Below, one piece after another: positions 1 to 64,000 of a stretch of 64,000 nt of DNA (positions within the stretch are counted from its first letter, which is position 1; each line of letters opens with the position of its first letter). Below the pieces are notes generated by a model that saw only the letters and a list, made by a program, of their open reading frames with translations, did not search any database and had not been told where the DNA came from. The translations under genes were made by a program, and so were the position numbers. Origin of the DNA: Planctomycetota bacterium (GTDB lineage: Bacteria; Planctomycetota; UBA1135; UBA2386); NCBI GenBank assembly GCA_965228735.1, contig OZ245838.1:2176001-2240000 (forward strand), given 5' to 3'.

Positions 1-513
1 TACGCGTTCGAGCAGATGAGCCTCACGGGCAGCGGCGGCGGCGGCAACGGCCACATCGTCGGCTACTCGCCGGGCGGCATCTCGCTGCGCCCGGCCGAGC
101 TCGACCTCAGCACGGCGCTGCTCGCCTCGATCTCGGTCGACGCCGCCGACGGTCAGGAGCTCACGCTGTCCGCCGACGCGCGGCCGCTGCTCGGCTCGTC
201 GATCAACGTCGTGACGCTCGACGTGCCGGCCACGGCGGCGCTCGGCGTGCAGATCTTCGGCCTCAACCAGGTCAACCCGGGGACGGACCTCGCGGCGTTC
301 GGCATGGCCGGCTGCCGGCAGTACCTGAGCACGGACGCGAGCGGCATCCTCGTCCCGGTCGGCGGCACCGCGTCGTGGCCCGTGAACACCCCGACGTCCG
401 CCACGTTCGCCGGCGTCGCGATCTTCGCGCAGTCGCTGATGCTGGTTCCGGGCGTCAACCCGTTCGGCGCCCTCACGAGCAACGGCGTCACGCTGCGCTT
501 CGACGTCAATTAG
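1..513 (+). CDS. 3' part of a probable secreted/surface protein carrying a conserved C-terminal domain (5' truncated by window edge)
   Basis: Frame open from base 1 (YAFEQMSLTG...). The C-terminus RPLLG...DVPATA...GCRQY...FAQ...VPGVNPFGALTSNGVTLRFDVN aligns with the C-terminus of the 56762..59284 protein. Confidence 0.8.
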   Translation, partial: YAFEQMSLTGSGGGGNGHIVGYSPGGISLRPAELDLSTALLASISVDAADGQELTLSADARPLLGSSINVVTLDVPATAALGVQIFGLNQVNPGTDLAAFGMAGCRQYLSTDASGILVPVGGTASWPVNTPTSATFAGVAIFAQSLMLVPGVNPFGALTSNGVTLRFDVN

Positions 514-525
514 CCGGCTTCGCTG

Positions 526-586
526 GCTAGTTGGGTACGGTGCCTCGTTGGGTACGGTGCCTGGTCGGGCACCGTACCCAACTAGC
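526..586. repeat. REP/REPIN-like inverted repeat with an internal tandem copy, between convergent genes
   Basis: GCTAGTTGGGTACGGTGCC (526-544) has its exact reverse complement at 568-586. A second direct copy GTTGGGTACGGTGCCT lies at 547-562. Confidence 0.75.
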
Positions 587-596
587 GTGATCCTGG

Positions 597-2432
597 TCAG
601 CGAAGCGGGCTGTCGGCGACGCGCGGCGCCCGGTGCTTCTGCAGCAGCACGAGGATCAGCTGCACGTCGGGCTGGCGCACGCCGGGCACGCGTGACGCCT
701 CGCCGAGCGTGAGCGGGCGGCGCTGCTGCAATCGTTCGCGTGACTCCGCGCTGAGTCCGGGCACCGCCGCGTAGTCGAAGTCGGCCGGGATGCGCCTGTG
801 CTCCATGCGCTGCAGCCGCTCGACCTCGAGCCGCTGCCGCGCGATGTAGCCCTCGTACTTCACCTCGGCTTCGAGCTCGCTCCGTTCCGCCGCCGTGAGG
901 TGCAGCGCGCTGCTCGCGGCACTGCGTTGGATCACGAAATCGACCGTGACCTCGGGCCGACGCAACCACTCGGTCAGCGTCTTGCCGTCGTGCCGCACGG
1001 TGTCGCAGAGCTTGCGCGCCGCCCGGATGCGGCCTTCTTTCAGGCGCACCTGATCGGCGAACGCCGTCTCGACGAGACCGAGCCGCTCCGCCAGCGGCAG
1101 CAGGCGCCGATCCGCATTGTCGCTGCGCAGGAGCAGGCGAAACTCGGCGCGGCTCGTGAACATGCGGTACGGCTCGCTCGGGTTGACGCGGCACAGATCG
1201 TCGATCATCACGCCGAGGTAGCCGGTCGCACGATCGATCACGACGGCGTCCTCCCCCCGTGCGAACCGCGCCGCGTTGACGCCCGCGACGAGTCCCTGCC
1301 CCGCGGCTTCCTCGTAGCCGCTCGTGCCGTTGATCTGCCCGGCTGCGAACAGCCCCGCGAGCGTCGCCACCTGCAGGTCACCGCGGATCTGATCGGTGAC
1401 GATGTAGTCGTACTCGACCGCATAGCCCGGCCGGACGATCTCGACCTCCTCGAGCCCCGGGATCGTGCGCAGGAACTGCCGCTGCACGGCTTCCGGCAGG
1501 CTCGTGCTGATGCCGTTGGGGTAGACCTCGGGCGAGTCGCTGCCTTCGGGCTCGAGGAAGATCAGGTGCTTGGGCTTGTCCGCGAAGCGCACGACCTTGT
1601 CCTCGACGCTGGGGCAGTAGCGCGGCCCGCTGCCCTGGATCCGCCCGCGGAACATCGGCGAGGTGTGCGCGTGCTCGCTGATGATCGCGTGCGTCCGTTC
1701 GTTGGTGTAGGTCAGCCAGCACGGCACCTGCTCGACGTCGAGCCGTTCGGTGCGGAACGAGAACGGCTGGGGCGGGTCGTCGCCGAGCTGCTCCTCGAGC
1801 GCCGACACGTCGATCGTGTCGCGGTGCAGCCGCGGCGGCGTGCCCGTCTTGTGCCGCCCGAGCCGCAGGCCGAACGACCGCAGTGACTCGCTGATCCGCG
1901 ACGCCGCGCCCTCGCCGTGACGGCCACCTGCCGCCTCCCATTCACCCGCGAAGAGCCGGCCGCCGAGGAACGTCCCGGTCGTGAGCACGACGGCGGGCGC
2001 GTGCAGCTCGGTGCCGTCGGCGAGCTCGACGCCGCGCACGCGGTCCCCGTTCGCGAGCACGCGCACGGCTTCGCCGGCCACGACCTCGAGCCCGGGCCGG
2101 GCGAGCACGCGCGCGACCATCTCGCGGTTGTAGGCCGCCCGATCACACTGCGCGCGCGGCGACCGCACGGCCGGTCCCTTGCTCGTGTTGAGCATGCGGA
2201 ACTGGATGCCCGTGCTGTCCGTGCAGAGCGCCATCTCGCCGCCGAGCGCGTCGACCTCGCGCACGAGCTGTCCCTTCGCGAGGCCGCCGATCGCGGGGTT
2301 GCAGGACATTCGCCCGATGGCCTCGGGATCGAGGACGACCATCGCCGTCCGGCGGCCGAGCCGGGCGGCGGCACTCGCCGCCTCCACGCCCGCATGGCCG
2401 CCGCCGATCACGATCACGTCGAAGTCCCGCAC
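597..2432 (-). CDS. mnmG: tRNA uridine-5-carboxymethylaminomethyl(34) synthesis enzyme MnmG (GidA)
   Basis: GGGHAG FAD motif, MSCNPAIGG, KTGTPPR, GPRYCPSVEDK, AGQINGTSGYEEAA, EPYRMFTSRAEFRL; GTG start. Confidence 0.97.
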   Translation of the reverse strand: MRDFDVIVIGGGHAGVEAASAAARLGRRTAMVVLDPEAIGRMSCNPAIGGLAKGQLVREVDALGGEMALCTDSTGIQFRMLNTSKGPAVRSPRAQCDRAAYNREMVARVLARPGLEVVAGEAVRVLANGDRVRGVELADGTELHAPAVVLTTGTFLGGRLFAGEWEAAGGRHGEGAASRISESLRSFGLRLGRHKTGTPPRLHRDTIDVSALEEQLGDDPPQPFSFRTERLDVEQVPCWLTYTNERTHAIISEHAHTSPMFRGRIQGSGPRYCPSVEDKVVRFADKPKHLIFLEPEGSDSPEVYPNGISTSLPEAVQRQFLRTIPGLEEVEIVRPGYAVEYDYIVTDQIRGDLQVATLAGLFAAGQINGTSGYEEAAGQGLVAGVNAARFARGEDAVVIDRATGYLGVMIDDLCRVNPSEPYRMFTSRAEFRLLLRSDNADRRLLPLAERLGLVETAFADQVRLKEGRIRAARKLCDTVRHDGKTLTEWLRRPEVTVDFVIQRSAASSALHLTAAERSELEAEVKYEGYIARQRLEVERLQRMEHRRIPADFDYAAVPGLSAESRERLQQRRPLTLGEASRVPGVRQPDVQLILVLLQKHRAPRVADSPLR

Positions 2433-2677
2433 GCGGGCACGATCCGCGGGCGGGCGGGTCGACGCAAGGGCCGTCCGTCAGCCCAGGACCGGTGTCGAAC
2501 GGGCGTAGATCGCGCGCAGCAGCAGGCGATGGCGCAGCACGTAGTTCCACATACCCGTCTCATCGGCAAATCGCCGCTGGCAGCTTCAGCCCGCGCGACT
2601 GCCGGCGCGCCGCGCGTTCGGCGACCCGGTGGCGCGGCCGAGGCCCCGATTGCATTCGGAGCCGACCACCACCTACG

Positions 2678-4003
2678 ATGCCGTTGATGCGCGTCCCGCA
2701 CCTGCTGCTCGCGGCCGTCCTGACCCTGCCACTCGCGACCCCTCTGGTGGCCCAGGTCTCGCTCGCCGAACTCCCCGACCTCGCCCGCGCGCGCGCCGAA
2801 CGCGCCCGCCCGGCGGCCATCGCCGCGCTCGAGCCGTTCCTCCCGGACCTCAAGCTGTCGTATCGCAGCAGCTACAAGTTCATGGACGGGGTCATCGAGA
2901 AGGTCGCCGAACTCGGCGACAGCGTCGTGCCGCTCCTGCTCGAAATGCTCGAGCCGAAGCAGAACAGCGAGGCGGCCCGCAACCTCGCCGGCAACGCGCG
3001 CCGCGTCCTCGAGAAGATGGACCCGTCGTCGTTCGTCGACGCGCTCGCCGAGCTGCTCAAGAGCCGCTACGAGACGACGCGGCGCGAGGCGATCCGCCTG
3101 CTCGGCCTGGCGCGCACACCGCAGGCCGCGCGCCTGCTCGTCGATCTGCTGCAGAACACCGCCGGCGAGAACCGTGTGCTCGTGCTGCAGTCGCTCGCGC
3201 GCCACGGCACCAAGGCCGGCGCGTCCTACGCGGTCCAGCTGCTCGGGAACAAGGACTCGGACCTGCGCGCGAACGTCCTCGACTACCTCGCGGCCGCGCG
3301 CGCGGGCTCGGTCTCCGACCTCGTCGCGGACGCGCTCAGCGTCGAGCGCGACGACCGCCTGCTGATGCGCTACATCCACTACTTCGGCCGCGCCGTGCGC
3401 CAGAACGACCGCGCTGCCCGCGCGCTGCTCGGCCTGCTCGGCGAACGCGTCGACTGGCAGGACACCCGGCAGATCGTGCGCGCGCTCGCGAAGGTCGCGC
3501 CAACGGAGCACGAACCCACCGTTCGCCGCCTGCTCGAGCTCATCGAGGACGAGAAGGACAACTCGCTCGCCGTCGAGACCGCGGTCACCCTGCGCGCGCT
3601 CGGCGAACGCGCCGGCGTGACGAAGGTGAAGCGCAACCTCGACGACCAGCTGCGCCGGCCGGCGCGCCGCCGCGAGACCGCGCTCTACCAGCAGCGCGCC
3701 AACCTGCTGTTCGCGATCGGCGACTTCAGCGAAGCGGCCGACGACTACGAGAAGATCATCGAGTACAGCGGTGGCGTGTCGATGACGCGCATGGCCTACA
3801 TCGGGCTGATGCGCTGCGAGGCGCACCGCGGACGCCACCGCGATCTCGTCAAGGTGATCCGCGACTCGGGGTTCACCGTCGCCGAGATCGAAGCCCTCGC
3901 GATCGACGACGAGGTGATGCGCGAGGCTCTCGAGCACGACCGCGTGAAGCGGGCGCTCGACAAGATCCGCGAAGAACGTGCGCCGAAGCTGCCGAAGAAA
4001 TAG
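2678..4003 (+). CDS. Secreted HEAT-repeat/TPR-like helical protein
   Basis: Signal peptide ending ATPLVA-Q. HEAT-like repeats (RREAIRLLG, LRANVLDYLA) and a C-terminal TPR-like segment (RANLLFAIGDFSEAADDYEKII). Start moved to ATG 2678 (alternative 2687). Confidence 0.75.
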   Translation: MPLMRVPHLLLAAVLTLPLATPLVAQVSLAELPDLARARAERARPAAIAALEPFLPDLKLSYRSSYKFMDGVIEKVAELGDSVVPLLLEMLEPKQNSEAARNLAGNARRVLEKMDPSSFVDALAELLKSRYETTRREAIRLLGLARTPQAARLLVDLLQNTAGENRVLVLQSLARHGTKAGASYAVQLLGNKDSDLRANVLDYLAAARAGSVSDLVADALSVERDDRLLMRYIHYFGRAVRQNDRAARALLGLLGERVDWQDTRQIVRALAKVAPTEHEPTVRRLLELIEDEKDNSLAVETAVTLRALGERAGVTKVKRNLDDQLRRPARRRETALYQQRANLLFAIGDFSEAADDYEKIIEYSGGVSMTRMAYIGLMRCEAHRGRHRDLVKVIRDSGFTVAEIEALAIDDEVMREALEHDRVKRALDKIREERAPKLPKK

Positions 4004-4013
4004 CTTGGGCCGC

Positions 4014-4631
4014 ATGGCGCGCGTTCTGCCCCTCACCCTCGCCGCCCTCGCCGCCCTCGGCGCGACCGCCGGCTGCGCCGGCGCACCGTCGGAGCAGGAA
4101 CGCACGGCCGCCCAGCGCGCCGGCCTGCCCGCGCCGGATCCCGCGGCGGAACGGATCGGCCGCGCGTTCGCCTACGCCCGCACCGGCGACACCGCCGCGA
4201 TGAAGCAGGCCCTGACGCCGGACTTCGACGTCGACGTCCGCAACGACCGCGGGGACACGCTGCTGATCCTCGCGAGCTACGCCGATCACACCGAGACGGC
4301 GCTGCTCTTGCTCGAGCGCGGCGCGGGCGCGGACGAGCGCAGCGCGGACGGCATGTCCGCCCTCACGGCCGCGGCGTTCCGCGGCAACCTGGTGCTGATG
4401 CGCGCCCTGCTCGACCGCGGCGTGGCGCTCGATCCCCGCGGCAATTCGGGACGTACGCCGTTGCTCTGGGCCGCGTTCGGCGGCAGCGACGCGGCCGTCG
4501 ATCTGCTGCTGGAGCGCGGGGCCGCGATCACCGCGCGCGACAGGAACGGGCAGGGCGCGGCCGAGCTCGCAGCCGCGCAGGGCCACACGGCGCTCGCGGA
4601 ACGGCTCGCGAAGCTCGCGGCGGGCCGCTGA
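4014..4631 (+). CDS. Ankyrin-repeat lipoprotein
   Basis: Lipobox-like TAGC; ankyrin repeats GDTLLILA, GMSALTAA, GRTPLLWAA, GQGAAELA. Confidence 0.85.
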   Translation: MARVLPLTLAALAALGATAGCAGAPSEQERTAAQRAGLPAPDPAAERIGRAFAYARTGDTAAMKQALTPDFDVDVRNDRGDTLLILASYADHTETALLLLERGAGADERSADGMSALTAAAFRGNLVLMRALLDRGVALDPRGNSGRTPLLWAAFGGSDAAVDLLLERGAAITARDRNGQGAAELAAAQGHTALAERLAKLAAGR

Positions 4632-4767
4632 CCGCGAGCGGGACCCGACCTCGAGCAGTTCGCCGGCGCGGATGCCCCGCATCGCTGTTGACCGGGCCCG
4701 GCGGCGCCGCGATGATGCTGCGCCGAATTCAACGCCCGCTCGCCCAGCCGCAACCAGCGATCACCCA

Positions 4768-6075
4768 ATGTCGACCATGGAAGTCCAGGTAGCCGAGACC
4801 GGCCCCTGCAGCCGTTCTCTGACGATCACGGTCCCTCAGAAGCTCGTCGACGAGCACCTCGACGAGGTGTTCGCCTCGGCGCAGGAGCAGGTCCAGATCA
4901 AGGGCTTCCGTCCCGGCAAGGTGCCGAAGGCGATGATCGAGAAGCGGTTCGGCGACAGCATCCGCAAGGAGGCCAAGGACCAGCTGCTCAACCGGTACTT
5001 CGGGCAGGCGTGCCAGGAGAACGAGATCCAGCCGATCGGCAACATCCAGATCGACGACATCGAGAAGCTCGAGGTCAAGCGCGGCACGGCGCTCGAGTTC
5101 GTGGCCCGCATCGACGTGCGCCCGACGATCGAGCTCGGTGACCTGACGGGCATCGAGGTCGAGGCCTACGAGCCGGCGGCGACCGACGAGGACATCGACA
5201 AGGCGCTCGAGCAGATCGCGCACGAGAAGCGCAAGATGCAGGTCACCGACGAGGCCGCGATCGATGGCGACTTCCTCAAGGCGGACCTCACGTTCCTCGA
5301 CGAGGACGGCAAGACGGTGCGTGAGCGCAAGGGTGCGCAGCTGCAGACGCGGCGCCCGATCAACGGCTGCGACGAGGAGGCCTACACCAAGGCGGTGCTC
5401 GGGCTGACCGTCGGCAAGGCCGCGGAGATCGACCTGACCTTCCCCGAGAACTTCGAGGTCGAAGAGGTCCGCGGCAAGAGCGGCAAGGTCAAGCTCGTGG
5501 TCGAGGAGATCAAGCGCGTCACGCCCGCGCCGATCGACGACGAGCTCGCCAAGGGTCTGGAGTTCGAGACGCTCGCGGACCTGCGCCAGGATCTCGGCGA
5601 GCGCATCAGCGCCGAGAAGGAGCGGGCCGGCAAGCAACGCCAGGAGGAGCAGGCGATCGACCACCTCATGAGCCAGCACCAGTTCGAGCTGCCGCCGTCG
5701 ATGGTCGAGCAACAGGAGCAGGCCGCCCTCGCGGGCCTCGAGCAGCGCCTGCGCGAATCCGGTACGCCCGAAGACCAGATCCCGGCCCAGGTCGAGGCCC
5801 AGAAGGGCGACGCCCGGAAGGAGGCGGAACGCCGGGTCCGGATGTTCTTCCTGATCGACGCCGTCGGCAAACAGCAGGGCCTGCAGGTCACCGAAGAGGA
5901 CGCGCTCGCCGAGATCGGGCAGATCGCGGCGGCCAACAACGTGACCCCGGCGCAAGTTCGGCAACATCTCGAGGAGAACAACCGCCTCGGTGAGCTGGAG
6001 TTGGCGCTCCTCGAGCGCAAGGTGCGCGATTTCCTCAGAGAAAACGCCAAAGCCGTCGATAAGAAGGGCAGTTGA
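4768..6075 (+). CDS. tig: Trigger factor
   Basis: GFRPGKVP ribosome-binding signature, FKBP-like middle domain, position upstream of clpP-clpX. Confidence 0.95.
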   Translation: MSTMEVQVAETGPCSRSLTITVPQKLVDEHLDEVFASAQEQVQIKGFRPGKVPKAMIEKRFGDSIRKEAKDQLLNRYFGQACQENEIQPIGNIQIDDIEKLEVKRGTALEFVARIDVRPTIELGDLTGIEVEAYEPAATDEDIDKALEQIAHEKRKMQVTDEAAIDGDFLKADLTFLDEDGKTVRERKGAQLQTRRPINGCDEEAYTKAVLGLTVGKAAEIDLTFPENFEVEEVRGKSGKVKLVVEEIKRVTPAPIDDELAKGLEFETLADLRQDLGERISAEKERAGKQRQEEQAIDHLMSQHQFELPPSMVEQQEQAALAGLEQRLRESGTPEDQIPAQVEAQKGDARKEAERRVRMFFLIDAVGKQQGLQVTEEDALAEIGQIAAANNVTPAQVRQHLEENNRLGELELALLERKVRDFLRENAKAVDKKGS

Positions 6076-6196
6076 TCGAACTGTCGGCGTTGCCTATCTG
6101 ATCTGACACCGCGAGGCGTCGGGCCGGGCAGGTCGCCGGGCCGGACGTTGGTCGTCGGGTCGGCGGTAGCCGGCAGGCATCGGACGAGAGACGCGC

Positions 6197-6796
6197 ATGA
6201 GCATCGCCAACGACTACATCATCCCCTTCGTCATCGAGAAGACCGGCCGCGGCGAACGTCAATACGACATCTACAGCCGGCTGCTCGAGGACCGCATCGT
6301 CTTCATCGGTTCGCCGATCGACGACGGCGTCGCCAACGCGGTGATCGCCCAGCTGCTGTTCCTCCAGAAGGAGAACAAGAACCAGGACATCAACCTGTTC
6401 TTGAACAGCCCGGGCGGGAGCGTGACCGCCGGCCTCGCGATCTACGACACGATCCAGTTCGTGCAGTGCCCGGTCGCGACCTACTGCATCGGTCAGGCCG
6501 CGTCGATGGGCGCGCTGCTGCTGGCCGCCGGCACGAAGGGCAAGCGGCACGCCCTGCCGCACTCGCGCATCATGATCCACCAGCCGTGGGGCGGCGTCGG
6601 CGGCACCGCGATCGACATCGAGATCCAGGCCGACGAGATCCTGCGCCTGAAGCAGACGCTGACGCAGATCCTCGCGACGCACACGGGCAAGGACGTGGCG
6701 CAGATCGAGCACGACAGCGACCGCGACTTCTTCATGGGTTCGGAGGAGGCCAAGGACTACGGCCTCATCGACGAGATCGTTCAGACCGCTAAGTAG
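6197..6796 (+). CDS. clpP: ATP-dependent Clp protease proteolytic subunit
   Basis: [22 protein letters not shown] (catalytic Ser), RIMIHQP, DRDFFM. Confidence 0.98.
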
Positions 6797-6850
6797 GCCG
6801 GCCGCGAAGTAGGCCGGCCGCTAAGTAGGCCGGCCGCCAAGTAGCGGCCG
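6791..6850. repeat. 16-bp tandem repeat starting at the last codon and stop of clpP
   Basis: AAGTAGGCCGGCCGCN at 6791, 6807 and 6823, plus a degenerate copy at 6839. Confidence 0.85.
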
Positions 6851-7002
6851 CCGCAACCCCAACCGCCGCACCGCGCCAGCGCCGGCGGTGGGCGGCACCA
6901 TCTTCCGTGGAATGGGGAGGGGCGCCGCGCCGCGGACGTTGGTAGACTGTGGCGGCACCGGGGGGCTATGACCTCGCCGGTCCGTGGACTAGGACTCAAG
7001 AC

Positions 7003-8299
<1,297 letters not shown>

Positions 8300-8307
<8 letters not shown>

Positions 8308-9475
8308 TACGCCGGTTACCGATACGCCCGAGTCCGATGCGCCGGGTTTCGATACACCGGGATCCGATACACCGGGATCCGGCACGCCGGGATCGGATCG
8401 ACCCGAGGAATCCAGCCCGTCGAAACAGGCGCCCGCCGCGGCAGGATCCGCGCTCACCGACCTGTCCGACGAAGCGCTGCAGGCGCTCGTTGCGGAGCAC
8501 GGCGGCAAGCCGTTCCAGGCGCGCCAGATCGCCCACTGGCTCTACAAGCACGGCGCGGATTCGTTCGACGGGCTGAAGAACGTGCCGCAGCGGTTGCGCG
8601 ATGCGCTCGCCGCGACCCACACGGTTCGTTCGACGACGATCCAGCGGTCCGAACGCGCCGCGGACGGCACCGAGAAGCTGCTCATCGGGCTCGCGGACGA
8701 CGACGCCGTCGAGTGCGTGATCATTCCCGAGGGCGAGCGCACGACGCTGTGCGTCTCCACCCAGGTCGGGTGCCCGGTCGGCTGCATCTTCTGCGCATCC
8801 GGCCTCGGCGGCGTCCGCCGCAACCTGACCGCGGGCGAGATCACCGAGCAGGTGCTGCACGCGCGTTCGCGGCTCGCGGACGACCAGCGGCTCACCAACC
8901 TCGTCGTCATGGGCATGGGTGAGCCGATGCTCAACCTCGAGGGCCTGCTGCCGGCCCTGGCGCGCATCCACGACGGCGACGGCATCGCCATGGGCGCGCG
9001 CCGCATCACGGTCAGCACGTCGGGCTACCCTCGCCAGATGGAGCGCTTCGCCGCGGCCGACCCGTCCTACAACCTCGCGGTCTCGCTGCACGCCGCGGAT
9101 GACGCGCTGCGCCGCGAACTCGTTCCGACCGCGAGTCACCCCGTCAGCGACATCGTCACGGCCGCGCACCGCTACTTCGGACAGAAGGGCCGCGAGGTGA
9201 CCTACGAGGTCGTCCTGCTCGATGGCCGCAACGACCGCCCCGAGGACGCCGAAGAGATGGTCCGCGTGCTCGAACAGCTGCCGTGCACCGTCAACCTGAT
9301 CGCGTGGAACGAGGTCGACGAGATCCGCGAGAACGTCGGCCTGCGACGCCCGCGTGAAGCGCGCGTCGACGCGTTCGCCGACGCGCTGCGACGCGGCGGG
9401 CTCAACGTCACGGTGCGCCGCCAGCGCGGCGCGGACAAGTCGGCCGCGTGCGGTCAGCTGCGCCTGCGGCGCTGA
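8300..9475 (+). CDS. rlmN: Dual-specificity 23S rRNA/tRNA C2-methyltransferase RlmN with a repetitive N-terminal extension
   Basis: Radical SAM CxxxCxxC (CPVGCIFC), MGMGEP, SLHA, AACGQL. Probable GTG start overlapping the clpX end; start uncertain. Confidence 0.92.
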
Positions 9476-9499
9476 CCGCCACGGGCGGCCGCGATCGAT

Positions 9500-10939
9500 T
9501 CAGCGGATCTTGCTCTTCTGCGGGGCCTTCTTCAGGTCACCCTGCTGGAACTCGCCCTGCTGCTGCTTGCCCTTCTGGAGTTCGGGCCGTCGCGACTCCG
9601 AACGGCCGCCATCGACCTCGACGCGACCCGAATCGACGTTGTCGATCGGCGGCGCGTCGTGGTGCTTCTTGACCGTCCCGCGCATCTCCCGGCCGCGACG
9701 CACCCACGCGACCTCGACGACGTCACCCTTCGGGATCGCGCGCAGGCTGCGCCGCACGTCGGCCGGCGAACCGATCGGCGTATCGCCGATCGCGGTGATG
9801 ATGTCGTTGGCCTGCAGGCCGAGTTCGTCGGCGAGCGTGTCGGACTGCACGTCCTGGACCATCAGCCCGACGCCGTCCTCGAGGCCGAGGTAGCGGCGCA
9901 GCGCGACCGGCAGCTCGTCGCGGATCCGGATGCCGAGCCGTTCTCCATCACCGGGCGGCGCCACCTGACCCCGGGGATCACTGATACCGGGCGGGTTGCG
10001 CCACGGCTGCTGGCCGTTGCCGAACGGGTTCACGCCGCGGAACGGATCGACCTGCGCGAACGGATCATCGAGGTCGATCGACGGCGCCCGAAAGCTGCGG
10101 AACGTGAACGGCTGGCCGCCACCGAACAGCAGCCCGTTGTTCTTCAGGACGTCGGGATACTGGGTCTTGAACGTCTCGAGATCGGGCGCCTCGTAGACCT
10201 TGGTCTCGACCTCGCCGTCCTCGTTCTGCTCCTTGACCTCGACGCGCACGCCGTCGGGCCCGACCTGCATGTTCATGCCCTGCGACAGACCCTGCAGGCC
10301 CTGCATCCGACCCTGCAGGTCCTGCAGGTCGCGGAACTGCTGATCGATGTCGCGGAAGAAGTTGTCGTGGAAGAAGCGCCGCTGCGGCACGTCGATGCCG
10401 AAGTCGCGCTCGAGGCGCTGGAACATGTCCTCGAACTGCGTGCGGACGTCGGGCCCGCGCCCGGATGCCCACGGCCAGCTCGGCAAGCCGCCGATCTCGC
10501 CGCGAGTGCGGATCCGGTCGGGACCGGCCTGCCCTGGGCGGCGTTCCTCGGCGCCGCGGACCGGGTCCTGACCGCTCCCCTCGACCGGGTCCTGCGCCCG
10601 CCGCTCGGCCGACTCGATCTGCCGCACGAGGCGCTTGCTGCGCCACTGGATCTCGGCATCACCCGAATCCTGCGCGGCCTTGCGCAGCGTCTCGAGCGCG
10701 TCGGGGCCGATCTCGCGAAGCGCCTGCTCCGCGGCGACGCGGCGCTTGTAGCTGGCCGCGCCGAGGTCGCGGATCCAGCTCGCCACGGACCGGCTCCCGG
10801 TCTCGCTCTCGGCGGCGCCACCGGCACGTTCGGTACGTTCCTCCTTCTGTTGTTCTTGCTGCTGCGCGATGAGATGCCCCGCAGGCGCAATCCCGCCCAC
10901 GACGGCACCGAAGAGCAATCCAAAGGGTTTCCATTCCAT
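9500..10939 (-). CDS. Secreted protein: N-terminal HEAT-like helical domain, Phe-rich middle, single C-terminal PDZ domain
   Basis: Signal peptide; WIRDLGAASYKRRVAAEQALREIG helical motif; PDZ (RLGIRI...GLMVQDV...ADELGLQANDIITAI). No trypsin motifs seen. Confidence 0.75.
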   Translation of the reverse strand: MEWKPFGLLFGAVVGGIAPAGHLIAQQQEQQKEERTERAGGAAESETGSRSVASWIRDLGAASYKRRVAAEQALREIGPDALETLRKAAQDSGDAEIQWRSKRLVRQIESAERRAQDPVEGSGQDPVRGAEERRPGQAGPDRIRTRGEIGGLPSWPWASGRGPDVRTQFEDMFQRLERDFGIDVPQRRFFHDNFFRDIDQQFRDLQDLQGRMQGLQGLSQGMNMQVGPDGVRVEVKEQNEDGEVETKVYEAPDLETFKTQYPDVLKNNGLLFGGGQPFTFRSFRAPSIDLDDPFAQVDPFRGVNPFGNGQQPWRNPPGISDPRGQVAPPGDGERLGIRIRDELPVALRRYLGLEDGVGLMVQDVQSDTLADELGLQANDIITAIGDTPIGSPADVRRSLRAIPKGDVVEVAWVRRGREMRGTVKKHHDAPPIDNVDSGRVEVDGGRSESRRPELQKGKQQQGEFQQGDLKKAPQKSKIR

Positions 10940-11017
10940 GCCGCGCACTACGAACGAAAGCGCGGAGGACTCCGAAATCGAAGCGCTGGAACGCGCCCCC
11001 TCGACCGGTTGCAGCGG

Positions 11018-11833
11018 CTACCTGTCGCCGCCCGAACCGCGCCCCGTCGGGACCTGCGGCGCCCCTTCGGGCCCACCTGCCGGCTCGCTGGCGGGCCCAC
11101 CACCTGCGGACTCGGGTTCGGACTCGGCGCCAGGGCGCGACTCCGCCGGGAACTCCGGCTGGTCGACACCGGGCGGCGGCATCGGCGGTTCGAGTGGGTC
11201 GGGTGGACCGTCGAACCCCTCGAGGCTGCGCAGCTGCCAGCGCCCCATCATGCCGGAGCCGGCGGGCGCCTCGACCTCGAGCTCGTTGCTCCAGCGCTCG
11301 GTCTGCCCGAGCGGCCGCATCGTGGCCCGCGGGCCGGCCCACGGCACGGCCAGATCGCCACGGCTGCCGCCAGCATTGCCATTCGGCTCCCCACCCGCGG
11401 CCCCGGTTGCGAACGGGATCGGGTCGCGGTCGAGCAGCGAACTCGCGGCCGGCTCGCTGACGCTCCACCACCCGAGCCAGAACAGCAGCCCCGCGGCCGC
11501 GGCCCACAGCACGCGCGCCGCCATCGGCAACTGGCCACCCAGACCCAATCCGCGGCCCCAGCGCCCACGACGCGGCTGCGACGCGACCCGTTCGACGGCC
11601 GCCACCGTGTCCTCGTGCAGCCGCGTGAACATCGCCTCGTCGACGCCGGGCAAGGACTCGTCAGCCAACCCGACGAGCGCCTTGCGCGCCTGCTGCAGAC
11701 CGGCGGCCTCGCGCCGACACGGCAGGCAACGCGCCAGGTGATCCGCGACCACGTGCGCTTCGTCGCGACCGAGTTCGCCGCCGACGAACCAGGTCAGCCG
11801 TTCGCCGACCCAATCACACGAGGGCGACGTCAT
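11018..11833 (-). CDS. Zinc-binding (ZAS/zf-HC2) transmembrane anti-sigma factor
   Basis: Cys plus HLARCLPC (HxxxCxxC), one TM helix, ATGA overlap with the upstream ECF sigma gene. Confidence 0.85.
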   Translation of the reverse strand: MTSPSCDWVGERLTWFVGGELGRDEAHVVADHLARCLPCRREAAGLQQARKALVGLADESLPGVDEAMFTRLHEDTVAAVERVASQPRRGRWGRGLGLGGQLPMAARVLWAAAAGLLFWLGWWSVSEPAASSLLDRDPIPFATGAAGGEPNGNAGGSRGDLAVPWAGPRATMRPLGQTERWSNELEVEAPAGSGMMGRWQLRSLEGFDGPPDPLEPPMPPPGVDQPEFPAESRPGAESEPESAGGGPASEPAGGPEGAPQVPTGRGSGGDR

Positions 11834-12564
11834 GCCTGCTCCTCCGCACCGGCCGCGCCGTCGTCGACTGCGGGCCCGCGATTCTCACCGCGCTCGACGA
11901 CCCGCTCCCAGAGCTCGCGAAAGTGGATGCGGCCGCGGTGCAATCGCCAGCGGGCGGTCGCGTGCGTGACCTTGAGGATCGGCGCGATCTCGCGGCAGCT
12001 CAGGCCGTGGATGTCGCGCAGCACGAGCACGGCGCGGAACTTGGTATCGAGTCGATCGAGCACCTGCCAGACGAGGCCGTCGCGCTCGCGCGCCTCGAGC
12101 TGACTCGGGCCATCGTGCTCGCGTTCGTCGACGAGCATCGGCAGGTGATCCTCGAGATCGCGGCCGCGCGCGCTCTTGCGCTTGCGCAGGCTGTCGATCG
12201 CGAGGTTCATCACGATGCGGTAGAACCAGGTGTAGAAGCTGCGCGACCAGTCGTAGCGGTCGAGGGACCGGAACAGCCGGACGAATGCCTCCTGCGCGAC
12301 GTCGCGGGCATCCTCGACGCGGCCGAGCACGTGGTAGGCGATCCAGAACGCGCGCTTCTGGTAGCGGGCGACGAGGGCCGAGAACGGGTCGTCCTGGCCG
12401 GCGAGTGCCCGCCGCACGAGCTCGGCGTCGGAGATCTCGGCTGCGGCCGCGAGCGTCGCGACCTCGCGCGGCAACCCGCTCGGCAACTCCGGGGCGTGGT
12501 CCCGGAGCGACCGCAGGCGGCCGGCCGTGCCGGCCGAGGCCGTGTTCGCCGAGCTGTGTGGCAT
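11830..12564 (-). CDS. ECF RNA polymerase sigma factor
   Basis: Region 2 (DARDVAQEAFVR...FYTWFYRIVMN) and region 4 (RAVLVLRDIHGLSCREIA...ARWRLHRGR). Start uncertain (12564 or 12576). Confidence 0.92.
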   Translation of the reverse strand: MPHSSANTASAGTAGRLRSLRDHAPELPSGLPREVATLAAAAEISDAELVRRALAGQDDPFSALVARYQKRAFWIAYHVLGRVEDARDVAQEAFVRLFRSLDRYDWSRSFYTWFYRIVMNLAIDSLRKRKSARGRDLEDHLPMLVDEREHDGPSQLEARERDGLVWQVLDRLDTKFRAVLVLRDIHGLSCREIAPILKVTHATARWRLHRGRIHFRELWERVVERGENRGPAVDDGAAGAEEQA

Positions 12565-12679
12565 CGACAGCACCATACGGGCCGGCTGGCGGTCCTGCGA
12601 GTCGCGGCCGTGGCGGGAATATCGCCCGGGCACCCCGATCCGGCCGCGGTCGGACGGGAGCCGCGAGCGGGCCGCGCCC

Positions 12680-13675
12680 CTACTTCGACTTTCGCTTCTT
12701 GTGCGGATCGCCCATGCCGCGGAACTTGCGGTAGCGCTGCTCGAGCAGCTCCTCGGAACTCAGCTGCGCCAGCTCGTTCAACCAGGCCACGATCTGCTTC
12801 TTCACTGTCGCGACCGTCGCCTTGGGATCGCGGTGCGCGCCGCCCAGCGGCTCGTCGAGCACCTTGTCGACGAGCCCGAGGCGCAGCAGATCCGGGCCCG
12901 TGAGCTTGAGGGCCTCGGCCGCCTCGGGCGCCTTCTCGCCGCTCTTCCACAGGATCGCAGCGCAGCCCTCGGGCGAGATCACCGAGTAGTAGCTGTTCTC
13001 GAGCATGCCGACGCGGTCGCCCACGCCGATGCCGAGCGCGCCGCCGGACCCGCCCTCGCCGATGACGAGGCAGATGATCGGCACGGGCAGTTCGAACATC
13101 TCGAGGATGTTGGTCGCGATCGCCGCGGCCTGGCCGCGCTCCTCCGCGCCGATGCCGGGATACGCGCCGGGCGTATTGATGAACGACACGATCGGCAGCT
13201 TCATCTTCACCGCGAGCCGCATCTTCTGCAGCGCCTTGCGGTAGCCCTCGGGGTGCGCGCAGCCGAAGTTGGACGCGAGCCGGTCCTTCACCGTCTTGCC
13301 CTTGCGGTGGCCGACGAGCAGGAAGCGGATGCCGTCCATCGACGCGAGCCCCGTGATGATCGCGCCGTCGTCGCCGTAGACCCGATCGCCGTGCAGCTCC
13401 ACGAAGTCGTCGCACATCAACTGGATGTAATCCGACGTCAACGGCCGGTCGCTGTGACGCGCGACGTTCACGCGCTCCCAGGGCGACAGCTGGTCGTAGA
13501 CCTCGGCGGTCTGCTTCGCGAGCCGCGCCTCGAGCGCGTCGATCTCGTCGGACAGGTCGAGGTGCGAGTCCTTGCTCAGGCCGCGCAGCTCGTCGATCCG
13601 AGCCTGCAGATCCTTGAGCGGCCGCTCGAACGCGAGACCATCGTGGGCCGCGGGCTTGGCGGAGGGCTGGGTCAT
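12680..13675 (-). CDS. accA: Acetyl-CoA carboxylase carboxyltransferase alpha subunit
   Basis: ELHGDR, PEGYRKA, TPGAYPGIGAEERGQ, GEGGSGGA, YSVISPEGCAAILW. Confidence 0.97.
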   Translation of the reverse strand: MTQPSAKPAAHDGLAFERPLKDLQARIDELRGLSKDSHLDLSDEIDALEARLAKQTAEVYDQLSPWERVNVARHSDRPLTSDYIQLMCDDFVELHGDRVYGDDGAIITGLASMDGIRFLLVGHRKGKTVKDRLASNFGCAHPEGYRKALQKMRLAVKMKLPIVSFINTPGAYPGIGAEERGQAAAIATNILEMFELPVPIICLVIGEGGSGGALGIGVGDRVGMLENSYYSVISPEGCAAILWKSGEKAPEAAEALKLTGPDLLRLGLVDKVLDEPLGGAHRDPKATVATVKKQIVAWLNELAQLSSEELLEQRYRKFRGMGDPHKKRKSK

Positions 13676-13886
13676 AGCGGCGCGACTCTACGGATTGGCA
13701 CCCCGGAGTCAGACCGAAAAGCGGTCCTGACCCGATCCCGGCCCGCGGCTCCACCGAACGGGCCAGGGGGCCGATCCGGCGAGTCGGGCCCGGCCCTGGT
13801 AGACTCGGTGGCATGGCACCGTCACCCCCGGGCGGCGCCGTCGCCAGTCGAGGGGCCCCGATCGAGGTCCCCCGGGAAGGACTGCC

Positions 13887-15479
13887 ATGCACTCCACGAT
13901 GTTCTCCGTGACCGCGATGCTCGCGTTCACGTTCGCCGTCCACGACGCCGCCGCGCAGGCGACGTCATGCCCCCCGGCCGTCTACTTCGGGTTCCACCAG
14001 GAACGCGTCGGAGCCGTCCTCGTCAGCGAGGGCAGCGAAGCCCTGTTCGGCCACGGCAACGGCTGGAACTGCGGGTTCTTCGCGCGCCACCGCGACGACT
14101 ACTGGCGCCGCACGACGCTCATGGGCGGCGTGGGCCCGAACTACGGGACGGCCGGTGCCAGCGCCGCGTTCGAGAACGGCGTCGTGCTGCTCGGCGATCC
14201 GCAGGAGTACTCGATGCCGGGCTTCTGGCAGCAGTCGCCGAACGGCTCCGCGATCATCTACGAACGCGTCAACGGCACGTGGACCCGGACCGCGCAGTTC
14301 TACCCGCAGAACCCCGTGCCCGGCGCCTCGGGCTACGCCTACTACGTCGCGCTCGAGGACGACGGCACGCGCGCGGTCGTCGCGGCGAGCCGCACGAACG
14401 CGGGCGGCACGATCTACGTCTACCACAAGCAACCGTCGGGCTGGGCGCTCGAGCAGACCATCGACGGCAACTCGCTCACGCCACCCGCCGTGCTCGACGG
14501 CCCGGTCGCGCTGACCCAGGGCCACCTGTTCCTCGCATCGCGCACGAGCTACTTCCCGGCGCCGGGGCCCGGCGAGGTGCGCGTGCTCACGCGGCAGAGC
14601 GGCACGTGGACGGAGGTCGCCACGCTCGCGCCGCCGCAGCTGTCCCCGACCGCGCGTTTCGGGGTGTCGATGGCCACCGACAGCGGCCACGCCGTGATCG
14701 CGTCCGTCGTCCAGCCGTACCCGAACTCGACCGCGCAGGGCATCGTGTTCGAGTACGACACGAGCCTGCCAAACTGGACGACCCAACCGACCGTGATCTC
14801 GCTGCCGACGAGCAGCACGACGACGCTGTTCGGACGGTCACTCGACCTCGACGGCGACCGCCTCGCGATCGGCGCGCGCGACGAGGCCTTCGTCTACGAA
14901 CGCGGGCCGACCAGTTGGCAGCGGACCGTGCGGGTCGTGCCACCGCCGACCGGCTTCAGTTCGCAGTTCGGCCAGGCGGTCGCGCTGTTTCCCGACGGTC
15001 TGCTCGTCGGCGATCCCACGCACGACGACGACCCGTGGCAGTACCCGGACAACCCCGGCGGCGTGCACGCGTTCGACCTCACGGACTACGGCCGGGAGTT
15101 CCAGGGTTGCGGCCGCGGTGTCGCGATCGAATGGGGCGGCACGCTGACGATGCGCGTCCGCTGGCCGCAGCAGGCGAACAACAGCTACCAGGTGTTCGGC
15201 TCGTTCACCGGCTTCGGGCCGACCGTCGTCCACGGCGTGCCGATCCCGCTCACGCAGGACCTCTACACGAGCGTGCTGATCGCCAACCCATCATTCATCA
15301 CGGGCGGCACCGGCATGCTCAACCAATGGGGCGCGGCCAACCTGACGTGGAACGTCCCGCAGGGCCTGCCGGCCTCGCTCGACGGCGCGCAGTTCCATCA
15401 CGCCATCGTCGCGTGGGACAGCAACGGCACGCTCGCCGCGAGCAACGCGATCACGAGCGAGCTCGTGAAGATCTACTGA
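13887..15479 (+). CDS. Secreted FG-GAP-like beta-propeller protein with a C-terminal sorting-like domain
   Basis: Signal peptide (AAA-Q); repeats FGVSMA, FGRSLDLDGDRLAIGA, FGQAVAL...LLVGDP; C-terminal domain ending AASNAITSELVKIY; GGAAGGA RBS upstream. Confidence 0.8.
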   Translation: MHSTMFSVTAMLAFTFAVHDAAAQATSCPPAVYFGFHQERVGAVLVSEGSEALFGHGNGWNCGFFARHRDDYWRRTTLMGGVGPNYGTAGASAAFENGVVLLGDPQEYSMPGFWQQSPNGSAIIYERVNGTWTRTAQFYPQNPVPGASGYAYYVALEDDGTRAVVAASRTNAGGTIYVYHKQPSGWALEQTIDGNSLTPPAVLDGPVALTQGHLFLASRTSYFPAPGPGEVRVLTRQSGTWTEVATLAPPQLSPTARFGVSMATDSGHAVIASVVQPYPNSTAQGIVFEYDTSLPNWTTQPTVISLPTSSTTTLFGRSLDLDGDRLAIGARDEAFVYERGPTSWQRTVRVVPPPTGFSSQFGQAVALFPDGLLVGDPTHDDDPWQYPDNPGGVHAFDLTDYGREFQGCGRGVAIEWGGTLTMRVRWPQQANNSYQVFGSFTGFGPTVVHGVPIPLTQDLYTSVLIANPSFITGGTGMLNQWGAANLTWNVPQGLPASLDGAQFHHAIVAWDSNGTLAASNAITSELVKIY

Positions 15480-15507
15480 GTGAACATACGGAACCCGGTA
15501 TGTTCAC
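15480..15507. terminator. Probable bidirectional terminator hairpin between convergent genes
   Basis: GTGAACATAC / GTATGTTCAC 10-bp stem that overlaps the stop of the NtrC-type gene. Confidence 0.55.
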
Positions 15508-16856
15508 AGGCCGTACTCCTTGATCTTGCGATAGAGCGTCCGTTCGCTGACGCCCATCGACCTGGCGGCCTTCTGCCGGTTGCCGTTCGTGAGTTCGAGC
15601 GCGACGCGGATGTGGTTGCGTTCGACCTCCTGCCAGGTGCGGCCCGCGAGGAACTGCCACGCGTCGCTGTCCGACGGCATCGGCGCCGAGACCTCGGGCG
15701 GCAGGTCGGCGCGCGTCAGGATGTTGCCCTTGGCGCGGACGACCATCGACTCGACCGCGTTGCGCAGCTCACGCACGTTGCCGGGCCAGTCGTACTGCAT
15801 GAGCGCGACGAGGGCATCGCGGTCGATCGACTCGACGTCCTTGCCGTGCAGCTCGCTGAAGTGGCCGAGGAAATGCTCGACGAGCAGGCGGATGTCCGAC
15901 CGCCGCTCGCTGAGCGGCGGCAGCTCGATCGTCACGACCTTGAGGCGGAAGTAGAGGTCCTGGCGGAACTGGCCGTCCGCCACCTTCTGCTGCAGATCGG
16001 CGTTGGTCGCGGCGAGCACGCGCACGTCGACGGGCCGCAGCCGGTTGTCCCCGAGCCGTGAGATCGCGCGTTCTTCGAGCACGCGCAGCAGCTTGACCTG
16101 CGTCGACATCGGCATGTCGCCGACCTCGTCGAGCAGCAGCGTGCCGCCGTCGGCGTACTCGAACTTGCCCTCGCGGTCCGCGACGGCCCCCGTGAACGCG
16201 CCCTTGATGTGCCCGAACAGCTCGCTCTCGATCGTGCCCTCCGACATGCCGCCGCAGTTGATCGCGACGAACGGGCGCTTGCTGCGCGGCGACAGCGTGT
16301 GGATCGCGCGCGCGACGAGCTCCTTGCCCGTGCCGGAGCTGCCGAGGATCAGCACGGACGCCGCGGTGCCGGCGATCTGCCGCACGAGCGCGAGCACGCG
16401 CTGCATGCGCGGGTCCTGACCGACGATGCCGTCGATGCCGAACGTGCGTTCGACCTGACCCTTGAGGTCGTCGTACGCGACGTCCTTACCGTGATCCTCG
16501 AGCGACCGCTTGACCTTGGCGCGCAGCTCGCCGAGGTCGACGGGCTTCTCGACGTAGTAGGTCGCGCCCTGCTCCATCGCCTGCACGGCGACGTCGCGCG
16601 AGCCGTGCCCGGTCAGCATCACGACGCGGCAGTTGGCATAGTTCTGCTTCGCGGCGTCGAGCACCTGGAAGCCGTCGGTGCCCTGCATCTTGAGATCGGT
16701 GACGACGACCGCGAAGCGCCGCGCCGCGAGCAGCTCGACGGCCTCGTCACCACTGCTGGCGGTCGTGATCTGAACGGGCAGCACCTCGAGGGCCGCCTCG
16801 AGGGATTCGCGCAGGGCGTCGTCGTCGTCGACGATGAGGATCGGATCGGTCGTCAT
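15504..16856 (-). CDS. Sigma-54-dependent response regulator (NtrC/AtoC family)
   Basis: Receiver domain (ILIVDDD, TDLKM), [39 protein letters not shown]-terminal Fis-type HTH. Confidence 0.95.
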
Positions 16857-16884
16857 GCGGTGGGCATCGAGCGGGAGCCAGTCT

Positions 16885-16929
16885 TGCGTGAGTCGATCAT
16901 GCGTGAGTCGATCATTCGTGAGCCGATTT
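16885..16929. repeat. 15-bp tandem repeat immediately downstream of the histidine kinase stop codon
   Basis: TGCGTGAGTCGATCA twice, then TTCGTGAGCCGATTT. Confidence 0.8.
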
Positions 16930-17683
16930 ATGAGTGGGTTCGGGGCAGCGCCATCGTGAACTGCGTGCCCTTGCCGACTTCGGATTCCATGGTCAGTTCG
17001 CCGCCGTGCTCGGCGACGACACGGCGAACGGTCGCGAGTCCGAGACCGGTGCCCGCCTTCTTCGTGCTGACGTAGGGTTCGAACACGCGGTCCTTGACGT
17101 CGTCGGGGATGCCGGCACCGGTGTCCGTGACCTGGATGAGCACGTTGCCGACCGACCCATCGTCGGCCGGCGGGCGAACGGACCTGGTCGCGATCATCAC
17201 CTCGCCGCCGCTCGGCGTCGCGTCGCGCGCATTGCGCACGAGATTGACGATCGCGGCCCGCAGCAGCTTCCAGTCGACGTCCACCTGACCGACGTCACTG
17301 CCCGGATAGAACCGCAACGAGACCCCGGCCTCGGCCATCTCGGGCTGGTGGAACTCGACGATCTCGCGCACGCGCGCGTTGAGGTCGACGGCGACGAACT
17401 CCGGCACCGGCGCGCGCGCGAAGCTGAGGAACTCCTCGAGGATCGTCTGCAGCCGCTGCACCTCGGCGTGCACGGTCGCGAGCCGCTTGTGCGTGCGCTT
17501 CTCGCGCGCGCCCTCGGCCTCGGTGAACTCCTCGAGCACGAGCTGCAGGTTGAGCCCGATCGTGCTCAACGGGTTGCGCACCTCGTGCGCAAAGCCGGCG
17601 AGGAGCGTGCCGAGCTGCGCGAGGCGCTCGAGCCGGATCCGGTCGGCGCGCTGAGTGCGAGTTTGCTGCCCGTTCGAAGGCAT
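16928..17683 (-). CDS. Cytoplasmic sensor-less histidine kinase (HisKA + HATPase)
   Basis: H-box AHEVRNPL, N-box NLVRNA, G1 DTGAGI, G2 GTGLGL. No TM or sensor domain. Confidence 0.9.
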
Positions 17684-17762
17684 GATCCATCGAGGATAGT
17701 CGGCCGGCGCCGCAGAATCCTCGCGCTTCTGACCGCCAGCGGTTCCTGGTAAGGTCGGCGCA

Positions 17763-18875
17763 ATGCCTTGCGAACGCCGGCCCCTCGCAGAGGCCGACGC
17801 TGCGGACTCGATCGCGCAGCTCGTCGCCGAAACCGCCGAACGGCTGCGCCGCGGCGAACTCTGCGCGTTGCCGACCGAGACGGTCTACGGCCTCGCCGTG
17901 CTGCCGAGCCACGCGGACGCCGTCGCCCGTGCGCGGGCGATGAAGGGCCGGGCCCAGAGCCACCCGTTCACCTACCACATCGCGGCCATGGCGGACCTGC
18001 ACCGCCTCGCCGCGAACCCGAGCGCCCGCATCCGCCGGCTCACCGAACGCTACTGGCCGGGTCCGCTGACCGTCGTGCTGCCGGCGCGATCGGGCGAGGC
18101 CGACGCGACGGTCGGGCTGCGCCTGCCGGCCCACGCGTTCACCCAACAGGTCATCGCCGCGTGCGGCGAGCCGCTCTGGCTCAGCAGCATCAACGAGACC
18201 GGCAAGGAACCGCTCGTCGACCCCGACGCGATCGCCGCGCAGTTCGGCGAGCACCTGGACCTGCTGATCGACGACGGTCCGTCGCCGCTCGGCAACGCGT
18301 CGACGGTCGTGCGCGACCTCGGCGACCACCTCGAAGTCCTGCGGGCCGGCATCCTCGATCACGATCAGGTGCTGCACACGGCGGCCGAGCTCACGCTGTT
18401 CGTCTGCACCGGCAACACGTGCCGTTCGCCGCTCGCGGAGGCCCTCGCGCGCGACCTCACCGCGCGGACCCTTGGCATCGAACCAACGGAAGTCCTCGCG
18501 CGCGGCCACGCCTTCCTGAGTGCCGGCACGGCGACGCACCCGGGCATGCCCGCGAGCGAAGGCAGCGTCGCGGCCGGTCAAGAGATCGGCCTCGACCTGT
18601 CGCACCACCAGAGCCGGTTCGTCGACGGCGAACTCGTGCGGGCCGCGACCAGGATCTACTGCCTCAGCGACAGCCACCGCCGCGCGCTGCTCGCCGAGTT
18701 TCCGAACGCTGGCGGCCCAAACGCTGGCGGTAAGGTCCAGCTGCTGCGTCCCGACCAGCTCGACATCCAGGACCCGTTCGGCGGTCCGATCGAGGTCTAC
18801 CGCAAGGCCCGTGACGAGATCCGCGCCGCGGTCGGCGCGCGCCTGCCGGACTGGCTCGGCCAGCGCGACACGTAG
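17763..18875 (+). CDS. tsaC: L-threonylcarbamoyladenylate synthase (TsaC/YrdC) fused to a low-molecular-weight phosphatase (YwlE-like)
   Basis: PTETVYGL, KGR, YWPGPLT, GLRLP, SSIN, STVV; then P-loop VCTGNTCRSP and DIQDPFGG. Confidence 0.9.
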   Translation: MPCERRPLAEADAADSIAQLVAETAERLRRGELCALPTETVYGLAVLPSHADAVARARAMKGRAQSHPFTYHIAAMADLHRLAANPSARIRRLTERYWPGPLTVVLPARSGEADATVGLRLPAHAFTQQVIAACGEPLWLSSINETGKEPLVDPDAIAAQFGEHLDLLIDDGPSPLGNASTVVRDLGDHLEVLRAGILDHDQVLHTAAELTLFVCTGNTCRSPLAEALARDLTARTLGIEPTEVLARGHAFLSAGTATHPGMPASEGSVAAGQEIGLDLSHHQSRFVDGELVRAATRIYCLSDSHRRALLAEFPNAGGPNAGGKVQLLRPDQLDIQDPFGGPIEVYRKARDEIRAAVGARLPDWLGQRDT

Positions 18876-18882
18876 CGCCCAC

Positions 18883-18922
18883 CCTGACGCGCCGCGGACC
18901 GCGCGCCGCGGACCGCGTCAGG
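18883..18922. terminator. Hairpin with an internal 14-bp duplication between convergent tsaC and lpxD
   Basis: CCTGACGCG / CGCGTCAGG arms; the right arm includes the lpxD stop. GCGCCGCGGACCGC occurs twice inside. Confidence 0.45.
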
Positions 18923-19931
18923 AACCCTTCTTCTGCGCGGCCCAGTCGGCTCGCATCTCGGGCAGATCGGCCAGCGCGCGGTGCACGCGCAGGAACAGCT
19001 TCTTCTCGACCGGCGGATAGCCGATGTACTCGCCCGCACGCCGGATGCTGCTCAACGCGCTCGTGCCGCCGCCGAGCATCACGTTGTCGGCGATCTTGAG
19101 ATGATCGCCACACGCCGCGCGCCCGCCCCACAGGTTGTTCTTCCCGACCGTCGTGCTGCCCGCGACCATCGCGCCGGCCGCCATCAGCGTGTTGCTGCCG
19201 ATCCGCACGTTGTGCGCGATGTGGCAGTGGTTGTCGAATTTGCAGCCGTCCTCGATGACCGTGTCGTTGATCGCGCCGCGGTCGACGATCGTGTTGGAGC
19301 CGAACTCGACGTCGTTGCCCACCCGGACCCCGCCGAGCTGCGGGACCTTGTGCCACGTGCCGCCCTCGGACTTGTAGCCGAACCCGTCGCTGCCGATCAC
19401 GGCGCCGCTGTGCACGAACACGCGATCCCCGAACGTCACGCGATCGTAGATCGTGACTCCGGGATAGAGCACGCAGTCGCGCCCGAGCGTCACGCCGTCA
19501 CCGATCGTCACGTTCGCGCGGATGACCGACCCAGCGCCGATGCGACTGCGGCCGATCACGGCGTGCGGCCCGACGACGACCGGCGCCTCGAGCACCGCCT
19601 CGTCGTGCACGACGGCCGTCGGGTGCACGTCGTGCTCGACGGCCTTCGGCATCGGGTGGAAGTGCCGGGCCACGACGACGAACGCGTGGTCGACGTCGGC
19701 CACGATGACCTGTTGCGCGGGCGTCTCGAGCTCGCACGTCGTGAGCAGCGCGCCGATCGCGGTATCGCGCGCGGCGGCGGCGTAGTCGGGATCGCGTGGG
19801 TCGCGGACGAACCCGACGAGCTCGGGGCCGGCGTTCCGCAGATCGCCGAGCCCGCGAATCACCAGGTCGCCATCACCCACACAGCGGCCACCGACCATCT
19901 CGGTGAGCGCGCGAACAGTCAGCTCGGTCAT
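18918..19931 (-). CDS. lpxD: UDP-3-O-(3-hydroxymyristoyl)glucosamine N-acyltransferase
   Basis: Hexapeptide repeats, IGSDGFGY, KVPQLGGV, VDRGAINDT, DNHCHIAHNV. Confidence 0.95.
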   Translation of the reverse strand: MTELTVRALTEMVGGRCVGDGDLVIRGLGDLRNAGPELVGFVRDPRDPDYAAAARDTAIGALLTTCELETPAQQVIVADVDHAFVVVARHFHPMPKAVEHDVHPTAVVHDEAVLEAPVVVGPHAVIGRSRIGAGSVIRANVTIGDGVTLGRDCVLYPGVTIYDRVTFGDRVFVHSGAVIGSDGFGYKSEGGTWHKVPQLGGVRVGNDVEFGSNTIVDRGAINDTVIEDGCKFDNHCHIAHNVRIGSNTLMAAGAMVAGSTTVGKNNLWGGRAACGDHLKIADNVMLGGGTSALSSIRRAGEYIGYPPVEKKLFLRVHRALADLPEMRADWAAQKKGS

Positions 19932-22411
19932 GGCGCGCGATTATGCATCGAGCGCAGACGCTCCGCCGCGATGAACCGCTTTCCCCGCGGCCATTTCGCG
20001 TCGAATTCGATCGCGCCGGCCGCGGTCACGAACAGCGCCTCGCCCGCGGTGCGCCGGACGGATTCGGCGTCGTCGAGCAGCAGATCGGCCAGGGTCGCGA
20101 TCGCGAGCCCGTCCTGCCGCCCCGTCAACGCGCCCGCGAGGTCCGCGCGATCGGTCAGCGCCCGTTCACGCAGCGCCCGCAGCGCGCGCGGCATCGCGAG
20201 ATCGCGGCGCCACAGCGCGAGCAGTTCGCGTTCGCCGGCCCGCGGCGCAACGGCGCGGCCGGCCATCGCCAGCACGAGCGGGTCGGCCAGCTCGCGCAGC
20301 GCTTCCGCGGCGAGCGGCTCGAGCGGCCCGCGCCGCAACGCGGCCACGAGCACCCGCGCGCAGGCCGTCGGGAACCGACTGCGCAGCGCGATCGCGAGCG
20401 GCCCGCGCCCGACGCACAGTTCGCGAAGCCGCTCTGGCGGCGGCAGGAACGCGAAGTCCGCGAGGTGGCCGACGCGCCGCTGCGGCAGCGGCAGGTCGCC
20501 GAGCAGCGCCGGCCGACCGGCGTGGAACGTCGGGTCGATCGCGAACGCCGTCAGGCTCGCCTGATGCGGGTCGCGCAGCGCCCGACCGTTCTCGTCCGGC
20601 AACGCGAGCGCCGCCTGCAGCGCGGCCGAGCGCGCGCCGGTCGGCAGGAAGGCGAGCGCGGCACGACGCACCCGTTCGCGCTCTGGCGCCGTCGCGTCGG
20701 CCAGCCGCAGCTGGCGCTCGAACGCCCGCATCCGTGAAGCGAGATCGCTGCTCCACAACAGCAGCGACGACGCCTGACCGGTCAACGCCGGCGCCGGCTC
20801 GAGGCAGTCGTGCAGCACGCGCAACGTCGCGCGCCGTTCGGTCGCGGGCTGCGCGCCCCTCTCATCGTCCGAGCCGCCGGACTCGACGACCGGCGGCGGC
20901 CAGGCGGCGGCCACCCGATCGACCGCGACCGTCCCGAGCCACGCCCGCTGCACATCGCTGCCGCTGCCGAGTCGGGCGAGGTGCGCCTGCCAGCACGCGT
21001 CGTCCGACCAACCCTGCAGGTCGTTCGCCCGCGAGAAGGCCGGCCGGCGCGCCGCGCTCAGCAGCACGCCACAATCGCCGATCGCGAGCACGCCGTTCCA
21101 TGGGTGCACGGCCGCCGCCGCGCCGAACAACAGCCGCAGCCGCGCCGGCGGCGTGCGATCGAGCGCGAACGGCTGCAGAACGACGCCGTTCCCCGCGACG
21201 CGACGCAACTCGCGCTGCGCCTCGAGCGAGCACTGCCAGGGCAGCGCCCCACCACGGCCGGGGTCCGCGCCGAGATCGTCGCCCAACACGATGAACTGCC
21301 GCGAATCGGCGGGCAGTCGGCGCAAGGTCGGCAGGGCGCCGGCCAGCCGCGACCGAGGCAGCCAGCCGAGCAGCCGCGCCGAGCTCGCACCGCTGCCGTC
21401 GAGACCCGTCCCGGACCAATCCACCGGTTGCCGCCGCGCACCACGACCGGCGCCGCTCGCGCCGCGCTCGAGCGCCGGCGGCGCGACCGCACCGGCCGTC
21501 AGCAGCCGCGGCAACAACGGCAACAGCTGCGTTCGCGCATGCACGATCTCCACCGCAGGCAGCCCGGCGCGTTCGAACGCAGCGGGCAGGCGCCCGAGCC
21601 CGACACCGAGCGCGAGGATGCGGTCACCCGGCCGCGCGAGCGAGGCCGTCGTCGTCGCGAGCACCGCGGAACGCGGCCGCTCCGGCCCCTCGGCGGCGAC
21701 GAGCTCGCCGCGCTGCCACAGCTGCAGTTCTTGCGTTCCCGGGTCGTAGGCCGCGACCGTATCCCCCGCGCTCGCGAGCGCGACCAGCCCGGCCGATACC
21801 TTCGGCGGCGGCTCGATCGCGAGCGCGACCGCGATACCGAGCCCACCGGCCAGGAGCGCCAACCCGCCGTCGAGGACCCGACCCGCGCCGCCACGACCGC
21901 CGAGCAGGATCGCGATCGGCGGCGCCAGCAGCAGCCCCGCGGCCCGCGCCGGGAACGGCAGCAGGCGCGTGCAGAGCGGCCCCGCCGCGACCACCACCAC
22001 CGCCCCGACCGCGGCCGCGAGCACCGCGAGCCAGCCACGCGCCGGCGCGACGTGACCGAGGGCGAGACCCAGGGTGACCGCGATCCACGCCACCGGCAGC
22101 CGGTCGCCGACAGTCAGCAGACCGGCCCCCTGCAGCACCGCCAGCGCGAACGCGGCGACGGCCACGACCAGCCCGAGCCGCGCGGCCGACCACGCGAGCC
22201 GGCGCGCCAGCAGGCCGAAGCACGCTCCGCCCGCGGCGAGCCCCGCCAGCAGGACGACTTCGGCGCGCGGCGCGGCATCCAGACCGAGACCCGCCGCCCG
22301 CAGACTCGGCAGCCCGCACCACGCGATCGCCGCGAGCGCCCCGGACCAGACGCCGGCCCAGACGGCGCCGGCCATGGAGTTGGTGTTCGGTGTCATCGGG
22401 CGAGAGGACAT
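19928..22411 (-). CDS. Multi-pass membrane protein with a degenerate spermidine-synthase/SAM-methyltransferase-like domain
   Basis: About 6-7 N-terminal TM helices, then RILALGVGLG (GxGxG-like), VEI, and SLEAQRELRRVAGNGVVLQ resembling the T.EF...L.PGG..Q segment of spermidine-synthase-like proteins. ATGA overlap with lpxD; start uncertain. Confidence 0.55.
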   Translation of the reverse strand: MSSRPMTPNTNSMAGAVWAGVWSGALAAIAWCGLPSLRAAGLGLDAAPRAEVVLLAGLAAGGACFGLLARRLAWSAARLGLVVAVAAFALAVLQGAGLLTVGDRLPVAWIAVTLGLALGHVAPARGWLAVLAAAVGAVVVVAAGPLCTRLLPFPARAAGLLLAPPIAILLGGRGGAGRVLDGGLALLAGGLGIAVALAIEPPPKVSAGLVALASAGDTVAAYDPGTQELQLWQRGELVAAEGPERPRSAVLATTTASLARPGDRILALGVGLGRLPAAFERAGLPAVEIVHARTQLLPLLPRLLTAGAVAPPALERGASGAGRGARRQPVDWSGTGLDGSGASSARLLGWLPRSRLAGALPTLRRLPADSRQFIVLGDDLGADPGRGGALPWQCSLEAQRELRRVAGNGVVLQPFALDRTPPARLRLLFGAAAAVHPWNGVLAIGDCGVLLSAARRPAFSRANDLQGWSDDACWQAHLARLGSGSDVQRAWLGTVAVDRVAAAWPPPVVESGGSDDERGAQPATERRATLRVLHDCLEPAPALTGQASSLLLWSSDLASRMRAFERQLRLADATAPERERVRRAALAFLPTGARSAALQAALALPDENGRALRDPHQASLTAFAIDPTFHAGRPALLGDLPLPQRRVGHLADFAFLPPPERLRELCVGRGPLAIALRSRFPTACARVLVAALRRGPLEPLAAEALRELADPLVLAMAGRAVAPRAGERELLALWRRDLAMPRALRALRERALTDRADLAGALTGRQDGLAIATLADLLLDDAESVRRTAGEALFVTAAGAIEFDAKWPRGKRFIAAERLRSMHNRAP

Positions 22412-22437
22412 CGCGGGCACCATAGCCCCCCGAGGGA

Positions 22438-22590
22438 CTGATGGCTTGGGTGTGGATGCGTCGGCGTAACGCGTTGCAGCCACTCGGCGAAGGCACGATC
22501 CGAGCACCGCCACGGTCCCCTTCATACAACTCGTTCAATAAAAATGCGTTACGACGCTCGACTCAACCAAGTCCACACCCAAGCCAGCAG
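22438..22590. other. AT-richer intergenic element with nested inverted repeats (candidate structured RNA or MITE-like element)
   Basis: TGGCTTGGGTGTGGA (22442-22456) / TCCACACCCAAGCCA (22572-22586) is a perfect 15-bp IR. Inner stem GCGTCG..TAACGCGTT / AATGCGTTACGACGC. Confidence 0.5.
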
Positions 22591-22659
22591 CCTGTTGGGG
22601 AAGGGTTGGGGAATCCGGGCGGGTCGGATCCGGGAGCGTAGAGCGAGCGTGAGGAACCG

Positions 22660-23130
22660 CTAGCGGGGCTGGGCCTGCAGCTCGGCCAGCGTCGCCACTG
22701 CGGTCTCGGCATCGGTGCACCGCAACAGGCGATCGCGCACCTCGGCTCGGGAGAGCAGCTTGGCGATCTCCGCGAGCGTCTTGATGTGCATCAGCTTCTT
22801 GCTGCGCGGGATGATCAGGCCGATCACGATCGTGGCGGGCGCGCCGTCGAGGGTCTCGAACGGGATCCCGACCGAGTTGAGGCCGAGCACGGCGACGAGA
22901 TCGTCGAGACCGTCGAGCGCGGCGTGCGGGATCGCGATGCCGTTCTCCATGCCCGTGGTCATGCTGCGCTCACGGAGCACGAGCGCCTCCTCGACGGCGG
23001 GCGCGAACGACTCCGGATAGCGGCCGGCGCGGACCGGGACCTTGGCGATCTGGGCCAGGGCCTCCCACTTGTCGGTCGCCTGCAGCGGCACTTCGACCAG
23101 TTCAGGCGTGATCAAATCGGAGAGTTTCAT
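22660..23130 (-). CDS. PTS IIA (fructose/mannitol/Ntr-type) domain protein
   Basis: RERSMTTGMENGIAIPHA phospho-His motif, F.TLDG.P, H.KTLA.IAKLL. Confidence 0.92.
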   Translation of the reverse strand: MKLSDLITPELVEVPLQATDKWEALAQIAKVPVRAGRYPESFAPAVEEALVLRERSMTTGMENGIAIPHAALDGLDDLVAVLGLNSVGIPFETLDGAPATIVIGLIIPRSKKLMHIKTLAEIAKLLSRAEVRDRLLRCTDAETAVATLAELQAQPR

Positions 23131-23324
23131 TCGCGAAATGGCCGTTCCGCGGCGCGTGGTCGAGCCACGGCCCATCCAACCACGCGACGCGTACGGTGCA
23201 AACGGAAAGTCGGAAACCAGGACTTCCGGCTTCCTTGCATCACTTGGGCGAAATAAAAACCGCGCGCGGCCGGTCGTAGGTCGTCGACCCGACTTCGCAT
23301 CCGGCCAGCAACGAGCCAGACACA

Positions 23325-25724
23325 ATGACGGAATTCGCAACGCTTCCTGCCGCCATCCCGCCCGCCGCGGCCCGCTTGAACGGCACCCGGTGGCTTCCGG
23401 CCCTGCTGGTGCTGCTCACGGTGGTCCTCGCGGCGGCTCCGCTCGCCGCCCAGAACGACCCGCCCGGGGGCAACCAGGGCGCTGGCCAGGACCCGGGCGG
23501 CCAGCCGCTGATGGAGGTCGACGGCGACACCATCGTGGTCTCGATGAGCGAGAGCTCCGGGCTCGAGTTGCCGGAGTTCGTCAAGTGGGCCCAGGTCGTC
23601 ACCAAGCGCGTCTTCACGTTCAACGAGAACGAGATGATGAACCAGGCACAGGGCGGCAGCCGCGTGACGTTCCTCGGCAGCCTGCGGTTCAAGCGCGCCA
23701 CGTTCGACAAGGACTTCTTCTCGTTCTTCCAGACGATGCTCTACATCAAGGGCTTCGCCATCGTCCCCCGCGGCGAAGGCGATCTCGAGATCCTGGAGAT
23801 CATCTCGACGAACGGGCCGCGCATCCGCGAGGTCACGAACGGCGCGCGCTACGTCACGCCGGACGAGCTGGAGGAATACAAGAACCAGACGGGCGTGCCG
23901 ATCTTCACGACGGTCCAGCTCAAGCACATCAACGCGACGATCGTCAACAACGCGCTGCGCCCGTTCTTCGCGAGCACCGGGTCGCCGCAGGGCGGCGGTG
24001 GCGTGACGATCGGCAACGTCGGCAACCAGACGGCGATGTTGCTGCAGGGCTACGGCCCACAGGTCTACGCCGCGGTCAAGCTGCTCGACCTCGCCGACCA
24101 GCCGGTGGACGCCCCCAACCTCGTCGTGCAGGTCGTGCCGCTGCAGCACGCCGCCCCCGAGGAGATCGAGCCGATCCTCAGCGAGGTGCTCGAGAGCCGC
24201 AACCGCATCCGGGCGCAGGTCCTCGCCGAGAACCGGCAGGGTGGCGCGGGTGCCGCGGCGACCAACAGCCAGCCGCAGCTGAAGATCGTCGTGAACAGTT
24301 CGCAGAAGTCGCTCGTGCTGAGCGGCATCGCGGACCACGTGAACGAGGCGTTGAGCCTGATCGCGCAGCTCGACAACCCGAGCCAGATCATCGAGGGCAC
24401 GGCGAGCGTCATCTACCTCAAGAACGTGCTCGCCGAGGACCTCCGGCAGACCCTCAACCAGTTCATGCAGGAGGACAACAACGCCGAACAGCAGGCCCAG
24501 GCCCAGCAGGCCGGCAGCACGCCGAGCCGGCGCACCCGGCGGACGGTCATCCAGGCCCACGACGAGAGCAACAGCCTGCTGATCTCGGCGGCCCCGACGA
24601 AGTATCAGCAGATCCGCGCGCTGATCGACAGCCTCGACGTGCGCCAGCCGCAGGTGCTCATCGAGTGCGCGCTCGTCGAGCTCACGACGGGCGACCTCGA
24701 CCGCTTCGGTGTCGAACTCGGCCTGCTCGACCTGCCCAACGGCTCCAACGACTACGAGCGCGGCTTCGGCTTCACGGACTTCGGTCAGGCGGTGTTCCAG
24801 GACACCGACGACGACGGCCTGCCGGACACGCGCCTGCCCGACTTCGACAACATCGCGCAGGGCCTCACGGGCGGTATCATCAGCGGCCAGGACTTCGCGG
24901 TCCCGATCCTGATCAACGCGCTCGCGACCGACGACTCGGCCAACATCCTGTCGCTGCCGAGCGTCCTCGTGAACAACAACGAGGCCGCGGTCGTCACGAC
25001 GGAGGAAGAGCGTCCGACGCTGGAGAACAACGTCGGCACGGCGACGACGACGACCGGCACGGGTGCGCCGCGTAACGCGGGTATCACGCTCGAGATCTCC
25101 CCGACGATCTCGCCCAACCGCTACCTGCGACTCAACATCAGCCTCGAGGTGTCGCGCTTCGTCGGCGCGTTCGATCCGAGCTCCGCGACCGGTGGCGGTA
25201 TCGTGCTGCGCCGCTCGATCCGCACGCAGGTGACGATGCCGACGGAGTCGACGATGATCATCGGCGGCGTCATCGAGGACAGCGAGTCGAGCAACGAGGG
25301 CGGCATCCCGTTCCTCAAGGACATCCCGATCCTCGGCTACCTGTTCAAGAGCATCGAGAGCGAGTCGAGCAAGACCAACCTCTACTTCTTCGTCACGCCG
25401 ACGATCCTCGACGAGGACGACTTCCAGGACCTCTGGCATCTGAGTCTGCAGAAGAAGCTCGAGGCCCAGAACTACATCGGTGAACGCCGCCTGCGGATCA
25501 TCGACAAGCGCTGGACCGGCTCGGCCGGCGACCAGGCGCGCCGCCTCGAGGACGAGGGCGCGACGGTCGAGGATCTCGACGCCCAGGGCGGCTTCGAGAT
25601 GCCGCTCTACGATCGTGGCATGACGCCCGCCAACTCGCCGCTCGCCCCGGGCTCGCCACAGCCGGGCCCGGCCGTGCCGCAAACCCAGAGCGGTGGCAAC
25701 CAGGGCGCCGGGAACCAGAAATGA
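23325..25724 (+). CDS. gspD: Type II secretion system secretin GspD
   Basis: Signal peptide, N-domain repeats (VQLKH, VVPLQHA, VIYLKN), PQVLIE, IIGGVI, GIPFLKDIPILGYLFK, NLYFFVTPTI; upstream of gspE-F. Confidence 0.9.
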   Translation: MTEFATLPAAIPPAAARLNGTRWLPALLVLLTVVLAAAPLAAQNDPPGGNQGAGQDPGGQPLMEVDGDTIVVSMSESSGLELPEFVKWAQVVTKRVFTFNENEMMNQAQGGSRVTFLGSLRFKRATFDKDFFSFFQTMLYIKGFAIVPRGEGDLEILEIISTNGPRIREVTNGARYVTPDELEEYKNQTGVPIFTTVQLKHINATIVNNALRPFFASTGSPQGGGGVTIGNVGNQTAMLLQGYGPQVYAAVKLLDLADQPVDAPNLVVQVVPLQHAAPEEIEPILSEVLESRNRIRAQVLAENRQGGAGAAATNSQPQLKIVVNSSQKSLVLSGIADHVNEALSLIAQLDNPSQIIEGTASVIYLKNVLAEDLRQTLNQFMQEDNNAEQQAQAQQAGSTPSRRTRRTVIQAHDESNSLLISAAPTKYQQIRALIDSLDVRQPQVLIECALVELTTGDLDRFGVELGLLDLPNGSNDYERGFGFTDFGQAVFQDTDDDGLPDTRLPDFDNIAQGLTGGIISGQDFAVPILINALATDDSANILSLPSVLVNNNEAAVVTTEEERPTLENNVGTATTTTGTGAPRNAGITLEISPTISPNRYLRLNISLEVSRFVGAFDPSSATGGGIVLRRSIRTQVTMPTESTMIIGGVIEDSESSNEGGIPFLKDIPILGYLFKSIESESSKTNLYFFVTPTILDEDDFQDLWHLSLQKKLEAQNYIGERRLRIIDKRWTGSAGDQARRLEDEGATVEDLDAQGGFEMPLYDRGMTPANSPLAPGSPQPGPAVPQTQSGGNQGAGNQK

Positions 25725-27469
25725 CCGAGACCCCCGTCAACCCGAGTTTCATCAGCGCCGGTTCCAACGACCGCATCCGCGAGGGCTTCCTCCGGCGTGC
25801 GGGTCTGAGCCAGGCGCAGATCAACGAGGCGCTGAATGCCGAGCGTGAGACCGGCCAGCAGCTCGATCAGATCCTGATCGGCAAGAACCTCCTCGCCGAG
25901 ACACCGTGCCTCGAGCTGTTCTCGGAGTTCCTCGGACTCGAGTTCCGAAAGAGCCTCGACGGCGCCCAGGTGCCGGGCGACTTCATCCAGAACGTGCCGG
26001 TTCAGTTCGCCCGCACGCACGGCCTCGTCGCGATCGAGGACGTCGGCGCGGTCGTCAAGGTCGCGACCAACCGGCCGCTCGAGGTCCAGCCGATGGACGA
26101 CCTCGCGACGATGATGGGCCGCGAGGTCGAGGCCGTCCTGACGACGCGCAGCGAGGTCGCCAACCTCATCAACCGCGCCTACCGCCACAAGGCGGACGGC
26201 GTCGACGAGGCGCTGCAGGACGTCAAGGACACGGACATCATCAGCATCGCCGAGAACATCCAGGAGTCGGAAGACCTCCTCGATGCCAACAAGGCGCCGG
26301 TCATCAAGCTGGTGAACATGCTGCTGTTCCAGGCGCTCAAGCTGCGCGCCTCGGACATCCACCTGCAGCCCTACGTCGACCGCGTGCAGGTGCGCATGCG
26401 CATCGACGGCGTGCTCTACGACATGGAGTCCATCCCGAAGCGCGCGCAGGAGGCGATCGTCTCGCGCGTCAAGGTCATGGGCAAGATGGACATCGCCGAG
26501 CGCCGCCTGCCGCAGGACGGACGCGCGGCGATTCGCATCGGCGACGGCGACGTCGACGTTCGCATCAGCACCGTGCCGGTCGCGGGCGGCGAGCGCATCG
26601 TCTTCCGAATCCTCGACAAGACGAGCAAGGTCTACTCGCTGGATCAGATCGGCCTCGAGCCGGACGAGTACCGCACGATCTCGCGGTACATCAACTACTC
26701 GCACGGCATCATCTTCGTCACCGGCCCGACGGGTTCGGGCAAGACGACGACGCTGTATGCGTGCCTCGACGAGATCAACGCGCCCGACCTCAACATCCTG
26801 ACGATCGAGGACCCCGTCGAGTACAACCTCGACGGCATCAGTCAGGTGCAGGTGAACACGAAGAAGGGCCTGACGTTCGCCGCGGGCCTGCGCTCGTTCC
26901 TGCGTCAGGATCCGGACGTGATGATGGTCGGTGAGGTGCGCGACGCCGAGACCGCCGACATCGCGATCCGCGCGGCGCTCACGGGCCACCTCGTGTTCTC
27001 GACGGTGCACACGAACGACTCCGCGTCGACGGTCACGCGCCTCATCGACATCGGCCTCGAGCCTTACCTCGTGTCGTCGTCGCTGCTGCTCGTGATCGCG
27101 CAGCGCCTGCTGCGCACGATCTGCCCCAACTGTCGCGAGCCGGTCGATCCGGATCAGAAGCAGCTGCACATGCTCGAGGATCTCAAGCTCACGCCCGACA
27201 ACTTCGACGGCGGCAAGCTGCTGGTCGGCAAGGGCTGCGACGAGTGCTTCAACTCGGGCTTCGCGGGCCGCACGGCGATCTACGAGGTCATGCCGATCGA
27301 CACCGTGATCCAGAACCAGATCGTCGAGAAGTCGACGGCCAGCGCGATCAAGCGCGGCGCGATCGAGCGCGGCCTCAACACGTTGCGCATGAACGGCGTG
27401 AAGAAGCTGCTGCAGGGCCACACGACCCCCGAGGAAGTCGTGCGCGTCACGCAGCTCGACGTAGTCTAG
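25721..27469 (+). CDS. gspE: Type II secretion ATPase GspE
   Basis: [58 protein letters not shown], tetracysteine motif. Confidence 0.93.
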   Translation: MTETPVNPSFISAGSNDRIREGFLRRAGLSQAQINEALNAERETGQQLDQILIGKNLLAETPCLELFSEFLGLEFRKSLDGAQVPGDFIQNVPVQFARTHGLVAIEDVGAVVKVATNRPLEVQPMDDLATMMGREVEAVLTTRSEVANLINRAYRHKADGVDEALQDVKDTDIISIAENIQESEDLLDANKAPVIKLVNMLLFQALKLRASDIHLQPYVDRVQVRMRIDGVLYDMESIPKRAQEAIVSRVKVMGKMDIAERRLPQDGRAAIRIGDGDVDVRISTVPVAGGERIVFRILDKTSKVYSLDQIGLEPDEYRTISRYINYSHGIIFVTGPTGSGKTTTLYACLDEINAPDLNILTIEDPVEYNLDGISQVQVNTKKGLTFAAGLRSFLRQDPDVMMVGEVRDAETADIAIRAALTGHLVFSTVHTNDSASTVTRLIDIGLEPYLVSSSLLLVIAQRLLRTICPNCREPVDPDQKQLHMLEDLKLTPDNFDGGKLLVGKGCDECFNSGFAGRTAIYEVMPIDTVIQNQIVEKSTASAIKRGAIERGLNTLRMNGVKKLLQGHTTPEEVVRVTQLDVV

Positions 27470-27537
27470 CAGCCCCTTCGTTCGCCTGACCGCCTCCGCC
27501 TGACTCTGCGCCCGACAGCCGTCCGCTTCGCCACCTG

Positions 27538-28764
27538 ATGCCGATCTTCGAATACAAAGCGATCGACTCCGCCAACAAGGTGAAGCGCGGCATCATCGAT
27601 GCCGACACCGCGCGTGATGCCCGGCAGCGCCTGAAGAAGGACTCGCTGTTCGTCACGGACATCAAGGAGTCCCGCAAGAAGCGCAAGTCGGCCGTCGCGA
27701 TCAAGGGTGTCACGGGCGTCGACGCGCCGAACAAGATGCGGCTCGAGCAGATCGGCGCCGTGACGCGCCAGATGGCGTCGCTCCTGCAGGCCGGCATCCC
27801 GCTCGCCGAGGCGCTGCGGATGATCATCGAGCAGGCACCCGACAAGAAGATCGAGAGCACGTTCCGCGACATCCGCGAGAAGGTGACGCAGGGCATGACG
27901 CTCGGCGACGCCGTGCTGCAGCACCCGGCCTACTTCACGCCGCTGTATTCCAACATGGTCAAGGCCGGCGAGTCCTCGGGCGCGCTCGACAAGGTGCTCG
28001 TTCGGCTCAGCCAGTTCCTGCAGGCCCAGACCCGCCTCAAGAACAAGGTCGGCGCCGCGCTGATCTACCCGTCGATCATGGTCATCGTCGGCGTCATCGT
28101 CGTCGCGATCCTCATGGTCGCCGTCGTCCCGCGCGTGACCCAGCTCATCAAGGGCCGCGGCCAGGACCTGCCGCTGCCGACGCAGATCCTGATCTCGACC
28201 TCCGACTTCCTCGTCAACCAGTGGCTCACGGTCATCGTGGCGCTGCTGCTGCTGACGATCGGCTTCCAGCTGTTCATCAACAGCGACAAGGGCCGACTCG
28301 TGTGGGACCGCTTCAAGCTGCGCGTGCCGGTCTTCGGCGACCTGATGCGCAAGCAGGCGATGGCGCGCTTCTCGATCACGCTCGCGACGCTGCTGCGCTC
28401 GGGCGTGCCCGCGCTGCAGGCGATCAACGTCACGAAGAACGTCCTCGACAACAAGGTCCTGAAGAACGCGCTGCAGGAGGTCCACGACCGCGTCGTCGAG
28501 GGCACCGACCTCGCGACCCCGATGAAGATGTCGGGCGCGTTCCCCCCCACGGTCTCCTACATGGTGGGCGTCGGCGAACAGGCCGGCAACCTCGAGGAGA
28601 TGCTCGAACGCATCTCGGCGAGCTACGACGAAGAGGTCGAGCTCGCGACGCAGAAGCTGACGTCGGTGCTGGAGCCGCTGATCATCGTCGCGCTGGCAGT
28701 CGTCGTCGCGGGCATCGTGGTGGCGATCGTCATGCCGCTGCTGCAGCTCCAACGGACCGGCTGA
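27538..28764 (+). CDS. gspF: Type II secretion inner-membrane platform protein GspF (PilC family)
   Basis: MPIFEYKA, QMASLLQAGIPL, AGESSGALD, ALIYP, GEQAGNLEEML, LEP; three TM helices. Confidence 0.92.
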   Translation: MPIFEYKAIDSANKVKRGIIDADTARDARQRLKKDSLFVTDIKESRKKRKSAVAIKGVTGVDAPNKMRLEQIGAVTRQMASLLQAGIPLAEALRMIIEQAPDKKIESTFRDIREKVTQGMTLGDAVLQHPAYFTPLYSNMVKAGESSGALDKVLVRLSQFLQAQTRLKNKVGAALIYPSIMVIVGVIVVAILMVAVVPRVTQLIKGRGQDLPLPTQILISTSDFLVNQWLTVIVALLLLTIGFQLFINSDKGRLVWDRFKLRVPVFGDLMRKQAMARFSITLATLLRSGVPALQAINVTKNVLDNKVLKNALQEVHDRVVEGTDLATPMKMSGAFPPTVSYMVGVGEQAGNLEEMLERISASYDEEVELATQKLTSVLEPLIIVALAVVVAGIVVAIVMPLLQLQRTG

Positions 28765-28820
28765 TTGCGCGGTCCTGCGGACCGCGCAAGCAGCCGGTCC
28801 GTTGGAGCTGCAGCAGCGGC
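28734..28820. repeat. 42-bp near-perfect fold-back (inverted duplication of the gspF 3' end), probable terminator/stabiliser
   Basis: Arms 28734-28775 and 28779-28820, 3-nt loop, single mismatch at 28764/28790. Confidence 0.9.
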
Positions 28821-29001
28821 CTTTGTCGTCGGTTCTCGGCGAACGCCGGGAACGGCGAGGACGCCAACTGGCGCCGGCACGAACCGACGGGGAAAGCTTG
28901 GGTGCTGCGCACCCTTGCTTTCGGGGCGCGGATCGCCGGGGCGAAGCCTACTGCGGGGTTCGTGCCCGGCGTACGGTACGCGGTTCGGGGTGCCGGGCTT
29001 A

Positions 29002-30246
29002 CTAGTTCTCGCTCGCCTCCAGGCGGCGGTGGTAGCCGCGGGAGACGTTGTAGCTGCCGAAGCCCTTGCGGAGCGCGTTGAGGACGTCTTCGTCGTAGGA
29101 GATCGTGGAGTAGTCGGCGGAGCCCTGGACCGTCATGTTGCCGGTGCAGACCAGGGCGCCGCGGATGTCCGACGGGGCGCGCATGGTGAAGTTGCCGTCG
29201 ACGTACACGAAACCGGAGAACGTCGATCCGCTGCCCGGGGAGATCATGGTGTTGCCTACGCAGACCACGATCCCGTAGCCGAGGAGCGGAGTCGAACTGT
29301 CGAACTGGATGTTGTTGTCCTCGACGACGATCAGAGCGCCGTCGGGAACCGGGCTCGGGAAGTCGTTCATGTCGGTGACGACGTGGGATGCGAGCGCCTT
29401 GAGTTCCGACAACGACATGCTGAACACGGTCTCGTAGCTGTCGTCATAGGTCGTCGCGGTCGACGCGAGGGCCGGGGTTCCGGTCACGCGAGGCGGGCTC
29501 GATGAACCCGTCGAGGGCGTCCCCGAAGCTGCGGGGTAGTAGATGCCCGCGGCCGTGCCGCCGCCGATGATGCGGCCCTTCGTGTTGATGTGGCAGTTGT
29601 TCCCGTCGCTGACGTTCACGGCAGACTGACCCGGGAGCTGCAGGATCAACCGTTGCACCTCCATGTCGAGCAGCTGGCTCGCGATGACCCGGTTGGGCTG
29701 CACGTCGAAGTCGACGTTCGGATCGAGGCGCTCGTAGATGTAGCCCATGCACGTGATGCGCCAGGCTGCGCCCGTGCCGCTCGCCGAGCGCTCGTCGGAG
29801 ATCTCCTCGCACTGCCACTGCACGCGCTTGGCAGCGCGCGCCGTGTCCGGATCCGCAGCCCATTCCTTCCAAACCTCGTAGCGCGCCCAGATCTGACCGG
29901 CGACGGCGAACTCGCGGACGATCCCGATGTCCGGATCGTCCGTATCGAGGATCGGCGGGCTCGCGAGCAGGTCGAGCTGCGGCTCGAACGCGACGACCGG
30001 CTGCACGACCTGCCGGTTCAACCAGCTCCGCGCCTCCGTCAGACCGGATCGCGCGATCTGCATCGCCTGCGCATCACGCGCGAACACGAGCCGCGTCTTC
30101 TGCTTGTTGGAGTGCAGGATGATCGCGCCGGTCGTCACGATCCCCAGCACCACCACCGTGAAGATCAGCGCCATGATGAGCGCCGCCCCGCGCTCACCAT
30201 CCCGACCGACCCCGAACGCCCGCTCACATCGACTGTGCATTGCCAT
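29002..30246 (-). CDS. PilX/GspK-like minor (pseudo)pilin-type protein
   Basis: Prepilin-like ERG|AALIMALIFTVVVLGIV, then A.QIARSGLTEA typical of PilX N-termini; C-terminal repetitive beta segments (G.V...GN). Start 30246 or 30240. Confidence 0.7.
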   Translation of the reverse strand: MAMHSRCERAFGVGRDGERGAALIMALIFTVVVLGIVTTGAIILHSNKQKTRLVFARDAQAMQIARSGLTEARSWLNRQVVQPVVAFEPQLDLLASPPILDTDDPDIGIVREFAVAGQIWARYEVWKEWAADPDTARAAKRVQWQCEEISDERSASGTGAAWRITCMGYIYERLDPNVDFDVQPNRVIASQLLDMEVQRLILQLPGQSAVNVSDGNNCHINTKGRIIGGGTAAGIYYPAASGTPSTGSSSPPRVTGTPALASTATTYDDSYETVFSMSLSELKALASHVVTDMNDFPSPVPDGALIVVEDNNIQFDSSTPLLGYGIVVCVGNTMISPGSGSTFSGFVYVDGNFTMRAPSDIRGALVCTGNMTVQGSADYSTISYDEDVLNALRKGFGSYNVSRGYHRRLEASEN

Positions 30247-30418
30247 ATCGCGATACCGAGAGCCCACCCGAAAAGGCCGAGCCACCCTCAGATACGCCGG
30301 CTATCGACCACCCGGTACCGGGGCTTGAACCCCAACTCCTGCCGGTCTCGTCCGGAGACCGATCGCTGCTCGATTCTGCGACGCCGGGCTTGGGTAGGCA
30401 GGGGACGCGCACGATGCG

Positions 30419-31264
30419 TCACAGGATCTCGATCGCGGTGACCTCGGCCTTGTAGAACGGGAAGTAGTCCGGCGTGCCGAAGTGGTTGCCGCCCTCGACG
30501 CGGGTCGGGAGCCGGTAGCCGTCGACCTCCCGGAAGCGCGACGGGTAGCCGCCGAAGGGCTGCTCCCGCCAGCGTCGCTCCGCGTTCTCGTTGCTCCAGC
30601 GCGGAATCACCACTTCGATCGGCGCGCCGGCCTCGTCGACCGTGATGTCGACGGCCTGCTCGAGATTCCCGAGGCGGACCACGGCCCGCGCCGTGTCGTC
30701 GCTCACCGCCTCCCAGGCCACCCGCTCGCTCGGCAGCAAGCTGGCCGGAGCCCAGAACGCGGCCTCGCTGATCACCCGCCCGAACGCCGACCGACGATGA
30801 TCGGGCCCCTCGGCGCGCACCACGGGAACCAGCCCGAGCAGCCAGAACCGCGTCCACGAGCCGGTCGGCGTCACGCCGTCCGACCCGCCGAGCAGCCCGC
30901 TCTCCACCCGCCAGACCAACCCATCGGGCGGCGCCAGGACCTGCTCGGCGTGCATGCGCCGGTAGCCGGGCGAGTCCTTCGTCCCGAGTCCCAGCTCGCC
31001 CGTCATCTCGAGTCGCACGGCAGTGCGGATCGGCGCACCGGACCGGATCGTGAACGCGAAGTAGCGCCGCGCGGGCTCGGGCAACGCCGCGACCATTGCC
31101 GGCTCGAACACCCGCCCGTCGGCCGACGGAGCCGCCAGTGCCCGCCAGGCTGCTGCGTCCGCCCGCCGATCGAACTGACGCCAACAGACCAGAGCCACGA
31201 CAAGACCGAACCCCCCAACGAGCGCCATCCAGATCACTCTCGACCTCCACCTCGACCTAGCCAT
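30419..31264 (-). CDS. Membrane-anchored DUF6544/DUF6920-like protein
   Basis: N-terminal TM; LPEPARRYF, EAAFWAPASLLP, PFGG...FREVDGYRLPT. Confidence 0.65.
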   Translation of the reverse strand: MARSRWRSRVIWMALVGGFGLVVALVCWRQFDRRADAAAWRALAAPSADGRVFEPAMVAALPEPARRYFAFTIRSGAPIRTAVRLEMTGELGLGTKDSPGYRRMHAEQVLAPPDGLVWRVESGLLGGSDGVTPTGSWTRFWLLGLVPVVRAEGPDHRRSAFGRVISEAAFWAPASLLPSERVAWEAVSDDTARAVVRLGNLEQAVDITVDEAGAPIEVVIPRWSNENAERRWREQPFGGYPSRFREVDGYRLPTRVEGGNHFGTPDYFPFYKAEVTAIEIL

Positions 31265-31303
31265 ACGAGCAGCCCAACGATCCTACGGATGCCCCGCAAC
31301 CGG

Positions 31304-31365
31304 AGATGGTTGGGGTTGTGCCTAGATGGTCGGGGTTTGTGCCTAGATGGTCGGGGTTTGTGCCT
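31304..31365. repeat. 21-bp tandem repeat (3 copies)
   Basis: AGATGGTCGGGGTTTGTGCCT twice, preceded by a degenerate 20-bp first copy. Confidence 0.85.
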
Positions 31366-31390
31366 GGCACGCAAACCAACCGGCATGGCC

Positions 31391-31636
31391 GAGCTGCGAA
31401 GCAGCAATGGCCGCCTCCTGCCGTGACGCTCGTGTCGCCCAAAGGTCGAGCCGCGAAGCGGCAATACCCGCCCCGCCGAGACGGCTCCTTCCGTGAATCC
31501 AAGCTGGCCGCCGCGTAGCGGCACAGCCACCCCAAAGTTGGCAGCCGCGTAGCGGCGCAGCCACCCCGAAGTTGGCAGCCGCGTAGCGGCGCACCCACCC
31601 CAAAGTTGGCAGCCGCGTAGCGGCGCAGCCAACTCC
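31391..31636. repeat. Cluster of REP-like GCYGC-GNA-GCRGC hairpins, including a 4 x 34-bp tandem array
   Basis: Hairpins at 31393, 31450, 31510, 31544, 31578 and 31612. Unit AAGTTGGCAGCCGCGTAGCGGCGCAGCCACCCC(A/G). Confidence 0.85.
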
Positions 31637-31710
31637 CCGCCGCGGCGTGCCGGCGCCAACGGGCCTCCCCGCGCGGCACCGGCCATCGCCGAGCCGCGAG
31701 CGAAGAACCA

Positions 31711-31770
31711 GAAGTATCGTGAGCTGCTTTTCCTCCTCCTCAGAGGAGGAAAAGCATCTCACGATACTTC
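31711..31770. repeat. 28-bp fold-back of the glnA 3' end with the stop codon in the loop
   Basis: GAAGTATCGTGAGCTGCTTTTCCTCCTC (31711-31738) / GAGGAGGAAAAGCATCTCACGATACTTC (31743-31770), one mismatch. Confidence 0.9.
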
Positions 31771-33920
31771 GGCAGGTGCCAATCGGCGTCGTCGACCATC
31801 GTCTCGATGACGTCCGCCTGGTCGCGCAGGGCGTCCACTGCGGAATGGACGCGATCGCGATAGACCTTGGCGTGGTCGTGTGCGCTGCCGTCGAACGCCT
31901 CGGCTGCCTCGAACTCGCCGCTGAGGGTCTCGACGCCCTCGATCAGGCTCTCGATGCAGCCAGTGAGCTGCTCGAGGCGGCGGCGCTGCGCCTTGACCTC
32001 GAGGCCGTTCTCCTTCGCGGCGGTGATGCTCTGCGCCACGGCCAGCTGGGTCTTCTGCGCCGCAGGGAGCACGACCGTGCGCGCGATCGACAGCGCGCTC
32101 TGCGCCTCGATCGCGATCGTGTTGCAGAACTTCTCGAACATGATGTTCATGCGCGAGACGGCCTCCTTGCTCGTGAGAACACTCGTGCGCTCGAACATCT
32201 CGACGTTCTTCGGCGAGGCGAAGTGCTCGATGGCGTCGACGCAGTTGCGCAGGTTGGGCAACCCGCGACTCTCGGCCTCGGCGTGCCACGCCTCCGAGTA
32301 GCCGTCACCGTTGAAGACGATGCGGTGGTGCTGCCGGAACAGGTCGCTCACGACCTGCTCGACCGCGGCCTCGAGCCCCTTCTCACCGCGCACCTTCTCG
32401 ACCTCGTCACAGAAGTGGTTCAGCGAGTCGGCGATGATCGCGTTGAGCACGGCGTTCGGCTTGGCCACACCCTGGCTCGAACCGACGGCGCGGAACTCGA
32501 ACTTGTTGCCCGTGAACGCGAACGGCGACGTGCGGTTGCGATCCGTCGCGTCGCGCGGCAGCGGCGGCAGCGCGCTCGCGCCGAGGTTCATGTCCTCGCC
32601 CTTGTGCGCGCTGCCGGCGTTCGACCCGCCGATCATGTTCTCCACGATGTCCATGAGCTGCTCGCCGAGGTAGACGGACAGGATCGCGGGCGGCGCTTCG
32701 TTCGCGCCGAGGCGATGGTCGTTGCCCGCATCGGCGATCGTGACTCGCAGCAGATCGGCGTGCACGTCGACGGCCCGCAGCACGGCAGCGAGCACGACGA
32801 GGAACCGCGTGTTCTGCTCCGGTGACTGGCCCGGCTCGAGCAGGTTCTCGCCGGTGTCCGTCGCCATCGCCCAGTTGTTGTGCTTGCCCGAGCCGTTGAT
32901 GCCGGCGTAGGGCTTCTCGTGCAGCAGGCACTCGAAGCCATGGCGCGCGGCCACCTGCTTCAGCACCTCCATCGTGAGCATGTTGTGGTCCGCGGCGACC
33001 GTCGTGCGCTCGAAGATCGGCGCGACCTCGAACTGACTCGGCGCGACCTCGTTGTGCCGCGTCTTGATCGGCACGCCGAGCTTCCACAGCACGAGCTCGG
33101 CCTCGTGCATGAACGCGAGCACCCGCGGCTTGATCGCCCCGAAATAGTGATCGTCGAGCTCCTGCCCCTTCGGCGGCCGCGCCCCGAAGACGGTGCGCCC
33201 CGTGGCGACGAGGTCGGGCCGCAACATGAACAGGTCGCGGTCGATCAGGAAATACTCCTGCTCGCAACCGAGCGTCGGATACACGAAGCCGACCTTGTCG
33301 TCACCGAGCAGCCGCAGCATCCGCATCGCCGCGCGGTTCAGCGTGTCCGCCGAACGCAGCAGCGGCGTCTTCTCGTCGAGCGCCTCGCCGGTCCACGAAC
33401 AGAACGCCGTCGGGATGCACAGCGTCGCCCCATTGGTCGTCTCGCGAATGAACGCCGGTGACGTCGGATCCCACGCGGTGTAGCCACGAGCCTCGAACGT
33501 CGCGCGCAGACCGCCGCTCGGGAACGAGCTCGCGTCGGGCTCGCCCTTGATCAGCGCCTTGCCGCTGAACTCCATCAGCAGGCGGCCGTTCTCGATCGTC
33601 GCGAAGCTGTCGTGCTTCTCCGCCGTCGAGCCCGTCATCGGCTGGAACCAGTGCGTGAAGTGCGTTGCGCCGCGTTCGACGGCCCACTCCTTCATCGCGG
33701 CAGCGACCTGATCCGCGAGCGCGCCCTCGAGTTCCTTGCCGTGCTCCATGCACTGACGCAGCGCGTCGTAGGCCGACTCCGGCAAGCGCGACCGCATCTG
33801 GTCGAGGCCGAAGACATTGGCCCCGAACAGCTCGGGCAGTTGCGTGCGCGAATCGATGTCGATCGGCACGGGGCGTTTCTTGGCAATGGATCGAATGGCC
33901 GCGGAGCGCTGCGACGTCAA
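31740..33920 (-). CDS. glnA: Glutamine synthetase type III
   Basis: ATHFTHWFQP, AEKHDSF, GEPDASSFPSGGLR.TFEARGYTAWD, HNEVAP, NGSGKHNNW, HRLGANEAPP, DRNRTSPFAFTGNKFEFR. TTG start with AGGAGG RBS 7 nt upstream. Confidence 0.96.
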   Translation of the reverse strand: MTSQRSAAIRSIAKKRPVPIDIDSRTQLPELFGANVFGLDQMRSRLPESAYDALRQCMEHGKELEGALADQVAAAMKEWAVERGATHFTHWFQPMTGSTAEKHDSFATIENGRLLMEFSGKALIKGEPDASSFPSGGLRATFEARGYTAWDPTSPAFIRETTNGATLCIPTAFCSWTGEALDEKTPLLRSADTLNRAAMRMLRLLGDDKVGFVYPTLGCEQEYFLIDRDLFMLRPDLVATGRTVFGARPPKGQELDDHYFGAIKPRVLAFMHEAELVLWKLGVPIKTRHNEVAPSQFEVAPIFERTTVAADHNMLTMEVLKQVAARHGFECLLHEKPYAGINGSGKHNNWAMATDTGENLLEPGQSPEQNTRFLVVLAAVLRAVDVHADLLRVTIADAGNDHRLGANEAPPAILSVYLGEQLMDIVENMIGGSNAGSAHKGEDMNLGASALPPLPRDATDRNRTSPFAFTGNKFEFRAVGSSQGVAKPNAVLNAIIADSLNHFCDEVEKVRGEKGLEAAVEQVVSDLFRQHHRIVFNGDGYSEAWHAEAESRGLPNLRNCVDAIEHFASPKNVEMFERTSVLTSKEAVSRMNIMFEKFCNTIAIEAQSALSIARTVVLPAAQKTQLAVAQSITAAKENGLEVKAQRRRLEQLTGCIESLIEGVETLSGEFEAAEAFDGSAHDHAKVYRDRVHSAVDALRDQADVIETMVDDADWHLPKYREMLFLL

Positions 33921-34152
33921 GTTCTGTCCTCCTGCGTCTGACTACAGTGAATCTTCGCCGCCCGGCGGAACGAACCGTTCCAGAAATCCGAACGGGAAAG
34001 ACGGCGCGGTGACGGTACCTTGGCCGGTCGGCGAAAGCACGGAAGCTCTGCCGTGGTCGTCGGTGGGTCTCCGAGGTCGTTGCGCGCAGCCCACGGCCCG
34101 ACCCCGAGTTGACGACACCACTGCCGGCCCCAGAATCGTTTTCCACATCGTC

Positions 34153-35616
34153 GTGATCGACCCTCACAACATCCTGGCCGGCGCGATCCTCCTGCTGCTG
34201 CCCGGGTGCCTCCTCGAGCCGCCGCCGGCGCCGCCGCCGATCGTCACGGTCGCGGTCGACTACGAGCTGCGCGACCCGCAGCGCGATCCGCTGCCGGTAG
34301 GCGCTGGGGCCAGCGGTAACGAGTCCGGGCCAGAGCCCGTGCACGTGCGCGCCAGCCTGCATTGGCTGGGGTCCGCGACCGGCGCGGCGACCCCGACGCA
34401 GGACGCCGCGGTCAGCCCGCCCTTCGGCGAGCCGCTCGATACCCGCATCGAGACGGTTTTGTCGCGGCGCGGCGAACCGTTCCGCGCGGGCACGACGCTG
34501 CTGCGCGGCCTCTGGCTCGCGCCCGAGGCGGGCATCGAACTCGGACCGATCGCGAGCTCGGCGACCGCCACGGTCGCGCAGTCGTTCGCCGCGGTGCTGC
34601 ACTTCCCCGGTGCGGCGCTGCCCGAACTGCTCGTGCTGCGGGACGTCGCGGGCCTCCGCATCGCGGTGCGCGCGACCAGCGCAGCGCGCGCCAACGCCGA
34701 GCACGACGCCCCCGAACGCCTGGCGGCAGCGGAGCGCCACGACCTGGCAGCGGACGCCCCCGAGGAGCTCGCCCGGCTGCGGCCGTTCGATCTCGCCGCG
34801 GGCGAGGCGCTGACCATCGTTCGACCCGCCCTCGCGCGCCCGGGCGAGCGGCCGATCCCGCCGCTCGCGCTCGTGCTCGAACTCACCGGGCCCGCTCCGA
34901 CCACCGCCGTGCGCGCCGTCGACGACCGGCTCGCCGAACGCGCGGCCAACCCCACGACACCGCCACCCGTGATCGCGCAGAGCGAGCTTGCGCGCACCGC
35001 GATCGGCGCCCGCCCGCGGCGCGGGGCCCTGATGGCACTCACCGCGCGCTACGACCTGGACCACTGCCTCGACATCCTGCTCTGCGTCGGGGAACGCGAC
35101 CTGATCGCGCTGTCCGACGGCATGCCCGACCTGCCACGCGCCACGTCCGTCGCGCTCGATCCGGCGTTGCCGGCGCCGGCTTCGACCGCGGCCGAATCGA
35201 GTGACCGGCCGGCACCGCGGCCGACCCGAGCCGAGAACGCGTGGCGGATCGAGCAGGCGTTCTTCACCGCGCTGCTGCCGCGGCTGCAGCGCGGTGAGCT
35301 GCCGCCGCAAGCCGTCACGGCCATGCGGCGTCACCTCGGCGTCGTCGCGATCGATCCGACGGCGCTGGAGTTCGCGCTCGCGACGAGCCCGGACCACGTG
35401 GCCTTCCGAGCGGCGGTCCGCACCGAGAACGAACGCGGGCTCGCGGACCGGCGCGCGCGCAATCGCCTGCTCGCACAGGATTGGCTCGCCGGCCGCGGCA
35501 TCACGGTGCCGGGCTTCGACCCGCTCGCGCCCCGGGCCACCCGCAAGGCGGCGCTGCACGCGTTCCGCCGCGCACGCGCCGCGGCGACCGAATCGTCGAT
35601 GGAGGGCGGCCGATGA
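34153..35616 (+). CDS. Hypothetical lipoprotein
   Basis: GTG start, hydrophobic stretch with lipobox-like LPGC; ATGA overlap with the downstream gene. Confidence 0.6.
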   Translation: MIDPHNILAGAILLLLPGCLLEPPPAPPPIVTVAVDYELRDPQRDPLPVGAGASGNESGPEPVHVRASLHWLGSATGAATPTQDAAVSPPFGEPLDTRIETVLSRRGEPFRAGTTLLRGLWLAPEAGIELGPIASSATATVAQSFAAVLHFPGAALPELLVLRDVAGLRIAVRATSAARANAEHDAPERLAAAERHDLAADAPEELARLRPFDLAAGEALTIVRPALARPGERPIPPLALVLELTGPAPTTAVRAVDDRLAERAANPTTPPPVIAQSELARTAIGARPRRGALMALTARYDLDHCLDILLCVGERDLIALSDGMPDLPRATSVALDPALPAPASTAAESSDRPAPRPTRAENAWRIEQAFFTALLPRLQRGELPPQAVTAMRRHLGVVAIDPTALEFALATSPDHVAFRAAVRTENERGLADRRARNRLLAQDWLAGRGITVPGFDPLAPRATRKAALHAFRRARAAATESSMEGGR

Positions 35617-38600
35617 CCGCCGCGCCCGACTCCGGCCCCGGGCCCGAACGCCGCGGCGGCCCGCAGCCCCCGACTCCAGCGGAAGCGACTCCGGCCGAGG
35701 GCGCCGGCGATTCCACGGCGACGAACGCCGACCAGCGCAAGCCGCGCAAGCGCCGCCGCTGGCGCCGGCTCTTCGCCTGGTTGCTCGCGGTGACCGTCAT
35801 CGCCCGCATCGTGCTCGGCATCTTCCTGCCGGACCTCGTCGCCTACGGCGTCACGTTCGCGGGCCTCGCGGGCCGCTGCGCCAACGCGGAGCTGTCGCTG
35901 CTCGGCGGCTCGGTGCGACTGCAGGGTCTCGAGCTGCACGATCCGGACGACCCCGAACACGGCCCCCGCCTGACGTTGCTGGAACTCGGCGCCGACGTCT
36001 CGACCTGGCAGCTGCTGCAGGGTGACATCGTCATCGACGACGCGGTGCTGCGGAGCGCGCAGCTCGTGCTGCACCGGCGAGCGGATCGGTCGTTCGTGCT
36101 GCCGGCCGCATGGACCGCGCCGAGCCCCGAACCCGAGCCGGAACCCGAGTCCGAGCCCGAGGCAGGGCCGATGTCGACCGAGCTGCCGCTCCGCATCGCG
36201 ACGGCGCGGATCCACGACCTGCGCCTGCGCATCGTCGAGCTCGACGGCCGGCGCGCGCCGATCGACGTCGTGCTCGATCTCGATATCGACGACGTCGGCA
36301 GCCGCGACGTGCCCGGTCATCTCGAGCTGCGACTCGCGGCCGACGGGGTCGCCGACCGCGTCGTGATCGGGGCGCAGTTCGACACGCCGGGCAAGGACGC
36401 CGAGGGCGGCGGCGGCGGCATCCGGGTCGACTCGACGATCCTCGCGCACGGCCTCGACCTGGCGCCGCTCGTGCCCGCTGCGGAACAGCTCGGTGTCATC
36501 GACGTCGAGCTCGCGGCCAAGATCGCGCTGCTGCCCGATCCCGCGGTGCCGGATGGCGCGCGGCTGCAGACCACGCTCGAACTGCACGACTCCCCGGCGA
36601 TCGCACGCACGCTGACGGCCGATGTCGGCGCCACGTTCGACGCCGCGGGCGGCATGGACTGCAGCGCGGCGATCGACGCGACGGGCATCGTTCTCGAGCC
36701 GCTGGCGGAGTTGCTGCGCGCCAGCGGCGTGACGTTCGTCGAGGACGGGATCGACGCTTCGGCCCGCGCGAGCGCCAGACTGCCCGGCGCGGATCCCGAG
36801 GCCGCGACGCCGGCCGGGATGGACCTGCGCGTGCACGACGTTCGCGTCGGCACGGGCGACGACGTGATCACGCTCACGGATCTCACCGTCGAACAGCTGC
36901 GGCAGACCGGGGACGGCCTGCACATCGCCGCGGTGCGAGCCGTTGGGCCGACCGCGAGCGCGGCGCAGCGACCCGACGGCAGCCTGGCGATCGCCGGCAT
37001 CCGATTCGGAGCCGCTGCGACCCCGACCGGGGCAGGAACCGGTGTCGCGCCGACGTCCGAACCGGCTGGGCCGGTTGCTGAACCGGCTGGGCCGGTTGCT
37101 GAACCGGCGGCGGATCCGGCCGCGGATCCGGCTGCTGGGCCGGCGGCGACGGGGGCGGCGCTGCCGACGATCATTCTCGACGAGCTGGACTGGCGTTCCG
37201 CGACGCTGGCGCTCCTCGATCAACGCCAGCCGGACGCCGAGCCGTTGACGGTCGAGGTGCAGACCCTGACGGGCCAGGGCCTCGCGTGTGCCTGCGACCG
37301 CGACGAAGGCACCGCCAACCTGCACGTTCGCGTGCCGGGCATCGCGGACGCGTTGCGGGTCCAGCTGCAGGTCACGCCGCAGGCCGGTGGCGCCCACGTC
37401 GAGGGCGATATCGAACTCGAGGACCTCACGACGACGGGGCTCGCGCGGTGGCTCGCGCCGCTCGGCATCGAGCCGACCTTCGCGACCGCGCAACTGCGCA
37501 CCGACCTCGTGGCCGACATCGGCGGCGCGGGCGAGAACGCGAGCGCGTCCGGTCGCATCGCCAACCTGCGCTTCACGACCGGCGACGATCTGCTGCTCGG
37601 GCTGAAGAACCTCGAACTCGACGACCTGCGGCTGCACCACGAGGGTCTGAAGTTCGCCAGCGTGAGCGCAGCGGAGCCCATCGTGCGCATCGAACGGTCC
37701 AACGCGGCGATGACGGTCGCGGGGCTGCGATTCGGGCGACCATCCGCGGCTCCGGCGCACACGACGCCGCCCGCCACGCCGCAGCCCGCAACTCCGAAGC
37801 CCGGGGCGCCAGCCGGCCCGGCGCGACCGCTCGTGCTCGACACGGGCCCGATCACGCTGGAACGCGCGACGGTGCACCTGCACGACACCGGCCCGAACCC
37901 GCGCACGAGCACCATCGGGGTCGATCTCGAACTCGGCGCGATCGCGGGCACCGGACTCGCGGCGTTCGCGCAGCCCGTGCCGTTCGCCCTGACCGTGCAC
38001 CTCGACGAACGGGTCGAGGCGCTCGGCCTGCGCGGCCAGCTCGCCCGCACGCAGGATCAGCTCACCGTGTCGGGGACGCTCGATGGCACCGGCATTCGCG
38101 GCACCGCGCTCACGCGCCTGCTGCCGGACGGCATGCGGTCGCCGCTCGCGAACGGCCGCATCGGCGCCGAGCTCGAGGTGCACATCGCCCCCGGAATGAG
38201 CGCGCTCGACGTCGCGGTGCGCGAGTTCGCGCTGCACGACGGTGACGAAGAGCTGGCGGCGATCGACCGGATCGAGTTCGTCGCGCCGCAGCTCGGCAGC
38301 GACACGGTTCACATCGAGAAGGCCGTCGTGGCCGGGGTGCGCGCCAAGGTCGAGAAGTCCGCGGCCGGGCTGCTCGTGCCGGGCCTGCTCATCGCGGACG
38401 CCGCCGCACCCGTGGACGGCGAACCCGCGCAACCGAACGCGCCGAGTCCGAACGCGCCGAGTCCGGCCGAGGCCGCCCCGACGTCGACCGAACCCGCGAC
38501 CGTCCCGCCGCCGATCAGCGTGCCGACGACGCGTGCACCCGGCGCCGGCCTGCCCGCGCTGCGCATCGACGAGCTCGCGGTCGCGCTCGACGAACTCGTG

Positions 38601-40655
38601 TGGCACGACCGGACGGTCGCCGGCTCCGAGCCGCTGCGGACCGCGTTGCGCATCGAGCTGGCGGCGCCCTGGCGCACCGCCGAGGAGCTCGACGAGACCG
38701 CGCCGCTCGAGCTGCGCATCCGCGGCGGCGCGGCCCCGATCGTCTCGGAGATCGCGCTCGACCTGCTGCTCGAACCGTTCGCCCTGGCGCCCGTGTTCGA
38801 CGCCAAACTCACGATCGACGGGATCGACACGACGGCGATCGAGCAGATCGCGCCGGCGATGCGCGAGACGCTGACCGGCACGGAGACCGGGGCGCGGCTG
38901 ACGCTGCACACGCACGCCGAGATCGACCTGGCGCGCACCGACCCGACGCAGTTCGACCTGTCGCGGCCGTTCGGCGGCGCGGTCCTGGTCGAGGACCTCG
39001 AGTTCACCGCGACGGACGGCGAGCCGCTGATCCGGGTGCCCGCGCTCGACGTGACGCTGCGCGCATTCGACCCGCGCACGGGTGACGTGCTGCTGCGCAG
39101 CGTCGACCTCGACGCGCCGCACGTCGTCGTGCATCAGGGCAAGGACGGCCTGCAGGTTGCCGGTGTCACGCTGCGCCCTTCCCCGGCCGCCCCCGCCGGC
39201 GGCGAACCCGCGGCCGAGGCCCCCACACCGCGCACGGCTGCGGAGCTCGACGCCGAACGGCGCCGCGGCCCCGCGCCGGAGTTCGCCGTCGACGACTTCA
39301 GCCTGTTCGGCCTGAGCGTGCGCTTCACGGACGACACGACGGACCCGCCGACGCTCGTCCCGATCGACGAGCTCGACGTCTCCCTGCGGCGCTTCTCGAC
39401 GCGGACGCTGACCGAGTCACGGCAGTTCGCGTTCGACGTGACGCTGCGCGGCGGCGACGTGCCGCTCGAGAAGCGCGTCGCCGCGAGCTCGGTGCTGTCG
39501 GGCATCGTCGGTTCGACCGCCGATCTCGTCACGTTCCGGAACGACGAACACGCGATCGAGCAACGCTCGTTCGTCGACGAGATCCTCATCGACGGTTACC
39601 TGCAGCTCCACCCGATGCCGCTCGGCCACGTGACGACCGTCGTGCACGGCTTCGAGCTGCAGACGCTGCGCGGCCTCGCCAAGCCTTCGGGCGTCGACAT
39701 CGCCGACGGCCTCTTCGACGCCAGGATCGACGCGGAGCTCACCCAGCGCGGCACGCGCATCGAGAGCCAGAAGACATTCACGTTCTTGCAGGTCTCGGAA
39801 CCGCCGGGCGGACCGATCTCGACCTACCTCAAGCTGCCGGCCCCGCTCGATGTCGTGCTGTTCATCCTGCGCAACGACAACGGCGAGCAGCGGCTGCCGA
39901 TGCAGCTCGAGGTGCCGCGCACGGGCGACCTCTTCGGTGGCATCGCGACCGCCGCGGTCGAGACGCTGACGCTGCTCATCGGCGACGCGATCGGCAGCTC
40001 GCCGTATCGCGCGGCCCGCACGCTGACGGACATCTTCGGCATCACGGGGCAGGACGCGATCGACGCGACGCCGGCGGCGCTCGAGTTCGCGCCCGGCAGC
40101 GCGACCACCGTGTTCGAGCCGCTCGCGAAGTTGCTCACGGCATACGGCGACGACCCGACCGTCAGCTTCGTCATCACGCACGAGCTCGGCCAGCAGGACT
40201 ACGACCGGGTCGCAGAACTCAGCAACCCCGACCGCGCGCTCGCCGAGCAGAGCGTGGCCCGCCTGCAGCTCGAGCGGCAGAACCTGCGGGACGAACGGAC
40301 CCGCATCGCGCCCGAGGTCACGGCCCGCCTGCTCGCCGGCCAGGAGCCTGCGGCGCGCCGAAAGATCGAGCGCCTGCGGGAGATCGACGCGGAGCTCGCG
40401 GCCATCACCGCGGCGCTCGACGCCGCGGCGACGCTGTTCGACGGCTCGTCCGACCGGCACCAGAAGCGGCGCGCGCGACGGGCCGCGATCGAGCTCGGCG
40501 AGCTCCGCATCGCCACGGTCCGCGCCGAACTCGAGGCCCGTCTCGGCCCCGGCATCGGCGACCGCCTGCAGATCCGCCGGCCGCGCGGGGTCATCGCCGC
40601 CGACCGACCCGAGGGCGGTCGGGTGACCCTCGTTCCGCGCCGCGCGAACCACTGA
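35613..40655 (+). CDS. Large AsmA-like/DUF748 repeat protein with a C-terminal OmpA-like segment
   Basis: N-terminal basic stretch plus TM; repeated beta-groove motifs (IILDELDWRSATLALLD, IDELAV..LVWHD, VDDFSL..VRFTD); LRNDNGEQRLPM; LEFAPGSA...LGELRIATVR. Confidence 0.75.
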   Translation: MTAAPDSGPGPERRGGPQPPTPAEATPAEGAGDSTATNADQRKPRKRRRWRRLFAWLLAVTVIARIVLGIFLPDLVAYGVTFAGLAGRCANAELSLLGGSVRLQGLELHDPDDPEHGPRLTLLELGADVSTWQLLQGDIVIDDAVLRSAQLVLHRRADRSFVLPAAWTAPSPEPEPEPESEPEAGPMSTELPLRIATARIHDLRLRIVELDGRRAPIDVVLDLDIDDVGSRDVPGHLELRLAADGVADRVVIGAQFDTPGKDAEGGGGGIRVDSTILAHGLDLAPLVPAAEQLGVIDVELAAKIALLPDPAVPDGARLQTTLELHDSPAIARTLTADVGATFDAAGGMDCSAAIDATGIVLEPLAELLRASGVTFVEDGIDASARASARLPGADPEAATPAGMDLRVHDVRVGTGDDVITLTDLTVEQLRQTGDGLHIAAVRAVGPTASAAQRPDGSLAIAGIRFGAAATPTGAGTGVAPTSEPAGPVAEPAGPVAEPAADPAADPAAGPAATGAALPTIILDELDWRSATLALLDQRQPDAEPLTVEVQTLTGQGLACACDRDEGTANLHVRVPGIADALRVQLQVTPQAGGAHVEGDIELEDLTTTGLARWLAPLGIEPTFATAQLRTDLVADIGGAGENASASGRIANLRFTTGDDLLLGLKNLELDDLRLHHEGLKFASVSAAEPIVRIERSNAAMTVAGLRFGRPSAAPAHTTPPATPQPATPKPGAPAGPARPLVLDTGPITLERATVHLHDTGPNPRTSTIGVDLELGAIAGTGLAAFAQPVPFALTVHLDERVEALGLRGQLARTQDQLTVSGTLDGTGIRGTALTRLLPDGMRSPLANGRIGAELEVHIAPGMSALDVAVREFALHDGDEELAAIDRIEFVAPQLGSDTVHIEKAVVAGVRAKVEKSAAGLLVPGLLIADAAAPVDGEPAQPNAPSPNAPSPAEAAPTSTEPATVPPPISVPTTRAPGAGLPALRIDELAVALDELVWHDRTVAGSEPLRTALRIELAAPWRTAEELDETAPLELRIRGGAAPIVSEIALDLLLEPFALAPVFDAKLTIDGIDTTAIEQIAPAMRETLTGTETGARLTLHTHAEIDLARTDPTQFDLSRPFGGAVLVEDLEFTATDGEPLIRVPALDVTLRAFDPRTGDVLLRSVDLDAPHVVVHQGKDGLQVAGVTLRPSPAAPAGGEPAAEAPTPRTAAELDAERRRGPAPEFAVDDFSLFGLSVRFTDDTTDPPTLVPIDELDVSLRRFSTRTLTESRQFAFDVTLRGGDVPLEKRVAASSVLSGIVGSTADLVTFRNDEHAIEQRSFVDEILIDGYLQLHPMPLGHVTTVVHGFELQTLRGLAKPSGVDIADGLFDARIDAELTQRGTRIESQKTFTFLQVSEPPGGPISTYLKLPAPLDVVLFILRNDNGEQRLPMQLEVPRTGDLFGGIATAAVETLTLLIGDAIGSSPYRAARTLTDIFGITGQDAIDATPAALEFAPGSATTVFEPLAKLLTAYGDDPTVSFVITHELGQQDYDRVAELSNPDRALAEQSVARLQLERQNLRDERTRIAPEVTARLLAGQEPAARRKIERLREIDAELAAITAALDAAATLFDGSSDRHQKRRARRAAIELGELRIATVRAELEARLGPGIGDRLQIRRPRGVIAADRPEGGRVTLVPRRANH

Positions 40656-40890
40656 GCGGATCCTCGCAACCGGCCTTCCGGCTACAGGTTAGACGACTCC
40701 AGGTCCGATGACACCGAACCGCCGGCGCAACGGCCGCGGGCTCCGGGACGAACCTCGGCGCCGGGCGTCCCCGGCGCCCGGCGCGGAGACAACGTTAGTA
40801 CCGTCCCCGGGTGGTCGCCCGCGCCGGATTCCCGTTCAATACCGGCAGTTGCGGACCGCTCTGGCCTGCCACGCCCCGTCCGAGAACGAC

Positions 40891-42990
40891 ATGACCCGAT
40901 CCCGAACCAGCTTCCGTCTCACCGCGTCCGCGCTGATGGTCTGCTTCGCAGCCCCGCTCGCGGCGCAGACCAGCACCGTGAATCCGCAGGCACCGAAGCG
41001 CTCGGTCGACCGGGTGATCCCGGACGCCGAGATCGACCGGCACGCGCAGCGGATCGACCGGCTGCTCGAGGGGGGCCTGCGCCGCCACCAGCAGGAACCC
41101 AACGCGGTCGTCGACGACGCGACGTTCTTGCGCCGTTCCTACCTGACCATCGTCGGCCGGATCCCGACGCTGCAGGAGACCGAGGCGTTCCTCGCGGACC
41201 AGGCCCCGGACAAGCGCGCCCAGCTGACCGACGGCCTGCTCGACTCGGCCGGCCGAACGAGCCACTTCGCAAACTGGTGGTTCGACATCCTGCGCGTGCG
41301 GTCGCGCAGCCGCAGGCTCAGCGGCGAGCCGTTCGCGCACTACATCCGCGAGTCGATCCAGAGCGACAAGCCGTACGACGAGTTCGTGCGCGAGATGGTC
41401 ACGGCGACGGGCGCCGCGCACCAGCGGGGCAACGGCGCGACGGGTCTGCTGATGCGCGACATGAACATGCCGCACGACTCGATGGCCAACACGCTGCGCG
41501 TGTTCACCGGGACCCGCCTCGAGTGTGCGCAGTGTCACAACCACCCGCACGACATCTGGACGCAGCAGGATTTCTACGGCATGGCCGCGTTCTTCGGCGG
41601 CATCCGCTACCGCGACGACGAGCGGCTCATGCAGCTGCGCGGCGCGCGTGAGAAGCTGCGCGGCACGACGAGCGATCGCACGCGCAACATCGCGCGCCAG
41701 CTCACGCAGACCCTGCTCTACGGCGTGAGCGGCAACGGCTCGGGTCAGGAGAAGCTGCCGCGCGACTACGCCTACGACGACGCGCGCCCCGGCGAGGCGG
41801 TCGTCGCCAACACGATCTTCGGCGCCAACGTCCGGCTCAAGAAGCCGTCGCGCAGCGCCGAGCGGCGACTGCGCCAGCGTGCGAGGCGCCGCGGCGAGCG
41901 TTTCGATGGCGCGGTCGACTCGCGCGGCGCGTTCGGCGACTGGCTGACCGACGACAAGAACCCGATGTTCGCCAAGGTCATCGCCAACCGGATGTGGGCG
42001 CGCACGTTCGGCCGGGGCCTCGTCGAGCCGATCGACGACTGGAAGAAAGACACGAAGGCCGTCCACCCGAAACTCCTCGATCACCTCGAGGACCTCGTCG
42101 TGGATCTGAACTTCGATCTGCGCCAGTTCGAGCGCGTGCTCGTCCGGACGCAGCTGTTCCAGCGCGAGTGCCCGGATCACGATCCGGCGGCGGACCAGCC
42201 GTACACGTTCCCCGGCCCGGTCGTGCGCCGCATGACCGCCGAACAGATGTGGGACTCCCTGCTGACGCTGGTCTACGCCGACATCGACGAGCGCCTGCGC
42301 CCGATGGATGCCCGCGCCAAGCCGGTCTACGACTCGTTCGAGCAGCTCGCCGACGCGTCGATCGACGACATCCTCGAGATGGCCGAGAAGCGCATGAGCC
42401 CGGGCCGCATGATGCGGCAGGCGATGAACGACCGGCAGGCGCAGGCGAAGCAGGCCGCGGTCAACGACGCCAAGCTGCGCAAGCGCGCGCGGCCGCTGCT
42501 GCGTGAGCTCGCCATGGCCCGCCGCGAGGGCGACCAGGAGCGCGTGCGGGAGATCGCCGAGAAGCTCGAGACCATGGGCGTGCCGCTCGGGCGGCGCGCC
42601 GCGAAGGGCAACGAACGCGGCATGATCCGCGCGAGCGATCTCGAGCAGCCGGCCCCGCTGGGCCATCTGCTGCGGCAGTTCGGCCAGAGTGACCGTGAGA
42701 CGATCGAGGCGAGCAACGCCGACGCGACGGTGCCGCAGGTGCTGACGCTGTTGAACGGCTTCCTCGACGACAAGGTGATCCGCGGCCAATCGGCGCTGGC
42801 GAGCAACCTGCTCACGGCCGTCGACGGGCGGCGGCGCGTCGAGGTCGCGTTCCTCACGACCCTGAACCGCAAGCCGACCGACGAGGAGACCCGCGCCTGG
42901 CGGCGCACGATCGCCATCCACGGCAAGGACGCGATCAGCGACCTGGTCTGGGTGCTCTGCAACACCAACGAGTTCCGCTTCGTGCGCTGA
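40891..42990 (+). CDS. DUF1549 (PSCyt2)/DUF1553 (PSD1) planctomycete protein
   Basis: Signal peptide; DDATFLRR.YL...GRIPT, DKPYDEFVRE, CAQCHNHP, NRMWARTFGRGLVEP.DD, HPKLLD.L, RRMTAEQMWDS, W.LCNTNEF. Confidence 0.9.
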   Translation: MTRSRTSFRLTASALMVCFAAPLAAQTSTVNPQAPKRSVDRVIPDAEIDRHAQRIDRLLEGGLRRHQQEPNAVVDDATFLRRSYLTIVGRIPTLQETEAFLADQAPDKRAQLTDGLLDSAGRTSHFANWWFDILRVRSRSRRLSGEPFAHYIRESIQSDKPYDEFVREMVTATGAAHQRGNGATGLLMRDMNMPHDSMANTLRVFTGTRLECAQCHNHPHDIWTQQDFYGMAAFFGGIRYRDDERLMQLRGAREKLRGTTSDRTRNIARQLTQTLLYGVSGNGSGQEKLPRDYAYDDARPGEAVVANTIFGANVRLKKPSRSAERRLRQRARRRGERFDGAVDSRGAFGDWLTDDKNPMFAKVIANRMWARTFGRGLVEPIDDWKKDTKAVHPKLLDHLEDLVVDLNFDLRQFERVLVRTQLFQRECPDHDPAADQPYTFPGPVVRRMTAEQMWDSLLTLVYADIDERLRPMDARAKPVYDSFEQLADASIDDILEMAEKRMSPGRMMRQAMNDRQAQAKQAAVNDAKLRKRARPLLRELAMARREGDQERVREIAEKLETMGVPLGRRAAKGNERGMIRASDLEQPAPLGHLLRQFGQSDRETIEASNADATVPQVLTLLNGFLDDKVIRGQSALASNLLTAVDGRRRVEVAFLTTLNRKPTDEETRAWRRTIAIHGKDAISDLVWVLCNTNEFRFVR

Positions 42991-43009
42991 CAATCGGAGA
43001 CGACCAACG

Positions 43010-44383
43010 ATGACCATTCGCAACCTGATCTCCGGCGCCGACCTCGCCACCCGCCGCCGCTTCCTCGGCAACCTCGCCACGAGCACGCTCGGCGTCTCGA
43101 CCGCCGCCGCGTTCGGCAACAACGCGATCGCGCAGACGCTCGGCGGCCACAACTCCGGCCTCGCGGCGTTCCTCGGCGGCCAGGATCCGCAAGGACAGGA
43201 CCCTCAGGGTATGGGCACGGTCGCGCTCGAACGCGCCACCGCCAAGCACGTGATCTTCCTGTTCATGCGCGGCGGGATGAGCCACATCGACACGTTCGAT
43301 CCCAAGCCCGGCACCGAGACCGGCGGCGACACCGAGGCGATCGATACGCCGGCCGACGGCCTGCAACTCGGCCACCGCCTGCCCAACCTCGCGCGGCAGG
43401 GCGACAAGCTCTGCGTCATCAATTCGATGACGAGCAAGCAGGGCGCGCACGAGCAGGCGCAGTACGTGATGCGGACGAGCTACGAGATGCGCGGCACGAT
43501 CCAGCACGCGAGCCTCGGGGCGTGGCACCACCGCGTGGCGGGCCGGCTCAACGGCACGCTGCCGGGCCACGTGATCATCGGCGGCGGCGCCGACCTGCCG
43601 AGCGCGGGCTACTTCCCGCCGCAGTACCAGGCGCTGCCGATCGGCAGCGCGGACGCCGGCCTGCAGAACGCGACGCTGCCGCGCGGTGTCGACGAGGATC
43701 GCTTCCAGCGCCGCATGAAGAAGCTCGCTGAGCTCAACGAGGCGTTCGCCGCCCGCAACAAGCACCGCGGTGTGAAGGCCTACAGTGACTCGTACGAGGA
43801 CGCCGTTCGGTTGATGAACAGCAGCGACCTCAACGCGTTCGACATCGGCCAGGAGGCCGGCTCGATCCGCGGCGCCTACGGCAACTCCAACTTCGGCAAG
43901 GGCTGCCTGCTCGCGCGCCGGCTCGTCGAGCAGGGCGTGCGCTTCGTCGAGGTCATGGCCGGCGGCTGGGACACCCACGCCGACAACTTCGACCGCCTCG
44001 ACGACCTCTGCCCGCCCGTCGATCAGGCCGTCGGCGCGCTGATCGCGGACCTCTTCGCGCGCGGCCTCCTCGAGGACACCCTCGTCGTGCTCGCGACCGA
44101 GTTCGGCCGCACGCCGGACATCGATCCGGACCAGGGCCGCAACCACTATCCGAAGGCATTCAGCGCGATGCTGGCCGGCGGCGGCGTGCGCGGCGGCAGG
44201 CGCTACGGCAAGACCGACAAGGAAGGTCGCGAGGTCGTCGACGATCCGGTATCCATCCAGGACTTCAACGCCACGATCGCCTACGCCGCGGGCATCCCGC
44301 TGGATCACGTCGTCACGTCGGCGTCGGGCCGCCCGTTCAAGGTCGCCGACAAGGGCTCGGCGGTGACCGAGATCTTCGGCTGA
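43010..44383 (+). CDS. DUF1501 family protein (Tat-exported)
   Basis: TRRRFLG twin-arginine signal, GGMSHIDTFDPKP, GCLLARRLVEQGVRFVEV, GWDTH, EFGRTP, GRNHYP. Confidence 0.92.
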   Translation: MTIRNLISGADLATRRRFLGNLATSTLGVSTAAAFGNNAIAQTLGGHNSGLAAFLGGQDPQGQDPQGMGTVALERATAKHVIFLFMRGGMSHIDTFDPKPGTETGGDTEAIDTPADGLQLGHRLPNLARQGDKLCVINSMTSKQGAHEQAQYVMRTSYEMRGTIQHASLGAWHHRVAGRLNGTLPGHVIIGGGADLPSAGYFPPQYQALPIGSADAGLQNATLPRGVDEDRFQRRMKKLAELNEAFAARNKHRGVKAYSDSYEDAVRLMNSSDLNAFDIGQEAGSIRGAYGNSNFGKGCLLARRLVEQGVRFVEVMAGGWDTHADNFDRLDDLCPPVDQAVGALIADLFARGLLEDTLVVLATEFGRTPDIDPDQGRNHYPKAFSAMLAGGGVRGGRRYGKTDKEGREVVDDPVSIQDFNATIAYAAGIPLDHVVTSASGRPFKVADKGSAVTEIFG

Positions 44384-44456
44384 ACCGATCGTGCTAACAT
44401 CGACGGCAACAGCAGCGTCCGTCTGGCGCTGGAACGCCGCCCCTCGCATCCGAACC

Positions 44457-45590
44457 ATGAAACGATTCCTGCTCTTCGCCCCCCTCCTGCTCGCGCTGGC
44501 TGTGCCCGCGACCGCCCAGAAGAAGACCCCCAAGCCCACGGTCGACTTCGCGACCAAGATCTGGCCGATCCTCGAGAAGCGCTGCGTCGAGTGCCACCAG
44601 GCGCCCTACGTCGACAAGAACGGCCGCCGGAAGAAGCCCAAGGGTCGCGTCGAGCTCGACAGCATCGTCGGCATCCAGCGCAGCAAGCGCGGCAAGGTCG
44701 TGCGCGCGGGTGAAGGCGAGAAGTCGCTGCTCTGGGAGGTCATCACGCTGCCGGCCGAGGACGAGGACATCATGCCGCCGGCCAAGAAGGGGAAGCCCTT
44801 GAGCAAGAAGGAGACCGACCTCATCAAGAAGTGGATCGACGAGGGCGCGCACTTCGGCAAGTGGCAGGGCAAGGCCGACATCGAGGCCGAGAAGAAGGAG
44901 AAGGCCGAGGAGGCCGAAGAGAAGCAGAGCGGCAAGAGCGGCTCGGGCAAGTCCGATAAGGGCGGCTCGAGCAGCAAGTCCGGCAACGGCTCGTCGAGCA
45001 GTTCGAAGAAGAAGACGACGAAGAAGAAGGGCTCCTCGCCGCTCGTCCAACTCGCGAAGCGCCTGAAGCCGGTCGACCCCGAGGTCCTCGCGGGCTTCGC
45101 GGACGGGCCGTTCCGCGTCGCGAGCATCGACGTCGACAACCCGCTGCTGCAGGTCACGTCCTACGGCGAGACCGACCGCATCGACGACGCGGCCGTCGCC
45201 GCACTGCTGCCGATCGCGAGCCACATCGTGGAGCTCAACCTCGCGGCCACGCAGATCACCGACAAGGTCGGCCCGACGCTCGCGAAGATGACGAACCTCG
45301 TCACGCTCGACCTGCGTCAGACCGAGGTCAGCAACCACGCTGTCGCCGCGCTCGGCAAGTGCAGCGAACTGCGTCGTCTCAACCTCTACGGCACCGAGGT
45401 CGGCGACTACGGCGTGAACGCGCTCTCGAACCTGAAGAACCTCGAACGCCTCTACCTCTGGCAGACCGAGGTCTCGGCCAGCACGGTCGTGCGCCTGCGC
45501 GACTCGATCCCCGGCCTCGACGTCGTCGTCGCCGCGGACCTGCCGACGGCGTCGGCCGACGCCGGCAACCAGCCGCGCCGGCGCCGCTGA
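44457..45590 (+). CDS. Planctomycete cytochrome c domain + leucine-rich-repeat protein
   Basis: Signal peptide; VDF...IWPILEKRCVECH; MPP...LS......IKKWIDEGA; LRRs (LVTLDLRQTEVS, LRRLNLYGTEVG, LERLYLWQTEVS). Confidence 0.88.
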   Translation: MKRFLLFAPLLLALAVPATAQKKTPKPTVDFATKIWPILEKRCVECHQAPYVDKNGRRKKPKGRVELDSIVGIQRSKRGKVVRAGEGEKSLLWEVITLPAEDEDIMPPAKKGKPLSKKETDLIKKWIDEGAHFGKWQGKADIEAEKKEKAEEAEEKQSGKSGSGKSDKGGSSSKSGNGSSSSSKKKTTKKKGSSPLVQLAKRLKPVDPEVLAGFADGPFRVASIDVDNPLLQVTSYGETDRIDDAAVAALLPIASHIVELNLAATQITDKVGPTLAKMTNLVTLDLRQTEVSNHAVAALGKCSELRRLNLYGTEVGDYGVNALSNLKNLERLYLWQTEVSASTVVRLRDSIPGLDVVVAADLPTASADAGNQPRRRR

Positions 45591-45628
45591 GGGAAGACGG
45601 CCGCCGCAGGCTGCCCGTACACGCAACA

Positions 45629-45665
45629 GCATCAGTCATCCGGGTCCCATCCAGCTGACTGATGC
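45629..45665 (+). terminator. Possible terminator hairpin after the DUF1549/DUF1501/cyt c operon
   Basis: GCATCAGTCA / TGACTGATGC 10-bp stem; no U-tract. Confidence 0.35.
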
Positions 45666-45906
45666 CGTCACTCGGCTCGCCTGGCCATGCACTGCCCTGC
45701 GAACCGAAACCCGTCGAGCCTGCAACCGCCCGCCGGACAGGTGTGATGTCGTTCGGGAGCGCCGTCCATTACGACGTTTTCGAGAACTTCGAGCCGCAGC
45801 CCACACAGCCGCGCTGCGATCGGGCGAATCGGTGCGGAAGAAGTTCCGACGATGCAACCAGACCGGGCGCATCGCCCGACCGCGCCGACGCGATAGCCTC
45901 TTCGGG

Positions 45907-47448
45907 ATGTCCCTCGCCCGTGCGTTCCTCCTCATCACCCTGGCGCTGACCGGCGCGCTGCCCGTCGTGGCGCAGGACGCGCGCCCGAACGTCGTGCTCA
46001 TCTACGGCGACGACGTCGGCTACGGCGACCTCGGCTGCTACGGCGCGGAGAAGATCCCGACCCCGAACCTCGATCGCCTTGCGAAGGCGGGTTTGCGCTT
46101 CACGGACGGCCATTGTTCGGCCGCGACGTGCACGCCTTCGAGGTTCTCGTTGCTCACGGGCATTCACGGTTTTCGGCACCGCGTGCGCATCTTGCCGCCG
46201 AACGCGCCGCTCACGATCCAGCCCGACATGTACACCCTGCCACGGATGTTTCGGGACAGCGGCTACGCCACTGCGGTCGTCGGCAAATGGCACCTCGGGA
46301 TCGGCGACGGGCAGACGCCGGTCGACTGGAACGCCGACGTGAAGCCCGGGCCACTCGAGGTCGGGTTCGAGTACTCGTTCCTGCTGCCGTCGACGAACGA
46401 CCGGGTGCCGTGCGTCTACGTCGAGAACCACCGGGTCGTCGGGCTCGATCCGAGCGATCCGCTGTTCGTCGGGCGGCAGAAGCCCGCGGGGTTCACCGGC
46501 ACGGTGTATCCGGACGGCAAGACCAACCGCGCGGCGATGACCTACTATCCGAGCAGCCACGGGCACGACCATTCGGTGATCGGCGGCATCGGTCGCATCG
46601 GCTACCAATGGGGCGGCAAGGCCGCGCTGTGGAACGACGAGACGATGGCCGACGTCTTCGTCGACAAGGCGAAGGCCTGGCTCGGCGAGCAGAGCGCGGA
46701 GCGGCCGTTCTTCCTGTTCTTCTCGTCGCAGGACATCCACGTGCCGCGCGCGCCGCACCCGCGCTTTCGCGGCCGGTCCGAGCTGTCGTATCGCGGGGAC
46801 GCGATGGTGCAGCTCGACTGGGCCGCGGGCGAGCTGCTCGCGGCGCTCGACGAGCACGGCTTCGCCGAGAACACGATCGTGATCTTCACGAGCGACAACG
46901 GCCCGGTCTACGACGACGGCTACGAGGACGGCACGACGGTGCCGACGTCGACGCGGGAGGTGGACCGGGGACACGACGGCTCGGGGCCGTTCCGCGGCGG
47001 CAAGTACCAGATCTACGAAGGCGGCACGCGCGTGCCGTTCCTGCTGCGCTGGCCGGGTCGCGTCGAGCCCGGCGTTTCGGATGCGCTCGTGAGCCAGATC
47101 GACCTGCTCGCGTCGTTCGCGCAGTTGCTCGGCCACGAGCTGGGGGCCGAACAGGCGATCGACAGTCGCGCCACGCTCGGTGCGTTCCTCGGTGAGGACG
47201 CGACCGGACTGCCGTTCATGATCGAGGAAGCGCGGACGCTGGCGCTGCGGCAGGGCCACTGGAAGTTCATCCGCCCGCGGGGCAAGCGCGGCCAGGACCG
47301 CGGCGTCGGTGGTCAGCTGTTCGATCTGCAGTCGGACATCGGCGAGCAGAACGACGTGAGCGCCGAGCATCCGGAGCGCGCGGCGGCAATGCGCTCGCTG
47401 CTCGCCGAGCTCACCGCCGACGCGCGCGGGATCCGGCAGCGACGCTGA
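45907..47448 (+). CDS. Cys-type (formylglycine) arylsulfatase
   Basis: PNVVLIYGDDVGYGD, CTPSRFSLLTG, GYATAVVGKWHLG, FTSDNG, GGK..IYEGGTRVP. Confidence 0.95.
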   Translation: MSLARAFLLITLALTGALPVVAQDARPNVVLIYGDDVGYGDLGCYGAEKIPTPNLDRLAKAGLRFTDGHCSAATCTPSRFSLLTGIHGFRHRVRILPPNAPLTIQPDMYTLPRMFRDSGYATAVVGKWHLGIGDGQTPVDWNADVKPGPLEVGFEYSFLLPSTNDRVPCVYVENHRVVGLDPSDPLFVGRQKPAGFTGTVYPDGKTNRAAMTYYPSSHGHDHSVIGGIGRIGYQWGGKAALWNDETMADVFVDKAKAWLGEQSAERPFFLFFSSQDIHVPRAPHPRFRGRSELSYRGDAMVQLDWAAGELLAALDEHGFAENTIVIFTSDNGPVYDDGYEDGTTVPTSTREVDRGHDGSGPFRGGKYQIYEGGTRVPFLLRWPGRVEPGVSDALVSQIDLLASFAQLLGHELGAEQAIDSRATLGAFLGEDATGLPFMIEEARTLALRQGHWKFIRPRGKRGQDRGVGGQLFDLQSDIGEQNDVSAEHPERAAAMRSLLAELTADARGIRQRR

Positions 47449-47466
47449 GGCCGCTGCCGGCGTTGG

Positions 47467-50382
47467 CTACTTGCGCCGCAGGTCGATGTTGACTTCGACC
47501 GGACCGCGCACCGGCACGACGACCTTGCCGACCGAGACGGCGGCGGCGTGCGCGCCCGTCGCGCGATCGACGAACGCGGCCTCGACGTCGTACAGCCCCG
47601 GCGACAGTTCGGTCTGAAACCGCCCCCGATCGTCGCTGTCGCCGCTCCCGTGGGCACTGCGCCCGCCTTCCTGCATGCGGAAGTTCAGGCGTGCGTGCGG
47701 CACGGCCTGCCCGTCGATGAGGACCGTGCCGGTGACGGGAACCGGCGCCGCGGATGCACCATCGAGCAGCAGCGCGCGCACTTCGCCGTCCTCGAGCCCG
47801 CGGACCTCGCCGATCGGCAGCGACTGGTAGATCATCGCGCCCGTGCGGCCCGGCGTCTGGAACCCGAGCCAGATCTGCCAGTCCTGGACCGGCACGTTCG
47901 GCAGTTCGAAGGTGCCGTCGGCCCCGACCGCCGCCTTGGCCTTCTTCCACGCCACCCGCCGCGGGAACCAGATGCGCGGCTCCGCCATCGAGCGCAGGAA
48001 TACGTAGGCGTTGGCCGACTCGCGCATGAACGACGCGTTGCCAAGGCGCCCCTTCAGCTTCGCGCCGAATCGCAGCTCGACCAAGAGGCGCGTCGCGCCG
48101 GCCCGGTCCGTGACGTCCACGAGGCTCGGCGCATAACCGTCCGCGACAACCCGCAGGCGGCCGCCCGCCGTCGCGCCGAGCGCGTGCGGCAGCGGCACCG
48201 TGAGTTCGCCGCGCTCGTTCGTCGCGCCGCCCGCGCCACGCACGAGCTGCCCTGTGGCCGGCAGCTGCGTCGTCCCGCCGCCGCCCTTGCCGGCAGTCGA
48301 GGCTAGCAGATCGAGACCCGCCCACTCGCTCAACTCACCGACCTGGAAGAACAGATCGCACGCTGCGCCCGCGACGGGTTCGCCATTCGTATCGACGACC
48401 TCGACGACCATCTCGGCAACGGGCGGCAGCACGAGCCGCGCCGCCGTCGTGCCGACCACGACGTCGAGTTCGAGCTGAACGCTGTAGTGCCGACGCACGA
48501 CGAGCGCTCGATACCTTCCTGGCATCATGCCCTCGAAGCGCATGACCCCGCCCCGCCGCATCCCACCGGAGTAGCCCGACGAGAACCGCAGGCCGCCGGG
48601 CATCCACTGCCGGGTGCCCTGGCGATGCAGCTGCAGGTCGAACGCTTCGACTGGCGTCATCGCCGGCGCCTGCACGACCTGCACGCTCAGGTCGACGGTC
48701 GGCCCGAGCTCGATCCGGAGGTCCTCGCGCCCCCAATCGACCTCGGTCTCGGACAGCAGCTCCGCGATGTGGAAGCGGTGACGCCAGATGGAAACGGTGG
48801 TCGTCGCCGACCCACCGCGCGAGCGGCGCACCTCGAACGCGCCGCTGCTGTCGGTATCGCCCGAGCTCCGACCGCCGGTGCAACTGACCGCGAGTCCCTC
48901 GACCGGCTCCCCGTCCGCGTCGACGACGACGCCGCGCACGACGTCGGCGCCGCGATGCACGCGCAGGTCCAGGAACGCGTCGTCGCGCGTGACGACGAAG
49001 TTGCTGTTCACGGCTTCGAGCGCACGGTCGCCGTAGTAGACCCAGTATTCGCCCGTGGGCAGCGGGCGCGGCAGGCGGAATTCACCATTGGCGTCGGTCG
49101 TGACCGGCGGGTAGCCGCGCCCGCTCGCGATCCAGCGGTCAGGCGTGTCACGCCGGTTCCGCGGCAGGACGTTCACCTCGGTGTCCGCGACCGGCCGGTC
49201 GCCGGTATCGCGCACCCGCCCGCGAATCATGACTGCTTCGCACAGCCGCAGCGTGCCGAGATCGACCGCCGCGCCGCGGCGGGACCGCAGCACCTGCGAG
49301 ATCTCCGCCCACGCGTCGTCGTGGCGCACGATGCACTGCAAGGCCGCGACGGGATCACGCAGCTGGAGCGCGAACGTGCCGTCAGCTTTCGTCGCGAGCT
49401 CCGCCAGAACGCGCTCCTCGGGCACGGGCTCGTTCGGATCCATGGCAGGGACGTAGGCGACTCCCCCGCCGGGGTCCTCGCTCATCGGCAGGATGAGCTG
49501 CACCGTTGCCCCTTCGACCGGCTCACCGCCGTTGTCCCACAACACCCGGCCGAAGACCTCGATCGCCACGTCGGCGGTCGCCACGCGATCGACCGGCGCC
49601 GGCGTGGCAGTGTCGCTCGCATCGCCGACGACGCCGGTCGACTCCGCTGGCTCCGAACTGGCGACGCCGTCCGCAGCGGCCCCACCCGCATTGGACGGCG
49701 CGGCGAGCGGCGCGTCGGGCAACCAGAACAGCAATCCGAAGACGACCGCTACGGCGGCCACGACCAGTAACTTCACGTTCACGAGGATCACCATCACCGC
49801 GGCCGCAGCGACCGCTCCGAGACTCGTGGATGGCACGTTCGTTCCGAACGTCGAAGCGACGGGCAGCAGCCAGGCCGACCGGCTGCCGTGCCGGCGGTCG
49901 AGCCGCTCGCGCAGTTGCAGCACGCCGCGCTTCACGCGCGAGCGCACCGTTTCGAGCGGCGCGCCGACTCGCGCACTGATCTCGCGACACGACAGGTCGT
50001 CGAAGTAACGGAGCAGAACGGCCGTCCGATACGGCTCGTCGAGCGCCATCACTTCCTGCACGACGTCCTGCTGCAACGCCGCGCGCGCGACGACCTCGTC
50101 GGTCGCCGGTACTGCGTTGCTGCCGGCCCGCGGCTCCGCGCTGCGTTCGCGCCGCCACCGCCGCACTTCGGCGCGACCGCGATTGGCGATCAGCCGCCGC
50201 ACGGCGCCGACGAGCCAGGGCCGCAACGCCCCGCGAATCCCGCCGCGCGTCTGCCACGCCGCGAGCATCGCTTCCTGCGCCACGTCCTCGGCGAGCTCGC
50301 GGTCCCCGCACAGCCCGCGCGCCAGGCGCGTGAGCCACTCGGAGTCCTTGAGGAGCGCCGTCGCGTCACCGAAGGTCGGCAT
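47467..50382 (-). CDS. ECF sigma factor fused via a TM segment to tandem carboxypeptidase-regulatory-like beta-sandwich domains
   Basis: AEDVAQEA...WL, LDEPYRTAVLLRYFDDLS.REI...ETVRSRVKRG; TM; repeated GRV.D..G.PV.GA.V / TD..G.F motifs. Confidence 0.85.
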   Translation of the reverse strand: MPTFGDATALLKDSEWLTRLARGLCGDRELAEDVAQEAMLAAWQTRGGIRGALRPWLVGAVRRLIANRGRAEVRRWRRERSAEPRAGSNAVPATDEVVARAALQQDVVQEVMALDEPYRTAVLLRYFDDLSCREISARVGAPLETVRSRVKRGVLQLRERLDRRHGSRSAWLLPVASTFGTNVPSTSLGAVAAAAVMVILVNVKLLVVAAVAVVFGLLFWLPDAPLAAPSNAGGAAADGVASSEPAESTGVVGDASDTATPAPVDRVATADVAIEVFGRVLWDNGGEPVEGATVQLILPMSEDPGGGVAYVPAMDPNEPVPEERVLAELATKADGTFALQLRDPVAALQCIVRHDDAWAEISQVLRSRRGAAVDLGTLRLCEAVMIRGRVRDTGDRPVADTEVNVLPRNRRDTPDRWIASGRGYPPVTTDANGEFRLPRPLPTGEYWVYYGDRALEAVNSNFVVTRDDAFLDLRVHRGADVVRGVVVDADGEPVEGLAVSCTGGRSSGDTDSSGAFEVRRSRGGSATTTVSIWRHRFHIAELLSETEVDWGREDLRIELGPTVDLSVQVVQAPAMTPVEAFDLQLHRQGTRQWMPGGLRFSSGYSGGMRRGGVMRFEGMMPGRYRALVVRRHYSVQLELDVVVGTTAARLVLPPVAEMVVEVVDTNGEPVAGAACDLFFQVGELSEWAGLDLLASTAGKGGGGTTQLPATGQLVRGAGGATNERGELTVPLPHALGATAGGRLRVVADGYAPSLVDVTDRAGATRLLVELRFGAKLKGRLGNASFMRESANAYVFLRSMAEPRIWFPRRVAWKKAKAAVGADGTFELPNVPVQDWQIWLGFQTPGRTGAMIYQSLPIGEVRGLEDGEVRALLLDGASAAPVPVTGTVLIDGQAVPHARLNFRMQEGGRSAHGSGDSDDRGRFQTELSPGLYDVEAAFVDRATGAHAAAVSVGKVVVPVRGPVEVNIDLRRK

Positions 50383-50516
50383 GTCGAAACGTTCATCCAC
50401 GCCGAGGAGTGGTCGCAACCCCCCGAGGTGGTGCCAGAAATCTCCCCCCCGCGCCCCGCCGCACCGACCCGGCCCGAACAGGCAACGGCGTGGGGCCCAT
50501 AAGGAGTTTCTCCAGA

Positions 50517-53500
50517 CTAGCTTACGGACCGGCGCCCGCGCGACCAGACGAGCGAGTAGGCCGCCGGAATCAGCACGAGCGTGATCAGCGTCGACGCCAG
50601 GAGCCCGCCGACCACGGTCCGGGCGAGTGGGGCCTGGGCCTCGGAACCTTCGCCGATGCCGATGGCGAGCGGCAGCAGGCCGAGGATCGTGGTCGACGTC
50701 GTCATCAGGATCGGCCGCAGCCGTCGGCGCCCCGCCTCGGCGATCGCCGCCGCGAGCGGCCGATCGGCGGCAAGGCGGTTGGCCTGATCGACGAGCAGGA
50801 TCGCGTTGTTCACCACGATGCCGCCGAGCATGATCGTCCCGATCGCGGACTGCACGTTGAGCGTCGTCCCGGTCGCGACGAGCGTGATGACCACGCCGAT
50901 CGCGGCGAAGGGCACCGCCATCATCACGATGATCGGATCACGGAACGACTCGTACTGGCAGGCGAGCGCCATGTAGACGAGCAGGATCGCGAGCAGCAGG
51001 CTCACGAGCAGTTCGTCGAACGCCGCCTGCTGCTCTTCGAAGCCACCGGCCACGGACAGCTCGTAGCCGACCGGGCGCGGAATCTCGGCGAGCCGCGCGT
51101 CGACCTCAGCCGCGACCGAGCCGAGCGGCCGGCCGGAGACGTTGGCCGAGACCGTGATGATGCGCTGCTGGTCCTTGCGGTCGATGACGACGGGCCCACG
51201 CCCGGCCCGGTCGTCGAGCACGCTGCGCAGTGCAACGTCGTCCCCCGTCGGCGTGCTGAGCGTGAGATCGAGGACCTCGTCGAGGGTCAGCTGGTCGACG
51301 TCCTGCAGCTGCACGAGAATGCGATAGGAGTTGCCGTCGACGCGGTAGTCCCCAGCGCGCGTGCCGGCGACCGCGGTCTCGAGCGCCTCGGCCACGTCGC
51401 GCACGGTCAGGCCGACGTCGGCGGCCTTGTCCCGGTCCACGAGCAGCATCTGCTGCGGGATGCCCTCCTCCCGGCTCACGTCGACGTCCGTCACGCCTGG
51501 CGTCGACGCCACGGTCTCGACGGCCTGCCGCGCGAGCACGTCGAGGACGCCGAACTCGAAGCCGCGGACCTCGATCGCCAGGCCCTCCTGGCCGGAGCCG
51601 AGCAGTCGCTCGAGCAGAAACTGTCCCTGGCGCGCGCGCGTGCGCACCACGGCGCCCGCGACGTTGCCGTCGAGGAGCTCGCGCAGATCGTCCGCGATCG
51701 CCACGTTGGAGCGGGCCCGATCCTGCGGCGGCACGAGCGACACCTGCACCGACGCCTCGGCGGAGTCCTGCGTGCCGCCCTCGACGCTAACGATCACGGC
51801 CCGCGCCTCCGGCACGGCGTCCCGCACCGCGGTCTCGACGATCCGCGCCTGCCGGTCGACGAGATCCGTCCGGGTGCCGAGCTCCATCTCGGCCGTGACC
51901 CGCACCTCGCTCTCGTCGCTCGGCGGCAGGAACTCGGTGCCGATCGCCGGCAGCATCGTCAGACTCGCCGCCAGCGCGGCGACCGCGACGAGCACCGTGA
52001 GGCCCCGGTTCTGCAGGGCGCCGTGGATCAGCCGGCCATACAGCCCGTCCAGGCCGCGGCGCGCGGGCGCGTCGGCGACCGCAGCGGTCGCCGGGGCGGG
52101 CAGCAGTCGCGAGGCCAGCATCGGCAGCACCGTGAGCGCGACGAGCAGCGCGCTGACGAGCGAGAAGACGATGACGAGCGCGAGCTCCTGGAAGAGCAGT
52201 CCGACGGCACCGCGCACGAAGACCACGGGCAGGAAGATCACGAGCGTCGTGATCGTGCTCGCGAGGATCGCCGGAGCGACCTCGACCGCGCCGCGGACCG
52301 CCGCGACCGGCGCCGACTCGCCCTCCTCCCGCTGCCGCCGGAACACGTTCTCGAGGACGACGATCGAACTGTCGACCATCATGCCGACGCCCAGCGCAAG
52401 GCCGCCGAGCGTCATCAGGTTGAGGGTGAACCCGGCCAGGTAGACGAGCGCGAAGGTCGCGATCGCGGAGATCGGGATGGCGAGAGCGACGACCGCCGTG
52501 CTGCGGACGCTGCGCAGGAAGAACAGGAGCACGAGCACCGCGAACCCACCGCCGTAGAGCACCGACAGTGCGACGTTCTCGATCGAGCGCTCGATGAAGT
52601 TGCCCTGGTTGCTGACCGGAACGACATGGATCTGCGGCATGTCGCGGTTGCACGCGTCGATCTCCGCGAGGATCGCCTTGGCGACCTCGACGGTGTTGGC
52701 CTCGCCCTGCTTGCGGATCGCGACGCGGATCCCGGTCTCGCCGTCGATGCGCACGATGCGCGTCCGGCGCTCGTAGGTGTCCAGCACCTTGCTGATCTGA
52801 CCGAGTCGTACGGGCGCGCCGTCACGGATCGCGACCACGGTGCTGTTGATCTCGTCGAGACTGGTGAACTCGGCCGGCGCCCGCAGCGTCACCTCGTAGC
52901 GGCCGCGTTCGATCGTGCCGGCGGGCAGATCGAGGTTGGCGTCGCGGATGGCGTTGGTGACGACGTCCAGGGGCAGCCGCAGCGCGTTGAGGCGCGCGGG
53001 ATCCAGCTCGATCCGGACCTCCCGCGGGTAGCCGCCCCACAGGTCCACCTGCGCGACACCGGGCACGCGCGCGAAGCGGTATCGCACCTGCTTCTCGACG
53101 ATCTCGGTCAGCTGCACGGGATCGAGCGCGCTCGAGATGCCGAGCAGCACGACCGGGAAGCTCGCGATGTCGAACTTGCGGATCTGCGGTCGCACCACGT
53201 CCTCGGGCAGTTCGCTGATCTCGTCGTCGATGCGGGCCTGCACGTCCTGCGCCACGACGTCGAGGTCGGTCCCCCAACCGAACGTGACGCGGATGTCGCT
53301 GCGCCCTTCGCGCGAGCTCGACGTCATCTCCTCGACGCCCGGCACCGCCGCGACGATCTCCTCGAGGATCTGGGTCACGAGCCGCTCGACGACCTCCGGG
53401 CTCGCGCCATCGTATCCGGTCCGGACCGACAGCCGCGGCAGCTCGACCGCGGGCAGCATGTCGATGCGCAGCCGCGTCAACGCAACGACGCCGATGAGCA

Positions 53501-53564
53501 GCGTCATCAGCGTGAACATGGTCGTGAAGACCGGTCGCCGGACGCTGAAGTCGGGCAGGCTCAT
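50517..53564 (-). CDS. RND efflux permease (AcrB/MdtBC/SwrC-like)
   Basis: [63 protein letters not shown]. Confidence 0.95.
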
Positions 53565-54757
53565 TCGTCGCCGGCCGGCTTGCCGCCGATCGGTGCCGGC
53601 ACGCGCACGCGCGTGCCGTTCTCGAGCAGCTGCTGCCCCAGGGTCACGACGTCGCCCTCGACGCCATCGCCGAACACCTGCACGAGCTCATCCGAGCGGA
53701 TGCCGAGGCGCACCGGCACGAAGTGCGCGGTTCGGTCGCTCTCGGCGACGACGAACACGCCGTCCTCGTCGCCGCGTCGCACGAGCGCCGCGACCGGGAC
53801 GATCGTCGCGTCGGCAGCGGATTCGAGGTCGATCTCGACCCGCACGAACATCCCGGGCCGCAGCAACCGCTCGGGGTTGTCGATCTCGACTTCGACCCGG
53901 ACCTGACGCGAGCCCTCGTCGAACACCGGCGCCAGTCGCAAGACCCGACCGACGAACGCCGTGTCCGGGTAGGCGTCGTTCCTTACGGTGGCGGACTGCC
54001 CGACGGCGAGTCGCGCGAAGTCCCGCTCCGTCACACCGAGCAACGCGCGCACGGTCGCGATGTCGACGACCGTGGCGATCGGGTCGTTGGCCGCGACGGT
54101 CGCGCCCTCGTCCACGAAGCGCTCGGCGACGACGCGGGCCTCGCCGTCGCCCGACCAGGTCGCTTCGACATCGGTGTAGCGCAGCCGGACCCGCGCCGCT
54201 TCGAGCACCGCCTCCGCGCTCGCGACCCGCGCCAGGGCGACCTCGACCTGAGCCCGCTTCGCGCGCAGGTCGGCGTCCGCGACGTCGAGCTCCGTACCGG
54301 AAGCGATCTCGCGCTCGCGCAGGTCCTGGATGCGCTCGAAGCTGCTCTGCGCCACGTCGAGATTGCTGCGGGCGAACGTCACCTGCGCGCGTTGCACCTC
54401 GAGCTCGGCCGCCGCCTCGGCCACGGCCTGCTGGAACTCGTCGTCGTCCAGGCGGGCGACGATCTGACCCGGCCGCACCGGGCTGCCGATGTCGACGGCG
54501 AGCGTGTCGACCCGCCCGGGCACCTTCGGCGCGACGATGAACTGCGCGCGGGGCAGCAACGTGCCGCTGAACACGCGGCGATCGACGATCCGTCCGCGCG
54601 TCACGGGCGACATCTCGACCGGCGCAGCGCGCGACCGCCGGGCCCCGGCCGGACCCGGAGCAGCTGCGTCCGCACCCCAGAACAGTAACCAGCCCGCCAC
54701 GCCAGCGCCGATCGCGACGCAGAGGGCAAACAACAGGAACGCGCGGGACCAGGACAT
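53561..54757 (-). CDS. RND periplasmic adaptor (membrane fusion protein)
   Basis: N-terminal TM, lipoyl half-motifs (VPGRV...V.PGQ), coiled coil, LRPGMFVRV. Start 54757 or 54799. Confidence 0.92.
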
Positions 54758-54887
54758 GCGGGGCAGGCGGAGGCCGATGGCAACTGGACTATCGGACATC
54801 TGCCGCGCCCTTTCTACCGGCTGCGGGGCAGCCGGCACTACGCACGTCTCGACCGTGTATCGCCGCCAGCGCGACGCCGGCGCAGGC

Positions 54888-55787
54888 TCAGTCCGCCAAC
54901 ACGCCGCGAGCTCGCAGCCAACGGCGACACAGCGTCGCCCAGGCCGCAGCCGGCAGTTCACCCCCGAGACCGATACCATGGCGCCCCGCCTCGAAGACGT
55001 GCAATTCGCACGGCACCTGGTGCCGGAGCAGCGCGCGGTAGTAGACGAGACTGTTCTCCGCCGAGACGCCGCGGTCGGCCGAGGTGTGCCAGAGGAAAGT
55101 CGGCGGCGTGGTCTCGTCGACCTGCCGTTCGACCGACATCCGTGCGACGAGCTCCGCCGCTGCGTCCCGGCCGAGCAGATTCTGCTGCGAGCCACGGTGC
55201 GAGAACTCCTGGCCGAACGCGATCACCGGGTAGCACAGCACCGCGAAGTCCGGACGGCACGACTGCCGCTCCACCAGGTCCGCGTTCGTCGGCTCCCCGG
55301 GGTCGTGGTGCACGCTGGCGCTCGCGGCGAGGTGGCCGCCGGCCGAGAACCCGAGCACGCCGATTCGCTTCGGGTCGATGCGCCAGTCCGCCGCCCGCTG
55401 CCGGGCGAGACGGAGTGCCCGCTGCGCATCGCGCAGCGGCCACGGGTGGCCGTAGCCCTTGCCGCGATGCCGGTAGTCGAGCACGAGCGGCTCGATCCCG
55501 GAGCGGTGCAGCCAGGCCGCGATGTCGCGCCCCTCGTGCCCCATCGCGAGGTGACCGTAGCCGCCGCCGGGGCAGACGACGATCGCGGGTCGCAGCGCCT
55601 CGCCATCCGGACGGCCGGCCGGGGGCGGAAAGCGCAGCAACCGCGGGACGTCACGGTCGTCGTCGCCGTTCGCCCCCGGCGCGCGACCCGGCCAGAGCGG
55701 CACGGCCTCGGGTTCCTGGGCAACGGCCAGACTGGGCAACGGCAAGACCCCGAGCAGCGCGAGAACGGCAACGACGAGACGACGCAT
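54888..55787 (-). CDS. Secreted alpha/beta hydrolase (acetylxylan-esterase/BD-FAE-like)
   Basis: Signal peptide, CPGGGY, GFSAGGHLA, RPDFAVLCYPV, PPTFLWH, HGIGLG. Confidence 0.88.
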   Translation of the reverse strand: MRRLVVAVLALLGVLPLPSLAVAQEPEAVPLWPGRAPGANGDDDRDVPRLLRFPPPAGRPDGEALRPAIVVCPGGGYGHLAMGHEGRDIAAWLHRSGIEPLVLDYRHRGKGYGHPWPLRDAQRALRLARQRAADWRIDPKRIGVLGFSAGGHLAASASVHHDPGEPTNADLVERQSCRPDFAVLCYPVIAFGQEFSHRGSQQNLLGRDAAAELVARMSVERQVDETTPPTFLWHTSADRGVSAENSLVYYRALLRHQVPCELHVFEAGRHGIGLGGELPAAAWATLCRRWLRARGVLAD

Positions 55788-55828
55788 GCGACTACGATCG
55801 GCGCGCGCGCCGCCCGCGGCAACCGATC

Positions 55829-56665
55829 TCAGAAGATCAGAGCCTGCGGCGGTGGCCCGAAGCGGATCGTCCCGCCCACGAACACACCGCTCAGATCGAG
55901 GTCGGCGTCGAAGTCGCGGCCGGACGCGCTGCCGAACACGTCGAGCACGAGGTGGCGATACCCGGCGATCAGATCGACGGTGTCGGACACGCGGACGCGG
56001 CCGCCGAGTTCGATGTCCCAGTAGCGACCGTTCGCGTCCCCGAAGTCGGCGGCCATGATGCCGGACTGACCGACGAGGGCAAAGTCGCCGTAGCGCGCCT
56101 CGAACTCGGCGAACGGCATCGGGACGAGTGAGTACGACTCGACCTCGTCGGCGCCGAAGCCGGCGATGGCGCGCGTCCGCACGTCGAGGATCGTGTAGCC
56201 GAGCTGGCCGCCGAGCCCCACGTGCCAGTTCTCGCCGCCGAGCACCTCGTAGGTGTACGAGATCCCGCTCGTGAAGAAGTCGAGATCGGACGCGACCTGC
56301 GTGCCGGCCGCGATGCTCCCGAAGTCACCCGCCAGCGAACCCTCGCCCGCCGTGCTGAACCCGGTCGCGTGGGCGCGGATTCGGTGCGCCTCGTGCTGGA
56401 ACGTCACGCGCCCGAACGGCGCCGGCTCGACGTCACCGAGACCGAGGTTGCTGCCGACCGAGTTCTGCTGGTCGTGCAGCACGAGCCCGCCGCCGGGACT
56501 CTGCAGCGCGAGGTCCCCGTTCACCGCGGCGAACAGCGGCGCGACGTCGATGCGCACCTCGTAGGTCGCACAGCTCTGGAGCACGGCGGCGGCGAGCAGA
56601 ACGGCCGGCAACAGTCGCCGGGCGGCGACGGGAACTGCACCTCGGGAGCGCGGACGATGGGACAT
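55829..56665 (-). CDS. Probable outer-membrane beta-barrel protein with a lipoprotein-type signal
   Basis: LQSC lipobox-like motif; alternating amphipathic strands; AGYRHLVLD...LSGVFVGGTIRF beta-signal-like segment. Confidence 0.6.
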   Translation of the reverse strand: MSHRPRSRGAVPVAARRLLPAVLLAAAVLQSCATYEVRIDVAPLFAAVNGDLALQSPGGGLVLHDQQNSVGSNLGLGDVEPAPFGRVTFQHEAHRIRAHATGFSTAGEGSLAGDFGSIAAGTQVASDLDFFTSGISYTYEVLGGENWHVGLGGQLGYTILDVRTRAIAGFGADEVESYSLVPMPFAEFEARYGDFALVGQSGIMAADFGDANGRYWDIELGGRVRVSDTVDLIAGYRHLVLDVFGSASGRDFDADLDLSGVFVGGTIRFGPPPQALIF

Positions 56666-56761
56666 TGCTCGGATTGCAACCGCGGCTCACCAACGGGGCG
56701 AGCGGATCGCGGCACAACAAGGATAGCCCCACCATCGCCGACACGACGGACTCCCGAGCGC

Positions 56762-59284
56762 TCAATACTCGCCGATCGTGCCCCGCAGACCGTTGCTCGC
56801 GGCCAGCGAGAACGCGTTGACACCGGGCACGAACGCGCCGCCCTGCGCGAACAGATCCATGCCAACGAACGTCGGGCTCATCGGGATCGGCTGCCGGAAC
56901 AGCGGCCGCGGGGCCGGCGTCGGGAAGAACAGCGTCGCCACGCCGCCCGTGTAGATCGTGCAGCCCGGGGCCGCCGGCCCGATGAGCTGGCTCTGCCCGA
57001 CCAGGTCGAGCTGCAGGAACGCGAGCCCGGCCGTGGCCGGCACCCCGTCGAGCGCGAGCACCCAATCGCGGCAGAGGATCGGCCGCGTGAGCGCCGCGAT
57101 CGTGACGCCGTTGCAGCCGCTTCCGAGCGACTCGTTGGTTGCGAATTCCACCGCCGGCTCGGCCGTGAGGTAGAGCAGCGAGAACCGGGAATCCGCGGGC
57201 GCCCCCGTCGGCCCCCAGGTGCGGACGTCGACCATCGTGCCGGTCTGACCGGGCGGTGCCGCGGTCCACGACTCGACCGATGCGTGCGTCGGTGTCGAGC
57301 CGTGCGCCGTGACCTGCACCCCGGCCCCATCGATCGGCGCAACGTTGGGCAGGTGCACCCGATAGTGCCCGGTCGCGAGGCGCATGATCGACTCGGCGTC
57401 GTCGGGCCCGAACGTGCCGTTGCTGTCCGTGTAGGTCGCGTGGGGCGTGTAGCTGCTCGCGGTGGCGTGGTTGGCCCACACGTGGGCGCCCGAGCCCAGT
57501 TCGTCCACCATCGGCGACGCGACCTCGTTGTAGCTGCAGTAGAACCGCCCATCGATCGGGTTGCCCGCGAAGTCGAAGCACCGCACGTTGACGAGCACGT
57601 CCGAGCCGGACGTGTACCACGACTGCACCTTGGCCCGCATCGGGCTGAACGTGAACGGCGTCACCTGCGCGTTGCCGCCCTCGGGACCGGTCGTTCCGAG
57701 ACCGGGGAAGCGCACCTGGTAGACCCCGGTGCCCGATCGTGAGATCACCGGCAGCCCGCGATCGCCGTTCCACGAATGGGCCTCGAGCGGCGTGTGAACG
57801 GGCGCCGTCGGACTCGAGTGCCAGCAGTAGGCCGACTTCTCCCGCCGGTCGCCGTACGCGCAGTAGTAGAACGTGAACGGCGAATCCCCGGTCAGCGCCC
57901 CGCCAGCGGTCCACGTTCGCAGCTGGGCGGTGATGTCACCGCTGTTCGGGCCGCCGGCGGCGACCGCGGCGGTGTGGTTGCTGCCGTGGGCGGTGACGTG
58001 CATCACGCCGAACGAACCGTCGGGCGTCCGCCCAGCACCCGGCACCCGGATCCAGAAGACGCCGGGCGTCGTGCTCTTGGTGATCTCGATCGACTGGCCG
58101 GTGCTCGAGTACTGGTGCGTGCTCGGCGGCGAGAACACCGTGGGCTGCCCCCGCGGATCGACACTGGCCCACGCGATCACCGGTTTGCTGGCCGGCCGAT
58201 TCGTCGTGTAGCGCAGCAGGAAACGCGTATCGACAGGGTTGCCCGCGAACGTGAACGTCTCGACCAGGACCTCCGCGCCGCCACAGCCGTCACCGTTCCA
58301 GCGCTCCAGCGTGGCGTAGTAGTTCGAGAAGCCGTAGGTCGTGACCTGCGCGTTCGAGCTGTTGGCTCCGACGACGCTCGGCAGCGACACGCGGTAGCGC
58401 CCGACGCCGAGACGTTCGATGGTCTCCTCGCCGGCCGGTCCGTCGCGCCCGTTGCTGTAGCGGTACGTCGCGTTGGCGCGGTAGAACGGCTCGGTCGCCT
58501 GGTTCGCGAACAGGTGCGTACCCGAGCCCTCGTACGGATCGATCATGACGTCGGTCTCGTTGTAGCTCAGGATGAAGTAGCCGTCGGCGAGCACGCCATT
58601 GGCGTCATGGGTCCGCACCGTCACGACGAGGTCGGTGCCGATCGCCGACCAGCCGGCGACGTTGGCCCGACTGAGCGACGGGCCCCACGGAGTCACCTGG
58701 GCATGGCCCAGAACGGCCGGGCTATTGGCCAGGCCCGGCAAGAGCACCGCGTACTGCCCCGTCCCGGTCCGCGTGATCGACGGGTCGGCACGGTTGGCGT
58801 TCCACGAGTACGTGAGGTTCGGGACGTAGTTCGCCGTCGTCGGCTGATTGGCCCAGAGGTGAGCCTGCCGCGCGTCGAACCCACCTTCGCACTCGAACGC
58901 GAACGAGAAGTTGGCGTCGTTCGCCGGCGCGCCGGTCGGCGTGTAGAGGAAGATCGTGGCGCGAAGCTCGCCGTTGCTGACCCCCCAGTTGCTGACCACG
59001 GCGATGTGGTTGCCGTCGTGCGCCGTCGCGTGCACGACTCCGCCCGACGGCATTCCCGGCACGCGTACGACGAAGCCGTGGTTGCCGCTCGGATGGCGAT
59101 CGACGACGACCGTCGAACCCGAGGAGGAGTATTGCCACGCCGGCGACGGGACGAACGAGGCGCCCTGATTCGCGGGACTCACCCAGGCCCAGGCCGTGTC
59201 CTGGGCCGTAGCGGCCGCCGTCGTGAACATGGTGACGGCCGCCGTGTACACGGCGGCCAGGAACGTCGTCGGGGATGCTTGCAT
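56762..59284 (-). CDS. Secreted 840-aa protein with six ~115-aa beta-rich modules and a conserved C-terminal domain
   Basis: ATG 59284 with signal peptide (AAATA-Q); internal repeats; C-terminal domain homologous to that of the 1..513 protein. Confidence 0.8.
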   Translation of the reverse strand: MQASPTTFLAAVYTAAVTMFTTAAATAQDTAWAWVSPANQGASFVPSPAWQYSSSGSTVVVDRHPSGNHGFVVRVPGMPSGGVVHATAHDGNHIAVVSNWGVSNGELRATIFLYTPTGAPANDANFSFAFECEGGFDARQAHLWANQPTTANYVPNLTYSWNANRADPSITRTGTGQYAVLLPGLANSPAVLGHAQVTPWGPSLSRANVAGWSAIGTDLVVTVRTHDANGVLADGYFILSYNETDVMIDPYEGSGTHLFANQATEPFYRANATYRYSNGRDGPAGEETIERLGVGRYRVSLPSVVGANSSNAQVTTYGFSNYYATLERWNGDGCGGAEVLVETFTFAGNPVDTRFLLRYTTNRPASKPVIAWASVDPRGQPTVFSPPSTHQYSSTGQSIEITKSTTPGVFWIRVPGAGRTPDGSFGVMHVTAHGSNHTAAVAAGGPNSGDITAQLRTWTAGGALTGDSPFTFYYCAYGDRREKSAYCWHSSPTAPVHTPLEAHSWNGDRGLPVISRSGTGVYQVRFPGLGTTGPEGGNAQVTPFTFSPMRAKVQSWYTSGSDVLVNVRCFDFAGNPIDGRFYCSYNEVASPMVDELGSGAHVWANHATASSYTPHATYTDSNGTFGPDDAESIMRLATGHYRVHLPNVAPIDGAGVQVTAHGSTPTHASVESWTAAPPGQTGTMVDVRTWGPTGAPADSRFSLLYLTAEPAVEFATNESLGSGCNGVTIAALTRPILCRDWVLALDGVPATAGLAFLQLDLVGQSQLIGPAAPGCTIYTGGVATLFFPTPAPRPLFRQPIPMSPTFVGMDLFAQGGAFVPGVNAFSLAASNGLRGTIGEY

Positions 59285-59392
59285 CGCGTCAGTGCTGCGG
59301 GGACATCCGGGCAGCGACAGTCCGCCCAGGCGCGTTCGCGGATTCCGTTTTTGCCGATTCGCCCGCCCGTTGCGTAGGCTCCTGGCCGTTCC

Positions 59393-60937
59393 ATGCGCTG
59401 CCTCATCACGTTGCTGCTCCTGATCGCCAGCTCCTGCGCGACGATCTGCGATATCCACGTTCGCGGCGGACTCGTGGTCGACGGCACCGGCTCGCCGCCG
59501 CGCCGCGCCGACGTGCTGATCCGCGGCGACCGCATCCTCGCGATCGGCAGCCCGACTGCCGTGCAGGCCGAACGCACGATCGACGCGTCCGGCAAGATCG
59601 TGACCCCGGGCTTCATCGACCCTCACGCCCACGGCGACCCGCGGCGCACACCCGGCCTCCGCAACTTCCTCGCGATGGGTGTGACGACGATCTGTCTCGG
59701 CCAGGACGGCAGCTCCCCCGCCGGCGCGGGCCGCGACTTCCGCGCGTGGCTCGACGTCATCGACCGCGGCACGCCGGGATGTCACATCGTGCCGTTCGTC
59801 GGCCATGGCACACTGCGGACGACGGCGGGGATCGCGCTCGGAACGCCGCCGACCGACGCGCAGCTGGCACGCCTGGAGGAACTCGTTACGGCCGCGATGC
59901 AGGCCGGCGCGTTCGGCGTGTCGATGGGGCTCGAGTACACCCCGGGTCGGTTCGCGACTGCGCCCGAGCTCGCGCGCGTGTTCGACGCCACCGCGAAGCA
60001 CGGCGGCGTCGTGATGGCGCACGTCCGCAACGAGGACGACGATGCGATCGAGACCGCGCTGCGCGAGTTCGTCGCGGCGTGCCCGGAGAACGGCCGCGCG
60101 CACGTGGCCCACCTCAAGGTCGTGCACGGTCGCGGCGAGGGTCGCGCGGACGAGATCCTCGCGCTGCTGGAGGACCTGCGCCGCGATCGCCGGGTCACCG
60201 CCGACGTGTATCCCTACGTCGCGAGCTACACCGGCATCGGCATCGTGTTCCCCGCCTGGGCGAAGCCGCCCCACGACTACGCCGCAGTCGTCGCCAGTCG
60301 CCGCGACGACCTCGCGGCCGCGCTGCGCGCGAAGGTGACGGCTCGCAACGGTCCCGGCGCGCTCCTGTTCGGCAGCGGCGAGTTCGGCGGCCGAACGCTC
60401 GCGGATGTCGCCGCCGACGCGGGCCGCCCGTTCGAGGACGTGCTCATCGACCTCGGCCCGAGTGGACCGGGCGCCGCGCACTTCGTGATGGACCGCGCGC
60501 TCATGGAACGCCTGCTCACGGCCGAGCACGTCGTCGTGTCCTCCGACGGCAGTCCGACGATGCGCCACCCGCGGGGCCACGGCGCGTTCGCGCGCGTCCT
60601 GCGTCGGCTCGTCCGCGACCGCGAGCTGCTCCCGATCGAACGCGCGATCCATAAAATGACGGGCGCGACCGCCGCGATCGTCGGACTGCCGCACCGCGGT
60701 GTGCTCGCGGCGGGCAACGTTGCCGACCTGCTCGTGTTCGACCCGAACGCGGTCGAGGACCGCGCCACGTTCGAGAACCCGTTCCAACACGCATCCGGCA
60801 TCGACACGGTCATCGTCGCCGGGGTGGTCGCGCGCGCGGCGGGCGAGTTCAGCGAACAGAACGCCGGGCGATTGCTGCGGCGCGCTGCCCCGGCGCGCCA
60901 GGCGCTCACAGGCGGCCCCTCGAATCACCGCCCATGA
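59393..60937 (+). CDS. N-acyl-D-amino-acid deacylase (amidohydrolase family)
   Basis: GGLVVDGTG, PGFIDPHAH, GVTT...GQDG, GHGTLR, GLEYTPG, AHVRNE, SDG...HPRG.GAF, GNVADLLVFDP. Confidence 0.9.
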   Translation: MRCLITLLLLIASSCATICDIHVRGGLVVDGTGSPPRRADVLIRGDRILAIGSPTAVQAERTIDASGKIVTPGFIDPHAHGDPRRTPGLRNFLAMGVTTICLGQDGSSPAGAGRDFRAWLDVIDRGTPGCHIVPFVGHGTLRTTAGIALGTPPTDAQLARLEELVTAAMQAGAFGVSMGLEYTPGRFATAPELARVFDATAKHGGVVMAHVRNEDDDAIETALREFVAACPENGRAHVAHLKVVHGRGEGRADEILALLEDLRRDRRVTADVYPYVASYTGIGIVFPAWAKPPHDYAAVVASRRDDLAAALRAKVTARNGPGALLFGSGEFGGRTLADVAADAGRPFEDVLIDLGPSGPGAAHFVMDRALMERLLTAEHVVVSSDGSPTMRHPRGHGAFARVLRRLVRDRELLPIERAIHKMTGATAAIVGLPHRGVLAAGNVADLLVFDPNAVEDRATFENPFQHASGIDTVIVAGVVARAAGEFSEQNAGRLLRRAAPARQALTGGPSNHRP

Positions 60938-62582
60938 ACACCCCGGCACTCCGCACCCGATGCGCCATTCGCCCGCGGCGGAGCGGCGCCGTCGTCGGCA
61001 ACACCGCCTCGCGGGCCGCGCGCGTCGCGAGTTCCCAGCGCTTCGCGAGTCGGCGCACGAGGCGTTCGAGCGTTGCCCCGTCCCGCACGTTCGCGAGGCG
61101 GCCGGTCCGGGTTCGCAGCCAACTGAGTTCGTCGTCGTCGCCCTGCTCGATGAGTCGACCAGTCGCGTGGCCTCCGACGGTGAACGCGAACGCGCCGGGG
61201 TAGCCGAGGAACCGTCGGAGGTCGAGCACCGCAGCGCCGCACCACCGCACCAGCCCCTCGATCAGGCGCGCTCGGTGCGCGTCATCGCCGGGCATCGCCG
61301 CGACCTCATCGATCGCCGTCGGCGCAACCAGCTCGACCGCGCCGAGCTCGGAACCCACGAGCCGCGCGCGTTCGAGAACCGCGTTCACGGCGGATAGCGG
61401 CACGATACCGGCGCGACACGACTGGCCGGTCAGTTCGGACTCACGCGCCCACGCAATGCGACTGCCGTCCGATCCGCGGACCTCGGCGAAGCCGTCGTCC
61501 AGCTGCCAGCCGACGCGCAAGCGCGCGGACCCGCGCTCCTTCGACGGCCCTTCCGCCGCGCCCGGTGCGGCTGGCGCGATGACGAGCTGGTGGGCGCGCA
61601 GTTGCTCGACGAGCGCATCGGCAACGGCAACGTGGCCCCGGGCCGTGAAGTGGCCATCGAGGTGGTAGTGGCAGTCAGCGCGCCTCTCCGCGGGCAACCG
61701 GCGCAGCGCGCTCACGACGTCCAGCACGTGCAACCCGTCGTTCGGCCGCGCGAGTTCGGCGAAGCGCTCCTGAAACACCGCCGGCCGCCCTTCCGCGACG
61801 TAGCGCGATGTCGGCAGCGGCACGATCACCACGGGCACCCCGTCAGCAGCCGCATGGAACCGCCGGACCAGTGCGCGCAGCAGCTGCCAGCCCGCGCTGC
61901 GCGGATCCCGGTAGTCGGGGTCCGGCGGCGGCTTGAGGAGCGGAGCGAAGGCGCGCACGACTCGGGCCCGCAGTGCTGCTGCGAGCGATGCCGCGCGCGC
62001 AACGACCGGTGACCGCACCTGCGGGCACGGCGGTTCGATCATCCGATCGCCGCTCTCCGGCACCGGCACGCCGCGAAGCAGCGGCTCCGCCCGTTCGTCC
62101 AGCACGAAGTGCGGTCGCCCCACGCGCCGCAGCCGCCCGGCACGATCGACGATCAGTCGGTCCGCCGACTGGATGCGCTCGATCGTCTGCACTGCGATGC
62201 ACCAGAGAATGAGGCGCGGTCGCGGCGCCCTCCGTTGCTCGAGCTGCAACACGTTCTGATCCGGCCCGTGCCCGGGAACGGCCACGTTCGCAACCGGCTC
62301 ACCGAACCGCCGGGCAACGAGCGCCGTGAAGCGCTCGCCGTTGTCGACGCCGTCGCCGGCCGCGTAGGAGTCGCCGTAGCACTGGATGTGACCGTCGACC
62401 GACAAGGCCGCGAGGTCGAAGTCCTCGCGAAAGCCCTCCACGTTGGTGCGGGCGAAGTAGGCGCCGTGCTCGTGCGGCACGCGCCGCTCGACGCCGGGCT
62501 CGAACGCGTGGCCGAGTGCGGTGTCGTGCCGGATCAACGGGCCGGTGGGACAGAACGGGTGCGGAAACGGGGGCGAGGACAT
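60906..62582 (-). CDS. SGNH/GDSL hydrolase-fold protein with a C-terminal degenerate carbamoyltransferase-like fragment
   Basis: GDSYAAG, N.AVPGHGPDQ, DGHFT.RGH; tail resembles a NodU/CmcH N-terminus. Confidence 0.7.
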   Translation of the reverse strand: MSSPPFPHPFCPTGPLIRHDTALGHAFEPGVERRVPHEHGAYFARTNVEGFREDFDLAALSVDGHIQCYGDSYAAGDGVDNGERFTALVARRFGEPVANVAVPGHGPDQNVLQLEQRRAPRPRLILWCIAVQTIERIQSADRLIVDRAGRLRRVGRPHFVLDERAEPLLRGVPVPESGDRMIEPPCPQVRSPVVARAASLAAALRARVVRAFAPLLKPPPDPDYRDPRSAGWQLLRALVRRFHAAADGVPVVIVPLPTSRYVAEGRPAVFQERFAELARPNDGLHVLDVVSALRRLPAERRADCHYHLDGHFTARGHVAVADALVEQLRAHQLVIAPAAPGAAEGPSKERGSARLRVGWQLDDGFAEVRGSDGSRIAWARESELTGQSCRAGIVPLSAVNAVLERARLVGSELGAVELVAPTAIDEVAAMPGDDAHRARLIEGLVRWCGAAVLDLRRFLGYPGAFAFTVGGHATGRLIEQGDDDELSWLRTRTGRLANVRDGATLERLVRRLAKRWELATRAAREAVLPTTAPLRRGRMAHRVRSAGVFMGGDSRGRL

Positions 62583-62688
62583 CGCGCGGCGCCGGCGCAC
62601 GGTTCCGAGCAGCCGACCCGACGGACGCTACCACCCTCCTGGCCTGAACTCGACCACCACGCGATCAGCGCGCGCCCGGTGGGTCCGT

Positions 62689-63699
62689 CTACCAGCCGCG
62701 CCGTCGCAGCTCGGCGGTCACCGCGCGCGCCACGACCGCGTGACCCGGACCGGACCAATGCCCGCACGGCAACCACAGATCGGACCACCGACCCTCATGC
62801 GGCTCGAACGCGGGGCGCAGCGACAGCGCCGCGATGTCGAGGTCGGCGAGCGCGCGACGCACTCTGTCCGCGTTCGCGACGCCTGACCCCGCAGACGGCG
62901 CGACGTCGATGGTGACCGCGAGCAACTGCGCTCCGCTGCTCTGGACGGCGCTCGCGAGACGGCGCGCCACACCTCGGAACAGCGGCAGCGGATCCATGGT
63001 CTCGTGTCCGTCGGGATACGTCTTCGCCGGGCGGCCGCTTTCGCAGAACTGAGCAACCAGTTCGGTCAGGTAGCTGGCACCGCGCAGCCGAACGAGCCAG
63101 TCGTCGCGCGGGCCGTGGTGCACGAGCTCGTCACCGCGCAACGTGAAGTACGGCTTCGACCATCCGGCCTTGCGATCGGCGCGGATGTCATCGAGATCGT
63201 TCGCGAGACAGATCACCCAGAGCACGACATCCGGCCGGTAACGCTGCCCCCAGGTCTCGAATGCGAGCAACTGCTGGCCCGGTCCCCAGGCCGGCACCGC
63301 GATCGTCACGACTTCGGTCGTCGGTCCCTCGAGCAACTCCGTGAAGCGGTCGCCGTAGTCGACGTTCTGCCCGAAGACGAACGAGTCGCCGAGTGCCAAC
63401 AGTCGACGCTCGGAACCCTGACGCCCGTAACGGTGTTCGGCATCACGCCAACCGTGGGAGTTGGTGGTTCCGGGCTGCGCGTCGGACCACCCGCTGCCGA
63501 TCCGTTCGACTCCGGCGCGAGTACGCCACCCGACGACCGCGTCGAACACCATCGCGCGGTCCTGGCCGGTTGCCCAGGCGATCCCGCGGAGCCCGAGTTC
63601 GGCCACGAGCAACGCGCCGAGCAACGCTCCCGCAACCAGCACGCCGCGCCGGCGGCGCCTCGCAGTTCTTGCAGTTCGGTTGTCCGTCGCCTCGGCCAT
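62689..63699 (-). CDS. Membrane-anchored SGNH/GDSL hydrolase-fold protein
   Basis: TM ending AELGLR, NSHGWRD, LGDSFVFG, WGPGQ, ND, GHWS..GH. Confidence 0.85.
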   Translation of the reverse strand: MAEATDNRTARTARRRRRGVLVAGALLGALLVAELGLRGIAWATGQDRAMVFDAVVGWRTRAGVERIGSGWSDAQPGTTNSHGWRDAEHRYGRQGSERRLLALGDSFVFGQNVDYGDRFTELLEGPTTEVVTIAVPAWGPGQQLLAFETWGQRYRPDVVLWVICLANDLDDIRADRKAGWSKPYFTLRGDELVHHGPRDDWLVRLRGASYLTELVAQFCESGRPAKTYPDGHETMDPLPLFRGVARRLASAVQSSGAQLLAVTIDVAPSAGSGVANADRVRRALADLDIAALSLRPAFEPHEGRWSDLWLPCGHWSGPGHAVVARAVTAELRRRGW

Positions 63700-63775
63700 C
63701 GGCCCGGATGCTAATGCCGGCAGGGCGCGGCTTCACCTTGGCTGCGGCGCGCCCCGGACGCGCTGCGGCGATTCC

Positions 63776-63826
63776 GCCCAGTAGTGATGAGCCCAGTAGT
63801 GATCAGCGCAGTAGTGATCAGCGCAG
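63776..63826. repeat. 15-bp tandem repeat containing the stop codon of the terminal gene
   Basis: GCSCAGTAGTGATSA three times (63776, 63791, 63806). Confidence 0.85.
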
Positions 63827-64000
63827 CGGCACCAACGTGCCGCCACCGCCGATCGTCCAACCCCACGGCGCGCTCGCGGCAGCGCTCGAGACGGTAATCG
63901 TCTGGCGCATCTTGCGAGCCTCCGCGTTGTCCGGGTCGAGCGCGAGGACCTGGTGGACCCACTCCATCGCGCCGAGATAATCGCTCCGCATCGCCAGCGT
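63818..64000 (-). CDS. C-terminal fragment of a TPR-containing protein (5' truncated; not in the ORF track)
   Basis: Manual translation: TLAMRSDYLGAMEWVHQVLALDPDNAEARKMRQTITV...LVPLR*, with the TPR-like VLALDPDNAEA. Confidence 0.65.
   Translation of the reverse strand, partial: TLAMRSDYLGAMEWVHQVLALDPDNAEARKMRQTITVSSAAASAPWGWTIGGGGTLVPLR

Follow-up and report, generated by a model that had tools for sequence, protein, structure and literature searches.

Modules shared by many unrelated exported proteins are known from several systems. PEP-CTERM and GlyGly-CTERM tags consist of a short motif, a transmembrane helix and a basic tail. SLH domains, dockerins and choline-binding repeats are non-covalent envelope anchors that are retained at either terminus of a protein and share a common envelope ligand. 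The C-terminal domain (CTD) of T9SS cargo is 67-108 aa long and has a conserved lysine in its last strand (PMC11285876, accessible part). Signals for T2SS are thought to be structural, and Pel3 has a composite one that is distributed over loops of its chain (PMC7949064, accessible part).

We analyzed a window of 64,000 nucleotides from a Planctomycetota bacterium (contig OZ245838.1, positions 2,176,001 to 2,240,000 of the forward strand); the window means this whole stretch. A first-pass annotation had reported that the last ~120 aa of one protein align with those of a second, otherwise dissimilar one, that a third ends in a looser variant, and that the shared part might be an uncharacterised export or surface-attachment tag. 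The relevant features are:

1..513, + strand: 3' end of the gene for a 500-aa exported protein; start 989 bases upstream of the window, domain at ~136-513
13887..15479, + strand: 530-aa FG-GAP repeat protein; divergent domain subtype at ~15072-15479, with a helical insert and no Cys pair
23325..28764, + strand: gspD-gspE-gspF of T2SS, a possible exporter, not specific to domain-rich genomes
55829..56665, - strand: small predicted outer-membrane beta-barrel, neighbour of the flagged gene; weak TIGR04219 match, below cut-off
56762..59284, - strand: gene for the flagged exported protein of 840 aa, made up of a signal peptide, a repeat passenger and the terminal domain
56762..57142, - strand: its terminal domain, main type with Cys pair, predicted Ig-like sandwich, 126 aa plus stop
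57143..59203, - strand: its passenger, 687 aa, no Pfam or NCBIfam match
59204..59284, - strand: its predicted Sec signal peptide, 27 aa, by sequence heuristic (not SignalP)

The tails of the flagged protein and the 1..513 protein are related and their passengers are not. The last 123 residues of the 840-aa protein align with the 1..513 protein by BLASTP (36 of 121 identical, 30%, E=2e-8), and the Smith-Waterman score of 105 was reached by none of 2000 shuffles (shuffle maximum 75). Pairwise comparison of the three window passengers gave no similarity (best E 0.13). The five motif pairs that had been quoted for the two tails are all present in the translations. Both proteins have a predicted signal peptide, which in the 1..513 protein lies in the part encoded upstream of the window; that of the 840-aa protein ends in ATA followed by QD, and the predicted mature chain starts with Gln. 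Its passenger belongs to a repeat family with six to seven paralogues in the genome (38-45% identity), all of them carriers of the domain; by eye, its two halves look alike, with Trp/Tyr-rich motifs recurring in both.

The tail of the FG-GAP protein is a divergent subtype of the domain. Pairwise comparison was not significant (its scores were reached by 190 and 445 of 2000 shuffles). It matched the main profile over positions 21-117 with E=7e-4 (best reversed control 0.011) and a second profile only with E=0.21. A structural model of the subtype keeps the strand order of the main type and adds a helical insert (pLDDT 67), and the subtype defines a 19-member set that has three members in common with the main set. 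No fourth carrier was found in the 64-kb window, for which up to three had been reported.

Two public runs, each from a different study, have contigs that match the segment 55700-59400 letter for letter. One RNA-library contig spans 327 bases of the flagged passenger, which is not a demonstration of transcription. Elsewhere in the window, at 34153-40655, a 487-aa predicted lipoprotein without a Pfam match precedes a DUF748 (AsmA-like) protein of 1680 aa; each is present in a single copy. The genome also has a type VI secretion cluster (G000:C1:3575185-3592811, partly L023) with TssF/G-, ClpV-, VgrG- and PAAR-like proteins by eye, along with pentapeptide-repeat proteins.

The domain is carried by hundreds of proteins in this genome, most often at the C-terminus. 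A jackhmmer search of the genome's ORFs, seeded with the flagged domain and run to convergence, matched 290 ORFs and no reversed ORFs. The domain ends no more than 7 residues before the stop in 268 of these matches, is followed by 17-44 extra residues in 12, and is N-terminal or internal in 10, so that 280 of 290 copies (97%) lie at or near the C-terminus in an unbiased search. With the subtypes and with a search restricted to C-termini, which added 31 proteins that are terminal by design, the total rose to 372 carriers, far more than the three originally flagged; 366 of them are among the 5283 called genes (7% of genes, 9.8% of coding DNA). By position, 348 are C-terminal, 12 have a short C-terminal extension, 11 are N-terminal, and one is internal. 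Eleven carriers have nothing but a signal peptide and the domain; these stand-alone copies diverge no less than the other copies do and are scattered over the genome. The strict C-terminal position that had been proposed as a test does not hold. Each carrier in this genome has one copy of the domain per chain.

The passengers are diverse, as had been anticipated. The 339 that were scored fell into 119 clusters, 87 of them singletons. A Pfam family was found in 39 of the 87 passengers scanned and in none of the other 48 (95 were fetched). The types include Kelch, FG-GAP and DUF5122 propellers, trypsin, S8, M14, beta-lactamase-like, sulfatase, MauG (di-heme peroxidase) and LamG. The first-pass annotation had listed observations that would speak against its proposal: a Pfam match, internal or cytoplasmic occurrence, and few copies. 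The domain has no Pfam match, is not rare and is not on cytoplasmic proteins; one internal copy exists.

The domain matches no catalogued family. Searches against Pfam, NCBIfam and PDB sequences gave no family match (best PDB E 0.061), none of 88 domains matched Pfam or NCBIfam models, including Por_Secre_tail, FlgD_ig and CHU_C, at E<=0.1, and its Atlas neighbours are Planctomycetota clusters without a name (0.97). We found no description of the domain in a literature search whose coverage mostly lay outside subscription journals, and the accessible part of PMC11032199 does not mention such a domain.

The main type is predicted by AlphaFold to be an all-beta, Ig-like sandwich with seven core strands and an insert (pLDDT 96). 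The best Foldseek matches of this model were ML lipid-recognition domains (E 6e-4, TM-score 0.43, 11% identity), and a wider fold search returned generic Ig/FN3 domains (best Z 8.5). The comparison with T9SS CTD or FlgD-Ig folds that had been suggested thus yielded the Ig-like seven-strand fold and no T9SS CTD structure among the 50 matches listed, and a likeness may still exist. The absence of a transmembrane or basic tail that had been noted agrees with the all-beta model, with the terminal residues, which are varied and include no conserved last residue over 340 copies, and with the lack of an NCBIfam match; a transmembrane segment was predicted in 7 of 306 carriers.

Sequence conservation is confined to a few positions. 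Mean pairwise identity among copies is 22-24%. Over 340 copies, Pro87 and Gln100 are present in more than 90%, Gly24, Gly94, Ser/Thr116 and Asn117 are frequent, and lysine makes up 0.2% of residues. The two cysteines co-occur (both in 149, neither in 30, one in 17). In the same 340 copies, polar and non-polar residues alternate along strands 1, 2 and 5. Both sides of strand 3, strand 4 and the intervening insert are non-polar, which may only mean that this face is buried beneath the insert loop. We found no conserved surface aromatics, and a Pro/Ser/Thr/Gly-rich linker preceded the domain in none of 113 scored carriers.

The domain is all-or-none by family within Planctomycetota. Sixty of 301 sampled genomes of the phylum have a match: 55 with many copies, in 16 families, and five with one or two. 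Presence was complete in the families tallied (4/4, 7/7, 2/2, 2/2, 1/1, 5/5, 2/2 and 6/6). Five distant genomes have 18 to 145 matches among the best 150 scored; at their loci, 27 of 29 proteins carry the domain C-terminally and 2 of 29 N-terminally, with one tandem pair (L070). Genome G177 has 13 carriers (12 C-terminal) in the 1.13 Mb analyzed of its 2.4 Mb, and this portion shares 139 envelope-type proteins with G000, one of which was profiled. Five related genomes had no match with all candidates scored. Searches outside the genome sample returned 18 and 6 proteins, and those with a named source are from Planctomycetota. Taken together, these results support the existence of a terminal domain that is uncatalogued, restricted to a lineage and shared by hundreds of diverse proteins with signal peptides.

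A quick, unfinished tree of a secretin pair described below placed all domain-rich genomes in one clade, along with four domain-poor ones whose placement is tentative (MnmG was not found in 9 of 30 genomes and was dropped as a tree marker). Kinship accounts for the co-occurrence of any gene of the clade, and phylogenetic profiles should therefore be read with care.

MauG-like carriers occur in three hosts outside the domain-rich group (P0017, G187 and G220) and are 45-49% identical to G000 carriers. Here the domain is internal, and the chain goes on into an additional tail, which is of the FlgD-Ig type in P0017 and 320 aa long in G187 and G220. Because the single copies in G265 and G279 stay terminal, the extra tail in foreign hosts is a hint and not a rule. 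The 320-aa C-terminal tail, which has no Pfam or NCBIfam match, was found on at least two proteins of G187 and on one of G220 (L066:517-1431, L067, L117) and is possibly a terminal tag of family f57.

The carriers are a low-charge class of exported proteins. Using home-made heuristics for signal peptides and gene starts, we found a signal-peptide-like start in 281 of 306 carriers, compared to 1724 of 4030 other genes, and the expected co-occurrence with signal peptides was borne out; in most of the 28 carriers missed by the heuristic, the signal lies upstream of a mis-called start. The domain is on 175 of 213 exported proteins with <15% charged residues and on 6 of 805 with >21%. In paired comparisons, which are not independent of each other, 27 of 30 carriers were less charged in the aligned part than domain-less non-lipoprotein homologues (14.8 versus 20.0%). 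Judged from composition, the low-charge class probably belongs to a different compartment, outside the cell. Five low-charge exported proteins (G000:C1:891893, 2954019, 5689978, 5970101 and 7038004) have, in place of this domain, a different shared terminal one, which looks MAM-like by eye.

Carriers also tend not to be lipoproteins. A strict lipobox was found in 1 of 317 carriers and in 80 of 1314 others (Fisher p=7e-7). Among 54 non-carrier homologues of carriers, 10 are lipoproteins, one of which is homologous to 11 carriers, and 35 are plain signal-peptide proteins; six were judged to be unrecognised carriers and were excluded from the paired charge test. The exclusion is not absolute, because four to six carriers resemble lipoproteins by eye. 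Both the scarcity of lipoproteins and the low charge are as compatible with an export tag as with an anchor.

Most carriers (94%) have a small residue followed by Gln at the predicted start of the mature chain, a pattern seen in 56% of other exported proteins and in 21% of the remaining proteins. This placement of Gln directly after the predicted signal peptide resembles the Q-rule, which is described as specific to Bacteroidetes (PMC5837995, accessible part).

We propose that the domain may be a retained, non-cleaved, non-covalent envelope-docking module, a reading to which we give about an even chance on the sequence patterns and models above; the docking site would most likely be the outer surface. 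Carriers would be exported by Sec, with predicted cleavage of the signal peptide before Gln, and would then fold and form disulfides in the periplasm, giving a sandwich that is polar on one face and non-polar on the other. They might cross the outer membrane by one of the accompanying secretin (T2SS-type) machines, after which the non-polar face or the insert loop could bind a common envelope ligand, either an outer-membrane lipid or a surface layer. Such a module would do for much of the extracellular proteome what SLH domains, dockerins or a lipid anchor do elsewhere. We consider docking most likely because of the N-terminal, extended and stand-alone copies, the lack of a linker, the scarcity of lipoproteins among carriers and the non-polar face. 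Of the two functions first suggested, attachment fits better than a cleaved export tag because copies are also N-terminal, internal, extended or stand-alone; the description as an uncharacterised, lineage-restricted tag on exported proteins stands, and its cleaved version is weakened. The C-terminal bias (280 of 290) is not needed by an anchor and is needed by an export signal, and docking module and export tag could both hold.

The main alternative, tentative and rather less probable than docking, is that the folded domain is a portable export address, not necessarily cleaved or anchoring, that is read by a secretin machine (T2SS or the twin-secretin and pseudopilin systems described below). 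This reading would explain the strong C-terminal bias and the near-complete tagging of the low-charge secretome. It is also consistent with the seven-strand Ig-like core, as in the T9SS CTD (PMC11285876, accessible part), with the structural nature of T2SS signals (PMC7949064, accessible part), and with the extra tails on carriers in foreign hosts. The Fn3 domain of Pel3 ranked third in the wide fold search (Z 8.0, residues 22-108, 82 aligned, rmsd 2.5), a lead only, since this value lies inside the generic Ig/FN3 crowd. Stand-alone copies have nothing to export.

The distribution of secretin machines is compatible with such an address and is not specific. The T2SS of the window had been named as a candidate partner: its GspD was found in 24 of 25 domain-rich genomes, but also in 15 of 23 domain-negative ones. 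G000 has seven secretins. One operon (L025:4102-18999; G000:C1:6769699-6784599) has the order secretin (882 aa), TPR (949), TPR (390), ExbB, ExbD, ExbD and second secretin (839), and appears to encode a secretin pair coupled to an ExbBD motor; a literature search on this combination found no matching paper. The odd secretin of this machine is in 39 of 39 domain-rich genomes and, at E<1e-77, in 11 of 41 others. The TPR protein seemed specific (14 of 39 versus 0 of 41), but the operon keeps its order in many Planctomycetota families, whether or not they have the domain (L139-L178), and we rejected the operon as a dedicated partner. A divergent type IV filament cluster (L239, G000:C1:1397583-1414788; L193) has genes for an FHA protein, a PilM-like (Amuc_1101-like) protein, a 904-aa TPR protein, pseudopilins and a 1735-aa GspK-like protein. 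A gene of this pseudopilin cluster was found in 25 of 25 domain-rich genomes but also in 11 of 23 others, and was likewise rejected as a specific partner. In G025, G033, G034, G074 and G279, the last gene of the cluster lies 20-45 kb from the twin-secretin genes on one contig, and because of this the two are possibly one machine.

Other candidate partners did not co-occur with the domain. The barrel gene directly downstream of the flagged gene, the second candidate put forward originally, was found in 16 of 39 domain-rich genomes versus 12 of 41 others, its orthologous loci had a carrier in 0 of 10 cases, and we rejected it as an obligate partner. The barrel is one of five 250-aa paralogues, and most of these are lipoprotein-like in having a Cys close to the predicted start of the mature chain. 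A POTRA-less Omp85 was also rejected (6 of 39 versus 8 of 41). Based on these profiles, an exporter is available, and no dedicated machine was identified among the handful of candidates profiled.

An improbable alternative is that the domain is a self-associating building block, such that domains and stand-alone copies polymerise and the resulting lattice, on the surface or in the periplasm, displays the passengers. The 11 stand-alone proteins, the non-polar strands and the one tandem pair would suit a lattice. However, the mean pairwise identity is low for a shared interface, and the stand-alone copies are scattered and no less divergent than the others. A homodimer prediction for the domain (score 0.01) counts neither way.

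Even less probable is a T9SS-like tag that a PorU-like C25 transpeptidase would remove, linking the cargo to a surface glycolipid. The Gln after the signal peptide in most carriers is as in Bacteroidetes (PMC5837995, accessible part), and 19 of 26 domain-rich genomes encode C25 proteins, of which two match PorU/PorU2 models with scores under the cut-off (PorU model scores of C25 proteins 101-135 bits versus a cut-off of 420). However, no C25 protein was found in 7 of 26 domain-rich genomes, including the single-contig G157, and 3 of 4 domain-poor relatives do have one; the C25 protein of G000 is both divergent and isolated. C25, although common, is neither obligate nor specific, and was rejected as a partner. 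PorV was found in 0 of 31 genomes with a positive Bacteroides control, and the N-terminal and stand-alone copies and the lack of a linker also argue against cleavage. SprA had no matches in G000 in a search whose control was also silent, as was the control of a TIGR04183 search. We note C25 proteins of ~870 aa with signal peptides and sub-cut-off PorU/PorU2 matches in planctomycetes without PorV (L240-L243; L024:2146-4467). The one exosortase in G000 lies within a polysaccharide locus.

Least probable of all is an ordinary accessory module (carbohydrate- or substrate-binding, or a folding aid) spread by shuffling with no sorting role, since the generic Ig/FN3 fold and the tolerated internal position in transferred MauG proteins are outweighed by one copy per chain, an almost always terminal position, presence on 7% of genes of unrelated chemistry, the lack of conserved surface aromatics and the all-or-none distribution by family.

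Whether as docking module or address, the domain labels most of the predicted extracellular proteome in a large, barely studied branch of Planctomycetota, including propellers, proteases, sulfatases, heme enzymes and many unknown folds, and the proteins that these bacteria display or release can be predicted with a single profile. T9SS and sortase-like systems were found through terminal tags of similar prevalence. A ligand or reader, if found, would define a new protein-targeting route in diderm bacteria and would bear on how planctomycetes equip their unusual envelope. The farthest-reaching reading, which we regard as somewhat doubtful, is that ~16 uncultured Planctomycetota families independently evolved delivery on the scale of T9SS, with a portable Ig-like tag read by a secretin and without T9SS parts. 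With the same reservation, up to 7% of the proteome might be routed across the outer membrane onto the surface, and the reader could possibly be the twin-secretin/TPR/ExbB/ExbD machine with the pseudopilin cluster.

The domain combines properties of several known systems. It resembles PEP-CTERM/exosortase and GlyGly-CTERM/rhombosortase in that a single kind of terminal module is shared by many different exported proteins and its presence follows lineage, and differs in being folded and without a helix; the arrangement of motif, helix and basic tail was not found. It shares with ML domains (GM2 activator, NPC2, Der f 2) a disulfide-bearing beta-sandwich with non-polar surfaces, a match that is a lead only, being absent for the subtype model and from the top 50 of the wide search. 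With T2SS substrates it has in common folded, periplasm-matured cargo (as predicted) in a genome with T2SS genes, and with the Fn3 domain of Pel3/PelI an Ig/Fn3-like fold; unlike the signal of Pel3, it is one domain common to hundreds of cargoes. Like SLH domains, dockerins and choline-binding repeats, it occurs at either terminus of diverse exported proteins, with a different fold, no sequence match, a single copy per chain, a diderm host and a ligand that is putative here. The T9SS CTD of Bacteroidota and other FCB (Por_Secre_tail PF18962/TIGR04183; FlgD-Ig PF13860) has the same Ig-like seven-strand core, the same C-terminal position on very many unrelated Sec proteins with low identity among copies, and the same Gln at the predicted mature N-terminus. 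In contrast to it, the planctomycete domain is 125 aa long and almost without lysine, has a Cys pair and a non-polar insert, is also N-terminal and stand-alone, and occurs where PorV was not found; there is no sequence match between the two, and P0017 carries both the domain and a FlgD-Ig tail. Based on these comparisons, we conclude that the domain is not a T9SS CTD by membership, though it is deployed like one.
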